64,000 bases of DNA from an uncultured Acidobacteriota bacterium (GCA_963809485.1 CAWEJX010000020.1:1152001-1216000); one strand, 5' to 3'. Shown: positions 1 through 64,000, counted from the first letter of the stretch. Notes: a model not told the origin generated them from the letters alone. A program made the numbers and translations.

Positions 1-448
1 ACGGGATGATCCCAAGCCGGTCAGGGATGAGGACCCCGCAGCGCGAATCGGCAAAGACTGGAAGATCGCGTATCGGAATGTCCTGGGCGAATTCTCGCTC
101 GGGCTTCTGCTGAGCCTTCACTTCTCTGAGGAACGGGCCCGCAGGGCGACGGCCGGCTGGGGAGGCGACCAGGTGATGCTTTTGGAAAACAAAGAGGGAA
201 AGGATGCGGTCTTTGTCAGCACCGTCTGGGACACGCCCGAGGATGCGGAAAGATTCTATCTCGCCATGCAGGACTGGTTTCAAAAGCGCAGTCCCCAGGC
301 AGTCAAAACAGATGAGCCACCGGCCGGATTTTCCATCGCCCAGGACGGAGAATCCCACTCCATAAGGCATGAGGGAACGGCAGTGCGTCTCATCATTGGC
401 CTCCCTGCAGCCGCCGCCGCGGCAAAATTCTGGTCCGTCAACCCATGA
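1..448 (+). CDS. 3' part of a hypothetical protein (runs in from window edge)
   Basis: Frame of ORF 173..448 is open back to base 2 (RDDPKPV...NVLGEFSL...ATAGWGGDQVMLL...); stop overlaps next ATG (ATGA). Confidence 0.7.
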   Translation, partial: RDDPKPVRDEDPAARIGKDWKIAYRNVLGEFSLGLLLSLHFSEERARRATAGWGGDQVMLLENKEGKDAVFVSTVWDTPEDAERFYLAMQDWFQKRSPQAVKTDEPPAGFSIAQDGESHSIRHEGTAVRLIIGLPAAAAAAKFWSVNP

Positions 449-864
449 CCGGCGGGAAAGATTGTCGCCCTACCATAGGACCGGCCATGAATGCCGACCG
501 GATCCGGCGCCCGGACGAAAATGCGGATTTCCTATCCGCCTGGGTGCGCGAATTCTCCGGCGCCGTCACCCTCTGCGATTCTGACGGCATCGTCCTCGAA
601 ATGAACGAAGCAGCAGCCGCGATGTACCGGGAATACGGCGGCAGGAAATTGATAGGCAAAAACCTGCTCGAATGCCATCCCGAAGCGGCGCGCCGAAAGC
701 TCCTTCATCTTCTGGAATCGGGAGAGCGCAACGTCTATACGATAGAGAAAAACGGAAAGAAAAAGCTCATCTTCCAGGCGCCATTCCACATCGGCGGGAA
801 GCGAAGCGGCATGGTCGAACTGGCGCTGGAAATTCCCGACCCTCCGCCCCATTTTGTCCGGTAA
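445..864 (+). CDS. Stand-alone PAS-domain protein
   Basis: VTLCDSDGIVLEMNEAA...LIGKNLLECHP is a typical PAS signature. Confidence 0.8.
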   Translation: MTGGKDCRPTIGPAMNADRIRRPDENADFLSAWVREFSGAVTLCDSDGIVLEMNEAAAAMYREYGGRKLIGKNLLECHPEAARRKLLHLLESGERNVYTIEKNGKKKLIFQAPFHIGGKRSGMVELALEIPDPPPHFVR

Positions 865-1036
865 AATTCCCTTCAACCGCCGCAGATCTCAGCAAATCCG
901 CACTATCACCCATGGGCCGCAAATCGCGCATCCCGGCTAAGTTGTAAGTGTTCCTAAGCGTTTTTTCAGCATCCGTCGGCGATATTCGTGCCGATATGAC
1001 TTCTGGTCCACCGGTCCGGGAATCCCCCATTCGCCT

Positions 1037-2701
1037 ATGAAAATGGTTCCTGACGATAGTCATACGGAAGAATGCAGCATCCTGCGGAAGGACAAGTTTG
1101 CGGCACTGGCATTTGCCGCTTTGGCTGTCCTGCTGGGATCCTTTTTGATTGTCGATGGCGTGTCGGGCGCATATCACGATGACGGCATTTACATTACCGT
1201 AGCCAAGGCAATCGCCCAGGGAGACGGCTACCGTTTGATTCATCTGCCCGATGCACCCGTCCAAACAAAATATCCATTTTTATACCCGGCAATCCTGGCC
1301 GTTATATGGAAAATATTCCCTTCCTTCCCAGGCAACCTTCTCTTCATGCAGTGGGTATCCCTTCTCTCCGGAGCCATCGCAGCCGGGCTATCCTATCTCT
1401 ACCTGATTCGCTTCGGTTATTTTTCCAGAGGCGTCGCAGCGGCTGCCGTCGCCCTGTCCGTGACCTTGCCATCCTTCCTGTTTTTTTGCACCTCATGCCT
1501 ATCCGAGATGCCATTCGCGCTGCTTCTGGTGGCGACGATGTGGATGCTGGACCGGCACATCCGCACACCGTTTCTTTCCCGTAAAGCCCAGCTGCTCCTG
1601 GGCGCTCTGGCGGCGCTGCCTCTTTTGTGCAGGGTCATCGGCTTTGTCTCCGTCATCGCCCTGATCTTCCTGGCCTTCCGGCACAGGAAAATTTTGCGCC
1701 TGCCTGCTGCGGCGGCTTCCCTGATTTGCATCCTGTACTTTGGATGGGCTTTGACCTATACGAAGTGGTCCGATGCAACTGTCAGTTCCTCATACTACAC
1801 AAACTACCTGACCTGGTGGCACTCCTTCGGCATTCCTCATTGGGGCCATGTCCTGGCATCCAACGCCTATGATGCGTTTCAGGGATCTTCACTTTTAGCG
1901 CAGCTTTGCCAGCCGGGGTTTCCGGGCTGGATAGATTGGATTGCCGCGCTGATCGGCCTTGCGGGACTGCTCGTCATTTTGCGCCAGGCCGGACATTGGA
2001 GAGTTTTGCCCGTTCTGCTTGCCGCCTATCTCGCCGTTGTTTTGGTCTGGCCCTGGCCGCCATTTCGTTTTCTGGCGCCGGTCCAGCCTTACCTGTTTGC
2101 CTATTCGATCCTGGCGGTTATGGCGGCCTGCAGAATCAGGACGCCGATCTTAAGGTACACCGGAACGGCCGCACTCGGAATTCTAATCCTGTTTAATGCG
2201 GGGTCTTTATACAACGATATCCTTGAAAGCAGAGCAAACAGATACCCGGCCTATATGGTGAGTTATGGATCTCCGGCGGTACGCTGGTCGGATTACGAGG
2301 AGATGTTCCTTTGGATCCGGGCCCATTCCAATCCGGGCGACCTGTTTGTATGCGCAGCAGACCCGATCCTCTATCTGTATACCGGCCGGCGCTCCTTCCG
2401 TCCTTATGTGTCGCGCCCGGGATCGATGTTTTATGATGACCCTGCTCCGGCTTACGGCGCTTTGAGCGAAGTCATGGACAATATTCGGCCCTACAGGCCA
2501 CAATACCTGGTCCTTGCTCCGACTCCCGGATTTTCCGAAGAAATTTCCTATTCCCAGTTTTTGACGGAATCCCAACGAAGATATCCGGGCTGGCTGGAGT
2601 GCGTCTATCTGGGGAAGGATAAAAGATTCGCCATATGGAAGATCAGGCGGGTGCCGCAGTCTTCATTCCATGATGCCGCGCTTCTGAAGAGACGGTACTA
2701 A
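1037..2701 (+). CDS. Polytopic membrane glycosyltransferase (GT-C/PMT-like)
   Basis: Multiple TM helices, N-terminal loop YHDDGIY..AKAIAQGDGY, KYPFLYP, LSEMPF motifs. Confidence 0.7.
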   Translation: MKMVPDDSHTEECSILRKDKFAALAFAALAVLLGSFLIVDGVSGAYHDDGIYITVAKAIAQGDGYRLIHLPDAPVQTKYPFLYPAILAVIWKIFPSFPGNLLFMQWVSLLSGAIAAGLSYLYLIRFGYFSRGVAAAAVALSVTLPSFLFFCTSCLSEMPFALLLVATMWMLDRHIRTPFLSRKAQLLLGALAALPLLCRVIGFVSVIALIFLAFRHRKILRLPAAAASLICILYFGWALTYTKWSDATVSSSYYTNYLTWWHSFGIPHWGHVLASNAYDAFQGSSLLAQLCQPGFPGWIDWIAALIGLAGLLVILRQAGHWRVLPVLLAAYLAVVLVWPWPPFRFLAPVQPYLFAYSILAVMAACRIRTPILRYTGTAALGILILFNAGSLYNDILESRANRYPAYMVSYGSPAVRWSDYEEMFLWIRAHSNPGDLFVCAADPILYLYTGRRSFRPYVSRPGSMFYDDPAPAYGALSEVMDNIRPYRPQYLVLAPTPGFSEEISYSQFLTESQRRYPGWLECVYLGKDKRFAIWKIRRVPQSSFHDAALLKRRY

Positions 2702-3663
2702 AACAGCGAGTCTCTCTGAGCTTTGGCGAACTGAGGCAGGCAGCTGAATTTTGTCGCGAAGCGACTGGGGTGCTCTCCCCTGTAAGCAATGCTTCGCTCC
2801 CGCAGGCCGGAGAAATGGGACCCCGCCTTGACGAGATACGGAATTCTGCGCGGGTCGAATCCCATGATCCTTGCCGCGGTGCTATCCACCGCCAGCAGGT
2901 TTTTCCCCATCACAACCGCTCCGACATGTTTGGCCGTGCCCATGATCGGGCCGTCGCCCTCCATGCCCGCCACGCCATCCACGACGGCATAGTGGACAGG
3001 CACCGTCAGCGCCAGATCCACGATGGAATTGTCAATCCCCCTCACATGCAGAGGATTCTTGGGCCACCCGTAGAGGATTCCGGGAAGCGTGCCAAACAGG
3101 TTCTTCATGGAAAGCGTTACGCCCATCCAATGGTGCGTCTTCATCTTGGGCATGCTGATCACCACATCCGCGTTCACAACCGGGGCTGAAACATAGAAAT
3201 GCGACAGCCCGGTATAGGGCCCCTTATTCGCAACTTTGACTGCCGGCCCGTGATTCATGTCCACGCAACGGACTTTCGAATCCAGGATGCCCTTGAGAGA
3301 CGGATGGTACACAGAGTACCAGGGATCGCGCCGGTGGCCCGCGGCTTCTCCTACGATCACTTCCTTCGCTCCAAGGCTGAGGCACGCCTCGGCTATCTGC
3401 GCGATGAGCCGGATGTCCGTGTTAATCGGCCGGCTTTGATGGAACTCGACAAAATTGGGCTTCAGGAGTACCCGTTTGCCCTGTAATGCAAGGTTGTCTT
3501 CCACCAGGACGCGCGCGAAATCCCCGTGAAAATCACTGTCCAGGTCCGGAACGTTCAACACCGTCACCGGCAGCGACCTGGCGGTGCAGCCGCCGGTAAA
3601 GCGCCCCAGCCCGACAGCTCCTATGCTTCCGATCCACCAGCGAAGAAATTGCCGTCGATTCAT
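2698..3663 (-). CDS. DUF362-domain protein with twin-arginine-like leader
   Basis: VLLKPNFV, PKMKTHH..VTLSMKNLFG, VDGVAGMEGDGP motifs; start MNRRQFL at 3663 overlaps upstream stop. Confidence 0.85.
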   Translation of the reverse strand: MNRRQFLRWWIGSIGAVGLGRFTGGCTARSLPVTVLNVPDLDSDFHGDFARVLVEDNLALQGKRVLLKPNFVEFHQSRPINTDIRLIAQIAEACLSLGAKEVIVGEAAGHRRDPWYSVYHPSLKGILDSKVRCVDMNHGPAVKVANKGPYTGLSHFYVSAPVVNADVVISMPKMKTHHWMGVTLSMKNLFGTLPGILYGWPKNPLHVRGIDNSIVDLALTVPVHYAVVDGVAGMEGDGPIMGTAKHVGAVVMGKNLLAVDSTAARIMGFDPRRIPYLVKAGSHFSGLRERSIAYRGEHPSRFATKFSCLPQFAKAQRDSLF

Positions 3664-4535
3664 GGCGTCAATACCTTCCTTTGCGAAAGCGCTATCCATC
3701 CCATCGCCGAGTGGGCGAGGTTCAGGGAATCGCTCTCCGGCTCCGCCAGAATTGCCTGAATGCGGCGCCGGAGCTCGTCCGTTCCCCTTCCGTGCAAAGC
3801 CAGGCACAGGCATACCAGGGCGCAGGTCGACAGCGAGTGCATTTCAGGAAGCGTCCGTTCCAGGAGGTCCAGGTTTTTGTTTGCCAGACGGGTGTTGCTC
3901 TCCCCCAGCGCCAGCACAGCCAGCGCTGTGGTGTCCCAGAAGGGCATCAGGGTGTTGTTGAAGAGAACCTTGTTGCCGTAGTTCCAGCCGCCTTCGGGTA
4001 TGCACCGGTCCTCCAAAAACCGGCGCCCCTCCATCGCCCTCGGATGATTGTCCTTGCCGGCAAGCCTTAGCGCCAGCAGCGCCCACGATGTGGGTTCCAC
4101 CCAGCCGAACGTTTGAGGCACCCATGGCCATCCGGTCAGTTGTGTGTCCAGATCGTTCTCGGCGCTGCGCCGGAAGGTAAGCGAACGGGATTGAAGAATA
4201 TGATGAAGGGCGGCATCTCTCTCGGCGGTGCGCCCTATGTGGTGCATGGCCATCGCCAGCAACGGGGTGTTCCATTTGCCCTCGTCCGGGAACTCTCGGC
4301 TCAAACCGATGGAACCGTCGGCGTTGCGGTTCCTCAGCGCCCACTCGACAGGGGCCTGCGCCCGAGGCGCTTCTCCGGCAGCCACGAATGCCAGGATTGT
4401 CAGGAGAGTCGGCTCGGAGAAAGAAGGCATGCCCGGGGCATAGGGCATCCCCCCGTCCGGATTCAGATGATCGAGCAATGACGTCAGCTGCAGGTTCATA
4501 ACATCCACGGCATTCTTATCGGCCGCCCGCGCCAT
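3660..4535 (-). CDS. Prenyltransferase/squalene-oxidase-repeat (alpha-alpha toroid) protein
   Basis: QW-like repeats NPDGG, RNADGS, PEGGWNYGN; GWPW...WVEPTSWALLAL. Confidence 0.75.
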   Translation of the reverse strand: MARAADKNAVDVMNLQLTSLLDHLNPDGGMPYAPGMPSFSEPTLLTILAFVAAGEAPRAQAPVEWALRNRNADGSIGLSREFPDEGKWNTPLLAMAMHHIGRTAERDAALHHILQSRSLTFRRSAENDLDTQLTGWPWVPQTFGWVEPTSWALLALRLAGKDNHPRAMEGRRFLEDRCIPEGGWNYGNKVLFNNTLMPFWDTTALAVLALGESNTRLANKNLDLLERTLPEMHSLSTCALVCLCLALHGRGTDELRRRIQAILAEPESDSLNLAHSAMGWIALSQRKVLTP

Positions 4536-4614
4536 ATCTTCTCAGGTCCAGCACAAATTCCGGCTGTGCAGGCCGGCTTCGCCTTTGCCGATTGCAGTTT
4601 TTGGGAAACGCAGG

Positions 4615-5616
4615 TCATACGGCACGGAGACGGACCACGCGGGTGTGAGAGATTCGGTCATGAAAGCACAGGCTTTCCCGGTCGAAAAGACCCCACAACA
4701 GCCCGATCCCCAGGACCAGGAGCGACAGGAGGTAGCCGAAGCACCGGCTTAGCAGCCGCCGCAGCGGAGGCCTCTTTTGGTCGCTGCCGGTTACGCGAAG
4801 CTCCGTGATCATCATCCCGATGGTCTGGCCGGAGGCGACGAGGAAGTAGATGGAATAGATGAAGTAAGTCATCAGAAACAGCACGGCGAAATCAACAAGG
4901 CTCAGGAAATCCAGCACCACGATGCCGGAAAAGAAGTCCGCCGCAATAATGAACGCTCCCGTGCACAATATTATGAAAATAAGATCTATCAGGCCCGAAA
5001 GGGTCCGCGAGAGCAGGATCAGCTTGCCCTCGGAATGCGGAGGCTGCAGCGGGGCCTGATAGGAAATTTCAGGCTCCGAAACCGGCGAGCCTGCCGACTG
5101 AAGGGATACCGCGCTATCGATGAGCTTCTGTATCTCTTCAGGCTCGGGTGCCTTATTCTCGGGCACGGGAATTGGCTTCGGCTCGACGGGCTGAAGTGCC
5201 TTCTGCCGGGGAGCGGGGGGCCGCGGAAGCAAGGGCCTTTCAGGAATGCGGACAGGCATGCGCGCGAGCTTCGGCGAAGAGTTGCGCGCTGGAGGGTTCT
5301 CCGCGGGCTTCACCGGCAAGGCGACGGGCGGCACAACGACGGCCTGAGGCTGAGCATCCAGGGGATGCTCCCTTTTTTGCTTGATGGCCTGAAGCCGCTG
5401 CGACAGTTCCTGCCTCCACGGAGGCAGATCTTCCTTTCCTTCAGGCGCTTTTGCATCACTGGAATAATCCATCTCGATCATGCTGCGGGAACTGCCTTCT
5501 TCCTTGCCGGCAGCCTCCGCCGCTTCTGCCGGCTTTTCCGTCTCCATCTGGTAGCCGCAAACAAGGCACTGTCCCGAATCGCTAATCTCATTGCTTTGGC
5601 ACTGAGGGCAACCCAT
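4615..5616 (-). CDS. RDD-family membrane protein with N-terminal Zn ribbon and Pro-rich linker
   Basis: CPQC...CLVC at N-terminus; R..S.LID, GQTIGM, HDRISHT.V at C-terminus. Confidence 0.8.
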   Translation of the reverse strand: MGCPQCQSNEISDSGQCLVCGYQMETEKPAEAAEAAGKEEGSSRSMIEMDYSSDAKAPEGKEDLPPWRQELSQRLQAIKQKREHPLDAQPQAVVVPPVALPVKPAENPPARNSSPKLARMPVRIPERPLLPRPPAPRQKALQPVEPKPIPVPENKAPEPEEIQKLIDSAVSLQSAGSPVSEPEISYQAPLQPPHSEGKLILLSRTLSGLIDLIFIILCTGAFIIAADFFSGIVVLDFLSLVDFAVLFLMTYFIYSIYFLVASGQTIGMMITELRVTGSDQKRPPLRRLLSRCFGYLLSLLVLGIGLLWGLFDRESLCFHDRISHTRVVRLRAV

Positions 5617-5882
5617 TTTCGATAGACTCCTGCGCCGGCCGGGAACTTACAGGCCCGGACAGCTTCTCTGAAAGTAAGCTGCAATATTTCGCGCGCGATT
5701 ATATCATAAGTCGCATACCGCAGGCCGCACTTCGTCTCTTGTGAGTGTCCCGGGAAAAGCCAAAGGCTTTACGGTTGCTTGGCCCTCAAAAAAGCTTGAT
5801 CGCGAACGATAAAGGATAAATGAGATCCCATGCGCAATAAATATCTTGTCAAACATTTGAACCGCAAAATGTCGGATGACGA

Positions 5883-6124
5883 ATCAGGCGCCTCCGGCAA
5901 AGCCGGAGGCTTGAAAGATTGGAACCGCTCAAAGCGGTTGGAGGAGTTACGCTGGTCTTGAACGCTGACTTACGCGGGCAAAAGCCGATGAGGCGCTTCC
6001 GATCCCCGCGGAAAAAATCGGCGTTTGTCAGCGCTTTTGTCAGCGTATTTCAGCGTTTCAAAATACGGAGCTGTCAAACTCCATGAGTCCCCCGGCAGAG
6101 CCGGAGGCACCCCCGATGGATTGG
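5883..6124 (-). mobile_element. Non-autonomous IS200/IS605-derived palindromic element (family A, copy 1; short form without inner cassette)
   Basis: End hairpins CCTCCGGC-AAA-GCCGGAGG, AACCGCTC-AAA-GCGGTT and CCCCCGGC-AGA-GCCGG; near-identical to six other copies; no transposase ORF. Confidence 0.75.
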
Positions 6125-6261
6125 TGAGGACACATATCCAAAGCCGTGCCTGTCGAGGATTTGCGGTTATCTGCTCTGCTAGCGGAGGCATATATCAGGG
6201 TTCATTGATGATCTGAAGGGGGAGGATTTGGTATACTTTGTTCAAAGGGGACCGGGGACGC

Positions 6262-6567
6262 ATGAAGATTCGAAACAGGGTCGCGATCGTGGTCCTCGTT
6301 GCCGCCATTTCCTCGTGCTTCTATGTTGTGGCCAGACATTATTCGCCGTCGCTGGTGCTGTGCGTCGTGGAGCATGCGTTGATGCAAAAAGCGCCTCCGG
6401 AGATCCCCCAGGCAGTGCTGCAGGAGCGTCTTTACGCTCTCCTCGCGGCGGCCCCGGATGATAGCGAAAGGATGAAAAAGCTGTTGCGCATCTCCGAACG
6501 GCTGGAAAAGGTTCAGAAGCTTACGCCGAAGGAAACGAATGATCTCCTGGCAAGGGGCAAAAACTGA
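6262..6567 (+). CDS. Small membrane-anchored hypothetical protein
   Basis: ORF with N-terminal TM helix, upstream of ECF sigma operon. Confidence 0.6.
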   Translation: MKIRNRVAIVVLVAAISSCFYVVARHYSPSLVLCVVEHALMQKAPPEIPQAVLQERLYALLAAAPDDSERMKKLLRISERLEKVQKLTPKETNDLLARGKN

Positions 6568-6622
6568 AGGAGCGGGAGGAAGCAGGTTCCGATGGATTTC
6601 CCCGTTTTTTCAGCAAAAATTT

Positions 6623-6651
6623 GGAACTTTCTTAACCCTCGGGATGTCTGA
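6623..6651 (+). promoter_or_regulatory. Sigma-E-type promoter (GGAACTT-N16-GTCTGA)
   Basis: Matches the RpoE consensus GGAACTT-N16-GTCnnA, about 50 bp upstream of the ECF sigma gene (autoregulation expected). Confidence 0.7.
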
Positions 6652-6703
6652 GACAGCAGTACACTTGTTTGGAAGCAGCTGAAAACATGCTGAGGCGCAA
6701 GCC

Positions 6704-7336
6704 GTGGACAGGCCCATGTTTCCGGACGAACTGACGCTCCCAAAAGATGAAGGCATTGTTACGCCAGGCTCTGCCCTGGAGCAGGCAAGCCCCAAGGTCG
6801 CCCTGAATTTTGACGAAATATTCGAGCATTACAGCTCTATGGTTTTCAGCTTGGCTTTTCACATTTTGGGGGATCGGGAGGAAGCCCTGGATTTGTCCCA
6901 GGAGGTCTTTCTGACGATCTACCGCAAACTGGGATCCTTCAGGGGGCAATCTTCTATAAAAACATGGATTTACTGCATCACGCTCCACCGCGCAGCCAAC
7001 CGGTTCCGCTGGTGGGGCCGGTTGAGACGCCGCGGGACCGTGTCGCTGGAAGAACACCTGTCCAAAGGATCCAATCGGGACACTATCAGCTGCCTGAGGT
7101 CCGGAATCCAATCCCCGGAAGAGGCTCTCCTTGTCGAGGAAGAGCGCGCCAGAATCGAGAAGATGCTCCAGGAATTGCCGTTGCAGCAGAGGATTGCCGT
7201 AGTCATGCGCGACATCGAAGGGTTTTCCTACGAAGAAATCGCTGAATCGTTGAAGGTATCCCTCGGCACTGTAAAGTCCCGTATTGCGAGAGGGCGAGAG
7301 ATGCTCAAGCGCCATTTCAGGGAAACAGTAAGTTGA
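6704..7336 (+). CDS. rpoE: ECF RNA polymerase sigma factor (RpoE/SigW-like)
   Basis: sigma2 (EALDLSQEVFL, F.G.SSIKTWIY) and sigma4 (EGFSYEEIAESL..SLGTVKSRIARGR). Confidence 0.85.
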   Translation: MDRPMFPDELTLPKDEGIVTPGSALEQASPKVALNFDEIFEHYSSMVFSLAFHILGDREEALDLSQEVFLTIYRKLGSFRGQSSIKTWIYCITLHRAANRFRWWGRLRRRGTVSLEEHLSKGSNRDTISCLRSGIQSPEEALLVEEERARIEKMLQELPLQQRIAVVMRDIEGFSYEEIAESLKVSLGTVKSRIARGREMLKRHFRETVS

Positions 7337-7348
7337 GCGGAGGGTATC

Positions 7349-8152
7349 ATGGTATGCAGGGATGTATTAAGGGTTCTATCGGAGTTTTTTGACGATGCTT
7401 TGGATGCCGAAATCGCCGTGCGAGTATCCCAGCATCTGGATCAATGCGACGACTGCCGCAGGGAGTACGGCGCCCTCGCAGCCGCGCATGCCAGGCTGAG
7501 GGCTCTGCACGGAATCGCGGCCCCGGCGGCTCTGCGCCGCTTGGTGCAGCTCCGGATCACCGCTCAGCATCGGGATCCATGGCAGTTGCGCTTGCGGAAT
7601 GCTCTGCGGAGCAGATGGTTAAGGATCCGGGACATCGAAGGCACGTGGTATGTGACCCGGGTTTTGGGCACCGTCGTGACGTCCGCATTCTTCTTTATTT
7701 TCTCGTTCGCCAGCACCCCGCTTTATGTCAGCGCCGAGGCCCCGGCCGCAAGCCAGGTCTCCCTTTCTCCCGACTTGCGTTACGCCCAGCTGGTGGGATC
7801 GGGCGTTCTCGAGAAACTCGGTCTGGCGCCTGCCCAGCCGCAAAAAGGCAACGTCGCCTCAAATACACGCATTGCCAAAAGCAACCCTGCGATCAATGCT
7901 CAGTATCTTTCGCATTTTGGACAGAGTATTTCCCAGGAAGGCAATGACTACAATTTTTCCGTGGTGGCGTATGTGGACAGCAGCGGTATGGCAAAAATCC
8001 AGAACGTCATCGAATACCCGAACGCCCAAAACTTTATGGACAACTTCAACAAAGTGATCTCCTCCGGCCGCTTCGCCCCGGCCAGGGAGAACGGAGATGC
8101 GGTAGCCTCCCACATGGTTCTAATGTTCAGCAAGATTTCCGTTTACAACTGA
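7349..8152 (+). CDS. Zn-finger (zf-HC2) anti-sigma factor with TM helix and TonB-C-like periplasmic domain
   Basis: C...HLDQCDDC ZAS motif, one TM, C-terminal VDSSG...RFAPARENG.AV. Confidence 0.8.
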   Translation: MVCRDVLRVLSEFFDDALDAEIAVRVSQHLDQCDDCRREYGALAAAHARLRALHGIAAPAALRRLVQLRITAQHRDPWQLRLRNALRSRWLRIRDIEGTWYVTRVLGTVVTSAFFFIFSFASTPLYVSAEAPAASQVSLSPDLRYAQLVGSGVLEKLGLAPAQPQKGNVASNTRIAKSNPAINAQYLSHFGQSISQEGNDYNFSVVAYVDSSGMAKIQNVIEYPNAQNFMDNFNKVISSGRFAPARENGDAVASHMVLMFSKISVYN

Positions 8153-8189
8153 TTCAAAATCGAAGACTGCAACGATTTCGAATCTCGAA

Positions 8190-8545
8190 TCATTTCAGGA
8201 AGATGTAGCGGATGATGAAAAGCACGGCGAACACGTAAACCAGGCTATGCACCTCGCGCCCCCGCCCGGTAACCGTCTTCAATAATGCGTAAGAGATGAA
8301 ACCGAAAGCGATGCCTTCCGTGATACTGAAGGTAAACGGCATGATCACCATCGTCAGGAACGTGGCGATGGCGCTGGCGGCGCACGTACCACCACGACCG
8401 CACCGAAATCCATGCCGCATGCGGAGAGGACCGTGGGCTGGACAAAGATGATGTAGGAAAGCGTCATGAAGGTCGTAATCCCGGCGACAATTTCCGTCTT
8501 CACATCCGTATGGTTTTCGCTCAGCCGGAACAGTCTCTGCAGCAT
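8190..8545 (-). pseudogene. NCS2/AzgA-type purine permease remnant: N- and C-termini joined by a large internal deletion, plus a 1-nt frameshift
   Basis: MLQRLFRLSENHTDVKTEIVAGITTFMTLSYIIFVQP (family N-terminus) runs directly into FLTMVIMPFTFSITEGIAFGFISY...IFLK (family C-terminus). Confidence 0.8.
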
Positions 8546-8656
8546 AATCCTATTTCTTTACCACGAAATACTCGAAACAGATATTGCTTTTAAAGCACAA
8601 TCCTCTCGGTCTGATGCCCAGGATAGTGCCCGAAGTCGATGAGCAATCCGAGCACT

Positions 8657-8860
8657 GACCGACTCTGGAAGCCCGACCAAAAACTTTAACGCTGACGAAC
8701 GCCGATAAGCGCTGACCTACGCTGAAAAAATATAAATAAATACTATTTTCTCAGCATTTGATGCTGATTGGGTGAGGACAGCTCTCCAGATACTTTCTCA
8801 AAACTGCCGGCGAGGATCTCATGATAGTCGTTTTGAGACAGACTCTGGAGAGCCATCCTT
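8657..8860 (+). repeat. REPIN/BIME-like composite repeat (family B, copy 1)
   Basis: ACGCTGAC decamer array, AT-rich spacer and long imperfect palindrome GTGAGGAC..CTCCAGA...TCTGGAGAGCC.TCC; homologous to 27706-27950 and 50845-51105. Confidence 0.75.
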
Positions 8861-8900
8861 ATAAAAGGGAAAGATGCCGAAGGCTGAGTTCTGATGGCTG

Positions 8901-9683
8901 CTAATGGTTGTGGCCGGTGGCTGCGCCAGGCACTTCATGTATGGATGCTTTTTTCGCGGCGGCTGAATAAAAGAGGGCGAGTTCGGGGCGGCGCAGAGTG
9001 CGCCATTTGCCCGTTTGCAGGCCTTCCAGGGTGCATGGGCCGATGCGCGTGCGGACCAGCTTAAGCACTTTAAGGCCTACGGCTTCCAGCAGGCGGCGCA
9101 CTTCGCGGTTCCTACCTTCGGTGAGCACGATCTCCAGCCAGCTGTATTTGCCGCGATCCTCTACCCTGCGGACGCTTTGCGGCCTCGCCCAATCGCCCCG
9201 CTTCAGTTCGAGTCCTTCCGACATCCGGGCCAGGATTTCGTCGCTCACCAGGGTATTGGCTTTGACAAGGTAGGTTTTGGGCACCTGCGAGGCCGGGCTG
9301 GTAACGAAATCCGCGAAATCGTTGTCGTTCGTCAGGAGCAGGAGGCCTGAAGTGTCCTTGTCCAGCCGCCCCACGGGCGAAACCCAGGGCACTTCCCTGC
9401 CGAGGAAGTCATACACGGTTTTTCTTCCCCCGGCGTCGCCGTGACTCGTGATCACACCTTTGGGTTTATAAAACAGCAGGTAGACCTTGCGCGCTTCACG
9501 CAGGCGTTCGCCATCCACGTGAATCGCGTCCGCGCCTGGATTTGTCCAATGTCCGGGATCCCGCACGATGCGGCCATTGACCTTGACGCGGCCGGAGCGG
9601 ATCGCCTCGCATGCGACACTGCGGGATGACAATCCGAAGCGTGACAGGACGCGGTCCAGCGTCATCGTGCTTTTCGATTTCAT
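8901..9683 (-). CDS. rRNA pseudouridine synthase, RsuA/RluB family
   Basis: S4 domain, YKPKGVIT, catalytic GRLDKDTSGLLLLTND, EGRNREVRR. Confidence 0.9.
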   Translation of the reverse strand: MKSKSTMTLDRVLSRFGLSSRSVACEAIRSGRVKVNGRIVRDPGHWTNPGADAIHVDGERLREARKVYLLFYKPKGVITSHGDAGGRKTVYDFLGREVPWVSPVGRLDKDTSGLLLLTNDNDFADFVTSPASQVPKTYLVKANTLVSDEILARMSEGLELKRGDWARPQSVRRVEDRGKYSWLEIVLTEGRNREVRRLLEAVGLKVLKLVRTRIGPCTLEGLQTGKWRTLRRPELALFYSAAAKKASIHEVPGAATGHNH

Positions 9684-9864
9684 GGCCGGGATTCCCTCAG
9701 GTTTTGTGTGGTAAAGGCACAGCCGCCCCGCTGCCGCCTGCGCTAATTTACTTCGAAACCGGGACGCCGGCAAGCCGCCTCCCCTGAGTATTTATCCGAA
9801 GCTCTTGGCATATGCAGCCGCGGAAGCTACTATAAAGCGGTTTATTTTACATTTTGGAGGTCAT

Positions 9865-11745
9865 ATGCCGGGACGCATACGTATGAATATCGTGCTGAGC
9901 CTGTCGCTCGGGATCGCGCTCATGTTTGCGCTGATGTCGTGCAACACCGCCGGCCAGAAGCCCGCTTCAGCTCCAACCGTGGCGGACGCCGAGAAGTTCA
10001 TCGCGGATACGGAAAAACTTCTGGCGGATCTTTCGGTGAAAGCGTCCAGGGCCGCCTGGGTGCAGTCAAATTTTATAACGGATGACACCGAGGCCATCGC
10101 GGCGCAGGCAAACCAGGACTATATAGAAGCCACCACAAAAATCGCCGGAGAGGTGAAGCGCTTCGACGGCCTGAAGCTTCCGCCCGTTCTGGAACGGAAA
10201 TTCAAGCTTCTCAAATTAACACTCTTCTCTTTAAGCGACCCGGCGGAACGCGCCGAAGTGGCCAAATTGGGCACGAACCTGGAGGCGGACTACGGCAAAG
10301 GAAAAGCCTGCCCCGATTCCGGCAAATATGCGGGTAAGTGCCTGCCCATCGGCGAGGTGGAGCAGGTGCTGGCGACCAGCCGGGATCCCAACGAGATGAA
10401 AGAAATATGGAAGTCCTGGCATGCCGTCGGCGCGCCGCTGCGACAGAAGTATACGCGTTTCATCGAGCTGCAGAACAAAGGAGCCCGGGAACTGGGCTTC
10501 AGCGATATGGGGGCCATGTGGCGATCCAATTACGACATGACGCCCGAGCAGTTCAGCGCAGAGGTCGAACGGCTTTGGAATCAGGTCCGTCCCTTTTATG
10601 AGTCCCTGCACGCTTATGTGCGGTCCCGGATAGCGCGGCAATACGGCGACCAGGGCGTGACACAGGACGGCTTGATACGGGCCGACCTGCTGGGCAATCC
10701 CTGGGCGCAGGAGTGGGCGAACGTATACGGTCTGGTTGCCGCCGGCGGCGGGAATGGCGCAGGCTACGACCTGACCTCGATCCTAAAGCAGAAGAAGATC
10801 GATGAAGTGGGAATGGTGCGTTACGGGGAAGCCTTCTTCACGTCCCTGGGCTTTGCCCCGCTTCCGAAATCTTTCTATGAACGGTCTCTTTTTGTGAAAC
10901 CGCGCGACCGCGAGGTGGTGTGCCATGCCAGTGCGTGGGATGTGGACAACAAGGACGACCTGCGCCTGAAAATGTGCATCCAGATCCGAGGCGAGGATTT
11001 CGCAACCGTCCACCACGAGCTCGGCCACAACATCTATCAGCGCGCTTACAACAAGCAGCCGTTCCTTTTCCAGAACGGGGCCAACGACGGTTTCCACGAG
11101 GCCATCGGCGACACGATTGCCCTTTCGATCACTCCCGATTATCTGAAGCAGGTGGACCTGCTGCAAACCGTGCCCAAATCGGACGAGACGGCGCTGTTGC
11201 TGCGCCAGGCCATGGACAAGATTGCATTCCTCCCGTTCGGGCTGATGATCGACCAGTGGCGCTGGAAGGTGATGGACGGCACCCTGAAGCCTGCCGACTA
11301 CAACAAGGGCTGGTGGGAACTGCGTGAGAAGTATCAGGGCGTCGCACCCCCGGCTGCGCGCTCGGAAAATGATTTTGATCCGGGCGCCAAGTACCACGTC
11401 CCCGCAAACGTGCCGTACACGAGATATTTCCTGGCGCACATCCTTCAGTTCCAGTTCTATCGCGCCCTGTGCAACGAAGCCGGATACCAGGGCCCCCTGC
11501 ACCGCTGCACGTTCTACAATAACAAGCAGGCCGGAGCCAAACTCAACGCCATGCTCGAAATGGGGATGAGCCGTCCCTGGCCGGAAGCCCTGAAGGCCAT
11601 GACGGGCGAGGAGAAGATCGATGCGAGCGCTCTGCTGGAGTACTTCGCGCCGGTTCAAAAGTGGCTCGACGAGCAGAACGCGGCGGCGAACGTCAAATCC
11701 GGCTGGCAGCTGCCGGCCGACCCGCTGGCAGCGGCAGCAAAGTAG
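9865..11745 (+). CDS. M2-family peptidyl-dipeptidase A (ACE homologue), probable lipoprotein
   Basis: HHELGH and GFHEAIGD zinc motifs, CHASAWD, FDPGAKYHVP; signal with lipobox LMSC; GGAGG RBS. Confidence 0.9.
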   Translation: MPGRIRMNIVLSLSLGIALMFALMSCNTAGQKPASAPTVADAEKFIADTEKLLADLSVKASRAAWVQSNFITDDTEAIAAQANQDYIEATTKIAGEVKRFDGLKLPPVLERKFKLLKLTLFSLSDPAERAEVAKLGTNLEADYGKGKACPDSGKYAGKCLPIGEVEQVLATSRDPNEMKEIWKSWHAVGAPLRQKYTRFIELQNKGARELGFSDMGAMWRSNYDMTPEQFSAEVERLWNQVRPFYESLHAYVRSRIARQYGDQGVTQDGLIRADLLGNPWAQEWANVYGLVAAGGGNGAGYDLTSILKQKKIDEVGMVRYGEAFFTSLGFAPLPKSFYERSLFVKPRDREVVCHASAWDVDNKDDLRLKMCIQIRGEDFATVHHELGHNIYQRAYNKQPFLFQNGANDGFHEAIGDTIALSITPDYLKQVDLLQTVPKSDETALLLRQAMDKIAFLPFGLMIDQWRWKVMDGTLKPADYNKGWWELREKYQGVAPPAARSENDFDPGAKYHVPANVPYTRYFLAHILQFQFYRALCNEAGYQGPLHRCTFYNNKQAGAKLNAMLEMGMSRPWPEALKAMTGEEKIDASALLEYFAPVQKWLDEQNAAANVKSGWQLPADPLAAAAK

Positions 11746-11778
11746 TACCCTGACCCGGCGGCTTTGCCGGCTGCGGTT

Positions 11779-12231
11779 TCAGCCGGCCTTGCGGAGGATT
11801 TTTTCCAGAGTGCGGCGCCTGAACTCGAAGATCTTTTCCACTTCCCGTCCGACCACAAGGTTCTGCACCAGCCAGCCGCCGGGAACGGCATAATCGACAT
11901 GATCGCGAACCAGCGTCAGGCCATCCTTTTCCTCGAATCGATGATCGTGACGCCATAGCCGGTATGGCCCCCGGACCTGTTCGTCGACAAAGCGGAGAGG
12001 CGGATCCCAGACTGTGATCTCGCTCTGCCAGGAAAATGGAACCCCGTGCAGGCGCAGCCGGTAGTCAATTTTCAGACCCCGGCGCATTTCCAGGTTCCCT
12101 CGCGCTTTCAGTTCGAACCGCAGCCACGGAGGTGTGATGGCCTCCAGGTTGCGCGGATCGGCAAAGAACGGGAACACTTCGCGCGACGGCAGGTTGATCC
12201 ATTGCTCCGAATCGAAACTGAAGATTCTCAT
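11779..12231 (-). CDS. SRPBCC-family protein
   Basis: VFPFFADPRNLEAITPP, FVDEQVRGPYRLWRH.H.F. Confidence 0.85.
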   Translation of the reverse strand: MRIFSFDSEQWINLPSREVFPFFADPRNLEAITPPWLRFELKARGNLEMRRGLKIDYRLRLHGVPFSWQSEITVWDPPLRFVDEQVRGPYRLWRHDHRFEEKDGLTLVRDHVDYAVPGGWLVQNLVVGREVEKIFEFRRRTLEKILRKAG

Positions 12232-12971
12232 CGTGGGTCTTTATCCTTGCCCATGTTCATGTACAGGGATCTCAAATCCCGGGGAAAGCGCTCGAGGGCG
12301 TAGCGCAGCATGGTGCGCGGCATCACCGCGGCATTGTCATCGAGGAATCCGCACACATCCTCCATGGAGCACCGCTTGCCCGCTTCGCGAAGCATCCAGC
12401 CGACAGCCTTGTGGATCAGATCATGGTTGTCCTCGAGCAGCAATCCTGCCAGTCGCAGAGTCTCACGGCCGTCCCCCTGCCGGAGGAAATAATGAGTTGC
12501 CAGGATCGCAATCCGTCGCTCCCACAAATTTTCAGAGCGCGCGAGCCGCGTGAGTACGGATGTTTTCCTGCCGAACAGGTGCCCCCCGACAATATGCGGC
12601 GCCGAAAGATCCACAAGGTCCCAGTTGTTGATGCGCGCGGTATTGGACAAATAAAAATCGAAAATGCCTTTCCTGCGCGATTCATCGCCGCGCCGGTACT
12701 GGTCCACCAGGATGAGGAGCGCCGCGAGCCTTTCTTCGTGGTACGGGGAGTACAGCAGTTTCCGGACCTCGGTCAGCGGGATGTCCGGGTGCGCCTGAAC
12801 AACTTTGCGAACGCCGGGAACCGGCACTCCATGAAACCGATCGTTTTCGCCATATTCCCCCGGTCCCGTCTTGAAAAAGCTCTTAAGGACGGCAGCTTTA
12901 GCCGCATCGGCGGCCGAACGCAGCTTGCCACGGATCACTTCCGACTCTGCCCTTTTCCCGCTTTTCTTCAT
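12228..12971 (-). CDS. DNA alkylation repair protein (AlkD-like HEAT repeat)
   Basis: FFKTGPGEYGE, INNWDLVDLSA, DLIHKAVGWMLREAGKR, MPRTMLRYALE. Confidence 0.9.
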   Translation of the reverse strand: MKKSGKRAESEVIRGKLRSAADAAKAAVLKSFFKTGPGEYGENDRFHGVPVPGVRKVVQAHPDIPLTEVRKLLYSPYHEERLAALLILVDQYRRGDESRRKGIFDFYLSNTARINNWDLVDLSAPHIVGGHLFGRKTSVLTRLARSENLWERRIAILATHYFLRQGDGRETLRLAGLLLEDNHDLIHKAVGWMLREAGKRCSMEDVCGFLDDNAAVMPRTMLRYALERFPRDLRSLYMNMGKDKDPR

Positions 12972-13041
12972 AATCGATGAAAGATCTTTTTGCAGAGGAG
13001 GGCTGCCGGAAGGCCGTCCTCAATCATAAAAAGAAAAAACA

Positions 13042-13228
13042 GTCAGGTGCCTCCGGCAAAGCCGGAGGCTTGAAAGATTTGAACCGCTCAAAGCGGTTGG
13101 AGGAGTTACGCCGGTCTTGAACGCTGACTTACGCGGGCAAAAGCCGATGAGGCGCTTCCGATCCCCGCCGAACAAATCGGCGTTTGTCAGCGCTTTTATC
13201 AGCGTTTCTCAGCGTTTCAAAATATGGA
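13042..13228 (-). mobile_element. Family A IS200-derived element, copy 2 (short, one end missing)
   Basis: GTCAGG-CCTCCGGCAAAGCCGGAGG...AACCGCTCAAAGCGGTT...TCAGCGTTTCAAAATA. Confidence 0.75.
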
Positions 13229-13240
13229 ATGGCTTCGCCC

Positions 13241-13873
13241 CTAATCGAAAATCGTCGACCGGCCGGGATCCAGGAGAGCGGAGAAGGCATCGCGGACATG
13301 GCGCGCGGTAGTGCGCTCACCGGAAAAGACCGAAGGGATTTCGTCCTCACCGAAAAAGGCCACTTCCGACGTCTCCTGGCTTGGCCGGGCGGCACCATCC
13401 ACGATGTCGCAAAGGAAAACAATTTTGAACGCATGAAAAACTTCGAGCGGATCCCTCCGGTTGGCGTCGTATACACCCACCACTCTGCGGGCCCGGACAT
13501 GGAACCCGGCTTCTTCCCACACCTCGCGCTCAGCCGCCTTGGAGGGAGTGTCCCCCACATCCGCCCACCCTCCCGGCATGGTCCATCCGCCGTCAAGCCT
13601 TTCCCGTACCAGGAGCAGCTTTCGGTTCCTGAATACGGCTGCGCGCACATCTATCTTGGGAGTTGCATAGCCGATTTGCGCGGTGAAAGCCTGCGCCAGA
13701 CGAAGGAAATCGACGTCCGAGTTTTGGCTGATCATTTCTGCCGCAATTTGCATCAGCCGTTCACAGCGGTCCCGCTGGAAGTCGTCTTTGGCATAATGGC
13801 GCCCCGTTTGTGCCAGGGCCTGTATCTCCCGTGCCCATTCCAGCAATCGTGGTTTCCTGTCAGGACCGGACAT
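13241..13873 (-). CDS. NUDIX hydrolase with N-terminal Nudix_N domain (ADP-ribose pyrophosphatase-like)
   Basis: GYATPKIDVR and Nudix box GGWADVGDTPSKAAEREVWEEAG. Confidence 0.9.
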   Translation of the reverse strand: MSGPDRKPRLLEWAREIQALAQTGRHYAKDDFQRDRCERLMQIAAEMISQNSDVDFLRLAQAFTAQIGYATPKIDVRAAVFRNRKLLLVRERLDGGWTMPGGWADVGDTPSKAAEREVWEEAGFHVRARRVVGVYDANRRDPLEVFHAFKIVFLCDIVDGAARPSQETSEVAFFGEDEIPSVFSGERTTARHVRDAFSALLDPGRSTIFD

Positions 13874-13967
13874 GAGATCTCCCTGGCAACGAGTACACCC
13901 TCATCCGGGTTTTTGGCGGGAACGGTTCTCCCATTGCGCCCCCACAGAATGAATGCAACATGCTATT

Positions 13968-15338
13968 TTAGCCGGCGAATCCGGCGGCGACATATCCGGA
14001 CATCCCGCCGGCGACACTCTTTACAACCTTGAAGCCGTTGCGCTGCAGGATGCTGGCGGCCAGACTCGACCGCATTCCCGTGCCGCAGATAAGGGCGATG
14101 TCCTTGTCCTGGGGCAGCTCCTTGTGCCGCGTGCGAAGATCCGGCGCCGGGATATTGAGAGCGCCCGGAATGCGGATACCCTGAAATTCCTCTTGGGAAC
14201 GGACATCCACGAGCACGGGGCCGCATTTCGCCTGCATCCAATGATGCAGTTCCTGCGGGCTGAGCTGCGCGACGTGTTCGGTTGGCAGCCCGGCGAGGTT
14301 CCAGCTTAGCATGCCTCCATCAAGATACGCCGTCACATTGTCGATGCCGACGCGCCTGAGCCAGACGGCGGCTTCCTGGACAACAGCCTCGCTGTCGGCA
14401 ACCAGCAAGATTTCGCCGTCAACCGGCAATGTCCAGCCGGCGAAGGTGGCGAAGTTTCCATTGATGTCGTTGCTCCACGCGCCGGGAATATGCTGGCCTC
14501 CGAACGCGTCGAACGGCCGGACATCGAGCACAACCGCGCCGGGCTTCCCGGCGCGTTCGGCAAACGCTTGCGTTGTCAGAGGCGCGGGAACGGGCAGCGT
14601 GCGCACCAGAGCCGGACCGGCGCCGTTGGTGGCGCTGCAGCGCGCAAAATGATCGGGCGCAGCCGGCATATCCGTCGTTAGAGATGCAATGAAAGAGGCC
14701 TTGTCCGGTATCTGGAGAGCCCGGTTTTTCCGGCGCTCGTAGCCGATCGTGCTGGTGCGTTTGGCACCCATGGCCCGCCCGCACAGGGAGCCGGCCCCGT
14801 GCGCCGGATACACTTCGCAGAAGTCCGGCAGCTTCAGCAGCTTCCCGTGGAGGTTGTCGAAAAGTATGGATGCGAGCTCCGCCGCCCGCCCCGGGAAAAG
14901 GTCCGGCCGCCCCACGTCGCCTACGAAGAGCGTGTCGCCGCAGAAAACGCCCACCGGTTCTTCGCCCCGTTCCCGGTCGACCACCACGTAGGAAATATGT
15001 TCGGGAGTGTGGCCGGCGGTGTCGAGAACGGAGATGCGCATGTCGTCGATGGCAAAGGAGTCGCCCTCCGCCAGCGCCACATGCCTGAAGGCGCAGTTGC
15101 CCGCCTTCGGTGCATAGATCGTGGCCCCGGTTTTCTCCGCCAGGTCCATGTGCCCCGAAATGAAATCCGCGTGCAGATGGGTTTCCAGGATGTGCGTGAT
15201 CCCGAGGTCCAGAGCCTTCGCGGCGGCGATGTAGATATCGATATCGCGCTGCGGATCGACGATCGCACAGGAGGTTGAGCCGCCCAACAGATAGGAGCTG
15301 TGTGCCAGGCCGTTCACAAAAAAATGTTGCACGAGCAT
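13968..15338 (-). CDS. MBL-fold hydrolase with two rhodanese domains (persulfide dioxygenase/sulfurtransferase-like)
   Basis: THLHADFISG, GHTPEH, GDTLFVGDVGRPDL, C-terminal CGTGMRS rhodanese loop. Confidence 0.9.
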   Translation of the reverse strand: MLVQHFFVNGLAHSSYLLGGSTSCAIVDPQRDIDIYIAAAKALDLGITHILETHLHADFISGHMDLAEKTGATIYAPKAGNCAFRHVALAEGDSFAIDDMRISVLDTAGHTPEHISYVVVDRERGEEPVGVFCGDTLFVGDVGRPDLFPGRAAELASILFDNLHGKLLKLPDFCEVYPAHGAGSLCGRAMGAKRTSTIGYERRKNRALQIPDKASFIASLTTDMPAAPDHFARCSATNGAGPALVRTLPVPAPLTTQAFAERAGKPGAVVLDVRPFDAFGGQHIPGAWSNDINGNFATFAGWTLPVDGEILLVADSEAVVQEAAVWLRRVGIDNVTAYLDGGMLSWNLAGLPTEHVAQLSPQELHHWMQAKCGPVLVDVRSQEEFQGIRIPGALNIPAPDLRTRHKELPQDKDIALICGTGMRSSLAASILQRNGFKVVKSVAGGMSGYVAAGFAG

Positions 15339-15472
15339 TCGCGTCTCCTTTCAAAACATAATCGTCCCTTTGCCGGGAGGTGCGCCGTCCGGCAGCATGC
15401 CGCTGCGGACATGCTGCCGGATATTTTACGGCGGGCGATTCTCCCTGTCATCCCCGCAAAAAGGCGTCCCGC

Positions 15473-16189
15473 TTACTTCTTCAAAACGGTTTTCAGGACC
15501 TGCTCTTTGGGAAGCTTCTTGGTGCTGATGAACCAGTCGTGCAGGGTCACGTCCGACGCCGGCTTCATCCGCGCCTGGGCGTCATCCATCGTGCCGGGAG
15601 GCGGGACAATCACGTCGTCTCCGGGGCGCCAGTCCGCAGGCGTGGCGACCGAGAAGGCATCCGCGGTCTTCAGGCCGATCAGGACCCGGTAGAGCTCGTC
15701 GAAATTGCGGCCCAGGCTGAGCGGGTAATAGATGATGGCCCGGATCACGCCGGCGGGATCAATGTAAAATACTGCGCGCACAGCCTTGGTAGTGCTCTCA
15801 CCCGGCTGGATCATGCCGTATTTCCTGGCGACCGTCATCGTGATGTCGTCGATCAGAGGGAACTTCACGTCGACGTTCTTCATGCCTTTATAGTCGATTT
15901 TGTCTTTGATGGTGCGAAGCCATGCAATGTGGCTGTAAAGCCCGTCCACAGAAAGCCCCACCAGCTTGCAGTTGGCTTCGGCGAATTTGCTTTCCAGGGA
16001 GGCAAAAGTGATGAATTCGGTGGTGCAGACCGGCGTAAAGTCTGCGGGGTGACTGAAAAGAATGACCCAGCTGCCGGCGTATTGCTCCGGGAAGCTGATT
16101 TCTCCCTGGGTCGTGCTTGCTTTAAAAGACGGTGCCTTATCCCCGATGCGGGGCATGGGAACAACTTCGACCGGATTCTGTGATTCCAT
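15473..16189 (-). CDS. Peroxiredoxin (Prx6-type)
   Basis: FSHPADFTPVCTTE, GRNFDE, TPADW. Confidence 0.92.
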   Translation of the reverse strand: MESQNPVEVVPMPRIGDKAPSFKASTTQGEISFPEQYAGSWVILFSHPADFTPVCTTEFITFASLESKFAEANCKLVGLSVDGLYSHIAWLRTIKDKIDYKGMKNVDVKFPLIDDITMTVARKYGMIQPGESTTKAVRAVFYIDPAGVIRAIIYYPLSLGRNFDELYRVLIGLKTADAFSVATPADWRPGDDVIVPPPGTMDDAQARMKPASDVTLHDWFISTKKLPKEQVLKTVLKK

Positions 16190-16199
16190 ATGTTTCTCC

Positions 16200-16688
16200 T
16201 TATGATTGAGTCTTCGATTTATGTGTCTGGCAACGGCGGCACAGGCCGCTCAGTTGCACGCGGAAATCCTTCACAACAAATCCGAATTCTGCGGTGTCGG
16301 GTATGGGTGTTTCATCCAGCCCGGCGCTGGCGATGTCGGTAATGGCGTTGCAGCGCAAACAGACCAGGTGGTGGTGCAGTTCGACACGGCCGTCGTAACG
16401 CACCGCGCTCCTGCAGTGCCCGACTTTGAGAATGGCGCCCATCTGGGCGAGGTTTTCGAGAGTGCGGTAAACTGTGGCGCGCGAAACACGGGCGCCGCGA
16501 ACGGCTGCGGACGAGCAGACCTCTTCCGCCGTGGGATGAGTGCCGAGTTCGAGCACCGCCTGAAGCACGGCGCGCCGCTGCGTGGTATAAGGCACACCCT
16601 TTTCGCGGCACAGCCTGCGAAATTCCTCCTCGTGGTGCTTTTTCAAACCCTCGGACATTTCCGGTATGCATTTGATAGCTGTTGACAT
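16200..16688 (-). CDS. Fur-family regulator (PerR-like)
   Basis: T.QRRAVL, HPTAEEV, SRATVYRTL, HHHLVCLRC...GLCRRC; heads a peroxiredoxin operon. Confidence 0.88.
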   Translation of the reverse strand: MSTAIKCIPEMSEGLKKHHEEEFRRLCREKGVPYTTQRRAVLQAVLELGTHPTAEEVCSSAAVRGARVSRATVYRTLENLAQMGAILKVGHCRSAVRYDGRVELHHHLVCLRCNAITDIASAGLDETPIPDTAEFGFVVKDFRVQLSGLCRRCQTHKSKTQS

Positions 16689-16692
16689 CGGA

Positions 16693-16707
16693 TGAGACTT
16701 TGTCTCA
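16693..16707. promoter_or_regulatory. Candidate Fur/PerR operator TGAGAC-TTT-GTCTCA
   Basis: 15-bp dyad 4 bp upstream of the regulator start codon, overlapping a TTGACT-N17 promoter on the minus strand. Confidence 0.5.
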
Positions 16708-16794
16708 ACTATTCCGACAAGTCAAGAAATATTTGCAAATGGAATGATCCCGCAGGATCGCCCATTTCGCATTACCCGGGCAGAGGAGGAAAAA

Positions 16795-17325
16795 ATGAGA
16801 AAACGAATCTGCCTACGGACCCCAATTGCCGGAATAGCCTTGTGCTTCATGATGATTTGCTCGTGGGCTCATGCCGGGCCGGCAGCCGATGAAGGCCAGG
16901 GCAAGGATATGCAGAAACCTCTGCAAGGGTATGCCTTTTTTTCGCCCGGGGCGATTCTGGGCGACGACTCGGTCTCAACCATGAACTTCGGCGCAGGATT
17001 GGATGCACTGATTTACAGGGGGCTGGGGGCCGGCGCGGAGGTCAGCTACCTGACGCCATGGAGCGACATCGGTAACGGGATCGGCCTGATATCGCTGAAC
17101 GGCGCCTATCATTTCAACCGCAGGCGCAAACTATCCCCGTTTGTCACGGGCGGCTACACGCTGGCATTCCGGGACGGACACGCGAACCTGGTTAATTTTG
17201 GCGGCGGGGTGAATTACTGGTTTCGCGAAGGCCACGGGCTGCGCCTGGAGTTTCGCGACCATCTCCAGCCGCAATATGCCAATACCCATTACTTGAGCTT
17301 TCGCATCGGCTATAGCTTCCGTTGA
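16795..17325 (+). CDS. Small outer-membrane beta-barrel protein
   Basis: Signal peptide, alternating beta strands, SPFVTGG, C-terminal IGYSFR. Confidence 0.7.
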   Translation: MRKRICLRTPIAGIALCFMMICSWAHAGPAADEGQGKDMQKPLQGYAFFSPGAILGDDSVSTMNFGAGLDALIYRGLGAGAEVSYLTPWSDIGNGIGLISLNGAYHFNRRRKLSPFVTGGYTLAFRDGHANLVNFGGGVNYWFREGHGLRLEFRDHLQPQYANTHYLSFRIGYSFR

Positions 17326-17443
17326 GGGTGGAAGAGGGGCAGTTCCAAAGCTCGCGATTTGTGTCTATCGTGGCCATAAATCCTGTGTTTCCCGGATCAC
17401 GGGATTCGCGTAATGGGAAAGGCACTGCGCGGTAAAGCAGGGG

Positions 17444-17479
17444 AAAAAAGCAAGCCCGGTATCGGCGTACCGGGCTTGC
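17444..17479 (-). terminator. Rho-independent terminator
   Basis: 12-bp stem GCAAGCCCGGTA/TACCGGGCTTGC followed by T6 on the minus strand, 30 bp after the stop at 17510. Confidence 0.8.
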
Positions 17480-17509
17480 AGGAATTACCCGTTAGCAGCT
17501 TTGGTGCCT

Positions 17510-18298
17510 TTATTTGTCTTTGCCCTTGGCGTATGCATTGCCTTTGCCGTTGGTACCCGGATTTTCGGGCGTAACCACAACAGTTTCCGCCACCTCCGGT
17601 TTCTGTTCTTCGACATCCGCATCGTCGTCCGCATCGTCTTCAGCGTCATCCGCAACTACAACCGGCGCGGCATATTGGTAGATAATCAGGTTGCCCTCGA
17701 AAAGGTAAGAGGCAGGATTCCAGGCCAGCATCTGTGGCGGTACAGCCGACTCCCCTTCCCCCTCTGTGCCGCACTGTACATCCGCAGAGCTTACGAGCCA
17801 TATTTTTGCCCCAACAGCGCCGGAGACTGAATCGGCTATAGGTTTGTAGTTGCCATCATCGGGCAACGGCAGGCCCATCGGGACATCCCCAACCAGGAAT
17901 TGATGCTCGCCATGGATCTGAAGGTTCCCTTTGTCGTTGGCCTTTTGGCTGCCCAGACAAACCAGATTTTCTCCCGGCCAGGGATCGGGATAATAGAGGA
18001 GTGTGTAGTCCATATCGGGCACCAGGTTTTTGCCCTGAAATGAGAACCTGAATTCCGGTCCAAGCAGGTTATATTTCATCTGCCCCCAGCGCCGATTTTC
18101 GGTCATTATCGGCCAAGGACCCTCAACCAAAGGACAGCCCATGGAATCATACCCCTCCAAATCTGCCAGCGTGGAATCGCATTTCTGGAAAAGGAACAAT
18201 CTCCCGACCATTGCGCCGCCTTTATCGCCTGCCATTGCAGCTGATGCAAGAACGGTCAGCATCAGGACCATCACAAGAACCGCTGTTTTTTTCATCAT
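17510..18298 (-). CDS. Secreted hypothetical protein with acidic tail and GNAYAKGK end
   Basis: Sec-pathway signal MMKKTAVLVMVLMLTVLASAAMA, AGGAGG RBS. Confidence 0.75.
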   Translation of the reverse strand: MMKKTAVLVMVLMLTVLASAAMAGDKGGAMVGRLFLFQKCDSTLADLEGYDSMGCPLVEGPWPIMTENRRWGQMKYNLLGPEFRFSFQGKNLVPDMDYTLLYYPDPWPGENLVCLGSQKANDKGNLQIHGEHQFLVGDVPMGLPLPDDGNYKPIADSVSGAVGAKIWLVSSADVQCGTEGEGESAVPPQMLAWNPASYLFEGNLIIYQYAAPVVVADDAEDDADDDADVEEQKPEVAETVVVTPENPGTNGKGNAYAKGKDK

Positions 18299-18549
18299 AG
18301 CTACCTCCTGCAGTCTGATGACCACACATGGTTAAAAAATTCGTCAATTGTCAGTCGATGGTTATCGATATTACGCGCGTTGCGGATTTGGGCAGTGACA
18401 CGTATCACAGAACCGGCGGATAGCTGCCGATCGCCGTTTTCGACTATTTCCGGCTTGTGTCCGTGCAGGGGATGCCCTATAAGCAAGTGGAGGCAATATT
18501 CGGAAAGCGCAGCTATCCAGCACAAAAATGTGCACTGGGAGGATGAATT

Positions 18550-19392
18550 ATGGCGATGCTCAATGACGGCCCCGGCCGCATAATAGATATCAATCCCAAA
18601 TCGGTCTCACGCGTGTTCGGCCTGGCGGTCGCCGCATTGGCTGTTTTGATTCTTGTTTTTGCGTCCATCGCCCGGGTCGATTCGGGCCACGTCGGCGTCC
18701 TTACGCTGTTCGGCCGCGTGACGGGCGAAGGTTTGTCCGAGGGGATCCACCTGGTCAATCCCTTCAAAGTGAATCACGAGATGTCCATCCGCACGCAGGA
18801 AGTCAAGGAATCGGCCAGCGTGCCTTCGAGCGAAGGCCTGGTGATCAACCTGGACACTTCCATGATATTCCACCTGAACCCGCAAAAGGCGGCCGAGGTC
18901 TACCAGAAAATCGGGCCGAACTACATCGCCGTGCTGATCGAGCCCAATCTTCGGGCCGCAATACGAGAATCGACGGCCGCCCATTCCGCAAACGCCCTGT
19001 ATACGGGAGAACGCGAGATGGTGGCGAAACAGATTTACGAACAGCTTGTTTCCATCCTCGAAAAGAGGGGATTCGTTATCGAGAGCATCCTGCTGCGCGA
19101 CATCCAGCTGCCCGCGACGCTCAAAGCCTCCATCGAGGCCAAACAGCAGGCGGAGCAGGAGGCCCTCGCCATGAGTTTCCGGCTGCAGAAAGAAAAGCAG
19201 GAAGCCGAACGCAAGCGCATCGAGGCCCAGGGCATCCGCGACTTCCAGCAGATCGTAGCCCAGGGTATCAGCCCGCAGCTGCTGGAGTGGAAAGGCATTG
19301 AAGCCACCGAAAACCTGGCAAAGAGCTCAAACGCCAAGGTCGTGGTGATAGGCAGCAACAAAAACGGCCTGCCGCTCATCCTCGGCCAGTAA
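18550..19392 (+). CDS. SPFH/prohibitin (Band 7) family protein
   Basis: GHVGVLTLFG, EG.HLVNPF, IEAKQQAEQEA, EAERKRIEAQG. Confidence 0.9.
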   Translation: MAMLNDGPGRIIDINPKSVSRVFGLAVAALAVLILVFASIARVDSGHVGVLTLFGRVTGEGLSEGIHLVNPFKVNHEMSIRTQEVKESASVPSSEGLVINLDTSMIFHLNPQKAAEVYQKIGPNYIAVLIEPNLRAAIRESTAAHSANALYTGEREMVAKQIYEQLVSILEKRGFVIESILLRDIQLPATLKASIEAKQQAEQEALAMSFRLQKEKQEAERKRIEAQGIRDFQQIVAQGISPQLLEWKGIEATENLAKSSNAKVVVIGSNKNGLPLILGQ

Positions 19393-19416
19393 CAAGTCAG
19401 GAATAATTGGGGAGCA

Positions 19417-19812
19417 GTCAGGCACCTCCGGCAAAGCCGGAGGCTTGAAAGATTGGAACCGCTCAAAGCGGTTGGAGGAGTTACACTGGTCTTGAACGCT
19501 GACTAACGCGGGCAAAAGCCGATGAGGCGCTTCCGATCCCCGCAGGGGCCAGCGCTCGGCGCTGGTCAGTTTTCTGCGGCGGCACTGTGGCAAACGCCCG
19601 GTTTCTCATAACCTCCATCTCATTGCCGCACGGCGCTTGCCACAGTGCCGCCGCAGAAAACTCCATCGGAAGCGCCTCATCGGCTTTTGCTCGCCGACCC
19701 TCGCCGAACAAATCGGCGTTTGTCAGCGCTTTTGTCAGCGTATCTCAGCGTTTCAAAATACGGAGCTATCAAACTCCAGTAGTCACCCAGCCATGCTGGG
19801 CAATTGCCTATG
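19417..19812 (-). mobile_element. Family A IS200-derived element, copy 3 (long form; 43-bp core in opposite orientation to copies 4 and 5)
   Basis: Both end motifs plus two nested 26-bp inverted repeats (19512-19537/19665-19690 and 19568-19593/19637-19662). Confidence 0.8.
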
Positions 19813-19932
19813 TATTTGATGATCCGGCGCCAGGCCGCGGATCTGCTATGGTTCTGTGTTTGAACTCTTTTGCCGGGTCGGTAATAATTACTAGTTTGTT
19901 CGATCTTTAGGGGATCATTCGATAGGGGGGAA

Positions 19933-21714
19933 ATGTATATGGTGCTGAAGAAAGCAACGCCGTCCACTTCTCTGTGCACTGTTCTGGATCCCAGGGGTCA
20001 GCCCACGATGGTCGTGAAGCCGCTGCCGCTTGCGCCCCGCCTGGACACGCTGGAGGGCAAAACCCTCTATGTGGTCGATGTGGGCTTCGGCGGAGGATGG
20101 GAGTTTCTGGAGGAAGCTGTCGGTTGGTTTTCCCGCCATATGCCCGGGGTAAAAACAGTCCTGCAGCACAAAAAGGGCAACATGTTCGTGGATGAGCCCG
20201 AGATGTGGTCCGAGCTGAAGCAGAATGCCGATGCCGTCATCCTCGGAGTCGGCGGCTGAGACGGATGCACGGCGAGTGTCGCCGCCTACTGCAGGGAACT
20301 CGAATCCAAATACGGCATCCCCACCATTCCCATGGCAAGCGCCCGCTTCGCAGAATTTGCCGCTCAGGATGCCCAGAATCACGGCATGATGCTGCGCTTC
20401 ACCCATCCTCCTTACCCGCTGGTCGGCAGGCCGCGGGAGGTTCTTCGCAAATATGTTGAAGGCAACGATCCCGTCTCAGGCAGGCCCCTGATGCTGCAGG
20501 TGGTCGACGCGCTCATCCGGCCGCTCACCGAAGACGAACAACATCCCAGGGCTGCAAGGGGCAAACCGAGGCCGAGGCTGCTGCAGCCGGACACGGAGGA
20601 GAACCTGCATCGCCTGTTCCTTGAAAACGGCTGGACCGACGGCGCACCGATCGTTCTACCCACGGAGGAGCGTGTGGCTCGTATGCTGACGGGGACCGCA
20701 GCCGACTCTAACCAGGTTGTCGGCCAGATGACCGTCACCATCCACCAGGAAAGGCTGGAATACACGGTGGAAAAGGTCGCCGTCAACGCCGTCATGGCGG
20801 GCGCCGGCCCCGAACACCTGCCCGTTATTCTCGCGCTGGCCGCCAGCCAGGAGACATCCATGCCGAGTTCGACGACCTCATTCGGCAGGATGGCATTTGT
20901 GAACGGGCCCATCCGGGAGGAGATCGGCATGAATTCCGGACTGGGGGCCCTGAGCCCGTTCAACCACGCCAACACCGTCATCGGCCGCGCGTGGACAATG
21001 ATGACCATCAACCTGGGCGACGCGCGCCTGAACGAGACCTTCATGGGATCGACCGGCAACAACATGAATTACAACAACATGATGTTCGCCGAAAACGAGG
21101 AGCGGAGCGCGTGGGAACCCTTCCACGTCCGCAAGGGCTTCAGGAAGGAAGAAAGCACCGTAAGCCTCTTCCAGGGCTGGAGCGCAATCAACAGCATGGG
21201 CGCGGCAGGCTGCTGCCGTCCGGCGCAGGAGGAAATGCTCATCATGATGCAGGCATTCCCCTGCCTGCGCGGAGCGCTGACCCTGGTCATGGACCCGCTG
21301 GTATCGAAGCATTTGAAGGAACAGAGATTCGACACACCGGAAAAGCTTTCCAGGTATCTCTGCGAAAATTTCAAGATGACGGCGGGACAATTCTGGGGCT
21401 CGGATGTGGTCTATTCGCTGGTGGAACCCGGCGCACGCAATGGGATGGAGCCTTATGCCTCCTGGCTGAAGCTTCCCAAGAATGCGCTGATCGCTCCCTA
21501 CACTTCTCCTGAAAATATTAACCTGGTGGTCGTTGGCGGCGAGACCCAGGCGCTCTGGCTGACCACGGACATGTGGCATATGAAAACAGTTTCCATCGAC
21601 CCGTGGAGGCCGAAGAGCGGAGTCTACAAGGAGGACGAAAAGGCTGCGCGCAGGCGCCAGGCGCGGCAGAAAAGGCATGCCGCCGCGCTGACCGCAAGCG
21701 GCTACGACATTTAG
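19933..21714 (+). CDS. UGSC-family selenoprotein, Sec at in-frame UGA 20257-20259 (U-D-G-C), 593 aa
   Basis: ORFs 19933..20259 and 20332..21714 share a frame; readthrough gives VILGVGG-U-DGCTASVAAYCRELESKYGIPT; SECIS-like hairpin follows; paralog at 31474-33288. Confidence 0.85.
20260..20294 (+). promoter_or_regulatory. Candidate bacterial SECIS element
   Basis: UGCA-CGGCG-AGUGU-CGCCG-..-UGCA hairpin immediately 3' of the UGA, G-containing apical loop about 16 nt downstream. Confidence 0.6.
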
Positions 21715-21773
21715 GCGATCGGGGGCGAGAAAGCTTCAAGAAGAGCTGACAGCTTGGCGTGGCCATTTGGTAA

Positions 21774-22514
21774 ATGCACATCCGCAAACAAAGCAGCGAA
21801 AACGAGCCGAAGCGTAAGAACCGGAAAAGAAAAATTCTGCTTGCGCTTTGCCTGACAACGGCAGTCTGGCTTTTGTATGAGGTAGCTACCCATCCGGATG
21901 TAAAGGCTCTGGCGCGGGATAGGCCCCAATCCACCGCCTGGATGGAAATGCGGGACCGGGAGGCGCGCAAGGAGGGGAAAAAAACGCGGCGTTTCCAGGT
22001 CTGGAAGCCGCTGAATTCCATTTCATCAAATCTGAAGAACGCCGTACTGATTGCCGAGGACGCGGCCTTCTTCAAGCACGACGGGCTGGACTACGATGAA
22101 ATACGGGAGGCCGTCAAAATCAACGCCGATAAGATGGAATTCGCGCGCGGCGCAAGCACAATCACGCAGCAGCTGGCCAAAAACCTTTATCTCTCCCCCT
22201 CGAAAAATCCGGTCCGCAAACTCAAAGAGCTGCTGCTGACCTTCTCGCTGGAGCGGAATCTGACGAAACGGCGCATCTTCGAAATTTATCTCAACGTCAT
22301 CGAATGGGGAAACGGCGTCTATGGAGCCGAAGCGGCCGCGCGGACATATTACGGAAAATCGTGCTCGGATCTATCCGACGGGGAGGCTGCGGCGCTTGCC
22401 GCGGTCATTATCAATCCGCGCCGTTACAGCCCGGTGCAGCCGAACCGCCGGATACGCAACCGCACTGCCAGGATCCAGGCGCGGATGGCGAGGTATCGCT
22501 ATTACAAGGATTGA
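21774..22514 (+). CDS. mtgA: Monofunctional biosynthetic peptidoglycan transglycosylase
   Basis: [43 protein letters not shown]. Confidence 0.92.
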
Positions 22515-22537
22515 ATGAAAGCAAAGGAGGACGTGGA

Positions 22538-23521
22538 ATGCTCAAACGAAAACTTGGCGCCGATGTCACGGTATCGGCCATGGGTCTGGGCTGCATGGGA
22601 ATGTCGGAATTTTATGGATCGGCCAAGGACGAAGACTCGATCGCGACGATCCACCGGGCCCTGGACATGGGCGTGGATTTTCTCGACACCGCCGACATGT
22701 ACGGGCTCGGCCGGAACGAAATCCTGGTCGGGCGCGCCCTCAAGGGCCGGCGCTACCAGGTTTTTCTTGCTACCAAATTCGGAAACGTGCGCAGCCCGGG
22801 CGGCGAGTTCCTGGGCGTGAACGGCCGGCCGGAGTACGTCCGGCAGTCGTGCGACACAAGCCTGAAGCGGCTCGGCGTGGATATGATCGATCTTTATTAC
22901 CAGCACCGGGTCGATCCGGACACGCCCATCGAGGAAACGGTCGGCGCCATGGTGAGGCTCGTGGAAGCGGGTAAAGTCCGATACCTGGGAATGTCCGAAG
23001 CGGCACCGGCAACCCTGCGTCGCGCCTGCGCCGTTCACCCGATCCTGGCTCTCCAGAGCGAGTACTCGCTCTGGACCCGCGATCCCGAAAAAGAGGTTCT
23101 CTCGACGTGCCGGGAATTAAAGGTGGGGTTCGTGGCCTACAGCCCCCTCGGCAGGGGATTTCTCACGGGACGGTTCAAAAAGCAGGAGGACCTGCCCCCG
23201 GACGATGCGCGACGCCACCACCCGCGCTTCGAAGGAGAAAACTTCCAGCGCAATCTCGATCTTGCCGCGATGATCCGGCAGATGGCGGAAGAGGCCGGGT
23301 GCACCCCCGCCCAGCTTGCCCTTGCATGGGTGCTAGCCCAAGGCGAAGACGTCGTCCCGATCCCCGGGACCAAGCAGATACGCTATCTCGAAGAAAACCT
23401 GGCTGCTCTCGAGGTCCGCTTAACCCCCGGCCAGCTGAAACGCCTCGATGAAGCGTTCCCTTTGGGGGCTGCGGCAGGCGAGCGCTATCACCCGCAAGCC
23501 ATGCAGGCCGTCAACCGGTAA
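22538..23521 (+). CDS. Aldo/keto reductase
   Basis: [36 protein letters not shown]; AAGGAGG RBS before 22538. Confidence 0.93.
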
Positions 23522-23671
23522 CGCTGGGGACGGCCCTCCGGAGCCGCCCAGTGCAGGGAGAACCGCAATCCATCCCTGTCCCGGAGGAATTGAAGCCGCA
23601 TGCAATCCTGCTGCCTCGAGGCTGTGGTTTAGGAGCCTTGTCAGGGATCGCTGCATTAGACGCACTGCATT

Positions 23672-23724
23672 TTGACCGGCAGCTTTTGTTGATGTATCAT
23701 GTAGTCACACAGGTGACTACATGA
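23672..23724 (+). promoter_or_regulatory. Sigma-70 promoter (TTGACC-N17-TATCAT) with overlapping TA operator palindrome
   Basis: Perfect 12-bp inverted repeat TCATGTAGTCAC-ACAG-GTGACTACATGA at 23697-23724 spans the -10 box to the antitoxin start codon. Confidence 0.75.
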
Positions 23725-23996
23725 CGAAAAATATAGCGAAAACCGAGGAGATCGGCATCCGTCAATTGAAATCGCGGGCCTCGGAGCTGGTGCGGACCGT
23801 AAAAGAAAAGCACGCGCACTATGTCATCACACGACGCGGCAAACCCGCTGCCCTGATGATTCCCCTGGACGCTGCCCCGCCCGAAAAATCCGCCGATCAA
23901 GCATGGGAGCGCCTGGCTGCTCTCGGCGAGGAATTGAGCAGCAGCCGGAAAATCAAAAAGAGCGCGGTTGAGCTACTTATGGAGATGCGCCGATGA
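23721..23996 (+). CDS. Phd/YefM-family antitoxin
   Basis: IGIRQLKSRASELVR...VITRRGKPAA; coupled to PIN gene. Confidence 0.88.
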   Translation: MTKNIAKTEEIGIRQLKSRASELVRTVKEKHAHYVITRRGKPAALMIPLDAAPPEKSADQAWERLAALGEELSSSRKIKKSAVELLMEMRR

Positions 23997-24406
23997 ATTC
24001 ACCCGTTACAATCGACGCCAGCGTCTTTGTGAGCGCATTCATTCAGGCTGAGCCGGCGCACCAGGCAAGCAGACAATTCATGCTGAGGGTACGCCGGGAA
24101 TCGATCCCCATCATCGTGCCGTTTCTTGTTCTCCCGGAAATATCGGCGGCCCTGGCGCGCGGCTACGGGAAACCGGAAGCGGCAAAAGCCTTCGTTCTGG
24201 AACTGAGCAGCTTGCCGCGTATCACATTTGTGGAATTGGACAAAGGTGTCGCCGGCCTTGCAGTGGACATTGCGGCAAGATACCGTCTGCGCGGCAGCGA
24301 CGCCGTTTATGCCGCAGTCGCTTTCCGGTTTGGGGCGGAATTGGTGACGCTGGATAGGGAACAACTGGATCGATTGCCGAAATTGCTCTCCGTGCATAAA
24401 CCCTGA
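23993..24406 (+). CDS. vapC: VapC-family PIN-domain toxin
   Basis: IDASVFV, LPE, LRGSDAVYAAVA, LVTLD acidic tetrad. Confidence 0.88.
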   Translation: MNSPVTIDASVFVSAFIQAEPAHQASRQFMLRVRRESIPIIVPFLVLPEISAALARGYGKPEAAKAFVLELSSLPRITFVELDKGVAGLAVDIAARYRLRGSDAVYAAVAFRFGAELVTLDREQLDRLPKLLSVHKP

Positions 24407-24588
24407 TGGGCCTCTACCAGCCGTCGGCGAATCAACTGTTACAGGCCATTGGCGTGTCGGCATTGGCCAGCACCTTTGTCATCTTGGGTCAGCGTTACCG
24501 CAACCGGAAAAATTACCGGTTGCCGGCAGGTAGCCGGCATTCTATATTCGCAAGGGGACGACTGCCTGGGGCACGGAAGGGAGAAGCT

Positions 24589-25506
24589 ATGAAAATGAGC
24601 GTCATCGGCGCTGCCGGATCGGTTGGGGCGCCTGTCGCGTTCAATCTCGCCGCCTCTCGGGTGGCTGAGGAAGTCGTCATGATCGACACGCGCGCCAACT
24701 TGGTGAAACAGCATGCGATGGATATCGGCACGGCGGTCTCGGCGCTCGATGTCCGCGTCCGGGACGGCGGTTACGCAGACATGGCCGGTTCCGATATCGT
24801 GATCAACGCCGCCGGGGCGCTCCAGGGTTTGATCGCCGACCGGATGGAGATGCTGCCGCAGAACATACCGATGATCCGCGACATCGCGCTGCAGATCAGG
24901 CGCCATTGCCCCGATGCGGTCGTGATCACGGCCACCAACCCGATAGATCCCCTGAACTACGCCACGTGGCGCGCCGGGGGTTTCGACCGATGTCAGCTCT
25001 TCGGCTACTCCATCAACGATTCCTTCCGCTTCCGCGAACTGGCAGCCCGCGCCAAAGGGGTCAAGGTCAGCCGGGTGCAGGCCACGGTGATCGGCGAGCA
25101 CGGCAGCAGCCAGGTGCCGCTCTTCAGCTCCGTGCGCATCGACGGCCGGCCGGCGTTTTTCAGCGAAGAGGAAAAGCAGGCTGTGCTCGGCGAAATTCCC
25201 AAAATTTTGAGGCGGTACGAGGAACTTCAGACCGGGCGCACTGCGGGCTGGACCTGTGCGGTCGGCATGGTTTCGATCGCCCAGGCTATCCTTCAGGATA
25301 CTGGTGCGATTTTCCCCTGTTCGGTTGTACTGGACAGGGAATACGGCCAGCACAACCTGAGCATGTCGGTTCCGGTGGCTCTCGGCAGGCACGGTGTGCG
25401 GGAAATCCTGGAGTGGGAGCTTGCCCAGGATGAGAAGGCGGGGCTCGCGCGCTCCGTCGAAGTGCTAAGAGCGGCAGCAAACGCGGTCGATGCGGCCCTC
25501 CGATAG
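24589..25506 (+). CDS. LDH/MDH-family 2-hydroxyacid dehydrogenase
   Basis: GAAGSVG Rossmann motif, TNPID, DSFR, GEHG; GGGAG RBS before MKMSVIG. Confidence 0.88.
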   Translation: MKMSVIGAAGSVGAPVAFNLAASRVAEEVVMIDTRANLVKQHAMDIGTAVSALDVRVRDGGYADMAGSDIVINAAGALQGLIADRMEMLPQNIPMIRDIALQIRRHCPDAVVITATNPIDPLNYATWRAGGFDRCQLFGYSINDSFRFRELAARAKGVKVSRVQATVIGEHGSSQVPLFSSVRIDGRPAFFSEEEKQAVLGEIPKILRRYEELQTGRTAGWTCAVGMVSIAQAILQDTGAIFPCSVVLDREYGQHNLSMSVPVALGRHGVREILEWELAQDEKAGLARSVEVLRAAANAVDAALR

Positions 25507-25560
25507 GGCCGGCCGGGAAACCGGAACTGCATGTCACACAAACATTTTCAGGGCAAGAAG

Positions 25561-27690
25561 ATGCGCAACACAGTGCAACATTTTGACAAGCTCATGGAAC
25601 CGGGCATGATCGGCCCGGTCCGGACGCGCAACCGCATCATCAAAACGGCCAACGGCACCTCTTACATGGAAGAGGACCAGACTGTCGGCCCGCGCATGAT
25701 CGCCTATTACGAACGCCTGGCCAAGGGCGGCGTAGGTTTTCTCGTAGTGGAGTCCTGCGGTGTTGAATACCCCCTTGGGATCCAGCACGTGCACTACAGG
25801 CCCGACGGCAGCTACGAGGGCGTGCAGCTGCATTTCGACGACGACAGGTTCATTCCCGGCTTCCGGCAGTTGACCGACACCGTGCACAAACACGGCTGTC
25901 CCGTTTCCATACAGTTCCAGCACGCCGGCCCCTGGAATCCCACGGGACTGCTGCCCCGCGATCCTGCGATCCGCGACATCAAATGCGCCTCCACTCTCAG
26001 GCAGGAGGAATTGCCCGGCCCGGACTTCCTTCCCTGCCGCGCAATGACGAAGCAGGAGATCGAGGACCAGATCGACCTGTGGGCGTCGGCGGCCGAGCGA
26101 TCATGGAAGGCGGGTTTTGACGCCTGCGAGATCAACCACGGCACCTGTCACCAGGGCAACACCTTCCTGTCGAGGGTCTGGAACCGGCGCGACGACGACT
26201 ACGGCCCGCAGAATTATGAAAACCGAACCCGCTTCCTGCGCAGCATTCTCGCGGAGGCCAAGCGCCGCTGCGGCCCGGCGTTCGCCGTCCACGCCCTTTT
26301 CAACATCGTAGAATACAACCACCCGCTGGCCACGACGCTCGACGAAGGAGCGGAGATGGCGAAGCGCATCGCGGAAGTGGCCGACGGCATCAATTGCCGG
26401 GCAGAGCGCTACGGGCACAGGGGCGGGCTCATTCAGCCCGACCGGATCCTTTATCCCGAGCCTCCGGCCGAGCTGCCCGCCGATCTCGACTGGAGCCGGC
26501 AGGGCCGCGGAGCCACGGTGCCCCTGGTGGAAGCGGTCAAGCGCAAGGGCGTAAAGATACCGGTGTGGACGGCATGCCGACTGGACGCGGAGCTGGGCGA
26601 GGAATACCTGCGCAAAGGCAGCCTCGACTTTATCGGTATGACCCGCCGGCTCCTGGCCGATCCGTCGCTTCCCAACAAGATAAGAGAAGGCCGCCCCGAA
26701 GACATACGTGTCTGCCACGGATGCCTGCACTGCTTCGATATGCGCAACAAAAACAAAAAGCTCGAATGCCGGGTGAATCCCACGCTGGGCCGGGAGATCC
26801 TTCCAGAATACCAGTGCCGCCCGGCAGAGCGCAGAAAGAAGGTTCTGGTGGCCGGCGGCGGTCCTGCGGGCATGGAAGCCGCGCGCCTGGCAGCCCGGCG
26901 CGGCCACGAGGTCGTCCTGTATGAAAAAAGCTCCCGGCTGGGTGGACTTGTCCCGCTTGCGGCCGTGGTCAAGGACCTTGAGACCGAGGACATCATCGGC
27001 CACGTGCGCTACCTGGAGGCTCAGCTTAAAAAGGAAAAGGTCACCGTGCGCCTGAACCGGGCGCTGACGCCTGCGCTGGTGCGGGCGGAGAAGCCCGATG
27101 TGCTGGTGCTGGCAGCCGGAGCCTCCCATACAAAATTTGATCTGCCCGGGGCGGAAAGCCGCCGCGTCCTCCGCACCGCGAAGCTGCACGGGATGCTCCG
27201 GGCCGTCCTGCGTTTTCTCACGCCGGCCCAGGTGCAGAAGCTCTCCCGCATCTGGATGCCGGTAGCGAAAAGCGTGGTTATCGTGGGAGGGAAGCTGCAC
27301 GGCTGCGAGCTTGCTGAATTCCTCGCCAAGCGCGGGCGCAAAGTGGTGATCGCCCACAACGGGCCGGCTTCGGAGCTGGGCGAAGGCATGACCCGAGACG
27401 ACCTGGAAAACCTGTGGCCGTGGTTCAAACAGAAACACGTGGCGGTCTGGTCCGATGCATCCTACCGGGAGATCGTCGACGAGGGTTTCAAAATCCAGAT
27501 ACCCGACAGGCGCGTGTTTGTGCTCTATGGGAAAAGCATCCTGACCACCCAGGACTGGGGTCCGAATACGAAGGTCCTCGAGGAGCTTGCCATGCTTGTG
27601 GGCGAAACGCACGTGATCGGCAGCTGCAAGGAGCCCGGACTGATCGTGGATGCCGTGCGCGAAGGCGTCCTCGCCGGCTATGCGATTTAA
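25561..27690 (+). CDS. NADH:flavin oxidoreductase (OYE plus 4Fe-4S plus FAD domains, FadH/enoate-reductase-like)
   Basis: YYERLAKGGVG, N.RDDDYG...ENRTRF, CHGCLHC-x11-C, VAGGGPAGMEAA. Confidence 0.9.
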   Translation: MRNTVQHFDKLMEPGMIGPVRTRNRIIKTANGTSYMEEDQTVGPRMIAYYERLAKGGVGFLVVESCGVEYPLGIQHVHYRPDGSYEGVQLHFDDDRFIPGFRQLTDTVHKHGCPVSIQFQHAGPWNPTGLLPRDPAIRDIKCASTLRQEELPGPDFLPCRAMTKQEIEDQIDLWASAAERSWKAGFDACEINHGTCHQGNTFLSRVWNRRDDDYGPQNYENRTRFLRSILAEAKRRCGPAFAVHALFNIVEYNHPLATTLDEGAEMAKRIAEVADGINCRAERYGHRGGLIQPDRILYPEPPAELPADLDWSRQGRGATVPLVEAVKRKGVKIPVWTACRLDAELGEEYLRKGSLDFIGMTRRLLADPSLPNKIREGRPEDIRVCHGCLHCFDMRNKNKKLECRVNPTLGREILPEYQCRPAERRKKVLVAGGGPAGMEAARLAARRGHEVVLYEKSSRLGGLVPLAAVVKDLETEDIIGHVRYLEAQLKKEKVTVRLNRALTPALVRAEKPDVLVLAAGASHTKFDLPGAESRRVLRTAKLHGMLRAVLRFLTPAQVQKLSRIWMPVAKSVVIVGGKLHGCELAEFLAKRGRKVVIAHNGPASELGEGMTRDDLENLWPWFKQKHVAVWSDASYREIVDEGFKIQIPDRRVFVLYGKSILTTQDWGPNTKVLEELAMLVGETHVIGSCKEPGLIVDAVREGVLAGYAI

Positions 27691-27705
27691 GAATGTCCTA
27701 TTTCA

Positions 27706-27950
27706 TGAGGACCGGGCTCCAGAGTCTGTTTCAAAACGACTGTCATGAGATCCTCGCCGGCAGTTTTGAGAAGGTCTCTGGAGAGCCGTCCTCACCCAAA
27801 CAACATCAAATGCTGAGAAAATAATTTCTATTAATGTTTTTTCAGCGTACGTCAGCGTTTATCGGCGTACGTCAGCGTTAAAATTTGCAGACGGGCCTCC
27901 AGAACCGGTGGATCTCCCAATGGATTAGTAAGGACGGGTCTCCAGACGCG
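27706..27950 (-). repeat. REPIN/BIME-like composite repeat (family B, copy 2, inverted)
   Basis: Reverse complement of 8657-8860 plus an extra AGGACGGGTCTCCAGA unit. Confidence 0.75.
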
Positions 27951-28228
27951 CCCGAGCGGATTGCTCGCGCATGGATCCCCAAAATGCAGCCACCACTTTT
28001 TTGCAATATTCAGAGCTTCGCACCGCAACGCTTGCAGTAAAGGGCATTCATGTCGTGGCCCTGGATGCCGCGGGCGGGGCACGCCTGTCCCGAAACCGGC
28101 GGCAAAGCCCGCCACGGAAATCCGTCCGCTTCCGGCCGTCCCTGCAAATCCAATCGCGGTTTTGAGCTGCTTGGGCGGACCTGCCAAAGCTGATATAATC
28201 CCGCCCCATTAAAGATTGGGAGTTCGCT

Positions 28229-29140
28229 GTGAGCGAATCGAGCGGTTCACGCGCCGTTCTGGCGGCGCTGCTGGCAAATCTCGGCATCGCGGCGTCGAAG
28301 TTTGTCGCGTTTTCCTTCACCGGATCGTCGTCGATGCTCTCCGAGGGCCTGCACTCTGTAGCGGATTCCGGCAACCAGGTGCTGCTGATGGTTGGCCGCA
28401 AAAGAGCCCGGCGGGCGGCTACTGAGGAGCATCCTTTCGGTTACGGACGGTCCCGCTACGTTTACGCCTTCATCGTTTCAATCGTGCTGTTCAGCCTCGG
28501 CGGAATATTCGCGCTCGCAGAAGGCGGGCTAAAAATCGCCCACCCGGAGGAACTCAAAAACCCGGTGTGGGCTTTCGCAGTTCTTATCGTAGCAATTGCG
28601 CTTGAGGCTTTCTCGCTGAGGACGGCGGTCAAGGAATCCAACCACGAGCGGCGCGGTGTCCCATGGGACCGGTTCGTGCGCGGGGCGAAGGCGCCGGAGC
28701 TGCCCGTGGTGCTGCTCGAGGACACCGGGGCCCTGCTCGGCCTGGTTTTTGCGTTGTTCGGCGTCAGCGCGGCCGTCATAACCCGCGACGGGCGCTGGGA
28801 CGGCGCCGGCTCGCTGTCCATCGGCGCACTGCTGGTGCTGATCGCAATATTTCTTGCCCTGGAGATGAACAGCCTGCTCATCGGCGAATCCGGCAGCGCG
28901 GAACACGTCGCCGCAATCCGTAAGGCGATCGAGGCCGGCGAGGACATTGAGCGCATCATTCACCTCAAGACGCTCCACCTCGGGCCGGACAACCTCATGG
29001 TGGCCGCAAAAATCGCCGTACGGAACGACGAAACCGCGGCCTCCGTAGCGCGCGCCATCAACGCTGCCGAATCGCGCATACGCTGCGCCGTGCCCATTGC
29101 CCATGTGATCTACCTCGAACCGGACATCTTCCGGAAATAG
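28229..29140 (+). CDS. Cation diffusion facilitator transporter
   Basis: SEGLHSVADSGNQ, HPFGYGR, VLLEDTGAL, 6 TMs plus C-terminal domain. Confidence 0.92.
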   Translation: MSESSGSRAVLAALLANLGIAASKFVAFSFTGSSSMLSEGLHSVADSGNQVLLMVGRKRARRAATEEHPFGYGRSRYVYAFIVSIVLFSLGGIFALAEGGLKIAHPEELKNPVWAFAVLIVAIALEAFSLRTAVKESNHERRGVPWDRFVRGAKAPELPVVLLEDTGALLGLVFALFGVSAAVITRDGRWDGAGSLSIGALLVLIAIFLALEMNSLLIGESGSAEHVAAIRKAIEAGEDIERIIHLKTLHLGPDNLMVAAKIAVRNDETAASVARAINAAESRIRCAVPIAHVIYLEPDIFRK

Positions 29141-29302
29141 AAAAATTGCCGGCCGGCCCGCAATAACCAACCGCATGCTTTGAGACGGCTCGGCCGAGCT
29201 GTCCCCGCCAACAGCTAAAATCACTTATCGGGAATTTGATTCGGCGGTAGAATCGCTTCTGTATAGAGGTCCGTTACAATGCCGGCTATCGGCGGAGAAG
29301 CC

Positions 29303-30976
29303 ATGCCACCGCAAAAAATATTGAGTTCCAGGCTGACGGAACAGTTCAACGCGCTCCGCGAGATCCTGAAAAGCTCCCTGTCACTGACGGAAAGACTCTC
29401 GGATAAAGACTCCTGCGCCATTCTCAGCGAACGCCTTGCGCGCCTCCAATCCGCGGCGCTCTTCGTCTTCGTCGGCGAAGTCAAATCGGGCAAAAGCAGC
29501 TTCATCAACGCCCTTCTCGGGCAGGACGTCTGCGAGGTCGCGCCCGATCCGTGCACATCCAGGATCCAGGAACTGGTTTACGGGGACGAACCCGCCACAG
29601 CGACGCTGGGTGATTACTGGGAGCGCGTCTTTCTGCCCAAGCCCGTTTTGCGGGAAATAACCATCGTGGACACTCCCGGGACCAACTCCATCATCCGCAA
29701 CCACCAGGCGATCACGGAGAACTATATCCCGCAGAGCGACCTCGTCATTTTCGTCTTTCCAGCCAAAAATCCCTACACGGGCACCTCGTGGGAGCTTCTG
29801 TCGCTCATACGGAAAGACTGGCTCCGCAAAATTGTGTTTGTCCTTCAGCAGTCGGATCTTGCGTCCGGGCACGAACTCGCCACGAACCTGGAACGCATTA
29901 AAGAATATGCGCGCGAGCGGAATGTTCAGAACCCGGTGGTGTTCACGGCATCGGCAAAGCGGGAACAGGAGGGCGCATCGGACAGCGGCTTCGCGGAGTT
30001 CCGCGAGTTCATGCGCAAGACGGTCGAGAGCGGCGATGTCTGGAAAATGAAGGTGGACGGAGCGCGCGACACGGCCCGGAAGATCGTGAGCGCATCGCTG
30101 GCTTCACTGCGGGCCGAAGAGGCCGCCGTTGCCGCGGACAGGATTTTTTACAGCGAACTGACGGCCAAAATCGAGGCTCGCAGGGAAAAGGCCCGTTCGC
30201 TGCAGCGCCTCGTCGTGGACAGCCTTGCCGCCACCTATGACCGCCTGTCCCGTTCTCTCGAGGATGATTTTGCCGAAGGGTTGGGCGCCGGCAACGTGTT
30301 GAAACGATCCATCCCCTTTCTGCGCGACAAAGATATCAAAACGTGGCTGAAGGATCTTCAGTCGCAGTTTGAGAAGAGAGCCAGGGAGGAAATCGACGCC
30401 GAATCGCTCCGGGTATCGAAGGACCTCACCGATGAAATGCAGACGATGCTGGACGAACTTGTCCAGGCGGTGGGGCGCCGTCAGAAGGAAGGCGAGGCGA
30501 GCGCGCTTTCTCGAATCTCCGGCCGCTCGGAAGTGCTGGAGCGCCTGCAATCCAGGCTCAAGGAACTGCGCATAGCGGACATCGTGGGAGACAAGGGGAT
30601 TCAGGGATCGAACCTGGGGATGCTCACGCTGGCCGGCGGCGGCATAGCGGCCCTAGGAACCGTCATCGCGCTGGCGACCCACATGATGGTAGTGGATATA
30701 ACCGGCGGCGTCATCGCCACCCTCGGCATCGGCATTATAGCGCTGGCCTTGCTCTGGAAGCGCTCCGGCATACTCTCTGAATTCCGCCGCAAGATGGCGA
30801 AATCGCGCGAAGAGTTCCGGGACAGGCTGAACCAGGAGATCACCCAGATATTCGAGAAGCTCTTTCTGGAGATCGAGCAGCAGGTCAAGGAACCGCTTGC
30901 CCGCCTGGACAAGCAGGCCGCCCATCTATCCGCCCTGACCTCCGAAGCCCGCCGAATAATGGAGAAATTGGTCTAA
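29303..30976 (+). CDS. Bacterial dynamin-like GTPase with C-terminal membrane hairpin
   Basis: G1 GEVKSGKS, G3 DTPG, long helical stalk, two hydrophobic helices. Confidence 0.82.
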   Translation: MPPQKILSSRLTEQFNALREILKSSLSLTERLSDKDSCAILSERLARLQSAALFVFVGEVKSGKSSFINALLGQDVCEVAPDPCTSRIQELVYGDEPATATLGDYWERVFLPKPVLREITIVDTPGTNSIIRNHQAITENYIPQSDLVIFVFPAKNPYTGTSWELLSLIRKDWLRKIVFVLQQSDLASGHELATNLERIKEYARERNVQNPVVFTASAKREQEGASDSGFAEFREFMRKTVESGDVWKMKVDGARDTARKIVSASLASLRAEEAAVAADRIFYSELTAKIEARREKARSLQRLVVDSLAATYDRLSRSLEDDFAEGLGAGNVLKRSIPFLRDKDIKTWLKDLQSQFEKRAREEIDAESLRVSKDLTDEMQTMLDELVQAVGRRQKEGEASALSRISGRSEVLERLQSRLKELRIADIVGDKGIQGSNLGMLTLAGGGIAALGTVIALATHMMVVDITGGVIATLGIGIIALALLWKRSGILSEFRRKMAKSREEFRDRLNQEITQIFEKLFLEIEQQVKEPLARLDKQAAHLSALTSEARRIMEKLV

Positions 30977-30987
30977 GATGGGTAAGA

Positions 30988-31012
30988 TGGGGACACTCGC
31001 CATTGTCCCCTT
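30988..31012. repeat. REP-like hairpin GGGGACA..TGTCCCC (similar units at 31449-31470 and 49071-49092)
   Basis: Short imperfect palindromes in intergenic gaps; two flank family A copy 4. Confidence 0.45.
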
Positions 31013-31033
31013 TCCCCAAAACAGCCCCTACCG

Positions 31034-31432
31034 GTCAGGTACCTCCGGCAAAGCCGGAGGCTTGAAAGATTGGAACCGCTCAAAGCGGTTGGAGGAGTTA
31101 CGCCGGTCTTGAACGCTGACTTACGCGGGCAAAAGCCGATGAGGCGCTTCCGATCCCCGCAGGGGCCAGCGCTCCGCGCTGGACAGTTTTCTGCGGCGGC
31201 ACTGTGGCAAGCGCCGTGCGGCAAGCAGATGAAGGGTATGAGAAACCGGGCGTTTGCCACAGTGCCGCCGCAGAAAACTCCATCGGAAGCGCCTCATCGG
31301 CTTTTGCTCGCCGACCCTCGCCGAACAAATCGGCGTTTGTCAGCGCTTCTATCAGCGTTTCTCAGCGTTTCAAAATACGGAGCTGTCAAACTCTTTGAGT
31401 CTCCCAGCAGAGCCGGGGATTTACCAATGTAA
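31034..31432 (-). mobile_element. Family A IS200-derived element, copy 4 (long form)
   Basis: Both end hairpins; inner inverted repeats 31185-31210/31254-31279 around a 43-bp core. Confidence 0.8.
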
Positions 31433-31473
31433 TTAAGTGTTTCTTTAAGGGGACATTCGTGACTGTCTCCATC

Positions 31474-33288
31474 TTACCTGCCGGACCGGGTCAGGGTGGC
31501 GCCGCGGACTTTTCTGGTCTGGTCTGAAGTGGGCGCGTACAGCCCTTCCCGGTAGTACGTCATGCCGAACGAATATCCGGGTATACCGCCGGCCACCACT
31601 ATTCGTATATCTTCAGGCCGGTCCAGAATAGGCAGTTTCCCCCCCGGCTTCAGGGCTTCCATGAAAACCGGCACGCGGTCCGGCGGGATTTCGCCGGAAT
31701 CGATTCTCGGCTGGATGGATGCGATTTCCGCCGGCGTCAGCTGCTCGTAAGGTATGGTCGCACGCCCGTAAAGCAGTTTTTGAAGGCTTGCGCGCGTCTG
31801 TCCCTGGCGGCTCAGCTCATTCGCAAGTTCCGGCTGAAAAATTAATATGTGCTTCATCGGCCCGGGATTCGGCCCGCCGCGTCTCCAGCCCTGCATCATC
31901 GGACGGCTGCTTAACAGACTTCGGGTGATGCTGTCGAGAATCTGCTCCGGGGTCCAGGGCTCCACGGCGCCGCCGCCGAAGTAGTTGCCCGGCGAACTCA
32001 TAACGCTGGAGATGGTCACACAGCTGTCTTGCGCTTTGAATCCCTGACTCACGTGAAAGGGTTCCCAGGGGCTGAGATCGTGGTTTTCGGCGAAGACGTA
32101 GAACTGCGAGGACGGGCGTCCCATCAGCGCCATGTCGGTTTCCGCGGGCCACACGCGTCCGGCGTTTATGGTGATCAGCCTCACGGCGCGCCCGATTGTG
32201 AGGTTGGCCTGCCAGCCGTAGCCCAGCATGCCGATCCCTGAGTTGACGTTGATTTCTTTAGCAATCGGCCCGCTCACCATGATCGCCAGGTTGAAGGACC
32301 CGCTCGAAGTCAGGATGTGCAGGTCGTCGTAAGCCGGGTCCGTGAAACCTTCCATGGCCGCGATAATCACCGGAAGGTACTCCGGCTTTGCCCCGGCCAT
32401 CACCGCATTGACCGCGATTTGCCTCACGGTAACGATGCCGTTCTTGGGAGCGACGGTTCCGATCACCTCGTCCGGAGAGCGGCTGGTCCCTTTGAGCATC
32501 TCCTCGACGGCTTCTTTCGTCGGCGGCAGGAGCGGCAATCCATCTCCCCAGTGATTCTGCAGAAACACCTCGTTGAATTTCTGCACCGCATGAGCATAGC
32601 TGTCCGCGGTGACCGCAACGGGCTCGAGCGCTTCCCTCTTTGCCGTGATATCGGCCTCTTCCGGACTCAGGGGACGCCGAAGTCCGTCGATGAGCTTGTC
32701 GACGGCGGCAACAGCCACGGGCCGGACTGCACTCTCGCTCCTCCTGAGACGGTAATAATCGGCAGCGGGCAGGGCCACCATGCGCGCCATCGGCATGCCA
32801 AAATCTTCGGCCGCCGATTTGGCGTCGTGCGCAAAGTTGTCGGTGCAGACGAACACGCCGGGTTTGCCCAGCTTTTCGATCCTTGTGTAACCGGACACGC
32901 CGGTATAGGTACAGGACCCTCAATCCCCCACGCCATATAGGAAGGCGTCCGACTCCGTCGCAATTCTGGCCGCCAGCGCATCCCCCAGGTCGTAGGCGCC
33001 CTCATAACGCAGGACAGCCGTATTGGGGAGCTTCTCTTTCAGGAGCTGCTCAATCACGTTCCAGAAATGATTTCCCCCCGCTTTGCCGTTCCAGTAAATC
33101 GCGAGCTTCTTCCCGGACAGGTCGGCGATGCGCGGTCGTGGCGCCAGCTGCGGCGGCGGCGCGATTTCTCCGCGGGGATTCATTATGGTCAGCGAGACTT
33201 CGGGCGCTGCGGTTGCGGTTTCAGCTGAGGAGCCGAACGATGCCAAGGCCGCGGCGATCATGGTTGCGATCCACATACGTTTTCTCAT
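31474..33288 (-). CDS. Exported UGSC-family selenoprotein, Sec at in-frame UGA 32922-32920 (U-G-S-C), 604 aa
   Basis: Readthrough gives FLYGVGD-U-GSCTYTGVSGYTRIEKLGKPGV; signal peptide MRKRMWIATMIAAALASFG; shares WGDGLP..PPT and VAVNAVMAGA.PE blocks with 19933-21714. Confidence 0.88.
32885..32919 (-). promoter_or_regulatory. Candidate bacterial SECIS element
   Basis: UGUA-..-ACCGG-CGUGU-CCGGU-UACA hairpin immediately 3' of the UGA. Confidence 0.6.
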
Positions 33289-33461
33289 CGATAAGCCCTC
33301 CCGGATCTGCACGAATTCTAGTCCAGAAATATGCGGATTTCGTGTAAATTTGTGGCTGCATTTTTTATAGCGAGGTCGGCATGAAGAAAAGCATTCGATT
33401 GCTGCGATAGCACCCGGGCTTTGAGGGTGGACCCACTGAGTCTGGCCTTTCCGGTATCAGA

Positions 33462-33503
33462 GAACGCCGACATACGCCGAAAAAAGCGCTGACCCACGCT
33501 GAC
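33462..33503 (+). repeat. Four-unit ACGCYGA decamer array (half element)
   Basis: AACGCCGACA TACGCCGAAA AAAGCGCTGAC CCACGCTGAC; same module as in families A and B and at 36769. Confidence 0.6.
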
Positions 33504-33604
33504 CTTGCTCGAAGATCCCAAATTTTTCTGTTAAATTCAGTGTCACAAAAGGGGGGACTGAAGTCATATCCCGTTGAGTGTCAAAAAACCCAAGGAGATC
33601 GGAT

Positions 33605-35944
33605 ATGACAACCGCAAAAGCTTTACCCCGGACCGGCACATACCGTAACGTCGGCCTCGTGTCCGTCGACGGGCGCACGTATCCTCTCAAATCCGCAATC
33701 ATAGGCGCCCGGGCCGAGGGCGGCATCGCCGCCACGACTCTGAGCCAGGCCTATGAAAACCCTTACGCCGAAGCTTTGGAGGTGCTCTACACCCTGCCCC
33801 TCCCGGCGGACGCGGCAGTCACCGGGTATACCGTGCGTCTTGGAAAACGTGTGATACGGGGTGAGGTGCGCACGCGCGACGAAGCGCGGGAAGAATACCG
33901 CAAAGCCCTTTTCGAAGGACGCACCGCCGCCCTGCTCGAGCAGGAGCGGGCCGATACTTTCTCTCAGCGGCTCGGCAGCCTTCCGCCCGGCGAAACGGCG
34001 ACGATTGAAATCGAGGTGCTGCAGCCGCTGACGTTTCTGCCGGGCACCCGGAGCGGACAGTCCGGCTGGGAGTACCGCTTCCCCACCGTGGTTGGCGTGC
34101 GCTACGAAGGCGGGGAAAACCGCGTCCCGGATGCCGAAAAGCTCGACGTCAGCCGGGCCTCGAACGGAACGCCGCTGAGCCTTACGGCGAGCCTGCGGAT
34201 TGCAGACGGTCCCGCCGAAGCGGTTCAGCCTCGTTCCCCGGAACAGCGCATTCGCGTCCAGGCAGACGGGCAGGGAACCCTCGTGATGCTCGAAGATGGA
34301 ATGCGTCTCGACCGCGATCTTGTAATACGCTGGCTAACCGGGAAACAGGAAACCGGCTTGCGCGTGGCCGAGGGAAAGGGGCTTCCGTGCGACGGCGGCC
34401 GCTATATCCTGATCACCCTGACTCCTCCGTCCACAACCGGCCAGGCGATTCCCCGCGATCTCACGCTGCTGATCGACGCCAGCGGATCGATGTCGGGCCA
34501 ACCGCTCGAACAGGCCAAAACGGTTGCCGTGGAGCTCCTGCGCAGCCTTGACCCGGGCGACCGCTTCGAAATCCTGGCGTTTGCAGACAAGGTCCGCCGG
34601 CTGGCTGCCGGCTCCGAGGACACTAAAAACATCGACCGCGCCTGCCGGGAACTGCGCAAGCTGAAGGCGTCGGGCGCGACTGAAATGACAAAAGCCCTGA
34701 TCGAAGCTCTGAAGCCGCTGCGCAAGGGCTCGCAAAGGCAGGTTATACTGCTGTCGGACGGCTATATCGGCTTTGAGCAGGAAGTCGTCGGCGAAATCGC
34801 GCGCAGGCTCGCCCCGGGCACGAGGGTCCACGCCGTGGGAGTGGGATCCTCGCCGAACCGTACGCTGACGCGGGGCGCCGCACGCGCCGGCCGCGGGACC
34901 GAAATCGTTATCGGCCTGGAAGACGACGCCCGGCAGGCAGCCGAGAGGCTCCTTCAGGCTACCGTTCGCCCCGTGTTGACGGACATACGGATTCAGGGCC
35001 CGGCTCTGATGAGCTGTGCACCGCAGAAACCGCGCGATGTGCTCGCGGGCCTGCCGGCGCTGATCTTCGCGGAGGTTAAGGACCAAGGGGGACGCCTGGA
35101 AATCAGCGGCAGGATGGCAGGCAATGCTCCGGGCTGGACTGAATTTGTGGAGATTCCGCCGGCGAAACGCTTCTCTCCGGAAGCGACGGCAATAGAATCA
35201 ACACCTATACCAATCGGGGCGCTGTTCGGCCGGGAAGCCATAGAGGATGCTGAAATCGATCTTGCTGCCGCAGGCAGCGGGCGACCGGGCGAGATCGACA
35301 AAATCATCGAGCGCCTCGGGCTGAGGCACGGCATATCGAGCCGCATGACGAGCCTGGTCGCCATTTCGGAAGACCCGACGGTCGATCCCAGAAATCCGCG
35401 CCGGCGCGAAAGGCTGCCGGTGGAAGTACCCTGGGGGATTTCGGCCGAAAACGCGGGACTAAGCCCCATCACGACTGCTTTGGAGGATATGGCCGCTCCC
35501 TTAATGCTATCGGAACCCCGGATCCGCCCGGCACGGGGCATGTTCAGAAAGGTAAGAGAATCCGCCATGCAATTCGACAGATCTCGGTTTTCACGCGCCA
35601 TAACCGTCGATAGGGCGCGCGTGTTGCACATTGACGGCCCGACCCTGGTCTTCGAATTTGAAGCGCCGGTGGACGGATTTATTCTGCCGGACGATTACAC
35701 AACGATTATGGTCACCTTTAACGACGGCGCGGAAACGTGCGTCGCCGAGGTGGTTGCGGCTGAAAGCAGCGGGCCGGGGCCGTATGCGGCCGGGCTGACT
35801 ATCCGCCTGGCCCTGCGGCTGGAAGGCCGCGCAAACTGGAACCACGAGGCTGCTTCAATTCACTGGCGCGTTCAGCCTTTGCCGGGAGTGCCAATGGCCG
35901 GCGTCGAAGTGAACGTGCATTTCCTGCTGGGGACCGATGTATGA
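33605..35944 (+). CDS. VIT plus vWA domain protein (inter-alpha-trypsin-inhibitor/PARP4-like architecture) with extra C-terminal beta domain
   Basis: VIT: Y.NP...LE..Y.LPLP.DAAV; vWA MIDAS DASGSMSG, GATEM, LLSDG; SRMTSLVAISE; AAGGAG RBS. Confidence 0.88.
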   Translation: MTTAKALPRTGTYRNVGLVSVDGRTYPLKSAIIGARAEGGIAATTLSQAYENPYAEALEVLYTLPLPADAAVTGYTVRLGKRVIRGEVRTRDEAREEYRKALFEGRTAALLEQERADTFSQRLGSLPPGETATIEIEVLQPLTFLPGTRSGQSGWEYRFPTVVGVRYEGGENRVPDAEKLDVSRASNGTPLSLTASLRIADGPAEAVQPRSPEQRIRVQADGQGTLVMLEDGMRLDRDLVIRWLTGKQETGLRVAEGKGLPCDGGRYILITLTPPSTTGQAIPRDLTLLIDASGSMSGQPLEQAKTVAVELLRSLDPGDRFEILAFADKVRRLAAGSEDTKNIDRACRELRKLKASGATEMTKALIEALKPLRKGSQRQVILLSDGYIGFEQEVVGEIARRLAPGTRVHAVGVGSSPNRTLTRGAARAGRGTEIVIGLEDDARQAAERLLQATVRPVLTDIRIQGPALMSCAPQKPRDVLAGLPALIFAEVKDQGGRLEISGRMAGNAPGWTEFVEIPPAKRFSPEATAIESTPIPIGALFGREAIEDAEIDLAAAGSGRPGEIDKIIERLGLRHGISSRMTSLVAISEDPTVDPRNPRRRERLPVEVPWGISAENAGLSPITTALEDMAAPLMLSEPRIRPARGMFRKVRESAMQFDRSRFSRAITVDRARVLHIDGPTLVFEFEAPVDGFILPDDYTTIMVTFNDGAETCVAEVVAAESSGPGPYAAGLTIRLALRLEGRANWNHEAASIHWRVQPLPGVPMAGVEVNVHFLLGTDV

Positions 35945-36545
35945 AGGGCAGTTGCCTATGACCGGCGGCAATCCTTCAGAAAAGCTCGAGACGGCTTTCC
36001 GGCGCACCGGATACGGCGACGCGGATGCGTTTGCGGAGTGGATGGGGATGGTGGAGCATCCGCTCCGCCGCAGCCTGAGCCGTTTCGCGCGCGCCGTCGA
36101 CGTAGAGGCGGTCGTCCAGGAGACTTGCATGCGCATGTGGCTTTTCGCATCCGATCCGCAAAACAGCCTTCAGGGCCAGAACGCCTCCCTGCGCTTTGCG
36201 CTTGGCGTAGCCCGCAATGTCGCGCTCGAAGAGGTGCGGAATGCGCATCTCGAGCAGCTTGTCGGTCTCGAGAACCTTGAGCAGATGCCGGAAGGCAGCT
36301 TCACCCCGGCGATGCCGGACCCGGCTTTGGCCAAGGCAATTGCCGATTGTGTCGGCCGGCTGCCGAAACAGCCTCATGTGGTTTTGACCGCGCGCATCAA
36401 TGACGGCCACCTGCCGGACAGGGACCTGGCCCGGGGAGTCAGGATGAAGCTGAACACATTTTTGCAAAACATTGTCCGCGCGCGCCGTCTGGTTACGGAC
36501 TGTCTCGAAAAGCGGGGAGTCCGTCTCGGGGAGATGTTGCCATGA
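35937..36545 (+). CDS. ECF-type sigma factor (divergent)
   Basis: GDADAF, DVEAVVQETCMRMW, VARNVALEE, C..RLP, HTH ..LNTFLQNIVRARR; overlaps upstream stop. Confidence 0.75.
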   Translation: MYEGQLPMTGGNPSEKLETAFRRTGYGDADAFAEWMGMVEHPLRRSLSRFARAVDVEAVVQETCMRMWLFASDPQNSLQGQNASLRFALGVARNVALEEVRNAHLEQLVGLENLEQMPEGSFTPAMPDPALAKAIADCVGRLPKQPHVVLTARINDGHLPDRDLARGVRMKLNTFLQNIVRARRLVTDCLEKRGVRLGEMLP

Positions 36546-36772
36546 GACATAATCCGGAAGAAATCCTGATGGAGGAAGCCGTCTCCGCTTACCGCGGCCG
36601 GACGGCCTCGGGGCGCATCCTACCCTCACCGGCCTGGCAGGACCTCACGCCGGAATCCAGGGAGCGGCTTTTCGAAAGGCAACTTCAGAGCCGCCTTATC
36701 GAGCGCGCTTTGTCTCCCGGCGGCATGAGCGCCACCGTCCGCGCCGTTCTCCACCGCCTGCAAACTTCTTAA
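36542..36772 (+). CDS. 76-aa hypothetical protein, possible anti-sigma or sigma partner
   Basis: ATGA overlap with sigma stop, GGGGAG RBS, helical amphipathic sequence. Confidence 0.65.
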   Translation: MRHNPEEILMEEAVSAYRGRTASGRILPSPAWQDLTPESRERLFERQLQSRLIERALSPGGMSATVRAVLHRLQTS

Positions 36773-36872
36773 CGCTGACAGACGCCGACAAAACAGGACA
36801 CACGCTGACCTCAAAATAATATATATTTGGTTCAGCGTTCGTCAGCGGGTGTCAGCGTGCGTCAGCGTTAAA
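36769..36872. repeat. Palindromic mini-element of two opposed decamer arrays bounded by TTAA
   Basis: TTAACGCTGAC...x4, AT-rich centre, x4...GTCAGCGTTAA. Confidence 0.75.
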
Positions 36873-36895
36873 CCGATCCAATTTCGAAGGGACAC

Positions 36896-38749
36896 ATGGA
36901 TCAATATCGCAATGCTCTGAAGGTTTCCATCGAAGTGGCGCGTGAGGCTGGGGAAATACTGCGCGAGGAATTTCATCGGACCGGCGGCCCCATCGGCAGC
37001 GCGCATCACGCCGAAGCCGACGACAGGGCGGAGGCGCACATCCGCAAACGCCTGCTGGCCGCGGAACCCTGGAGCTACCTCGGCGAGGAAACCGGCGCGG
37101 AACTGCGGGACTCGGAGCATCTGTGGCTGGTGGATCCCAACGACGGGACGGCCGCATACATGAAAGGCCGCCGCGCCAGCGCCGTGTCGATTGCCGCCCT
37201 GCGCGACGGCATGCCGGTCCTGGGTGTGGTGTACGCCTTTGGTTACCCCGACGACGACGGCGACCTCATCGCCTGGGCCGAAGGCTGCGGGCCGGTAACC
37301 CGCAACGGTCTCCCCGTTGAACCTCTTCCGGGCGGTGCAAAGCTCGACAAAAACACTGTAGTGCTGGTATCCCAGGACGCCGCCCGCCATCCGCAGGCTA
37401 ACGCCGTGTGCGTCAAACCATCGCGGTTTTTCTCCATCCCGAGCATCGCTTACCGGCTGGCGCTGGTCGCGGTCGGCGAAGGGGTCGCCGCTGTTTCGCT
37501 GAACTCGCCGCAAAGCTGGGATTACGGCGCCGCGCACGCGTTGATACGGGGCGCTGGCGGAGTGTTTGTCGACGAGAAGGGCAGTCCCATCACCTACAGC
37601 CGTGACGGCCTGAGCCATGCAAGGGACTGCTTTGGAGGAGGGGCTGCCGCGGTAAAGGAATTGTTGAACCGGTCGTGGGGCAAGGTATCCGGCCGATCCC
37701 ATCCTGATGACGGATCGATTTTCGGCCTTATAAAGCCGTCACCCGGCCGTACGGTCCGGGACGCCCGGCTCCTGGCACGGGCGCAGGGCTGCCTTTTGGG
37801 TCAGTTGACCGGCGATGCGCTGGGCTCGCAGGTTGAATTTCAGAGTGCGGAGTGGATCCGGTCGCGCTACCCCGGCGGCGTGCGCGAACTCGAGGACGGC
37901 GGGTATTTCAACACGCTGGGCGGCCAGCCGACAGACGATTCGGAAATGGCGCTGATGCTTGCCCGCTGCCTCGCGCGCGACGGCCGATACCACGCCGGGG
38001 TGGTGCTCGAGGCTTACGTGCACTGGCTGGAGAGTTCCCCGTATGATTTTGGCAGCACCACGGTCAAAGCGCTGGGCGAGGCGCGAAGAGGCAGGAAGCG
38101 GGAAGAACGTCTGATTCTCGCGGAGCGCTCCGCGTCGCAGCAGAGCCAGGCCAACGGTTCCCTGATGCGCGTCAGTCCCCTGGCAATCTTCGGCTGGTCG
38201 AGGCCGGACGAAGCCGTGGAGTGGGCGCGCCTTGACAGCGGGCTGACGCACCCGAATCCTGTCTGCCGCGAATCCTGTGCGGCGTATGTTCGCGCGGTCA
38301 CCGCCGCATTGAATGGAGCGGACGCGCAATCTTGTTACGAGGCAGCGCTGGGAGAAATCCGGAAAGGCGGACCGGAAAGTGTGATCAAGGCTCTCGAGAG
38401 CGCCGCAATTCAGCCGCCGCGGCAGATGGGGGGTTCAGCGGCCGGCTGGGTATTGATCGCGTTGCAGAATGCATTTTATCGCCTGCTCCATGCTGAGTCT
38501 TTTGAGGAAGCGCTGGTGGAAACGGTAGGGCGCGGCGGCGATACGGACACGAATGCCGCGATTTGCGGCGCATTGCTCGGCGCGCTTCACGGCCGAAACT
38601 CAATCCCGTCCCGCTGGCGCCGGCGCGTCCTCACCTGCCGCCCGATGGCGGAGGCCGGCGCCCATCACCCCCGTCCGGTCGACTTCTGGCCCGTCGACGC
38701 ACTCGACCTCGCCGAATCTCTCCTGCTGGCTGCGGACTCATCCGCTTAG
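36896..38749 (+). CDS. Inositol-monophosphatase-family / ADP-ribosylglycohydrolase fusion protein
   Basis: IMPase motifs GEE, WLVDPNDGT, WDYGAA; ARH motifs GDALG, PTDDSEMA, NGSLMR, GGDTDTNAAI. Confidence 0.9.
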   Translation: MDQYRNALKVSIEVAREAGEILREEFHRTGGPIGSAHHAEADDRAEAHIRKRLLAAEPWSYLGEETGAELRDSEHLWLVDPNDGTAAYMKGRRASAVSIAALRDGMPVLGVVYAFGYPDDDGDLIAWAEGCGPVTRNGLPVEPLPGGAKLDKNTVVLVSQDAARHPQANAVCVKPSRFFSIPSIAYRLALVAVGEGVAAVSLNSPQSWDYGAAHALIRGAGGVFVDEKGSPITYSRDGLSHARDCFGGGAAAVKELLNRSWGKVSGRSHPDDGSIFGLIKPSPGRTVRDARLLARAQGCLLGQLTGDALGSQVEFQSAEWIRSRYPGGVRELEDGGYFNTLGGQPTDDSEMALMLARCLARDGRYHAGVVLEAYVHWLESSPYDFGSTTVKALGEARRGRKREERLILAERSASQQSQANGSLMRVSPLAIFGWSRPDEAVEWARLDSGLTHPNPVCRESCAAYVRAVTAALNGADAQSCYEAALGEIRKGGPESVIKALESAAIQPPRQMGGSAAGWVLIALQNAFYRLLHAESFEEALVETVGRGGDTDTNAAICGALLGALHGRNSIPSRWRRRVLTCRPMAEAGAHHPRPVDFWPVDALDLAESLLLAADSSA

Positions 38750-38750
38750 G

Positions 38751-39145
38751 GTCAGGTACCTCCGGCAAAGCCGGAGGCAAGATTTGAACCGCTCAAAGCG
38801 GTTGGACTAGTTACGCCGGTCTTGAACGCTGACTTACGCGGGCAAAAGCCGATGAGGCGCTTCCCATCCCCGCAGGGGCCAGCGCTCCGCGCTGGACAGT
38901 TTTCTGCGGCGGCACTGTGGCAAGCGCCGTGCGGCAAATAGATGAAGGGTATGAGAAACCGGGCGTTTGCCACAGTGCCGCCGCAGAAAACTCCATCGGA
39001 AGCGCCTCATCGGCTTTTGCTCGCCGACCCTCGCCGAACAAATCGGCGTTTGTCAGCGCTTTAATCGGCGTTTCTCAGCGTTTCAAAATACGGAGCTGTC
39101 AAACTCTTTGAGTTCCCCGGCAGAGCCGGGGGTTTACCAATGTAA
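38751..39145 (-). mobile_element. Family A IS200-derived element, copy 5 (long form), starting 2 bp after the ARH stop
   Basis: Both end hairpins; inner inverted repeats 38898-38923/38967-38992. Confidence 0.8.
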
Positions 39146-39440
39146 TTATGCTTGATTATGGCGGTCAGCCTGCCGACCCTCCCCAACCAGACTGCGCCAA
39201 ATCCCCGTTTCCGGTTTTATCGGGGCCGTCGTAAGGCCGCTTCGAAGGCCGCGCCTCATTAAATCTGACAAAATGCTTCCAAAACTGCGCGGTTGAGTCG
39301 ATGAGAGACATGAGGCAGCACAGGAGACAAAATGCGTTGTCATCCGTGTGGCGCGGAGGTGTTACATTACTTTACCGGGGAAAAGAGAAACTCAAAAGCC
39401 GTGGCAGTATGAGATCGCAAGGCTGTTTCGGATCAAAGAT

Positions 39441-41087
39441 ATGAAAAATAGCCAGGCGCCGAAACCCGGCCTATACCCGCCCAACAAGCCGCGCGTGACC
39501 CCTTCGCGTGCCGAGCATGCGGTCTATGAGGCGCTCTCGAGCCATATGCCGCAGGGCTGGTATGCCTGGCATTCCCTGCGCATACGCGTCCCCGGCCACC
39601 CCGATGCCGAAGCCGATTTCCTCATTGCCGACCCCAAACAGGGGATCCTTATCCTGGAGGTCAAGGGCGGCCGGATCGAGCAGCGCGACGGGATGTGGTT
39701 TTCCAACGGAGAATCCCTCAAGCATGCGCCGCGGGAACAGGCGAACCGGTTTCTTCGCGAGCTGGTGGAGCTGCTCAAATCCCAGAATATCAACCCTCCG
39801 CCCTGCGGGATCGCCACCTGCTTCCCCGACACCGAGTTCAGCGCAGGGCCCAGCGAGGGAGATTTAGCGGACTGTGTCCTCGGATCGCAGGACCTGCGCT
39901 GGGTGGAAGAGGCGCTCCCCACGATCATGGAATGCGCCCTCGCCGAGGGCTACAAGCCCAAAGGAAATTGGATTCAGGCGGTCCACCGGCTTTGGGGAGA
40001 AGTGTGGACACCCCGCCTGGATTTCGGTCTGCAGGCCCGTATCCAAAAGGACGAGAGGATTCGCCTGGACGGGGAGCAGTTCAAAGCCCTGCATGGGCTG
40101 ATCGATAACAAGTCGGTCCTGGTGCTTGGAGGAGCCGGCACCGGCAAGACCGCACTTGCGGCAGCCCTGGCTCAAAAACTGGCCGGAAGCGGGAAAAAAG
40201 TTCTGATGCTCTGCTTCACCGAAGCCCTGGCCCAATGGCTTGCGGGCCAGATGCGTAGCGAAAACCTGGAGGTGTGGGCGCTCAAGCGCTATGCCGTTGA
40301 GCTGCTCCGGCTGTCGGGCAAGGAAGTGATGGCCGAGGAATCGCAGGCGTTCTGGCGCGATGTATCCCTGGAGGCAGCCCTCGACGCTTTGCCCTCGCTG
40401 CCGCTATCCTGGGATGCGCTCATAGTCGACGAAAGCCAGGACCTGGAGGAAAACGACTGGGCCCTTGTCGCGGAGCTCTCCAAAAACAAAACGCTGTGGG
40501 CTTTCTGGGACCCGGAGCAGGCTTTCTGGCAGGACCGGAAGGTTCGCGAGGAGCTCTTCGGAACGCGGTTCAGGCTTCAGACTCGGTACCGCTGCCCCGA
40601 AGGGGTGATGCTCCTGGCGGGATGCTACATCGGGAAAGAGGCAGACGCGGGCGCTCTTCTCCGGACCATCGATCCGGATGTTCTTTCACTGCGGTCCTGT
40701 CCCGGCCCGGGAGCCGTGCTGGATCAGATTTCCTACGAAATCGACAGGCTGGAGGGTTCCGGGCTGGGGGCGTCCGACATCGCGGTTTTATCTTTGAGGG
40801 GCGCAGGGGAGCTCGGCTCGATCGTGCACCACAACCGCATAGGGACGCACAGGCTTGTGCGGGCCGACCATCCCGACGCATCTTCCAATGTGGTTGTGGA
40901 GACGTTCCTGCGCTTCAAGGGCCTCGAGCGGCCGGCCATCATTGTCACGGACGTCAGTCTTGCTCTCGACAAGCCCGACTATGCCCGGCGCATGTATATT
41001 GCCCTCACCCGTTCCCTCTCGACTGTCCGCATCATCGACGCCGCCGCCTATCTCTCGAGAGACCCAATCCTCAAACCGCTGCTGTAA
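39441..41087 (+). CDS. NERD (PD-(D/E)xK) nuclease fused to SF1/UvrD-like helicase
   Basis: EADFLI...LEVKGG; Walker A GGAGTGKT; LIVDESQD; FKGLERP; YIALTRS. Confidence 0.88.
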   Translation: MKNSQAPKPGLYPPNKPRVTPSRAEHAVYEALSSHMPQGWYAWHSLRIRVPGHPDAEADFLIADPKQGILILEVKGGRIEQRDGMWFSNGESLKHAPREQANRFLRELVELLKSQNINPPPCGIATCFPDTEFSAGPSEGDLADCVLGSQDLRWVEEALPTIMECALAEGYKPKGNWIQAVHRLWGEVWTPRLDFGLQARIQKDERIRLDGEQFKALHGLIDNKSVLVLGGAGTGKTALAAALAQKLAGSGKKVLMLCFTEALAQWLAGQMRSENLEVWALKRYAVELLRLSGKEVMAEESQAFWRDVSLEAALDALPSLPLSWDALIVDESQDLEENDWALVAELSKNKTLWAFWDPEQAFWQDRKVREELFGTRFRLQTRYRCPEGVMLLAGCYIGKEADAGALLRTIDPDVLSLRSCPGPGAVLDQISYEIDRLEGSGLGASDIAVLSLRGAGELGSIVHHNRIGTHRLVRADHPDASSNVVVETFLRFKGLERPAIIVTDVSLALDKPDYARRMYIALTRSLSTVRIIDAAAYLSRDPILKPLL

Positions 41088-41527
41088 AAAAAACACTCTT
41101 CTCTTCGAAGCTAAGCAGACCCGCCGAATAGTCTGAAAATCCCGTGGCTACGCCACATATCGCTTTACCCTGATTTCCTTCTCCTTATCCCGCACTTCAG
41201 CTATTTCAAAAGCCGTCTGCATGCGCAGAAGGCACGTCTCATGCCAGCATGGGTCAACACCCAGGAATTCGTGGCGGCGAAAAGGAGCCAGGGTATATAG
41301 CTCCGCGAAATATTGTTTCCGCAGGTGTCGATTTATTTCACAAATCCTGGAGATTTTTCGGGCCTCCGCAGGTGGCGAAAATTCATTCCTGCCACTGTCA
41401 ATATCTTGTAAGCCCAGTTTTTTCTTTGGAGGATTCGCCGGATTATGGTGCAATAGGGCAAATCTGATTGAGGTCTCGCGCAAAAGGCATCTTCATATTC
41501 ACAGCAGGACCAAGGAGGCAGCAAACC

Positions 41528-42754
41528 ATGACCGACGCCGTCAAGCCTCTCCTATCCCCTTACCGTTGGGTCGTCCTCATCGTCGCCATGCTGGCCGGAT
41601 TCATCGGAAGCTACGCGCAGTTCCAGCTCCCGCCCCTGGCCTATAAGCTTATGCCGGCACTGCACATCTCGACGTCGCGGTTTGCAGCTCTCATGGGGGG
41701 TCCGATGACCGGAGCCATCTTCGTCTGCATTCTGGGCGGCACTCTGGCCGACCGCTACGGCGTGAAGAAGATTGTCACGGTCGGCCTGATCCTGGCCGTG
41801 ATCGGATGCACGTTCCGCTACAATGCGACCTCGTTCTGGCCGTTTCTTTTCTTGTCGATTCTGGCCGGCATGGCCTCGGCTCTTCTGACCAGCAACCTGT
41901 CTAAGCTGTTCGGCGCCTGGTTTCCGCCGGAGCAGATGGGCACGATTATCGGCACATACACGATCAGCCCCATGCTCGGCACCTTTTTGGGGACGGCTAC
42001 AACCGCGCTTTTCCCCTCCGAAACCATCGCCTTTATCTTCTCGGGCATCGTCTGCCTGGCTATCCTTATTGTTTGGCTGGTCTTCGCGAAGAACAAACCC
42101 GAGGGCGCACCCGACCTGCCGACCCTGCCTGCGGCCAGGTATCTTGGCAAGGCCGCACGGAGCCGGAGCGTCTGGCTGGCCGGCATCGGCTGCTTTCTCG
42201 TCATGGGCGGCCCAATGGTCTTTTCCGACTTTCTGCCCAACGTGTTGCGTGATCTGCGAGGCATCAGCCCGGTGCAGGCAGGCTTCTACGGTTCTCTGGG
42301 CACCTTTGGGGGAATCTTCGGCTGCTTTCTGGGCCCGTTGATATGCAGCCGGATAGGAATCATGCGACCATTCATAATCATCATGGGGTTGCTGGGTGCT
42401 GCAGCCAGCTATTGGTCCTGGCAACTGCCGATCGGTCCGGCGATCGTAATAGGTATGACCCTGTCCGGTTTCCTGCAGAGCACGATTGCACCGTTGCTTA
42501 CGGCCGTCCCCATGCTGCTGCCTGAAATCGGCCCTGTTTATGCGGGCAGCGCCGGAGGCATCATATCGACCTTGATGGTGATGGGCGGTGTCCTGGTCCC
42601 GATCCTTATCGCCCCGCTTGCGGACTCGAGCGCCAAGATCCTTTTCGGCCTGGCCGCGGCCAGCTTCGCCTTTGTCATCCTGCCGGCCATATTCCTTCCT
42701 GAGCTGGGCACGAGGGCTCTGACAGCCAGGAAGGGCAAATCTTCCGCAAGGTGA
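41528..42754 (+). CDS. MFS transporter
   Basis: 12 TMs, GTLADRYGVK motif A, WFPPEQ; AAGGAGG RBS. Confidence 0.9.
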   Translation: MTDAVKPLLSPYRWVVLIVAMLAGFIGSYAQFQLPPLAYKLMPALHISTSRFAALMGGPMTGAIFVCILGGTLADRYGVKKIVTVGLILAVIGCTFRYNATSFWPFLFLSILAGMASALLTSNLSKLFGAWFPPEQMGTIIGTYTISPMLGTFLGTATTALFPSETIAFIFSGIVCLAILIVWLVFAKNKPEGAPDLPTLPAARYLGKAARSRSVWLAGIGCFLVMGGPMVFSDFLPNVLRDLRGISPVQAGFYGSLGTFGGIFGCFLGPLICSRIGIMRPFIIIMGLLGAAASYWSWQLPIGPAIVIGMTLSGFLQSTIAPLLTAVPMLLPEIGPVYAGSAGGIISTLMVMGGVLVPILIAPLADSSAKILFGLAAASFAFVILPAIFLPELGTRALTARKGKSSAR

Positions 42755-42795
42755 TGCACGCTGATTTGCGAAGTCGGAGATTTCTGTACTGACTA

Positions 42796-43188
42796 TCAGG
42801 ACTCTGGATTTTGCCAATAAGGAGCCCGGGCGCGGATGACCCACCGTATGCCGCCGCGCGCGTCCTCGACATCGCCGGAGTATCTCGGGATAACGTGCAG
42901 ATGAGCGTGCGGGATCGTCTGCCCGCCCGCCTCGCCGATATTGACGCCGATGTTGTACCCGTCGGGCGTATGATCCTTTTCGATATTCTTCCGCACCGGA
43001 TCTACCAAAGCCCAAACGGCCGCCTGCTCCTCCTGAGTCAGGGCCAGGTAATCGGCAATATGCCTGCGCGGCACAATCAGTGTATGGCCAGGGTTTACAG
43101 GATAGTTATCGAATAGCGCAACAGCAAGGTCATTGCTGATAATGATCTCGGATCTGGCAATTCTGCTGCAAAAGGGGCAATCAGTCAT
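42796..43188 (-). CDS. HIT-family nucleotide hydrolase
   Basis: CPFC, PVNPGHTLIVPRRH, GQTIPHAHLHVIPR. Confidence 0.9.
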   Translation of the reverse strand: MTDCPFCSRIARSEIIISNDLAVALFDNYPVNPGHTLIVPRRHIADYLALTQEEQAAVWALVDPVRKNIEKDHTPDGYNIGVNIGEAGGQTIPHAHLHVIPRYSGDVEDARGGIRWVIRARAPYWQNPES

Positions 43189-43249
43189 TTCAGCTTGCAT
43201 TCCGGGATTTACACCAATCATTTCATTGCGCCCGAGTCTGAGATTTAGG

Positions 43250-43545
43250 TTAATCCTGACTGGCAATTTCCATCGCTGCTGATTTTAGCCGCACGAAAAG
43301 CGACGCTGGCTTTATCACTCGAACTCCGGGACCGAAGCCCAATGGCATCTGGCACGGGAGATTCGTAACCGTCAGCGCAAGGATCCGGTCCACCGCAAAC
43401 ATGCGGACCTCGCGCCGCATGTGGCAATAGCCGATCAGGTACAGCGCACCGGCGGCATACCAGATGCGGTACGGGTCCACTTTTCGCCTCGAGGTCTTAT
43501 CCCGCGCCGCCGCATAATAGCGCATCTCCACCGTGCGCTTCTTCG
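43250..43545 (-). pseudogene. WYL-domain regulator remnant (lacks HTH; WYL joined directly to WCX tail)
   Basis: TVEMRY...RKVDPYRIWY..GALYLIGYCHMRREVRMFAVDRI (WYL) then LGFGPGVRVIKPASL (WCX end). Confidence 0.75.
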
Positions 43546-43640
43546 ATGCTATTGCCTTGGCTGGCTGTTCCCACCTCCGGACATTCCGCTACGTACCAAA
43601 CTCCCTCTTTGTGAACAATTGCCGTAAATATTCTTTGCAT
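43497..43640 (-). pseudogene. HicB-family antitoxin N-terminal fragment (47 aa; not in ORF track)
   Basis: My translation: MQRIFTAIVHKEGVWYVAECPEVGTASQGNSIEEA then out-of-frame WYL DNA. Confidence 0.7.
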
Positions 43641-43840
43641 GTTCTAAACTATACACCGTATGTCAGAAAATCATCAATTCCCTCATCGAAACATAATTCC
43701 ATTTTCTTTCGAAAGATTGATGCCGGATGGCATATTGCCGCTGTAATGGCGTTGTGGGATTCTTACAATGCGTTGCTTCATGAGGGCCAAGAGGGCATTC
43801 TCAAAAGCGCAAAGACTCAAGGCTTTCGGGAGGAGTGGAT

Positions 43841-45310
43841 ATGCCGAAACATCTGCTGACCAAGACTGCGTTTGTTAGCGGGCTCAACTGCGAAAGGTAT
43901 CTCTGGGTCTACGTAAACGACCGGGAACGGCTGCCTGAACCTGATGAATCCACTCAGGCGTTGTTCGACCAGGGGCACGAGATCGGAGACCTGGCCAAAT
44001 CACTCTACCCCGATGGTATCGAGATCGACTGGGATTCCGGCCACGACGCCGGCATCGCCCAGACCAGGGAAGCAGTCCGCCGGCGAAAACCGATCTTCGA
44101 GGCGGGATTTCAGGACGGAATGACACACGCGCGCGCCGACATCCTCAACCCGGCCGCAGCCGGGAAATGGGACCTGATCGAGGTCAAGAGCTCCACCCAG
44201 GTCAAGGAAGAGCACCTCGACGACGTCGCATTCCAGAAGCACCTGTACGAAGCCGCGGGAATCCCCATCAGCCGCTGCTTCGTCATGCACGTGGACCGGA
44301 GCTACGTGCGAAGAGGAGAACCGGATGCGCGCAGACTCCTCGTGACCGAGGACGTAACCGCCAATATCGAGCCGCTGGCCGCCGGATTGCAGGACAAAAT
44401 AAGGAGACAGCTCGCGGTCATATCCCTGCCGGCTCCCCCCGACGCGGAGATCGGCAAGAAATGCGACGGCTGCGAGCTTCACGACGAATGCTGGTCGTTT
44501 CTGCCCGGGCGTCACGTCTTCCACCTGTATTATCCCGGCGGGAAACCTCGGGAACTGCTGGATCGGAATATCCTGGCTCTTAAGGACATCCCCGATGGCT
44601 ATCCCCTGTCGGTCAAACAGTCCATCCAGGTCGCATGCGAGAAGACCGGGGAGCCGTATGTCGAGCCTCTGGGAATCCGGGCGTTTCTCGCGCAGCTGAG
44701 ATACCCGCTATGTTTCCTCGACTTCGAAACCTTCATGACCGCCGTCCCGGCATACGACGAATTGAGTCCGTACGAACCGGTGCCGTTTCAATATTCGCTG
44801 CACGTGGTTACCTTCCCTGGACGTAAAGCGCAACACTACGCCTATCTTTCAGACGGGAAAACCGATCCCAGGCCCGAAGTCCTGGAAGGGCTGAAAAAGA
44901 ATCTCGGGCGCCTGGGATCGATTGTCGCGTACAACGCGTCGTTCGAAATCAACGTGTTAAGGTCCTGTGCGCGGCGCTTCCCTGCGTATCAAGCCTGGTA
45001 TGATTCCATCCAGCTGCGCTTCGTGGACCTGATCCGGCCATTCCGCGATTTTCACTACTACCACCCCGACCAGCTCGGCAGCGCTTCGCTGAAGGCCGTC
45101 CTGCCTGCCTTGACGGGAGTGGGTTACACGGGACTCGAAATCGCCGAGGGCGGCGAGGCAAGCCTCAGGTTCCGCGAAATGGCTTTCGGGAATGCGACGG
45201 AAGCAAGGAAGAAGGAAATCCGGGAAGCGCTGGAGACCTACTGCTGCCAGGACACCGAGGGGATGGTGCGCATCCTTGATGCACTGCGGCGGCTGAAAAA
45301 AAGGCGATGA
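43841..45310 (+). CDS. DUF2779 protein: Cas4/RecB-like PD-(D/E)xK nuclease plus RNase H-like domain
   Basis: GLNC, RADIL...LIEVKSST, CDGCELHDEC, FLDFET, YNASFE, YCCQDT. Confidence 0.85.
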   Translation: MPKHLLTKTAFVSGLNCERYLWVYVNDRERLPEPDESTQALFDQGHEIGDLAKSLYPDGIEIDWDSGHDAGIAQTREAVRRRKPIFEAGFQDGMTHARADILNPAAAGKWDLIEVKSSTQVKEEHLDDVAFQKHLYEAAGIPISRCFVMHVDRSYVRRGEPDARRLLVTEDVTANIEPLAAGLQDKIRRQLAVISLPAPPDAEIGKKCDGCELHDECWSFLPGRHVFHLYYPGGKPRELLDRNILALKDIPDGYPLSVKQSIQVACEKTGEPYVEPLGIRAFLAQLRYPLCFLDFETFMTAVPAYDELSPYEPVPFQYSLHVVTFPGRKAQHYAYLSDGKTDPRPEVLEGLKKNLGRLGSIVAYNASFEINVLRSCARRFPAYQAWYDSIQLRFVDLIRPFRDFHYYHPDQLGSASLKAVLPALTGVGYTGLEIAEGGEASLRFREMAFGNATEARKKEIREALETYCCQDTEGMVRILDALRRLKKRR

Positions 45311-45463
45311 ATTTTGCAGAGGAGACAAATACCAATAAGGGGACGGGTCTGCAGATCCGTCCGCCGGCGGCCGCATTATCCAACGGACCGCCTTCGCAAC
45401 CGGAGATTATGCTAAGGAGGTTGCCGGGAAGCGCCGTAAAGAATACTAAGCACTGGAGAGGTC

Positions 45464-46150
45464 ATGGCGAAACAGGATGAAGAGTTCGACGGATTCATGA
45501 CCCGTGACGGGGAGCTGATTTCCATAAGAGACGCCAACAGGCTATCCGCGATCTTTCTCCGGACGACCGATGTCGACACCGCAGTTGCGACCCTTTGGCA
45601 ACTCGCGACCGAATGCCTCGGCTCCGGTTATTATGAGGCCGCCTGCAAATACATCGAGAAAATCCTGCCCCTGGTGGACACCCCGATCGAAAAAGCGGAG
45701 TGCTTCCTCAGGATGGGGACGGCACTGGAAAGCATGCGCGAATTTGCGGCGGCGGAGGAGATGTACTCGCAGGCTTTCGACCTGCCCCAGGAACCATCCT
45801 CGACGTGGTATTTCCTCAACAACAACCGCGCCTTCTGCCTGAACCAGGTCGGACTCCACGAGAAAGCCGAGACGTATTGCCGGGCAGCTATTGAGATCGA
45901 GCCCGAATGGCACAATGCGCACAAAAACCTGGGGGTCGCCCTCGCCCAGCTCGGCCGGCTGGAGGAAGCCGCGCAAACGCTGATCCGCGCGACCAAGCTG
46001 TGCCCCGAAGATCCGCGGGCGCTGTCCCACCTTGATGAACTGTTCGCAACCCACAGGGAAATCGCCGAACAGGTCCCGGATTTCCCCGCGCATCTGCACG
46101 CATGTCACGAACTGGTGCAGAATGCGCATGGCAACTCCTCCGTGCAGTAG
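45464..46150 (+). CDS. TPR-repeat protein
   Basis: Several TPRs (AIEIEPEWHNAHKNLGVALAQLGRLEEA). Confidence 0.85.
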   Translation: MAKQDEEFDGFMTRDGELISIRDANRLSAIFLRTTDVDTAVATLWQLATECLGSGYYEAACKYIEKILPLVDTPIEKAECFLRMGTALESMREFAAAEEMYSQAFDLPQEPSSTWYFLNNNRAFCLNQVGLHEKAETYCRAAIEIEPEWHNAHKNLGVALAQLGRLEEAAQTLIRATKLCPEDPRALSHLDELFATHREIAEQVPDFPAHLHACHELVQNAHGNSSVQ

Positions 46151-46217
46151 GCCCACCCCCACACCTCGAGCCACCGAGTCTCATGGACAGACCGCAGGGC
46201 CGCCCAAATAGGGTGCA

Positions 46218-46336
46218 GTCAGGTACCTCCGGCTTTGCCGGAGGCTTGAAAGATTTGAACCGCTCAAAGCGGTTGGACTAGTTACGCCGGTCTTGAACGC
46301 TGACTGACGCGGGCAAAAGCCGATGAGGCGCTTCCC
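46218..46336 (-). mobile_element. Family A IS200-derived element, copy 6 (truncated; end-hairpin loop reads TTT instead of AAA)
   Basis: GTCAGGTACCTCCGGCTTTGCCGGAGG...AACCGCTCAAAGCGGTT...GGCGCTTCCC. Confidence 0.75.
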
Positions 46337-46422
46337 AGACTGAAGCGTTCGAAACGAATCTCCGCATAGCATCGATCCAAGTCTGCGCAGACCGGCGCGG
46401 CGGCGGGCGGGGAAAGACCCTA

Positions 46423-46614
46423 ATGAGATCAGATGCCACGATGCAGGCTATCCTGGAAAACGCCCTGGAGGGGAAAGCGCCGGACAAGCGGCAATGCGCG
46501 CGCCTGCTGGAATGTGCACCGGAATCGCTTGAAGGCGCGATGATACGGGCGGCGGGCGATTACATCACCCGCAAGCGGTTCGGCAACCAGGCGATTTTGC
46601 TGGGGCAGATTGGC
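46423..46614 (+). pseudogene. N-terminal fragment of a probable BioB/PylB-like radical SAM gene
   Basis: AILENALEGKAPDKRQCARLL...AAGDYITRKRFGNQAILLGQIG ends where CxxxCxxC would be expected; the rest of the 418-aa ORF is antisense to 46633-47586. Confidence 0.5.
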
Positions 46615-46632
46615 GGTTGTCCCCTTCAAGCA

Positions 46633-47586
46633 TCACAAACGGTCTTTGATGTCCGGGCGCACGAAGCCTTCAGGGAAAGGCTCGACCTTGTGCCCGACAA
46701 TCGTGTATTCCTTGTCTTTCCTGGTGAAGGACTTTTCCAGTTCCATGTAGCCCTGCGGATCGAACAGCGGAGTTGCGCTGTACCCCATGATGCCGGTGGC
46801 CGAAGCGTGCGTGAACGTGTATGCGACGCTCTGATCCCGGAAATTCGCCCGCCCGTGCTCCAGCATTCCCTCCATCGCGGCCTTCAGCGTGTAATGCGTC
46901 GACGCGCATTTGAACCCGAGCTTCGTCAGCTGGTCCATGGTCACCGAAGGGATGCCGTAATCCGCGCGCACATCGGCGAATATCTTCCACCCCGGGACCT
47001 GTTCCGCCATGAATTTTGCCTGTTCAAAAGTGCCGGCTTTGACAACCATCGCCATGTCCGCCCCCATTTCCATCGACTCGCGCATGCGGGTGCAGCCCTC
47101 CTCAAACTCCTCCAGGTTGTCCGGATCCGCGTTGGTCCTGGCTATCAGCAGGCAGTCCGAGCCTTTCAGCGCCTCCACCGCAGCGAGGACCTTCGAATAA
47201 TACTGCTCCCGCGGCAGGATGCTCGTCGTGTTCTCCATGTCGCCGGCATCCTCCAGCTGAACGGCCGCCGCGCCCGCCGACGACAGCCTTTTGGCGGAGC
47301 GGTAAACCGCCAGTGGTCCTCCGAATCCGTCCTCAATGTCCGCAATCAGCGGGATGGAGGATGTCTGCGATATGCGGCTCACCATCCACTCCAGATCCGT
47401 CAAACCCGTAAACCCATAGTCGATGACACCGTTCATCGCGATGGACAATTCGCCGCCGCTCAACAGCATTACGGGAAATCCGCACATTTCAACCGCCCGC
47501 GCCGACGCGCAGTCGTACACGCACGGCACCAGGAAACACTTTTCGCTTTGCTCCAATATTTTGCGCAGCGTCGTTTTGCTGGACAT
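46633..47586 (-). CDS. Isocitrate lyase/PEP mutase-family enzyme
   Basis: VPCVYDCASAR, LSGG, PLIADIEDGFG, QLED, IARTNA. Confidence 0.88.
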   Translation of the reverse strand: MSSKTTLRKILEQSEKCFLVPCVYDCASARAVEMCGFPVMLLSGGELSIAMNGVIDYGFTGLTDLEWMVSRISQTSSIPLIADIEDGFGGPLAVYRSAKRLSSAGAAAVQLEDAGDMENTTSILPREQYYSKVLAAVEALKGSDCLLIARTNADPDNLEEFEEGCTRMRESMEMGADMAMVVKAGTFEQAKFMAEQVPGWKIFADVRADYGIPSVTMDQLTKLGFKCASTHYTLKAAMEGMLEHGRANFRDQSVAYTFTHASATGIMGYSATPLFDPQGYMELEKSFTRKDKEYTIVGHKVEPFPEGFVRPDIKDRL

Positions 47587-47611
47587 AACGGCGTCCCCTC
47601 CATGCTCCATA

Positions 47612-48298
47612 CTATTTTGAGAACTCTTCGATACCCTCAATGGCGTATGCCCGCACCGGGGAGGAATCCAGTCCCTTGATGGGGAGCGGCGAATAGGACA
47701 TAAAAAATATGTCCGCCCTCAGCCGGTCGAGATTTTTCAGCACTTCCAGGAACACGATGTTTCTGGCCATCAGCACGTCGTGGAACGCGCACACATCCGC
47801 GTTGCTGTTTTCAATCGACACGCCGTCCCCGAAGCCGACGCACTTCACTTCTTTTCCGGCAAACCATTCCGCGACTTCCCTGCCCACGAACAGCCTCTTG
47901 TCCTCAGCGGTGTTCGTTTTGGCTGTGAACGGAGTCAACGGATAGGGGGAATCGATGATGACGATGTCGTCCTTCCTGATTATTTCGCCGCATGTCCTCT
48001 CCATGTCTGCCGGCCGTATATGGCTGTTGGGCTCGAGGTGGTTTATTTTGGCGTAGATTGCCCTTCCCATGAAGCAGGTCAGGGGCATCGCCAACACATC
48101 GGGCCAGTCGTCGTTGTGATGATACGGGCATTCCACATGCGTTCCCAGATGACTCATCAAATCCATGTGCGTGTGGAAATCGGGAATCGGCCCTCCCGTA
48201 TTGAAGCGCATCAAACGGCACCGCCTGGTTTCCGTTTGCGGGTCCAGCGGTTTTGAGAGATCGATTATCCTCAGCTTCCCCATTGGATAAACGCTCAT
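47612..48298 (-). CDS. Cyclase/kynurenine-formamidase-family metal hydrolase
   Basis: IIDLS.PL, SHLGTHVECPYH, G.DSSPVRAYAI. Confidence 0.88.
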   Translation of the reverse strand: MSVYPMGKLRIIDLSKPLDPQTETRRCRLMRFNTGGPIPDFHTHMDLMSHLGTHVECPYHHNDDWPDVLAMPLTCFMGRAIYAKINHLEPNSHIRPADMERTCGEIIRKDDIVIIDSPYPLTPFTAKTNTAEDKRLFVGREVAEWFAGKEVKCVGFGDGVSIENSNADVCAFHDVLMARNIVFLEVLKNLDRLRADIFFMSYSPLPIKGLDSSPVRAYAIEGIEEFSK

Positions 48299-48403
48299 GG
48301 CCGCCTCCCCCGATAGAACTTAATGCCGTATATTATCCGATATTGCCCTTCGAAACCCACAGCCGTGAAACAATTCCTATTTTCAGTGAACACCGCGGAT
48401 TTT

Positions 48404-48530
48404 TTAGGACGGGTCTCCCCTTGGTTTTCGTGAGGACGGGTCTCTCCAGACCCGTCCGATCAAGCCATAACCAGTCATCCACCATCCGGACAGGTTTGGT
48501 GACTCGTTCTCACGAAAATCCGGGGGAAAT
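48404..48530. repeat. REP doublet (GTGAGGACGGGTCTCTCCAGACCCGTCC ... inverted degenerate copy), family B-related
   Basis: Two AGGACGGGTCTCC units and a closing TCTCACGAAAA complement. Confidence 0.6.
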
Positions 48531-48626
48531 AATCCTGGAAAGGCGGAAGACCTGCGCTTCGCTTTTGAATATATGGAATTTACGCGGGCGCCCCTCCGGC
48601 AGCTCCTGCGAAAGACGAACGACGCC

Positions 48627-49050
48627 TTACTCGCCGATGATCTTGATGAGGATGCGCTTTTTGCGCCGGCCGTCGAACTCGCCGTAGAAAATCTGCTCCC
48701 ACGGACCGAAGTCCAGCGCCCCGTTGGTGACGGCGACCACGACCTCGCGGCCCATCACCTGCCGCTTGTGATGTGCGTCGCCGTTCACCTCGCCCGTCCG
48801 GTTATGGTGATAGCGTTCGGGACTTGGGTCGAACGGGGCAAGCTGCTCCAGCCAGCGCGCATAATCTTCGTGCAATCCCGGCTCATCGTCGTTGATGAAG
48901 ACGCTGGCCGTGATGTGCATAGCATTTATCGAGGGCCAGACCTTCGCGGATCCCGCTCTCCCTGAGCGCCGCCTTGACCTGTGGCGTTATGTTAAGAAAG
49001 GCCATGCGGCTCGGGACGTTGACCTCGACCACCTTGCGATACGATTTCAT
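48627..49050 (-). CDS. yjbQ: YjbQ (secondary thiamine-phosphate synthase family), with a +1 frameshift near 48930
   Basis: [25 protein letters not shown]...EGLAL in one frame, [14 protein letters not shown]...NGDAHHK...[13 protein letters not shown] in the next; span 424 nt = 3n+1. Confidence 0.8.
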
Positions 49051-49100
49051 TGCTCGACCTGAAACGGAGAGGGGACAGTCACCAGCGTCCCCCCATTATT

Positions 49101-49313
49101 TTATGCCGCCGCAATGGCTTTTGCGGGGCACCACCATTCGTGGGAAACGCAGACTGCGCAATCGGTGCATTTTTCCGGATCGATTTTCACCGTATAGAGG
49201 TTCAGGCCATCATAGTCGGTAACCTTTTCGACAACAACGATGGCCCGCTCCGGGCACTCCTCGATGCAAACGCCGCATTTTAGACATGTCTTAGGATCTA
49301 TTTTATAGGCCAC
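49101..49313 (-). CDS. 2x[4Fe-4S] ferredoxin
   Basis: CLKCGVCIEECP and CTDCAVC-x6-CP; AAGGAG RBS. Confidence 0.9.
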   Translation of the reverse strand: MAYKIDPKTCLKCGVCIEECPERAIVVVEKVTDYDGLNLYTVKIDPEKCTDCAVCVSHEWWCPAKAIAAA

Positions 49314-49366
49314 AATGAACTCCTTTTGCGATATGAAATTTGTCGATTCCGATTTCCACAGCCCCG

Positions 49367-49948
49367 TTATAGCGTGTAGCCTTCATCCGGCCACATCCTG
49401 TCCCAGGGAGTCGCTTCGCGAAGCTCTTTGGGCAATAACTGGCGGAAGGATTTTTCCGTGTGCACGGGGCCCTGATTCACCTCGATGAAAATCCAGGGCC
49501 GCGTGGTTGACAGCGGTTTCCAGGGTGAGTGGATGAAATTCGGCGGAATCCATATGCAGGTGGACTTGCTGAAAACGTGCTTCTCCATCTCCGGGCCCAT
49601 GTACATCTGGACCTCCGCGCCCAGGTCCATCGGATCCTCCGGGTTGGTCCCGATATGGAACAGGAGTTCGGCATACTTGTGGATATGCGGGGGGTGTCCC
49701 GCCATCTCATGGTTCCATATTACTTCCGGGAGTCCGCCGAACTGCTCCTTCCATTGATCGCTTCCGCGCGTCACTCCGTGAAGAAAAAAGTTTGTGCCTG
49801 GCTCGAAAGGATATATCCAGTGGACCAGATAGAAATAGCTTCCTTTGGCCACCGCATCATCCATGCGCGAAATTACGGGCCTGCGCTCGGTCGGAATTTT
49901 GGGCGTGTTGACGCCATATTGTATAAAGTAGCTGTCATATTTACCCAT
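49367..49948 (-). CDS. Cupin-like hypothetical protein
   Basis: HPPHIH..E.LFHIGTNPEDPMDLGAEV...IWIPPNFIHSPW; AAGGAG RBS. Confidence 0.7.
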   Translation of the reverse strand: MGKYDSYFIQYGVNTPKIPTERRPVISRMDDAVAKGSYFYLVHWIYPFEPGTNFFLHGVTRGSDQWKEQFGGLPEVIWNHEMAGHPPHIHKYAELLFHIGTNPEDPMDLGAEVQMYMGPEMEKHVFSKSTCIWIPPNFIHSPWKPLSTTRPWIFIEVNQGPVHTEKSFRQLLPKELREATPWDRMWPDEGYTL

Positions 49949-50395
49949 TCTCTTTCTCCTTTATGACCTGAAAATCCCGTTTCAAACCGCGATTTCAACC
50001 TTTGTATCGCTTCCCTTCTTTACGGCCTCCTTTACAATGATTGCGACAGAAGAACAGGGCCTGCGTTTGTCGCCGGCGGCTGCAGTGCCGGCTCTTGAGC
50101 GGACGGCAAGAACGGACTGCGGGATATAAACTCTCATCCGATTCCCCTCAAGCTTCGGGCAATCCTGAAGCAAAGGAAACACAATCAGCCTGATGGGCCC
50201 CATTGTAAGCCGAAAATGCGGGATAGACATGGAATAAATTTCGATTCGCATCACAGGGCGAAGGTTCTTGACACCGTTCGCGTTCCTGTGATTAATAGGA
50301 ACCATAGATTTTCGCCTGAAGTTGATATAAGCCTTCGCACGAGCATTTTAGCTGTATTTTGACCGAGTGCTGCATTCCCGAAAGGAGTCCATGCA

Positions 50396-50821
50396 ATGGC
50401 AACAAGACTGACAAAACAGATGAAAGCGCCCTATGACGCCTTTAATGCGCACGATCTGGAGAAATTCCTGGCCCTTCACACGGACGATGTGGAGATCGAA
50501 GATGTACCCGGAGGCAGCAGCGCAAAAGGCATCGATAAAGGGCGGACCTACATTAACAGTTATTTCGAAGGCTTCAAAGACGTCAAGATGAAGCTTATTT
50601 CCTGCATTGCAAGCGGCAACCGGCAATGTGAAGAATTTATTGTCAGCGGCACGCATACGGGGACCTATTATGGTATTCCCGCCACTGGAAAGAAAATGAA
50701 TATTCGCGGGGTCCTAATTCGCCAGCTGAGGAGAGGCAAGACCTGCAGGGTTACCAACTATTACGACTTGGCCGCATTCATGCGCCAACTGGGTATTTCA
50801 GCTCCGCCTGCCCAAAAGTAG
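50396..50821 (+). CDS. SnoaL-like ester cyclase (NTF2 fold)
   Basis: AFNAHDL, GTHTG...GIPATGK, YYD. Confidence 0.88.
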   Translation: MATRLTKQMKAPYDAFNAHDLEKFLALHTDDVEIEDVPGGSSAKGIDKGRTYINSYFEGFKDVKMKLISCIASGNRQCEEFIVSGTHTGTYYGIPATGKKMNIRGVLIRQLRRGKTCRVTNYYDLAAFMRQLGISAPPAQK

Positions 50822-50844
50822 CCGGGCGCTGGCCTCGGTCTTCA

Positions 50845-51105
50845 GTGAGGACGGGTCTCCCTTGATTTTCAGTGCAGACGGGTCTCCAGAGACTGTCTCA
50901 AAACTGCCATCGAGCATCTCACGACAGTCGTTTTGGGACCGACTCTGGGGGCCCGTCCATAAATTTTATCGCGGACGAACGCCAATAAACGCTGACTCAC
51001 GCTGTAAAATTTTAAATAAATACTATTTTCCCAGCAGTTAATGTTAATTGGGTAAGGACGGATCTCCAAAGACTTTCTCAAAACTGCCGACGAGGATCTC
51101 ATGAC
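50845..51105 (+). repeat. REPIN/BIME-like composite repeat (family B, copy 3; palindrome, decamer array, partial palindrome)
   Basis: Tandem arrangement homologous to 8657-8860. Confidence 0.75.
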
Positions 51106-51418
51106 ACTCCTTCCAGCGTGCCGGCAGGTGATCCGTTGAAATGGGACGCTCACGAGAGACCTCTGGTGCGGGCATTCCCTGTCGTTTGCGGCTCAGACCT
51201 GTGCTACCGTAGTCTCATCCGGTGAAGCCGTCACTATCATTTTCTTACAGTTGCTATGAGTGTGAAAACCGGCATAATCATCGGCGATTATGTAAAAGCC
51301 GGGAGGTGTTGTTCAGGGTTTGCCGCAGCCCTGTTCCCCTGGACCGGCCATTGAACGGATTTGAGCGCCGGAAATATCCGGCGTTTTCAAAAGCATTGCT
51401 GCACGTGGAGGTGCAAGC

Positions 51419-52732
51419 ATGAGCGAGCGAAAAAAATTCTTCGACATAAGAAAAGAAGAGCTTCCGTTCTCTTTGTTGATGGCCGGGTATTTCTTCCTGG
51501 TCATTACAAGCTTCTGGGTTTTGAAGCCGATCAAAAAATCAATATTCATTGCCTACTACAAGGAAGCCGGGACCTTCAACCTTTTCGGCTGGCACATGCT
51601 CGGGTCGCAGGCGGAGCTTCTCGCCAAGGTGCTGAACATGGTCGTCGCCGCCGTGGCCGTCGCCGTGTTTACGATCCTCTGCCGCAAATTTTTCCGCCAG
51701 CAGCTCACCTGCATTTTCTCCATTTTCTCCATTGCGTTGCTCGTCGTCTATTTCTTTTTGCTGGCAAAGCCCAACGGGGCGACCGTCTGGACGTTTTACC
51801 TGTTCGGCGACCTCTTCAACACCTTGATGGTCCCAACCTTTTTTGCATTCCTGAACGACAGCGTCACCGGTGATCAGGCCAAGAGGCTATATGGGCTGGT
51901 AGGATTCGGAGGGGTAGCCGGCGGAGCTTTCGGCTCCATTACGCTCGCGGCGCTGATCTCCCAGGTATCGACCAATGTGTGGATGCTGATATTGATCGCG
52001 GTCGTTCTTATCATCATGGTCATGGCCTATGCCGCCTCCCGAAGGATACCGGCAGGCGGCGCCCCGGCGGCGCATTCCCCCAAGGCCAAGATGGACGGCA
52101 AAGAGAGCAACGCCGCGTTAGAGGGGGCGAGGCTGGTGTTCCGTTCTCGTTACCTTCTGGCGATTGTGGCGATTGTCGGTTTTTACGAAATGGTATCGAC
52201 GATCATGGACTTCCAGTTCTCCGCGAGCGTGGAGCACTTTGTGGCCGCCGCCGGCATCGGCGAGCATTTTTCGCGGGTGTTTGCCATAACGAATCTGAGC
52301 GCGATGGTTGTTCAGCTGCTTTTCACAAGCTTCGTCATGACCCGGTTCGGGATCGGGATTGCCTTGCTGGTCCTGCCCATCGCCGCGCTCGGGGGTTCCG
52401 CGGGCTTCTTCCTGTTCCCTGCCCTGTGGACCGGCAGCTTCCTGAACACGGCGGACAATGCCTTCAGCTACTCGATCAACCAGTCGGCAAAGGAAGCGCT
52501 GTACGTTCCCACGACCCGGGAGGAAAAGTACAAGGCCAAAGCCTTCATCGACATGTTCGTCCAGCGTTTCGCAAAATCGATCGCCGTCGGCATCAGCCTT
52601 GTGCTGACGACGTTCTTCGCAAGCTTCTCGGCCATCCGCTGGCTGTCGCTGGTTGTGGCCGCCATCCTGGTTGCCTGGATTTTTGCCGCGCGCTATGCGG
52701 GCAAAAAGTTCGACGAATACAACAAGGCTTAG
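51419..52732 (+). CDS. Npt1/Npt2 (TLC ATP/ADP translocase-like) MFS transporter, no HEAT/cNMP extension
   Basis: LKPIKKS.F, QAKRLYG..G.GG..GG, YSINQSAKEALYVP..REEKYKAKAFID. Confidence 0.85.
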   Translation: MSERKKFFDIRKEELPFSLLMAGYFFLVITSFWVLKPIKKSIFIAYYKEAGTFNLFGWHMLGSQAELLAKVLNMVVAAVAVAVFTILCRKFFRQQLTCIFSIFSIALLVVYFFLLAKPNGATVWTFYLFGDLFNTLMVPTFFAFLNDSVTGDQAKRLYGLVGFGGVAGGAFGSITLAALISQVSTNVWMLILIAVVLIIMVMAYAASRRIPAGGAPAAHSPKAKMDGKESNAALEGARLVFRSRYLLAIVAIVGFYEMVSTIMDFQFSASVEHFVAAAGIGEHFSRVFAITNLSAMVVQLLFTSFVMTRFGIGIALLVLPIAALGGSAGFFLFPALWTGSFLNTADNAFSYSINQSAKEALYVPTTREEKYKAKAFIDMFVQRFAKSIAVGISLVLTTFFASFSAIRWLSLVVAAILVAWIFAARYAGKKFDEYNKA

Positions 52733-52769
52733 AGGCAGGCGAGAACCTCCAAGTCTCGAAGAATCTCCA

Positions 52770-53528
52770 TTAGTGCAAAGACATGCCGCCGTCGTGGACG
52801 ATCAGCTGCCCCGTGATCATCTGGCTGTCCTCGCTGGCCAGGTAGATGGCTGTTCCCACGAGGTCCTGCGGGTAAGCCGGCCTTTTGATGCATCGCATGG
52901 GTATCTGAACCTCATCGAGGGGGACAGAGGGGAATTTTTTATTCCTGTCGAACTCGTCGCCGCCCTCGGAATGTGTGAAGCCGGGCGCAATCGCATTCAC
53001 GTTGATTTTGTAATCGCCCAGTTCGCGGGCCATTCCGCGGGTGAAAGCCATCACGGCCCCCTTTGATGAAATGTAATGGGGCAATCCCGGAACGCCTTCG
53101 AATACGGTTCCGGAAGAGACGTTGATGATTTTGCCCCCTTTATCTTTCATGAATGGGAAAACGGCCTTGACGCAGTGAAACGGGCCCAGCGTGTTGGTTG
53201 CCATCACCTGCATCCACTCTTCCGTCGTCACTTCCATGAAGGGCTTGATCGTGACCAGGGTTCCCGCATTGTTGACCAGGATGTCGATCGAGCCGAACCG
53301 TTCCACGGCGGCCTTGGCCAGCGCGTCGCACTGATCCTGCTTCGTGACATCTGTCTTCACATAGAGAGCCTGGCCTCCCGCCTTTTCAATGGCAGCGCCG
53401 GTATGGCTCCCGTCGCGGATATCTCCGATGACGACTTTCGCGCCTTCCTTGCCAAAACCTATGGCGAAGGCAGCTCCGATGCCGCGGGCGGCCCCGGTTA
53501 CGATTGCGACCTTGTCTTTCAGCCTCAT
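52770..53528 (-). CDS. Short-chain dehydrogenase/reductase
   Basis: TGAARGIG, NNAG, YISSKG, VNAIAPG. Confidence 0.93.
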   Translation of the reverse strand: MRLKDKVAIVTGAARGIGAAFAIGFGKEGAKVVIGDIRDGSHTGAAIEKAGGQALYVKTDVTKQDQCDALAKAAVERFGSIDILVNNAGTLVTIKPFMEVTTEEWMQVMATNTLGPFHCVKAVFPFMKDKGGKIINVSSGTVFEGVPGLPHYISSKGAVMAFTRGMARELGDYKINVNAIAPGFTHSEGGDEFDRNKKFPSVPLDEVQIPMRCIKRPAYPQDLVGTAIYLASEDSQMITGQLIVHDGGMSLH

Positions 53529-53747
53529 TTCAGTCCTCCTTTTCGTTTGAAAGTCCGTTATGTCTGCGGATGAAGATCCTATCTTTGCCGAATTATGGCT
53601 AATTTTCCAACCCGAAAGCCAAATTTATGCAAAGATACGGCAACAATCCCTGTCCGGGAACCAGGATAAAGCCCTAAAGGTGTTTCCGGGAAATGGTCAT
53701 TCTCAATTCCTATCGATCGTGATTCGCATAAGTCAGAACATAAGGAG

Positions 53748-55094
53748 ATGCCGCCTATGGATAAACAAAAGCCGGAATTGACCCGCGAGGAAAAGCGCGA
53801 GCGAAGGCTCAAGGACTATCTTTATCCGCCGCCCCTGATCAAGTTTCGCGACGCGAAAGCAGAGACTCTCTACAAGGAGAGAGCGGCCCGCGTGATGGCC
53901 GCCCACATGTGCCAAAAACCCGATCGAGTGCCCGTATCCCTTCCCACGGGTGCATACCCGGCCTATTACGCCGGCTATGACTATAAAAGGATGATGTACG
54001 ACTACAAGGCGTGCAGGGAAGCCATGACCAAATTCATGTGGGACTTCTACAAGGACATGGACACTTTCATGGGCGGAGGTTCGATCCCCGGTCGGGCGCT
54101 GGACATAATGGACAATATCAACTACGCCTGGCCCGGCCACGGCGTGGGCGACGACGCCACGACTCATCAGTATATCGAAGCCTCGTACATGCAGCCCGAC
54201 GAATACGACGCCTATATCAGGGATCCTTCCGACTTCGGGTTCAGGTTACTCACGCCGCGCACCGTCAGGGCGCTTGAACCTTTGAAATACTTCCCTGCCT
54301 TGAACGGACTTCTGGCCATACCATTGGAGCTGGCGAATCCGTTTGCCAGGCCGGATGTGCGGGAGGCCTTCAAAAAGCTGATCGCGGCCGGAGAGGAGAT
54401 CGAGAGGCAGCAGAAGGAAAACATGATCTTTTTTATGGAATGCCTTTCGGCCGGATTCCCGATGAGCCGCGGAGCCATGGGCACGGCCCCGTTTGACCTG
54501 ATCGCGGACGTTCTGCGCGGGACCCGGGGGATTGCCGTGGATATGTACCGGCGGCCCGAGAAGATTCTCGAGGCGGTCGAGGTCATCACGAAACTGGCCA
54601 TCCCCAGGATGATCCACAGCGTGAATGCCATGGGCGGCACCTCGGTCATGTTTCCGCTGCACAAAGGCGACGACACCTTTATGTCGCGCAAACAATTCGA
54701 AAAATTTTACTGGCCCACTCTAAAGAGAGTCATTGACGCCCTGATCGACGAGGGCATCATGGCGTTCCTGTTCGCGGAGGGATCGTACAACGAAAGGCTG
54801 GATTATCTCGGCGACTTCCCGAAAGGATGGGTGACCTGGATGTTCGACCGGACCGACATGGCTCAGGCGAAAAAAAAGGTCGGCGACACATGCTGCATTT
54901 CCGGGAACGTTCCCGCATCGCTGATGGTCGCGGGCACTCCCAAAGAGGTTAAGGAATGCTGCCGCCGTCTTATCGAGACCTGCGCTCCCGGAGGCGGCTA
55001 CATACTGACCGGAGGCGCGCATGCCACGGAGACGAAGAATCCGGATAATTTCAGGGTCTTCATGGAAGCGGCCGTTGAATACGGCACCTATTAA
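53748..55094 (+). CDS. Uroporphyrinogen decarboxylase/MtaA-CmuA family protein (probable corrinoid methyltransferase-like)
   Basis: PDRVPV, PFD...LRGT, FMS..QFEKFYWP, GNVP, APGGGYIL. Confidence 0.85.
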   Translation: MPPMDKQKPELTREEKRERRLKDYLYPPPLIKFRDAKAETLYKERAARVMAAHMCQKPDRVPVSLPTGAYPAYYAGYDYKRMMYDYKACREAMTKFMWDFYKDMDTFMGGGSIPGRALDIMDNINYAWPGHGVGDDATTHQYIEASYMQPDEYDAYIRDPSDFGFRLLTPRTVRALEPLKYFPALNGLLAIPLELANPFARPDVREAFKKLIAAGEEIERQQKENMIFFMECLSAGFPMSRGAMGTAPFDLIADVLRGTRGIAVDMYRRPEKILEAVEVITKLAIPRMIHSVNAMGGTSVMFPLHKGDDTFMSRKQFEKFYWPTLKRVIDALIDEGIMAFLFAEGSYNERLDYLGDFPKGWVTWMFDRTDMAQAKKKVGDTCCISGNVPASLMVAGTPKEVKECCRRLIETCAPGGGYILTGGAHATETKNPDNFRVFMEAAVEYGTY

Positions 55095-55199
55095 TTTGCT
55101 GGAGACCAGGAGGCATAGAGGTTCACAATATTAACCTCCAAGCCTCTAAGTCTCAAAATCGGCCGCACGCGCAAAGGCGGAAGTGGAGGTTTTTCATCG

Positions 55200-57885
55200 A
55201 TGGGCGCCAAAAAAATTGACATTGGAGCGGACAGGCAGGTTATCCGGGGGTCGGGCCTTATAGGATCGGGAGATTCCGGGGTCCCTACGCTGGTCGACGT
55301 GAAGGACGGCAGGATCACGAGGATCAGGCCCCTGGACTACGAAATGAATTACGACCGGAAGGATTTCAACGCCTGGAAGATCGAGGCAAAAGGAAAAATT
55401 CTCGAGCCTCCCATGCGAGGCGTCGTCGGCCCCATCGGGCTGGCATACAAGAAGCGGGTGTATTCCAGGAATCGGGTTCGCTACCCGCTTAAACGCATCG
55501 ACTGGGATCCCAACGGCGAGCGCAATACGCAGAACCGGGGCAAAAGCGGCTACGTTCGCATTTCCTGGGACGAGGCTGCGGAGCTGGTGGCCTCGGAGCT
55601 GAAGCGCATCGGCAAGACCTACGGCCCGGAAGCGGTGCTGTCGCAGGCCGACATGCACGGCGAGAGCAAGCACCTCAGCCCCAGCCACGGCTGCGCCAAC
55701 AGGCTCCTCTCCCTGCTGGGCGGCTACACCGTCCAGATGCGCAACATGGACAGCTGGGAAGGCCAGAACTGGGGCGCCAAGCATGTCTGGGGCTGCGAGC
55801 CCGTCGGCGAGATGATGCCGGCTGCCAACCTGTATCCCGATATCGCCAAACACGGGGAGATGCTTCTCTTCTGGGGCTGCGACCCGGAAACGACGCCTCA
55901 CGCCATCCAGGGCATGATGGCCAGCCGCCTGTGCTACTGGCTGACCGAGATCGGCCTGAAGTCCGTCTACATCTGTCCGGATCTGAACTACGGCGCGGCC
56001 GTGCACGCCGACAAGTGGATACCCATCCTGCCCAATACGGACGCGGCGCTGCAGCTGGCCATCGCTTATGTCTGGATCACGGAAGGAACTTACGACAAGG
56101 ACTACATCGCGGCGCACGCCTACGGCTTTGAAAAGTTCGAGGACTATGTACTCGGCAAAGAGGATGGCGTGCCCAAGACGCCCGCGTGGGCGTCGGAAAA
56201 GTGCGGCGTCCCGGAGTGGACCATCAAAGCCCTCGCGAGGGACTGGGCGAACAAAACGGCAAGCATTATCCACGGCAATGCCGGGCCCGGAATACGCGGG
56301 CCGTTCTCGACCGAGCCGGCGCGCCTGGAAACCATGCTTCTGGGTATGCGAGGACTGGGCAAGCCCGGCGTTCACCAGGCAAAGATGCTCGAATGGTGGA
56401 TATGGCGCGAGTTTTACCCCCTTCCCTACCAGGGGAAAATACGGCCGCAGCTCGCGCATTTCGCGGAGGGAGTCCGTCCCGCAGGCAGCATGGATTCCTC
56501 GGAAATGACGCCGCCTGCCTACATGGGCAGGCATCCGGAAATGCTGGAGCTGATGAAAATGACGAAGAATCCTCCGCTCCAGTCCATCCCCAAGTGCCTG
56601 ATTCACGACGCCATCCTGAATCCTCCCGTCAGCTGGTGGGGATTGCACGCTTTTCTGCGAGCCGGCCGCGGCGCAGTTCACCCGGCATACATATCCGGCT
56701 CCGGGATGCTCCGAAATCCACATGATCTGGACTGACTCTCCTTGCTGGATCACCTGCTGGAACGACTCCAATTCCTTCATCAAGGCTTTGCAGAAACCTA
56801 CCATCGAGTGCGTCGTGGCGCAGCATCCCTGGATGGAAAACGACTGCCTGATGGCGGACATCGTTCTCCCGGTCGCCACCCGGTTTGAAATGATCGATAT
56901 CGGCAACGATATGGGCAGCGGCGCGTTTGTCTCCGTTTTCCTGGAAGATCCCTGCATCGATCCGGTGGGCGAGTCGCTCAACGACTTCGACATCGTGGCA
57001 AAAATCGCCGACAAGCTGGGGCTGCGGGAGGAGTACACGCTGGGGAAGACGCACGAGGAAAAGCAAAAGCTCGCCTTCGAAGCCTCCGGCGTGCCGCCGC
57101 TGATATCCTTCGAGGAGTTGCGGAAGAAGCAGTATTTTGTGATGCCCTGCAATCCCGAGGTTCAGAACGTGCCGCCCGGGCTGAGCGAGTTCTGCAGAGA
57201 CCCTAAAAGCAGCCCGCTGACCACCCCCACCGGCCTGCTGGAGTACTCCTCGTCAGCCCTGGAAAAGCATTTCCCGGACGATCCCGAAAGGCCGCCGGTA
57301 CCCCACTGGATCGAAAAAGGCGAAAGCCACGACGAACGCCTCAGCAGCAAACGGGCTCAAAAGTATCCGCTCCTGTGCATGTCGAACCACCCGCGGTGGC
57401 GCATGCACGCCCAGGGGGACGACATTACCTGGACGCGGGAGGTGCCCACCATGAAGATCAAGGGCCCCGACGGCTACCTGTATGAACCCGTGTGGATCCA
57501 TACCACCGAAGCCGCGGCGCGCGGAATCCGGCAGGGCGACATCGTGAAGGTCTACAACGAACGGGGCATTGTGCTGGGCGGCGCTTACGTGACGGAGCGG
57601 GTCATGCCTCGCGTAGCCTACATGGACCACGGATCGAGATGGGACCCGATCATCCCCGGCAAGCTGGACAGGGGCGGCGCCATCAACACCATCACGCCGC
57701 ACAAAGTCACGTCCGAGAAAGCAACGGGCATGGTTGTCAGCGGCTTTCTTGTCGAGGTGGCCAAGGTGACCGATGAAGAGATGGCAGCGTGGCGCAGGGG
57801 CTATCCGGAAGCTTTCAACCGGGACTACGATCCGGCCACGGGGGTATCGCTTTCCGGCTGGCTCATCAGAGAACAGGAGGCATAA
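55200..57885 (+). CDS. Molybdopterin oxidoreductase, pyrogallol transhydroxylase large-subunit-like; +1 frameshift at about 56651-56654
   Basis: RVRYPLKR, DSWEG (Ser ligand motif), WGCDPETT, HPRWRMH; removing one T in GCTTTTCTGC joins ORFs 55200 and 56722 (HAFCEPAAAQFTRHTYPAPGCSEIHMIW). Confidence 0.85.
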
Positions 57886-58709
57886 TGGCTAAGGCATTCG
57901 TGATTGATGTTGCGAGATGCTGCGGTTGCTACAACTGCCAGCTGGCGTGCAAGGATGAGCACGTGGAGAACGACTGGACGCCTTACGCCAGACCGCAGCC
58001 GGAAACGGGCCAGTTCTGGCTCAAACTGCAGGAAAATGTCTGCGGAACCGTCCCGAAAGTGAGGATGCATTACATACCGTTGTTGTGCAATCACTGCAGG
58101 AACGCTCCGTGCATCGAGGCGTGCCCGTACGGCGCGATTTCGAAGAGAGACGACGGGCTGGTGATCATCGGTCCCGAGAAGTGTAAAGGGAGCGAAGGCT
58201 GCAAAGCTTGCGTGGCCGCCTGCCCCTATGGCGCGATTTATTTCAACGACAGGCTGGGACTGGCGCAGAAATGTACCGGCTGCGCCCATCTGCTGGACAA
58301 CGGGTACAAGCTGCCGCGCTGCGTGGAATCCTGTCCGACCGATGCTATGAAATTCGGCGAGGAAGCGGACCTGAGGAGCTTTATCGAGGGCGCAACCGTA
58401 TTCAAGCCCGAGACCGGGTGCGGGCCAAAGGTGTTTTACCGGAACATTCCGGGCAAATTCATCGCCGGGACGGTATACGACCCTGTCGAGAAGGAAGTTG
58501 TGATCGGGGCGCGCTGCCTGCTGACATCCGGAGGCAAGCTGGTCGAGACCTTCACCGACGCTTACGGCGATTTCTGGTTCCAGGACCTTGCCGTCGGCAG
58601 GTACGGCGTAAGCATCGAGGCTAAGGGATTCCAGGGAAAGTATTTTGCCGATCTTGACACCACCGGGGACGTCAACCTGGGCGACATCCCTCTTGCCAGG
58701 CAGGAATAA
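57885..58709 (+). CDS. Fe-S beta subunit, transhydroxylase small-subunit-like
   Basis: Four Cys clusters (CCGCYNC..C, CNHC..PC..C, C..C..CP, CTGC...C..CP) plus C-terminal TD.YGDF.F..L..G.Y beta domain; TAATG overlap. Confidence 0.88.
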   Translation: MAKAFVIDVARCCGCYNCQLACKDEHVENDWTPYARPQPETGQFWLKLQENVCGTVPKVRMHYIPLLCNHCRNAPCIEACPYGAISKRDDGLVIIGPEKCKGSEGCKACVAACPYGAIYFNDRLGLAQKCTGCAHLLDNGYKLPRCVESCPTDAMKFGEEADLRSFIEGATVFKPETGCGPKVFYRNIPGKFIAGTVYDPVEKEVVIGARCLLTSGGKLVETFTDAYGDFWFQDLAVGRYGVSIEAKGFQGKYFADLDTTGDVNLGDIPLARQE

Positions 58710-58976
58710 TGGCATTGAGGGGTCTGCCTTCCGCTTGCGGATGGATGACGCGGACATATGCCGGGAAAAGCGCCGACGCACGCTGACAATATATGGATTT
58801 ATTCCATCGGTGCGGGTCCAGCGTCTGCGGATCGCGCAACCGGAGCGTTCGGCAAAATAGCGCTTAATGGAATGGAATTGTTTTTGCAGTTCGGATATAG
58901 TGCATTCCCATCAGTCAATCGATTCATTCAGGCGGGCTTGGAAAAAAAGAGGAACGTAACACTCTGAGGAGGCATT

Positions 58977-59861
58977 ATGATTCGGGCAATTGTTTTGTTT
59001 GCGATGCTCTGCAGCACTTTGTCTGTTTATGCGGAAACCGTCCTATTGGCTCCTGCGGCGCCGGGTTGCACGCGGGCGAGCCTTCAGGCCATAGCCGACA
59101 AATACGTGGAGGCATTGAAGAAGGGCGATCCGTCCGTGATGCCGCTGGCCGCGGGGGCGAAATATATCGAAAGAAGGAAGACAATTCCCTTCGGGCAGGG
59201 CATCTGGAAAAAGCCCATGGTCGTTGATTTCAGCCGCAGCCTGCTCGACGTCGACATATGCGAGACCTTCACGGAAGTCATCAGCGCGAAAAACAACCCC
59301 CAGTATGTCACTGGAACGCGTCTGAAAATTGTGGACGGAAAAGTTGTGGAAGTTGAAAGTCTGGTCAGCGACAAAAACGACTGGCTTTTCGACGCGGACG
59401 CCTATCTGAAGTATTCGTCAACGGAAAAATGGGACATCCTGCCTCCCGAAAAGCGGACGGACCGCCAGACGCTGATCAAAGTCGCCAGCGACTATTTCGA
59501 CATTTTCCAGGACTATTCCGCATTCGACAAGGTGCCCTGGGGAATCCCGTGTGTGCGCATTGAGGGTGGAGCCTACACGAATGCCAAAAACGATCCCAAT
59601 CCTTCCTGTACGCTCGGAGTTCCAAAAGGCGGTGGCGTGCCGATGACGAACCGGAGCTATATCGTGGACGTCGAAATGGGATCGGTTGTGGGCCAGTGCG
59701 ACTTCGGGGGAGCAAAGGGATTGTGGGACGCCCACACATTCAGGCTGGAAAACGGCAAGCTCCGTTATGTGCATGTAATAACACTGTGTCCCAATGGCTG
59801 TCCCAAAATGCCTCCGCCCAAAGACGCGCCCAAAGGCACGCCCAGAGAAGTGCCCCAATAA
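58977..59861 (+). CDS. Secreted hypothetical protein (two NTF2-like halves)
   Basis: Signal peptide, CTRASLQAIADKYVEAL, paired Cys; GAGGAGG RBS. Confidence 0.75.
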   Translation: MIRAIVLFAMLCSTLSVYAETVLLAPAAPGCTRASLQAIADKYVEALKKGDPSVMPLAAGAKYIERRKTIPFGQGIWKKPMVVDFSRSLLDVDICETFTEVISAKNNPQYVTGTRLKIVDGKVVEVESLVSDKNDWLFDADAYLKYSSTEKWDILPPEKRTDRQTLIKVASDYFDIFQDYSAFDKVPWGIPCVRIEGGAYTNAKNDPNPSCTLGVPKGGGVPMTNRSYIVDVEMGSVVGQCDFGGAKGLWDAHTFRLENGKLRYVHVITLCPNGCPKMPPPKDAPKGTPREVPQ

Positions 59862-59878
59862 ATGGCGGTCATTGAATA

Positions 59879-59946
59879 TTGCAGGTTACAGGATACGGGT
59901 CACGGTGCGTGAGCCTGATACCTGTAACCTGCAACCCGTAATCCTG
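59879..59946. repeat. Heptamer-built hairpin between convergent genes (possible bidirectional terminator)
   Basis: TTGCAGG-TTACAGG-ATACGGG ... CCTGATA-CCTGTAA-CCTGCAA-CCCGTAA; 14-bp perfect inverted repeat. Confidence 0.6.
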
Positions 59947-59998
59947 AAGGACCGGCCCGGATACGCGCTTCAACAGGAAGTCCCGCGAGAGATTCCGA

Positions 59999-61270
59999 CT
60001 ACTCCCCATATCTGAACAGCAGCAGCCCATTCAGGAAGGCCACGACGCTTCCGATTGCCACGAGAACAATCTTGAACAAAAGTCCATTGGCATGGCCTTT
60101 CATCACTTTTTTGGAGGAAGTCAGGTAAATCTGCAGAAATACGGTGATGGGGAGCTGGATGCTGAGCATCATCTGGGAGTAGATGAGTCCCTGGAACGGA
60201 TCGCTGATCGCGAAAATGATCGCAAGGGCGAAAACCAACGAAATGGCCACTCCCAGGGCCGAGTGATTGTCCTTGATCTGAAAGGGTTCCCCATAGAATC
60301 CGGCGAATATTGATCCGGCTGCCATCCCCGAGGTTATAGACGAGGCGATTCCCGAAAAAAGCAGGGCGATGGCAAATACAACAGCGGCATAGCGGCCCAG
60401 CAGCGGCTGGAGCATCTCTTGCGCCTGCCGGAGTTCCGACACCGGCGTTCCCAGCGCAAAAAAGGTGGACGCCGCCAGCAGGATCATTGCGCTGTTAATA
60501 GCCCACCCGACGATCATCGAAAAGAGAGTGTCCAAAAACTCATAGTCCAGCTGTCGCTGGATTACCTTCTCGTCTTTCAGGTTCCACTGCCGGCTTTGGA
60601 TGATTTCCGAATGCAGAAATAAATTATGGGGCATCACCACGGCCCCCAGGACACTCATGACAATCACCATGGAGCCGTGAGGGATTGAAGGGACTGTCCA
60701 TCGATAAGCGGCGGCGCCCCAGTCGATGTTCACAAGCGTCAATTCGTAAATAAATGAGAGACCGATGATCGAGACGAACCCGATGATCCACTTCTCGATT
60801 GCGGCGTAAGAATTGGTGACCAGCATGATCCATACAAAAACAGCGGTTAAGACCGCGCCGACGGGGATCGGGACGTTAAAGAGCATATTCAGAGCAATGG
60901 CGGCTCCCAGGATTTCGGCCAGCGAAGTCGAAATGGAGGCGAGCATGGCGCTTCCCAATACACTCCGTGAGATCCATTTTGGCAGGTAAAGCGTCGCCGC
61001 TTCGGAAAGACACAGCCCGGTGGTGATGCCGAGGTGGGCGACATTGTGCTGAAGGATGATAAGCATTATCGTCGAGAGGGTGATCACCCACAGCAACGAA
61101 TATCCGAATTGAGCGCCCGCCGCAAGATTCGAGGCCCAGTTGCCCGGATCGATGAATCCCACGGTCACAAGCAGCCCGGGGCCGATGTATTTCAGGAGAT
61201 GTGAAATGCCGAACTCGGGATGGTGATCCCTGCGCCGCAGGTCCTTGAGAATATATTGGAGTCTATTCAT
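59999..61270 (-). CDS. mntH: Nramp-family divalent metal transporter
   Basis: GPGLLVTVGFIDPGNW, VMPHNLFLHS, LIYSQMMLSIQLP. Confidence 0.9.
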   Translation of the reverse strand: MNRLQYILKDLRRRDHHPEFGISHLLKYIGPGLLVTVGFIDPGNWASNLAAGAQFGYSLLWVITLSTIMLIILQHNVAHLGITTGLCLSEAATLYLPKWISRSVLGSAMLASISTSLAEILGAAIALNMLFNVPIPVGAVLTAVFVWIMLVTNSYAAIEKWIIGFVSIIGLSFIYELTLVNIDWGAAAYRWTVPSIPHGSMVIVMSVLGAVVMPHNLFLHSEIIQSRQWNLKDEKVIQRQLDYEFLDTLFSMIVGWAINSAMILLAASTFFALGTPVSELRQAQEMLQPLLGRYAAVVFAIALLFSGIASSITSGMAAGSIFAGFYGEPFQIKDNHSALGVAISLVFALAIIFAISDPFQGLIYSQMMLSIQLPITVFLQIYLTSSKKVMKGHANGLLFKIVLVAIGSVVAFLNGLLLFRYGE

Positions 61271-61381
61271 AGCAATTCCAGCTTTGGACCATAGTAAATC
61301 ATCGGAAACAATAACGGTCCGGATTTTTCAAAGGATTTTCCAGGGGTGGGTCCGTTCTGTTCGCCGAGGGCACAGGTTTCA

Positions 61382-61600
61382 GTCAGGCACCTCCGGCAAA
61401 GCCGGAGGCTTGAAAGATTGGGACCGCTCAAAGCGGTTGGAGGAGTTACGCTGGTCTTGAACGCTGACTTACGCGGGCGAAAACCGACCCTCGCCGAACA
61501 GGTCGGCGTTTGTCAGCGCTTTTGTCAGCGTATCTCAGCGTTTCAAAATACGGAGCTGTCAAACTCTATGAGTCCCCCGGCAGGGCCGGGTTTACCAATA
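61382..61600 (-). mobile_element. Family A IS200-derived element, copy 7 (both nested hairpins absent)
   Basis: Both end motifs; GCGGGCGAAAA joins directly to CCGACCCTCGCCGAAC. Confidence 0.78.
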
Positions 61601-61802
61601 GGATTAATGGGCCGCTCGGGGCGCGCACTCATTGATTCCTGGGCCGGATCCAAGTTCTTGCAGCCAATAAAGGGGCCCAAAATTTCAATGTAAGAGCATT
61701 TGTTGTGCTGTATATTGTGTCTATCAGTATTGTTTTCAGTGATTTATTGTGGTCCGACCCCGGACCTGCGACACCCCGGACCTGCGACCTGCTGGAGAAA
61801 TC

Positions 61803-63338
61803 ATGGTGAAGGAACAGCGATACCGTTGGGCTCAGTGGGGCGATCTGAACGCTTTCTTCGGGCTCATGCTCGACAACGTCACCAACCTTGTGGTCCTCAC
61901 CGGGATCCTGGTGGGCGTATTCGGATACCCGGGCGACAAAATCTACAGCCTCATGATTCCGGGCACGGCATTTGGCGTGCTCTTCGGCGACGCCGTTTAC
62001 ACGTGGCTCGCTTTCCGGTTGGCGAAGCGCACGGGCAAAGCGGACGTCACTGCCATGCCCCTGGGGCTCGACACTCCTTCCACCATAGGAATCGCGACAG
62101 CCGTCCTTGGTCCCGTCTACCTCGAGACCCGGGACGCAGTGCTCACATGGCAGGTGGGCATGGCTACGCTCATGATCATCGGCGTCTTCAAAATACTATT
62201 GTCTTTCTTCGGCGACTGGGTGCGACGCCACATTCCGCAGGCGGGGCTCCTCGGATCCCTGGCCGGGCTCGGAATCACGCTGCTCGCCTTCTTCCCCGTG
62301 ATGAAGATTTTTTCAGCCCCTGTCCCCGGGCTCGTAGCCCTGGGAATCATCCTTTATGCCCTCACCGCCAAAAGGCGGCTGCCGTTCGGCATGCCCGGGG
62401 CGTTCCTGGCGGTGGCGGCCGGCTGCCTTCTGTACTACCTCACCGGTGGGCTCGGTCTATTCGGCGCCCGCGCGGCTGCGCCGTCCCTGGAATTGCATGC
62501 TGCATGGCCGATCCCGACCTTCGGCTTCGTCTTCGGGCTGGGCAAAGCTATTTCCTACTGCCGATTGCATTCCCGTTCGCCCTGATCACAATCATCGGCG
62601 GGATCAACAATACCGAAAGCGCGCGCGTGGCCGGCGACGAGTACCGGACGCGCGACATCCTGCTCACCGAAGCAGTAGCGACGGTTGTTGCCGCATTGTT
62701 CGGCGGCGTCGCGCAGTCCACACCGTACATCGGCCACCCTGCCTATAAGGCGATGGGCGGGCGGGCGGCTTATGCATTGGCGACGGGCCTTTTCATCGGG
62801 ATCGGCGGCGCGCTCGGACTGATGTCCTTCGTGGTGGAGGCCATTCCCGAAGCGGTCATCACCCCCATCCTTCTGTTCGTCGGTATCGAGATCGTCTCGC
62901 AGGCATTTATGGAAACGCCGCGCAAGCATGTTCCGGCGGTTGCTTTAGCGATGATCCCGGTAGTTGCCTATCTCGTTCTCACCTACGCCGACAGCCTTAT
63001 CAGGAAAGCTCGATCCGTCGGTCATGCTCCCGAAATCTTTGACCGACGAAGAAAACATTCTGCGCGCAGCGGGACACGGTTTCATTCTGACCGCCATTCT
63101 CTGGGGCAGCTTTCTCGCCGATCTCATCGACGGCAGGCTTCGCCGCGCGGGGGTTTTCATTATTCTGTGCGCGGCACTCACACTCTTCGGATTTATCCAT
63201 TCGGTCACGCCAGCCGGGGAAATTTACCTGCCGTGGCGGCTTGCCAACAATTTGGTCTGGCAGATTGCTCTGGGATACGGTCTGGTTGGAGCAATGTTCC
63301 TCGTCCGCTCGAGTGCGGATCGGCACCAGACTCAGTAA
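61803..63338 (+). CDS. NCS2/xanthine-uracil-type permease with two compensating frameshifts (about 62558 and about 63005)
   Basis: WGDLNAFFGL.LDN, TAMPLGLDTP; then ESARVAGDEY, TPYIGHPAYKAMGGR; then GFILTAILWG, FGFIHS in three successive frames. Confidence 0.8.
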
Positions 63339-63593
63339 GTACCCTCCGGCGGAGCCGGAATCTTTATGGTTGCCGGCCCCTCAAAGAGGCCTGATAGCAA
63401 CCGATAAAATATTAAACCGGTTTCACGCTCAATAAACAGGTGTAAAGCTTTGTGAACCGCAGAATGTCGAATACAGAATGATGAATTTCGAAGTCGGGCC
63501 TAACCTCTGCGGTTCGACATTCGATATTCGACATTCAATATTCATACTGAGGCTGGCACATCGGCAGAGCCGGGGGAGCTCCTGTTGGATTGG
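63335..63593 (-). mobile_element. Second IS200-derived palindromic element with a different interior (TCGAATA/TATTCGA heptamer hairpin)
   Basis: CCCTCCGGCGGAGCCGGA..GGCCCCTCAAAGAGGCC at the left; CGGCAGAGCCGGGG..GGATTGG at the right (as in copy 1); interior GAACCGCAGA...TCTGCGGTTC. Confidence 0.55.
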
Positions 63594-63731
63594 CATGGAT
63601 TGCATGAAAAGGTTGCGGCATGAATCCGATACGGGATTATGTCCAGGCCGCAATGCCCGGCCGTAGATGTCCGGGAGGCTCACTATTTCTTCCGCTATAT
63701 CTTGCCCATCGTGAATGGATCCGCGAAAGGA

Positions 63732-64000
63732 TCACAAGGACCCTTTCCGGCGGGCAACCTCCCCGGGAACAAGAAAATGGCTGCCAAACAGGCTCACCGT
63801 CTTATCGGGGCTCGCCTGCAAAGCCTTCTTGAGCTCAAGAACCACTCTGCCGGCGGCGGTCTGATCCCAGAACCAGTCCTGGAGAAGCTGGCTGGAGGCT
63901 CTTGCCTGGCCGGGATGGATCGTAATCGCTTCCCTGTAATAGGCCTTCAGATCCTCAACGGCAAATTTCAGCGAATATATTATTGGCAGGTCTTTTCGAG
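63732..64000 (-). CDS. 3' end of a hypothetical protein (runs in from window edge; not in ORF track)
   Basis: My translation: RKDLPIIYSLKFAVEDLKAYYREAITIHPG...QDWFWDQTAAGRVV...FLVPGEVARRKGSL*. Confidence 0.7.
   Translation of the reverse strand, partial: RKDLPIIYSLKFAVEDLKAYYREAITIHPGQARASSQLLQDWFWDQTAAGRVVLELKKALQASPDKTVSLFGSHFLVPGEVARRKGSL

Follow-up and report, generated by a model that had tools for sequence, protein, structure and literature searches.

Three adjacent genes, encoding a VIT-vWA protein, a divergent ECF sigma factor, and a 76-aa protein, form a conserved cluster in an uncultured Acidobacteriota bacterium, and on balance we favor the view that this triad is a self-contained, autoregulated, and wholly cytoplasmic ECF sigma operon that works by the mechanism proposed below. 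The window analyzed, to which all coordinates refer, was a 64,000-nt stretch of DNA (GCA_963809485.1 CAWEJX010000020.1:1152001-1216000). It carries four codirectional ORFs on the + strand, as the first-pass annotation had described, but the proposal that all four form one unit stood only for the first three. ORFs encoding the VIT-vWA protein (33605..35944, 779 aa), the sigma factor (35958..36545, 195 aa), and the 76-aa protein (36542..36772) were found in the same order at every related locus (46/46) with enough sequence on either side, while the fourth gene, encoding an IMPase-ADP-ribosylglycohydrolase (IMPase-ARH) fusion, is not part of this arrangement. The conserved unit is thus three genes, not four or five.

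The VIT-vWA gene lay directly upstream of the sigma gene in 48/48 loci with room upstream, and the small gene directly downstream in 59/59 loci with room downstream. Loci were labeled Acidobacteriota, Eisenbacteria, Gemmatimonadota, Myxococcota/delta-proteobacteria, Planctomycetota, and Limnocylindria, among others; nearly all members come from MAGs, and Saltatorellus ferox Poly30 (Planctomycetota) is an isolate carrying the triad. The three genes, their order, and their ATGA coupling are kept across at least six phyla. All-against-all clustering of the ORFs at these loci returned no further common gene beyond the triad, the downstream ORFs being mixed and often convergent and the neighbors mostly housekeeping or metabolic genes. 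Run across loci, the co-occurrence check suggested for the cluster therefore established that a conserved cytoplasmic VIT-vWA/ECF sigma/small-protein cluster exists.

Stop/start overlaps had been described throughout the first three genes. The sigma stop and the small-gene start do overlap as ATGA (36542-36545), as they do in 56 of 58 loci, whereas the VIT-vWA/sigma overlap exists only if translation of sigma begins at the alternative ATG 35937. We preferred ATG 35958, 13 nt past the VIT-vWA stop, because it fits the family length of 195 aa. Hydrophobic 19-residue windows never reached the Kyte-Doolittle threshold of 1.6 in 40 VIT-vWA, 30 sigma, or 64 small proteins, in agreement with the earlier reading that the products have no transmembrane (TM) or signal segments, and the cluster encodes no membrane anti-sigma, again as first noted.

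The second gene belongs to the ECF (group 4) sigma-70 factors. Its first-pass identification as an ECF sigma was borne out, as a divergent member, through its relatives, family profile, and fold. The window protein itself had no Pfam match at E≤0.01 (best, Sigma70_r2 at E 0.026); among its relatives (357 at E≤1e-3, mostly 195 aa), Pfam detected Sigma70_r2 in 13/30 and Sigma70_r4_2 in 11/30. Searched against the PDB, the family profile matched SigL (2.7e-7, residues 37-188), sigmaE (4.8e-5), and also SigW, and all NCBIfam ECF models scored under their own cutoffs (best, TIGR02989 at 6.3e-13). In Foldseek searches with the sigma part of an AF2 model (P0126, described below), the top matches were ECF sigmas solved with anti-sigmas, led by 1or7_A, a match that is weak by E-value (probability 1.00, E 8.1e-3; no matches at E≤0.001).

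Upstream of the operon, 64 nt from the VIT-vWA start, lies an ECF-type promoter (33541..33568, + strand) consisting of a −35 TGTCAC, a 16-nt spacer, and a −10-like GTCATA; autoregulated ECF promoters are expected to keep a −35 and a −10 element separated by about 16-17 nt. The family motif, TGTCAC-N15-18-GACATA or CGTTG, was present upstream of the VIT-vWA gene in 34 of 40 aligned loci. Using the regular expression TGTCAC-N15-18-([GT][AT]CAT[AG]|CGTTG), a single match was recovered in the 64-kb window, at 33541 (shuffle mean 0.29), and all 40 matches in 862,142 bp of loci sit just upstream of a VIT-vWA gene, with no second copy within 10 kb of any locus and, over that range, no sign of a regulon outside the operon. 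From these data we infer that the sigma factor recognizes the TGTCAC-type motif and regulates its own operon. TGTCACA/CGTC is listed as a known ECF41-type motif in the supplement of PMC7826278.

In the 788-aa VIT-vWA ORF, Pfam placed VIT at residues 39-146 (1.4e-28) and VWA at 294-441 (2.3e-14), confirming the domain assignment made at first reading; these are followed by a linker predicted to be disordered (residues ~618-660) and, at the C terminus, by a beta domain (~665-775). The order of an N-terminal VIT domain and then a vWA domain with a MIDAS is that of ITIH/VIT-vWA proteins. The MIDAS motif (DxSxS, T, D) is intact, and its residues D291, S293, S295, T359, and D385 were invariant in 40 sequences, as was V593-D594-P595, located after the ITIH-like core. 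The AF2 model (pLDDT 83.2, pTM 0.85) retrieved ITIH1 in Foldseek (6fpz_A, E 7.9e-31), whose MIDAS is reported to mediate protein binding (PMC7170535), and the family profile also matched PARP4 (4.7e-49). ITIH1, ITIH4, and PARP4 share with the bacterial protein the VIT, vWA, and hybrid-like architecture and a complete MIDAS, at a sequence identity of 14-15%, and ITIH proteins likewise have a C-terminal part past the core, at the position of the ITIH pro-domain. ITIH proteins belong to the eukaryotic matrix and are secreted; the bacterial protein instead accompanies a sigma factor, and its lack of a signal peptide argues against ITIH-type secretion. The best NCBIfam model was TIGR03788, a marine proteobacterial sortase target (residues 46-628; score 317.5, cutoff 551.65). 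We rejected this identity given the score and the lack of a hydrophobic C-terminal segment; the bacterial protein also differs from this family in having no signal peptide or TM segment and in its C-terminal 150 aa.

The small-protein ORF is a genuine, conserved gene (118 representatives at E≤1e-3), and its product had no Pfam, NCBIfam, or PADLOC match. It is predicted to be helical (~75 aa), and R18 and D34 are its sole invariant residues. Having no conserved Cys or His, it does not carry the HxxxCxxC zinc motif of ZAS proteins, nor were signatures of NepR or other anti-sigma families detectable. Its profile matched one FF domain of TCERG1 (E 6.9e-4, 54 residues), and Pfam FF matched none of 64 members (E≤10). 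In 5 of the 118 representatives (P0126, P0136, P0216, P0228, and P0230), sigma and small protein are naturally fused. Some of these fusions could be frameshift artifacts; those in P0216, P0228, and P0230 are not simple slips at the ATGA, because their linkers lack a Met at the junction. The AF2 model of the P0126 fusion, run without a control, was compact (pLDDT 90.7, pTM 0.87), from an alignment that put the last 35 residues of stand-alone sigmas in the wrong place. Together, the ATGA coupling, the natural fusions, and this model suggest that the small protein is a putative sigma-binding regulator, which could be an anti-sigma or, equally, an activating cofactor.

For the triad as an autoregulated operon, we propose that the sigma factor would transcribe its own genes from TGTCAC-N16-GTCATA. 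The 76-aa protein, made 1:1 with sigma, would bind it and most likely hold it inactive, and so may represent a novel type of anti-sigma that is small and soluble, akin to a C-terminal regulatory extension that has been split off. For the input, the weakest step of the scheme, the MIDAS of the VIT-vWA protein may bind an acidic ligand (protein or peptide) and relay this to the sigma/small pair. The VIT-vWA protein is either the sensor or the output of the module.

Should it be the output, the main or only target of the sigma/small pair would be the gene in front, as reported for ECF41, a reading that we regard as possible but less probable. It fits the lack of any regulon, or of any further promoter copy, within 10 kb of any locus, as well as the position of the VIT-vWA gene, which comes first behind the sole promoter copy and is preceded by AAGGAG, a strong ribosome-binding site. 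The −35 TGTCACA type is common to ECF41, and according to PMC7826278 sigmas of that group regulate both their own expression and the −1 gene. However, a mere target is not expected to co-occur with its regulators at 48 of 48 loci across phyla, and either the sigma factor itself or the 76-aa protein, which has no cofactor-binding residues, would have to sense the signal. In this reading, the ITIH-like protein would execute the response, for example by using its MIDAS to bind or cross-link a cytoplasmic target.

Under a somewhat doubtful alternative, the small protein would not be an anti-sigma but would act positively, as a cofactor derived from a detached C-terminal extension that sigma needs in order to fold or to be active. 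Natural fusions do place it C-terminal to sigma, activity is described as depending on portions of the extension in ECF41 and ECF42 (PMC8999054), and strict 1:1 coupling would suit an obligate subunit. In contrast, a positively autoregulated sigma with an activator alone has no off switch, and small partners coencoded with ECF sigmas are usually inhibitors, both as general knowledge and as described in PMC8999054.

Among known systems, the triad shares several features with ECF41 (SigJ, Ecf41), which is also cytoplasmic without a membrane anti-sigma, has a CGTC-like −10 besides its TGTCACA −35, and carries a regulatory domain at the sigma C terminus, comparable to the natural sigma-small fusions. 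Unlike ECF41, with its fused ~120-aa SnoaL-like extension, the triad combines a 195-aa sigma with a separate small protein, its −1 gene encodes an ITIH-like VIT-vWA protein, and no NCBIfam model reached its cutoff. ECF41 membership was rejected, as the sigma has no C-terminal extension and SnoaL matched neither it nor the small protein. As described in Casas-Pastor 2021, ECF226, ECF289, and ECF255 also have a vWA-DUF3520 protein beside the sigma, proposed to be regulatory. There, however, the vWA protein of ECF226 and ECF289 is a single-pass membrane anti-sigma at +1 with DUF3520, and ECF255 likewise has a membrane anti-sigma at +1, whereas the vWA protein of the triad is encoded at −1, is soluble, and contains VIT but lacks DUF3520, the +1 position being taken by the gene for the 76-aa soluble protein. 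An ECF226/ECF289-type vWA anti-sigma was excluded on these grounds, along with the lack of TM segments. The partner-switching system EcfG-NepR-PhyR and other soluble anti-sigma systems similarly pair a small soluble protein with an ECF sigma, and that small protein could be titrated by a third, likewise soluble, protein (PMC8999054); in the triad, unlike EcfG-NepR-PhyR, the VIT-vWA protein has no sigma-like or receiver domain and the small protein no NepR signature. None of the ECF groups in the main text and supplementary file 1 of Casas-Pastor 2021, to the extent these cover them, matched the triad.

Downstream of the triad, an imperfect palindrome (I1, 36769..36871) with 50-nt arms that are 70% complementary and GTCAGCG-type repeats separates the operon from the gene that follows, and also occurs in L002, one of the two closest relatives. 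The fourth gene (36896..38749, + strand) encodes Inositol_P (6-239) and ADP_ribosyl_GH (298-573) domains by Pfam, so both halves of the fusion named in the first-pass annotation were recovered. PF03747 matched at full length (1.3e-66, profile positions 1-287 of 287), placing the protein in the ARH/DraG superfamily; it is not DraG itself, because the DraG equivalog TIGR02662 scored 156.4, below its cutoff of 337.05. Only the two closest relatives have this gene beside the triad, L002 and, as a remnant, L001. The fusion family is widespread and occurs in genomes on its own (2955 matches at E≤1e-3 among 8000 scored), with both domains in 120/120 relatives among the matches listed. After the IMPase-ARH stop lies a MITE-like noncoding palindromic repeat element (38750..39143) with nested inverted repeats (I2 and I3), absent in L001, whose core occurs three times in the window (19574, 31191, and 38904). 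The supposed mobile insertion is this repeat element of ~395 bp, which is noncoding and carries no transposase. A NERD and UvrD-like helicase (39441..41087, + strand) does follow (Pfam NERD 4.7e-11, AAA_19; PADLOC RTasNERD-Hel 5e-30); its ORF is open from GTG 39348, and the L001 homolog starts at an ATG equivalent to 39441. The suggestion that it is a fifth member failed, since it adjoins the triad in only 2 of 62 loci. In this Acidobacteriota lineage, the genes for IMPase-ARH and the helicase, together with the repeat element between them, are local neighbors rather than parts of the system.

It is highly unlikely that the triad serves as a sensor arm in conflict or defense and tends to occur in defense islands. 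DUF2779 (Cas4-like) was encoded 0-7 kb downstream in the window and in 4/62 loci (L001, L033, L042, and L056), adjoining a NERD helicase gene in L042, and a LeoA-like dynamin and a ThsC-like HIT protein are also encoded in the window. Against this, PADLOC 2.0 at E≤0.01 matched no family to the VIT-vWA protein, sigma, small protein, or IMPase-ARH; at E≤1e-8, only 7 of 105 flanking ORFs matched, four of them generic Ser/Thr kinases; neighbors are mostly housekeeping or metabolic; and neither the DUF2779 nor the NERD gene has the module promoter. The PADLOC check thus returned no matching model for the cluster, in line with the initial statement that no described system with this layout was known, and in the sources searched we found no matching ECF group, defense system, or prior description. 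Scarcely credible is the circuit first proposed, in which four or five cytoplasmic gene products would sense ADP-ribosylation, the IMPase-ARH removing the modification and the NERD helicase being a further member: in the window and L002 the IMPase-ARH gene does lie 123 nt past the small gene in the same orientation, and VIT plus vWA is also the PARP4 domain pair, but a full IMPase-ARH gene adjoined the triad in 0/47 loci with at least 2 kb downstream, neither domain was found in 93 downstream ORFs elsewhere, the 92%-identical relative L001 retains only the last 89 IMPase-ARH codons beside an intact triad, the gene lacks the module promoter, and Pfam detected no ADP-ribosyltransferase in the cluster. 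By the refuting condition named in the first-pass annotation, a lack of co-occurrence elsewhere, the circuit fails for its fourth gene.

Returning to the triad as a sigma operon, a bolder and rather unlikely extension is that it represents a new cytoplasmic ECF signaling class, in which an integrin/ITIH-like MIDAS receptor would capture or release the 75-aa, possibly FF-like, sigma binder upon ligand binding, turning the operon on. By analogy with ITIH heavy chains, which shed their pro-domain, the VIT-vWA protein would in one variant first process itself at Asp594-Pro595. If true, a metal-dependent, adhesion-type recognition module familiar from eukaryotic matrix and immune proteins would also control transcription in bacteria of at least six phyla.

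Homologs of the window's VIT-vWA protein, divergent ECF sigma factor and 76-aa small protein were scrutinized across 64 loci, one genome per species, retrieved by an alignment of the sigma factor. Two Prevotella loci (L063 and L064) carried unrelated sigma factors (26-28% identity) and were left out, giving 62 loci. Wherever at least 2.4 kb was available upstream of the sigma gene (48 of 48 loci), VIT-vWA occupied the position directly before it. The small gene followed sigma directly in all 59 loci with room downstream, and the complete triad was present wherever there was room on both sides (46 of 46 loci). Loci were labeled Eisenbacteria (17), Acidobacteriota (16), Gemmatimonadota (6), Myxococcota or 'delta proteobacterium' (6), Planctomycetota (4, including the isolate Saltatorellus ferox Poly30), Alphaproteobacterial MAGs (3), and Limnocylindria (1), with nine unclassified. 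All-against-all clustering of every ORF of at least 70 aa in these loci gave no fourth shared gene, the other large clusters being antisense shadow ORFs inside the three triad genes. The triad is real and strongly conserved, an ECF module of three genes in which both partner families are uncharacterized. The best non-module cluster, found in six loci, was rejected as a shared gene, comprising generic Ser/Thr kinases at varying positions. By record title, two different module copies lie in one MAG (L002 and L010, sigma identity to the window 84% and 58%, respectively) and likewise in another (L054 and L061), which suggests paralogous triads within one genome. The S. ferox locus (L048, contig NZ_CP036434.1 of a complete genome) also encodes a second VIT-vWA paralog with a signal-peptide-like N-terminus (13488-15620), 3 kb downstream of the triad, and locus L003 contains a second, partial small-protein match (14479-14619; 64% identity over residues 1-47) 3.7 kb downstream.

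In the window, all three genes are on the forward strand. The VIT-vWA ORF (33605-35944; Pfam VIT and VWA) is taken to start at the ATG that an AAGGAG site precedes; at its greatest length, this ORF would open at GTG 33578. The sigma ORF (195-202 aa) had no Pfam match at E<=0.01, and its matches to several ECF sigma models of NCBIfam (best TIGR02989, 6.3e-13) all stayed under the cut-offs. It had 357 relatives at E<=1e-3, most of them 195 aa in length; of 30 relatives scanned with Pfam, 13 matched Sigma70_r2 and 11 matched Sigma70_r4_2, and the family profile matched the solved structures of SigL (2.7e-7) and sigmaE (4.8e-5). Relatives, domain matches, and profile together settle the predicted product of this second ORF as a member of the ECF sigma family, in agreement with the first-pass annotation. 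The family length of 195 aa favors ATG 35958 as the sigma start (35958-36545), so that overlap occurs only at the junction with the small-protein ORF (36542-36772), as ATGA at 36542-36545; the stop/start overlap first described for all three genes therefore holds at this junction and is lost between VIT-vWA and sigma if the latter starts at ATG 35958. Of 58 loci, 56 had the same ATGA overlap of sigma stop and small-gene start. In the sigma-4 region of the sigma factor (gene 35958-36545), cysteines C131 and C182 did not vary among 30 sequences and may form a redox or metal site.

Upstream of VIT-vWA, a motif consisting of TGTCAC, 15-18 nt, then (G/T)(A/T)CAT(A/G) or CGTTG was present in its strict form in 34 of 40 aligned regions, with near variants in the remaining six. 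Across 862,142 bp of loci the motif occurred 40 times, 33 of these upstream of aligned VIT-vWA starts and the other seven just upstream of VIT-vWA genes in loci outside the alignment. T and G, 7 and 8 nt after the -10-like element, were conserved in 32/33 and 28/33 sequences, respectively. The window contained a single copy, at 33541, versus 0.29 expected from shuffles. Because motif and sigma are co-conserved, we infer that the triad sigma reads the TGTCAC motif. For comparison, the PMC7826278 supplement reports TGTCACA (-35) and CGTC (-10) for ECF41, and -35 elements similar to TGTCACA for ECF103 and ECF288. Loci of the Eisenbacteria and Gemmatimonadota group have long leaders, and 17 of these (among L012-L054) share a CCGG-N7-8-CCGG element ~40-60 nt before the VIT-vWA start. 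The four predicted base pairs of this element were nearly invariant and showed no covariation across the 17 leaders; the element may act as an operator or form a small hairpin.

The first-pass annotation had extended the operon to a fourth gene encoding an IMPase-ADP-ribosylglycohydrolase fusion (IMPase-ARH; 36896-38749, forward strand, 617 aa, Inositol_P and ADP_ribosyl_GH domains), and perhaps to a NERD plus UvrD-like helicase 0.6 kb after it on the same strand, as a circuit responsive to ADP-ribosylation. Among the 62 loci, IMPase-ARH adjoined the triad only in the two closest relatives, L001 (92% sigma identity) and L002 (84%, the contig ending inside the gene), and no full adjacent copy was present in the 47 loci that had 2 kb or more of downstream sequence. 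Outside the window, L001, and L002, the two nearest downstream ORFs (n=93) were heterogeneous and often convergent, and none had an ADP_ribosyl_GH or Inositol_P domain. The helicase adjoined the triad in only 2 of 62 loci, and no copy of the module promoter was found before IMPase-ARH, NERD, or the downstream DUF2779 gene. Hence the proposed co-occurrence was borne out for the first three genes (46/46 loci) and fails for the fourth and fifth, and an ADP-ribosylation-sensing operon is not supported, with no evidence for it here.

In L001, IMPase-ARH is reduced to its last 89 codons (529-617), which abut the small-protein stop, while triad and helicase are intact. Comparison of L001 10809-11326 with window 36772-39348 places the region of loss, and by this alignment a recent IMPase-ARH gene loss has occurred beside an intact triad. 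An ARH-only gene was found 5 kb from the triad in L038. Judged by its homologs, the fusion itself is a large, widely distributed family, with 2955 of 8000 scored sequences matching at E<=1e-3 and both domains present in all 120 matches listed; source-labeled members among these were from Acidobacteriota, Planctomycetota lineages (Gemmataceae, Pirellulales), Sorangium, and Byssovorax.

Repeat elements flank IMPase-ARH in the window: an imperfect palindrome with 50-nt arms (36769-36871) separates it from the small gene, and a ~395-bp non-coding palindromic element (38750-39143), absent from L001, follows it. The core palindrome of the latter occurs three times in the window (19574-19656, 31191-31273, and inside 38750-39143). 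The palindromic intergenic elements of the window are classed as a non-coding MITE- or REP-like family. GTCAGCG-type repeats were found throughout the window, with 32 copies of GTCAGCG-N3-GTCAGCG (up to 2 mismatches) versus 0.72 expected. At distances of 0-7 kb downstream of the triad, a DUF2779 (Cas4-like) gene recurred, both in the window (43835-45310) and in 4 of the 62 loci (L001; L033 10371-11846; L042 1300-4631; L056 13075-14832). In L042 it adjoins a NERD helicase that resembles the helicase of the window. By a rough estimate, made with no computed background, this recurrence is more frequent than would be expected for a rare gene. PADLOC had no model for VIT-vWA, sigma, small protein, or IMPase-ARH, the four genes initially put forward as an undescribed system. 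In the wider neighborhood, a dynamin-like GTPase (29279-30976) matched the PADLOC LeoA model (1e-17) and a HIT protein (42796-43266) matched ThsC (4.5e-13), both being putative defence-like genes.

At E<=1e-3 the small protein had 118 representatives, almost all of them 70-100 aa in length, with R18 and D34 invariant, no conserved Cys or His, and no TM segment. No match was found in Pfam, NCBIfam, or PADLOC, the protein atlas gave unnamed clusters only, and the S. ferox homolog is annotated as hypothetical. Five of the 118 representatives were sigma-small fusions, and the lack of Met in the junction linker of three of them argues for real fusions. The AlphaFold2 (AF2) model of one natural fusion (P0126) had a pLDDT of 90.7 and pTM of 0.87, read with no control and with the C-terminus of stand-alone sigmas misplaced in the alignment. 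Its best PDB matches were ECF sigmas crystallized with anti-sigmas, at high probability and weak E-values (8.1e-3 at best). The small-protein profile weakly matched one of the FF domains of human TCERG1 over its full extent (E 6.9e-4, residues 4-57, window 36551-36712), and 0/64 members matched the Pfam FF model; a possible FF-like fold is a lead only.

For VIT-vWA, the sequence profile matched PARP4 first (4.7e-49), then ITIH4 and ITIH1, while Foldseek ranked ITIH1 first (6fpz_A, E 7.9e-31, 619 columns), with the archaeal cytoplasmic vWA regulator ArnB among later matches. N-termini started 15-25 residues before the VIT domain and had no signal peptide. The AF2 model (pLDDT 83.2, pTM 0.85) comprised a VIT sandwich, vWA, a beta domain, a helical hairpin, a disordered segment (618-660), and a second beta domain (665-775), and across the family conservation extended to ~residue 620, followed by a variable linker and a moderately conserved C-terminal domain; residues 655-779 had no usable match in the protein atlas. 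MIDAS residues D291, S293, S295, T359, and D385 were invariant in 40 sequences, as was V593-D594-P595 just past the ITIH-like core. A conserved Arg-rich stretch and SAEGxGL follow V-D-P (residues 593-619, ~35381-35461), before the disordered linker. According to PMC7170535, the ITIH1 MIDAS mediates protein binding and ITIH1 loses its C-terminal pro-domain. The bacterial V-D-P stretch recalls this removal, although the profile alignment to ITIH stops at the TSLVA strand, short of the site.

We commit to an autoregulated cytoplasmic ECF module. Its co-occurrence, coupling, promoter, folds, and soluble location were demonstrated here; binding, direction of control, and ligand are inferred. The sigma would drive its own operon and the small protein, made in step with it, would bind the sigma, most likely as an inhibitor, a reading we consider reasonably probable. 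More tentatively, VIT-vWA may be the input, relaying ligand binding at its MIDAS to the sigma/small pair, or, with nearly equal probability, the output of the circuit. The predicted complex of VIT-vWA, Mg, and small protein scored 0.00 versus a mark of 0.32, which counts neither way for binding.

Full-text literature searches found no description of the VIT-vWA/sigma/small triad and no anti-sigma with VWA and VIT; VIT with sigma gave nothing bacterial of this kind, and for ECF sigmas with VIT or von Willebrand proteins the groups recovered were ECF226, ECF255, and ECF289 alone. The main text of Casas-Pastor 2021 mentions von Willebrand once and VIT not at all, and in the sections of its supplementary file 1 covered, the string 'vit' appears only as part of 'in vitro' in the reference list. 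There, vWA occurs only with DUF3520 proteins (ECF226, ECF289, ECF255, ECF35, and ECF28), being membrane anti-sigmas at +1 in ECF226 and ECF289, and soluble or secreted at -1 with a membrane anti-sigma in ECF255. As described there, none of the five groups matches the triad. vWA is absent from the text of a review of non-canonical ECF sigmas (PMC8999054). In its way of working, the triad comes closest to ECF41 and to systems with a soluble anti-sigma or a partner switch. Features that define ECF41, ECF226/289, and ZAS anti-sigmas were looked for in the triad and not found.

Few bacterial signaling devices are as abundant as ECF sigma factors, of which the groups that lack a membrane anti-sigma are least understood. 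The triad is a clean new case, with invariable gene order and coupling and its own promoter, in abundant, mostly uncultured soil and sediment phyla (Acidobacteriota, Eisenbacteria, Gemmatimonadota, Myxococcota, and Planctomycetota), and the functions of both sigma partner proteins are uncharacterized. It offers a new family of small, putative sigma-binding proteins and a putative sigma/promoter pair, recognizable by a motif of its own, as a candidate part for synthetic circuits, and it opens the function of the VIT-vWA (ITIH/PARP4) architecture in the bacterial cytoplasm to genetic study.
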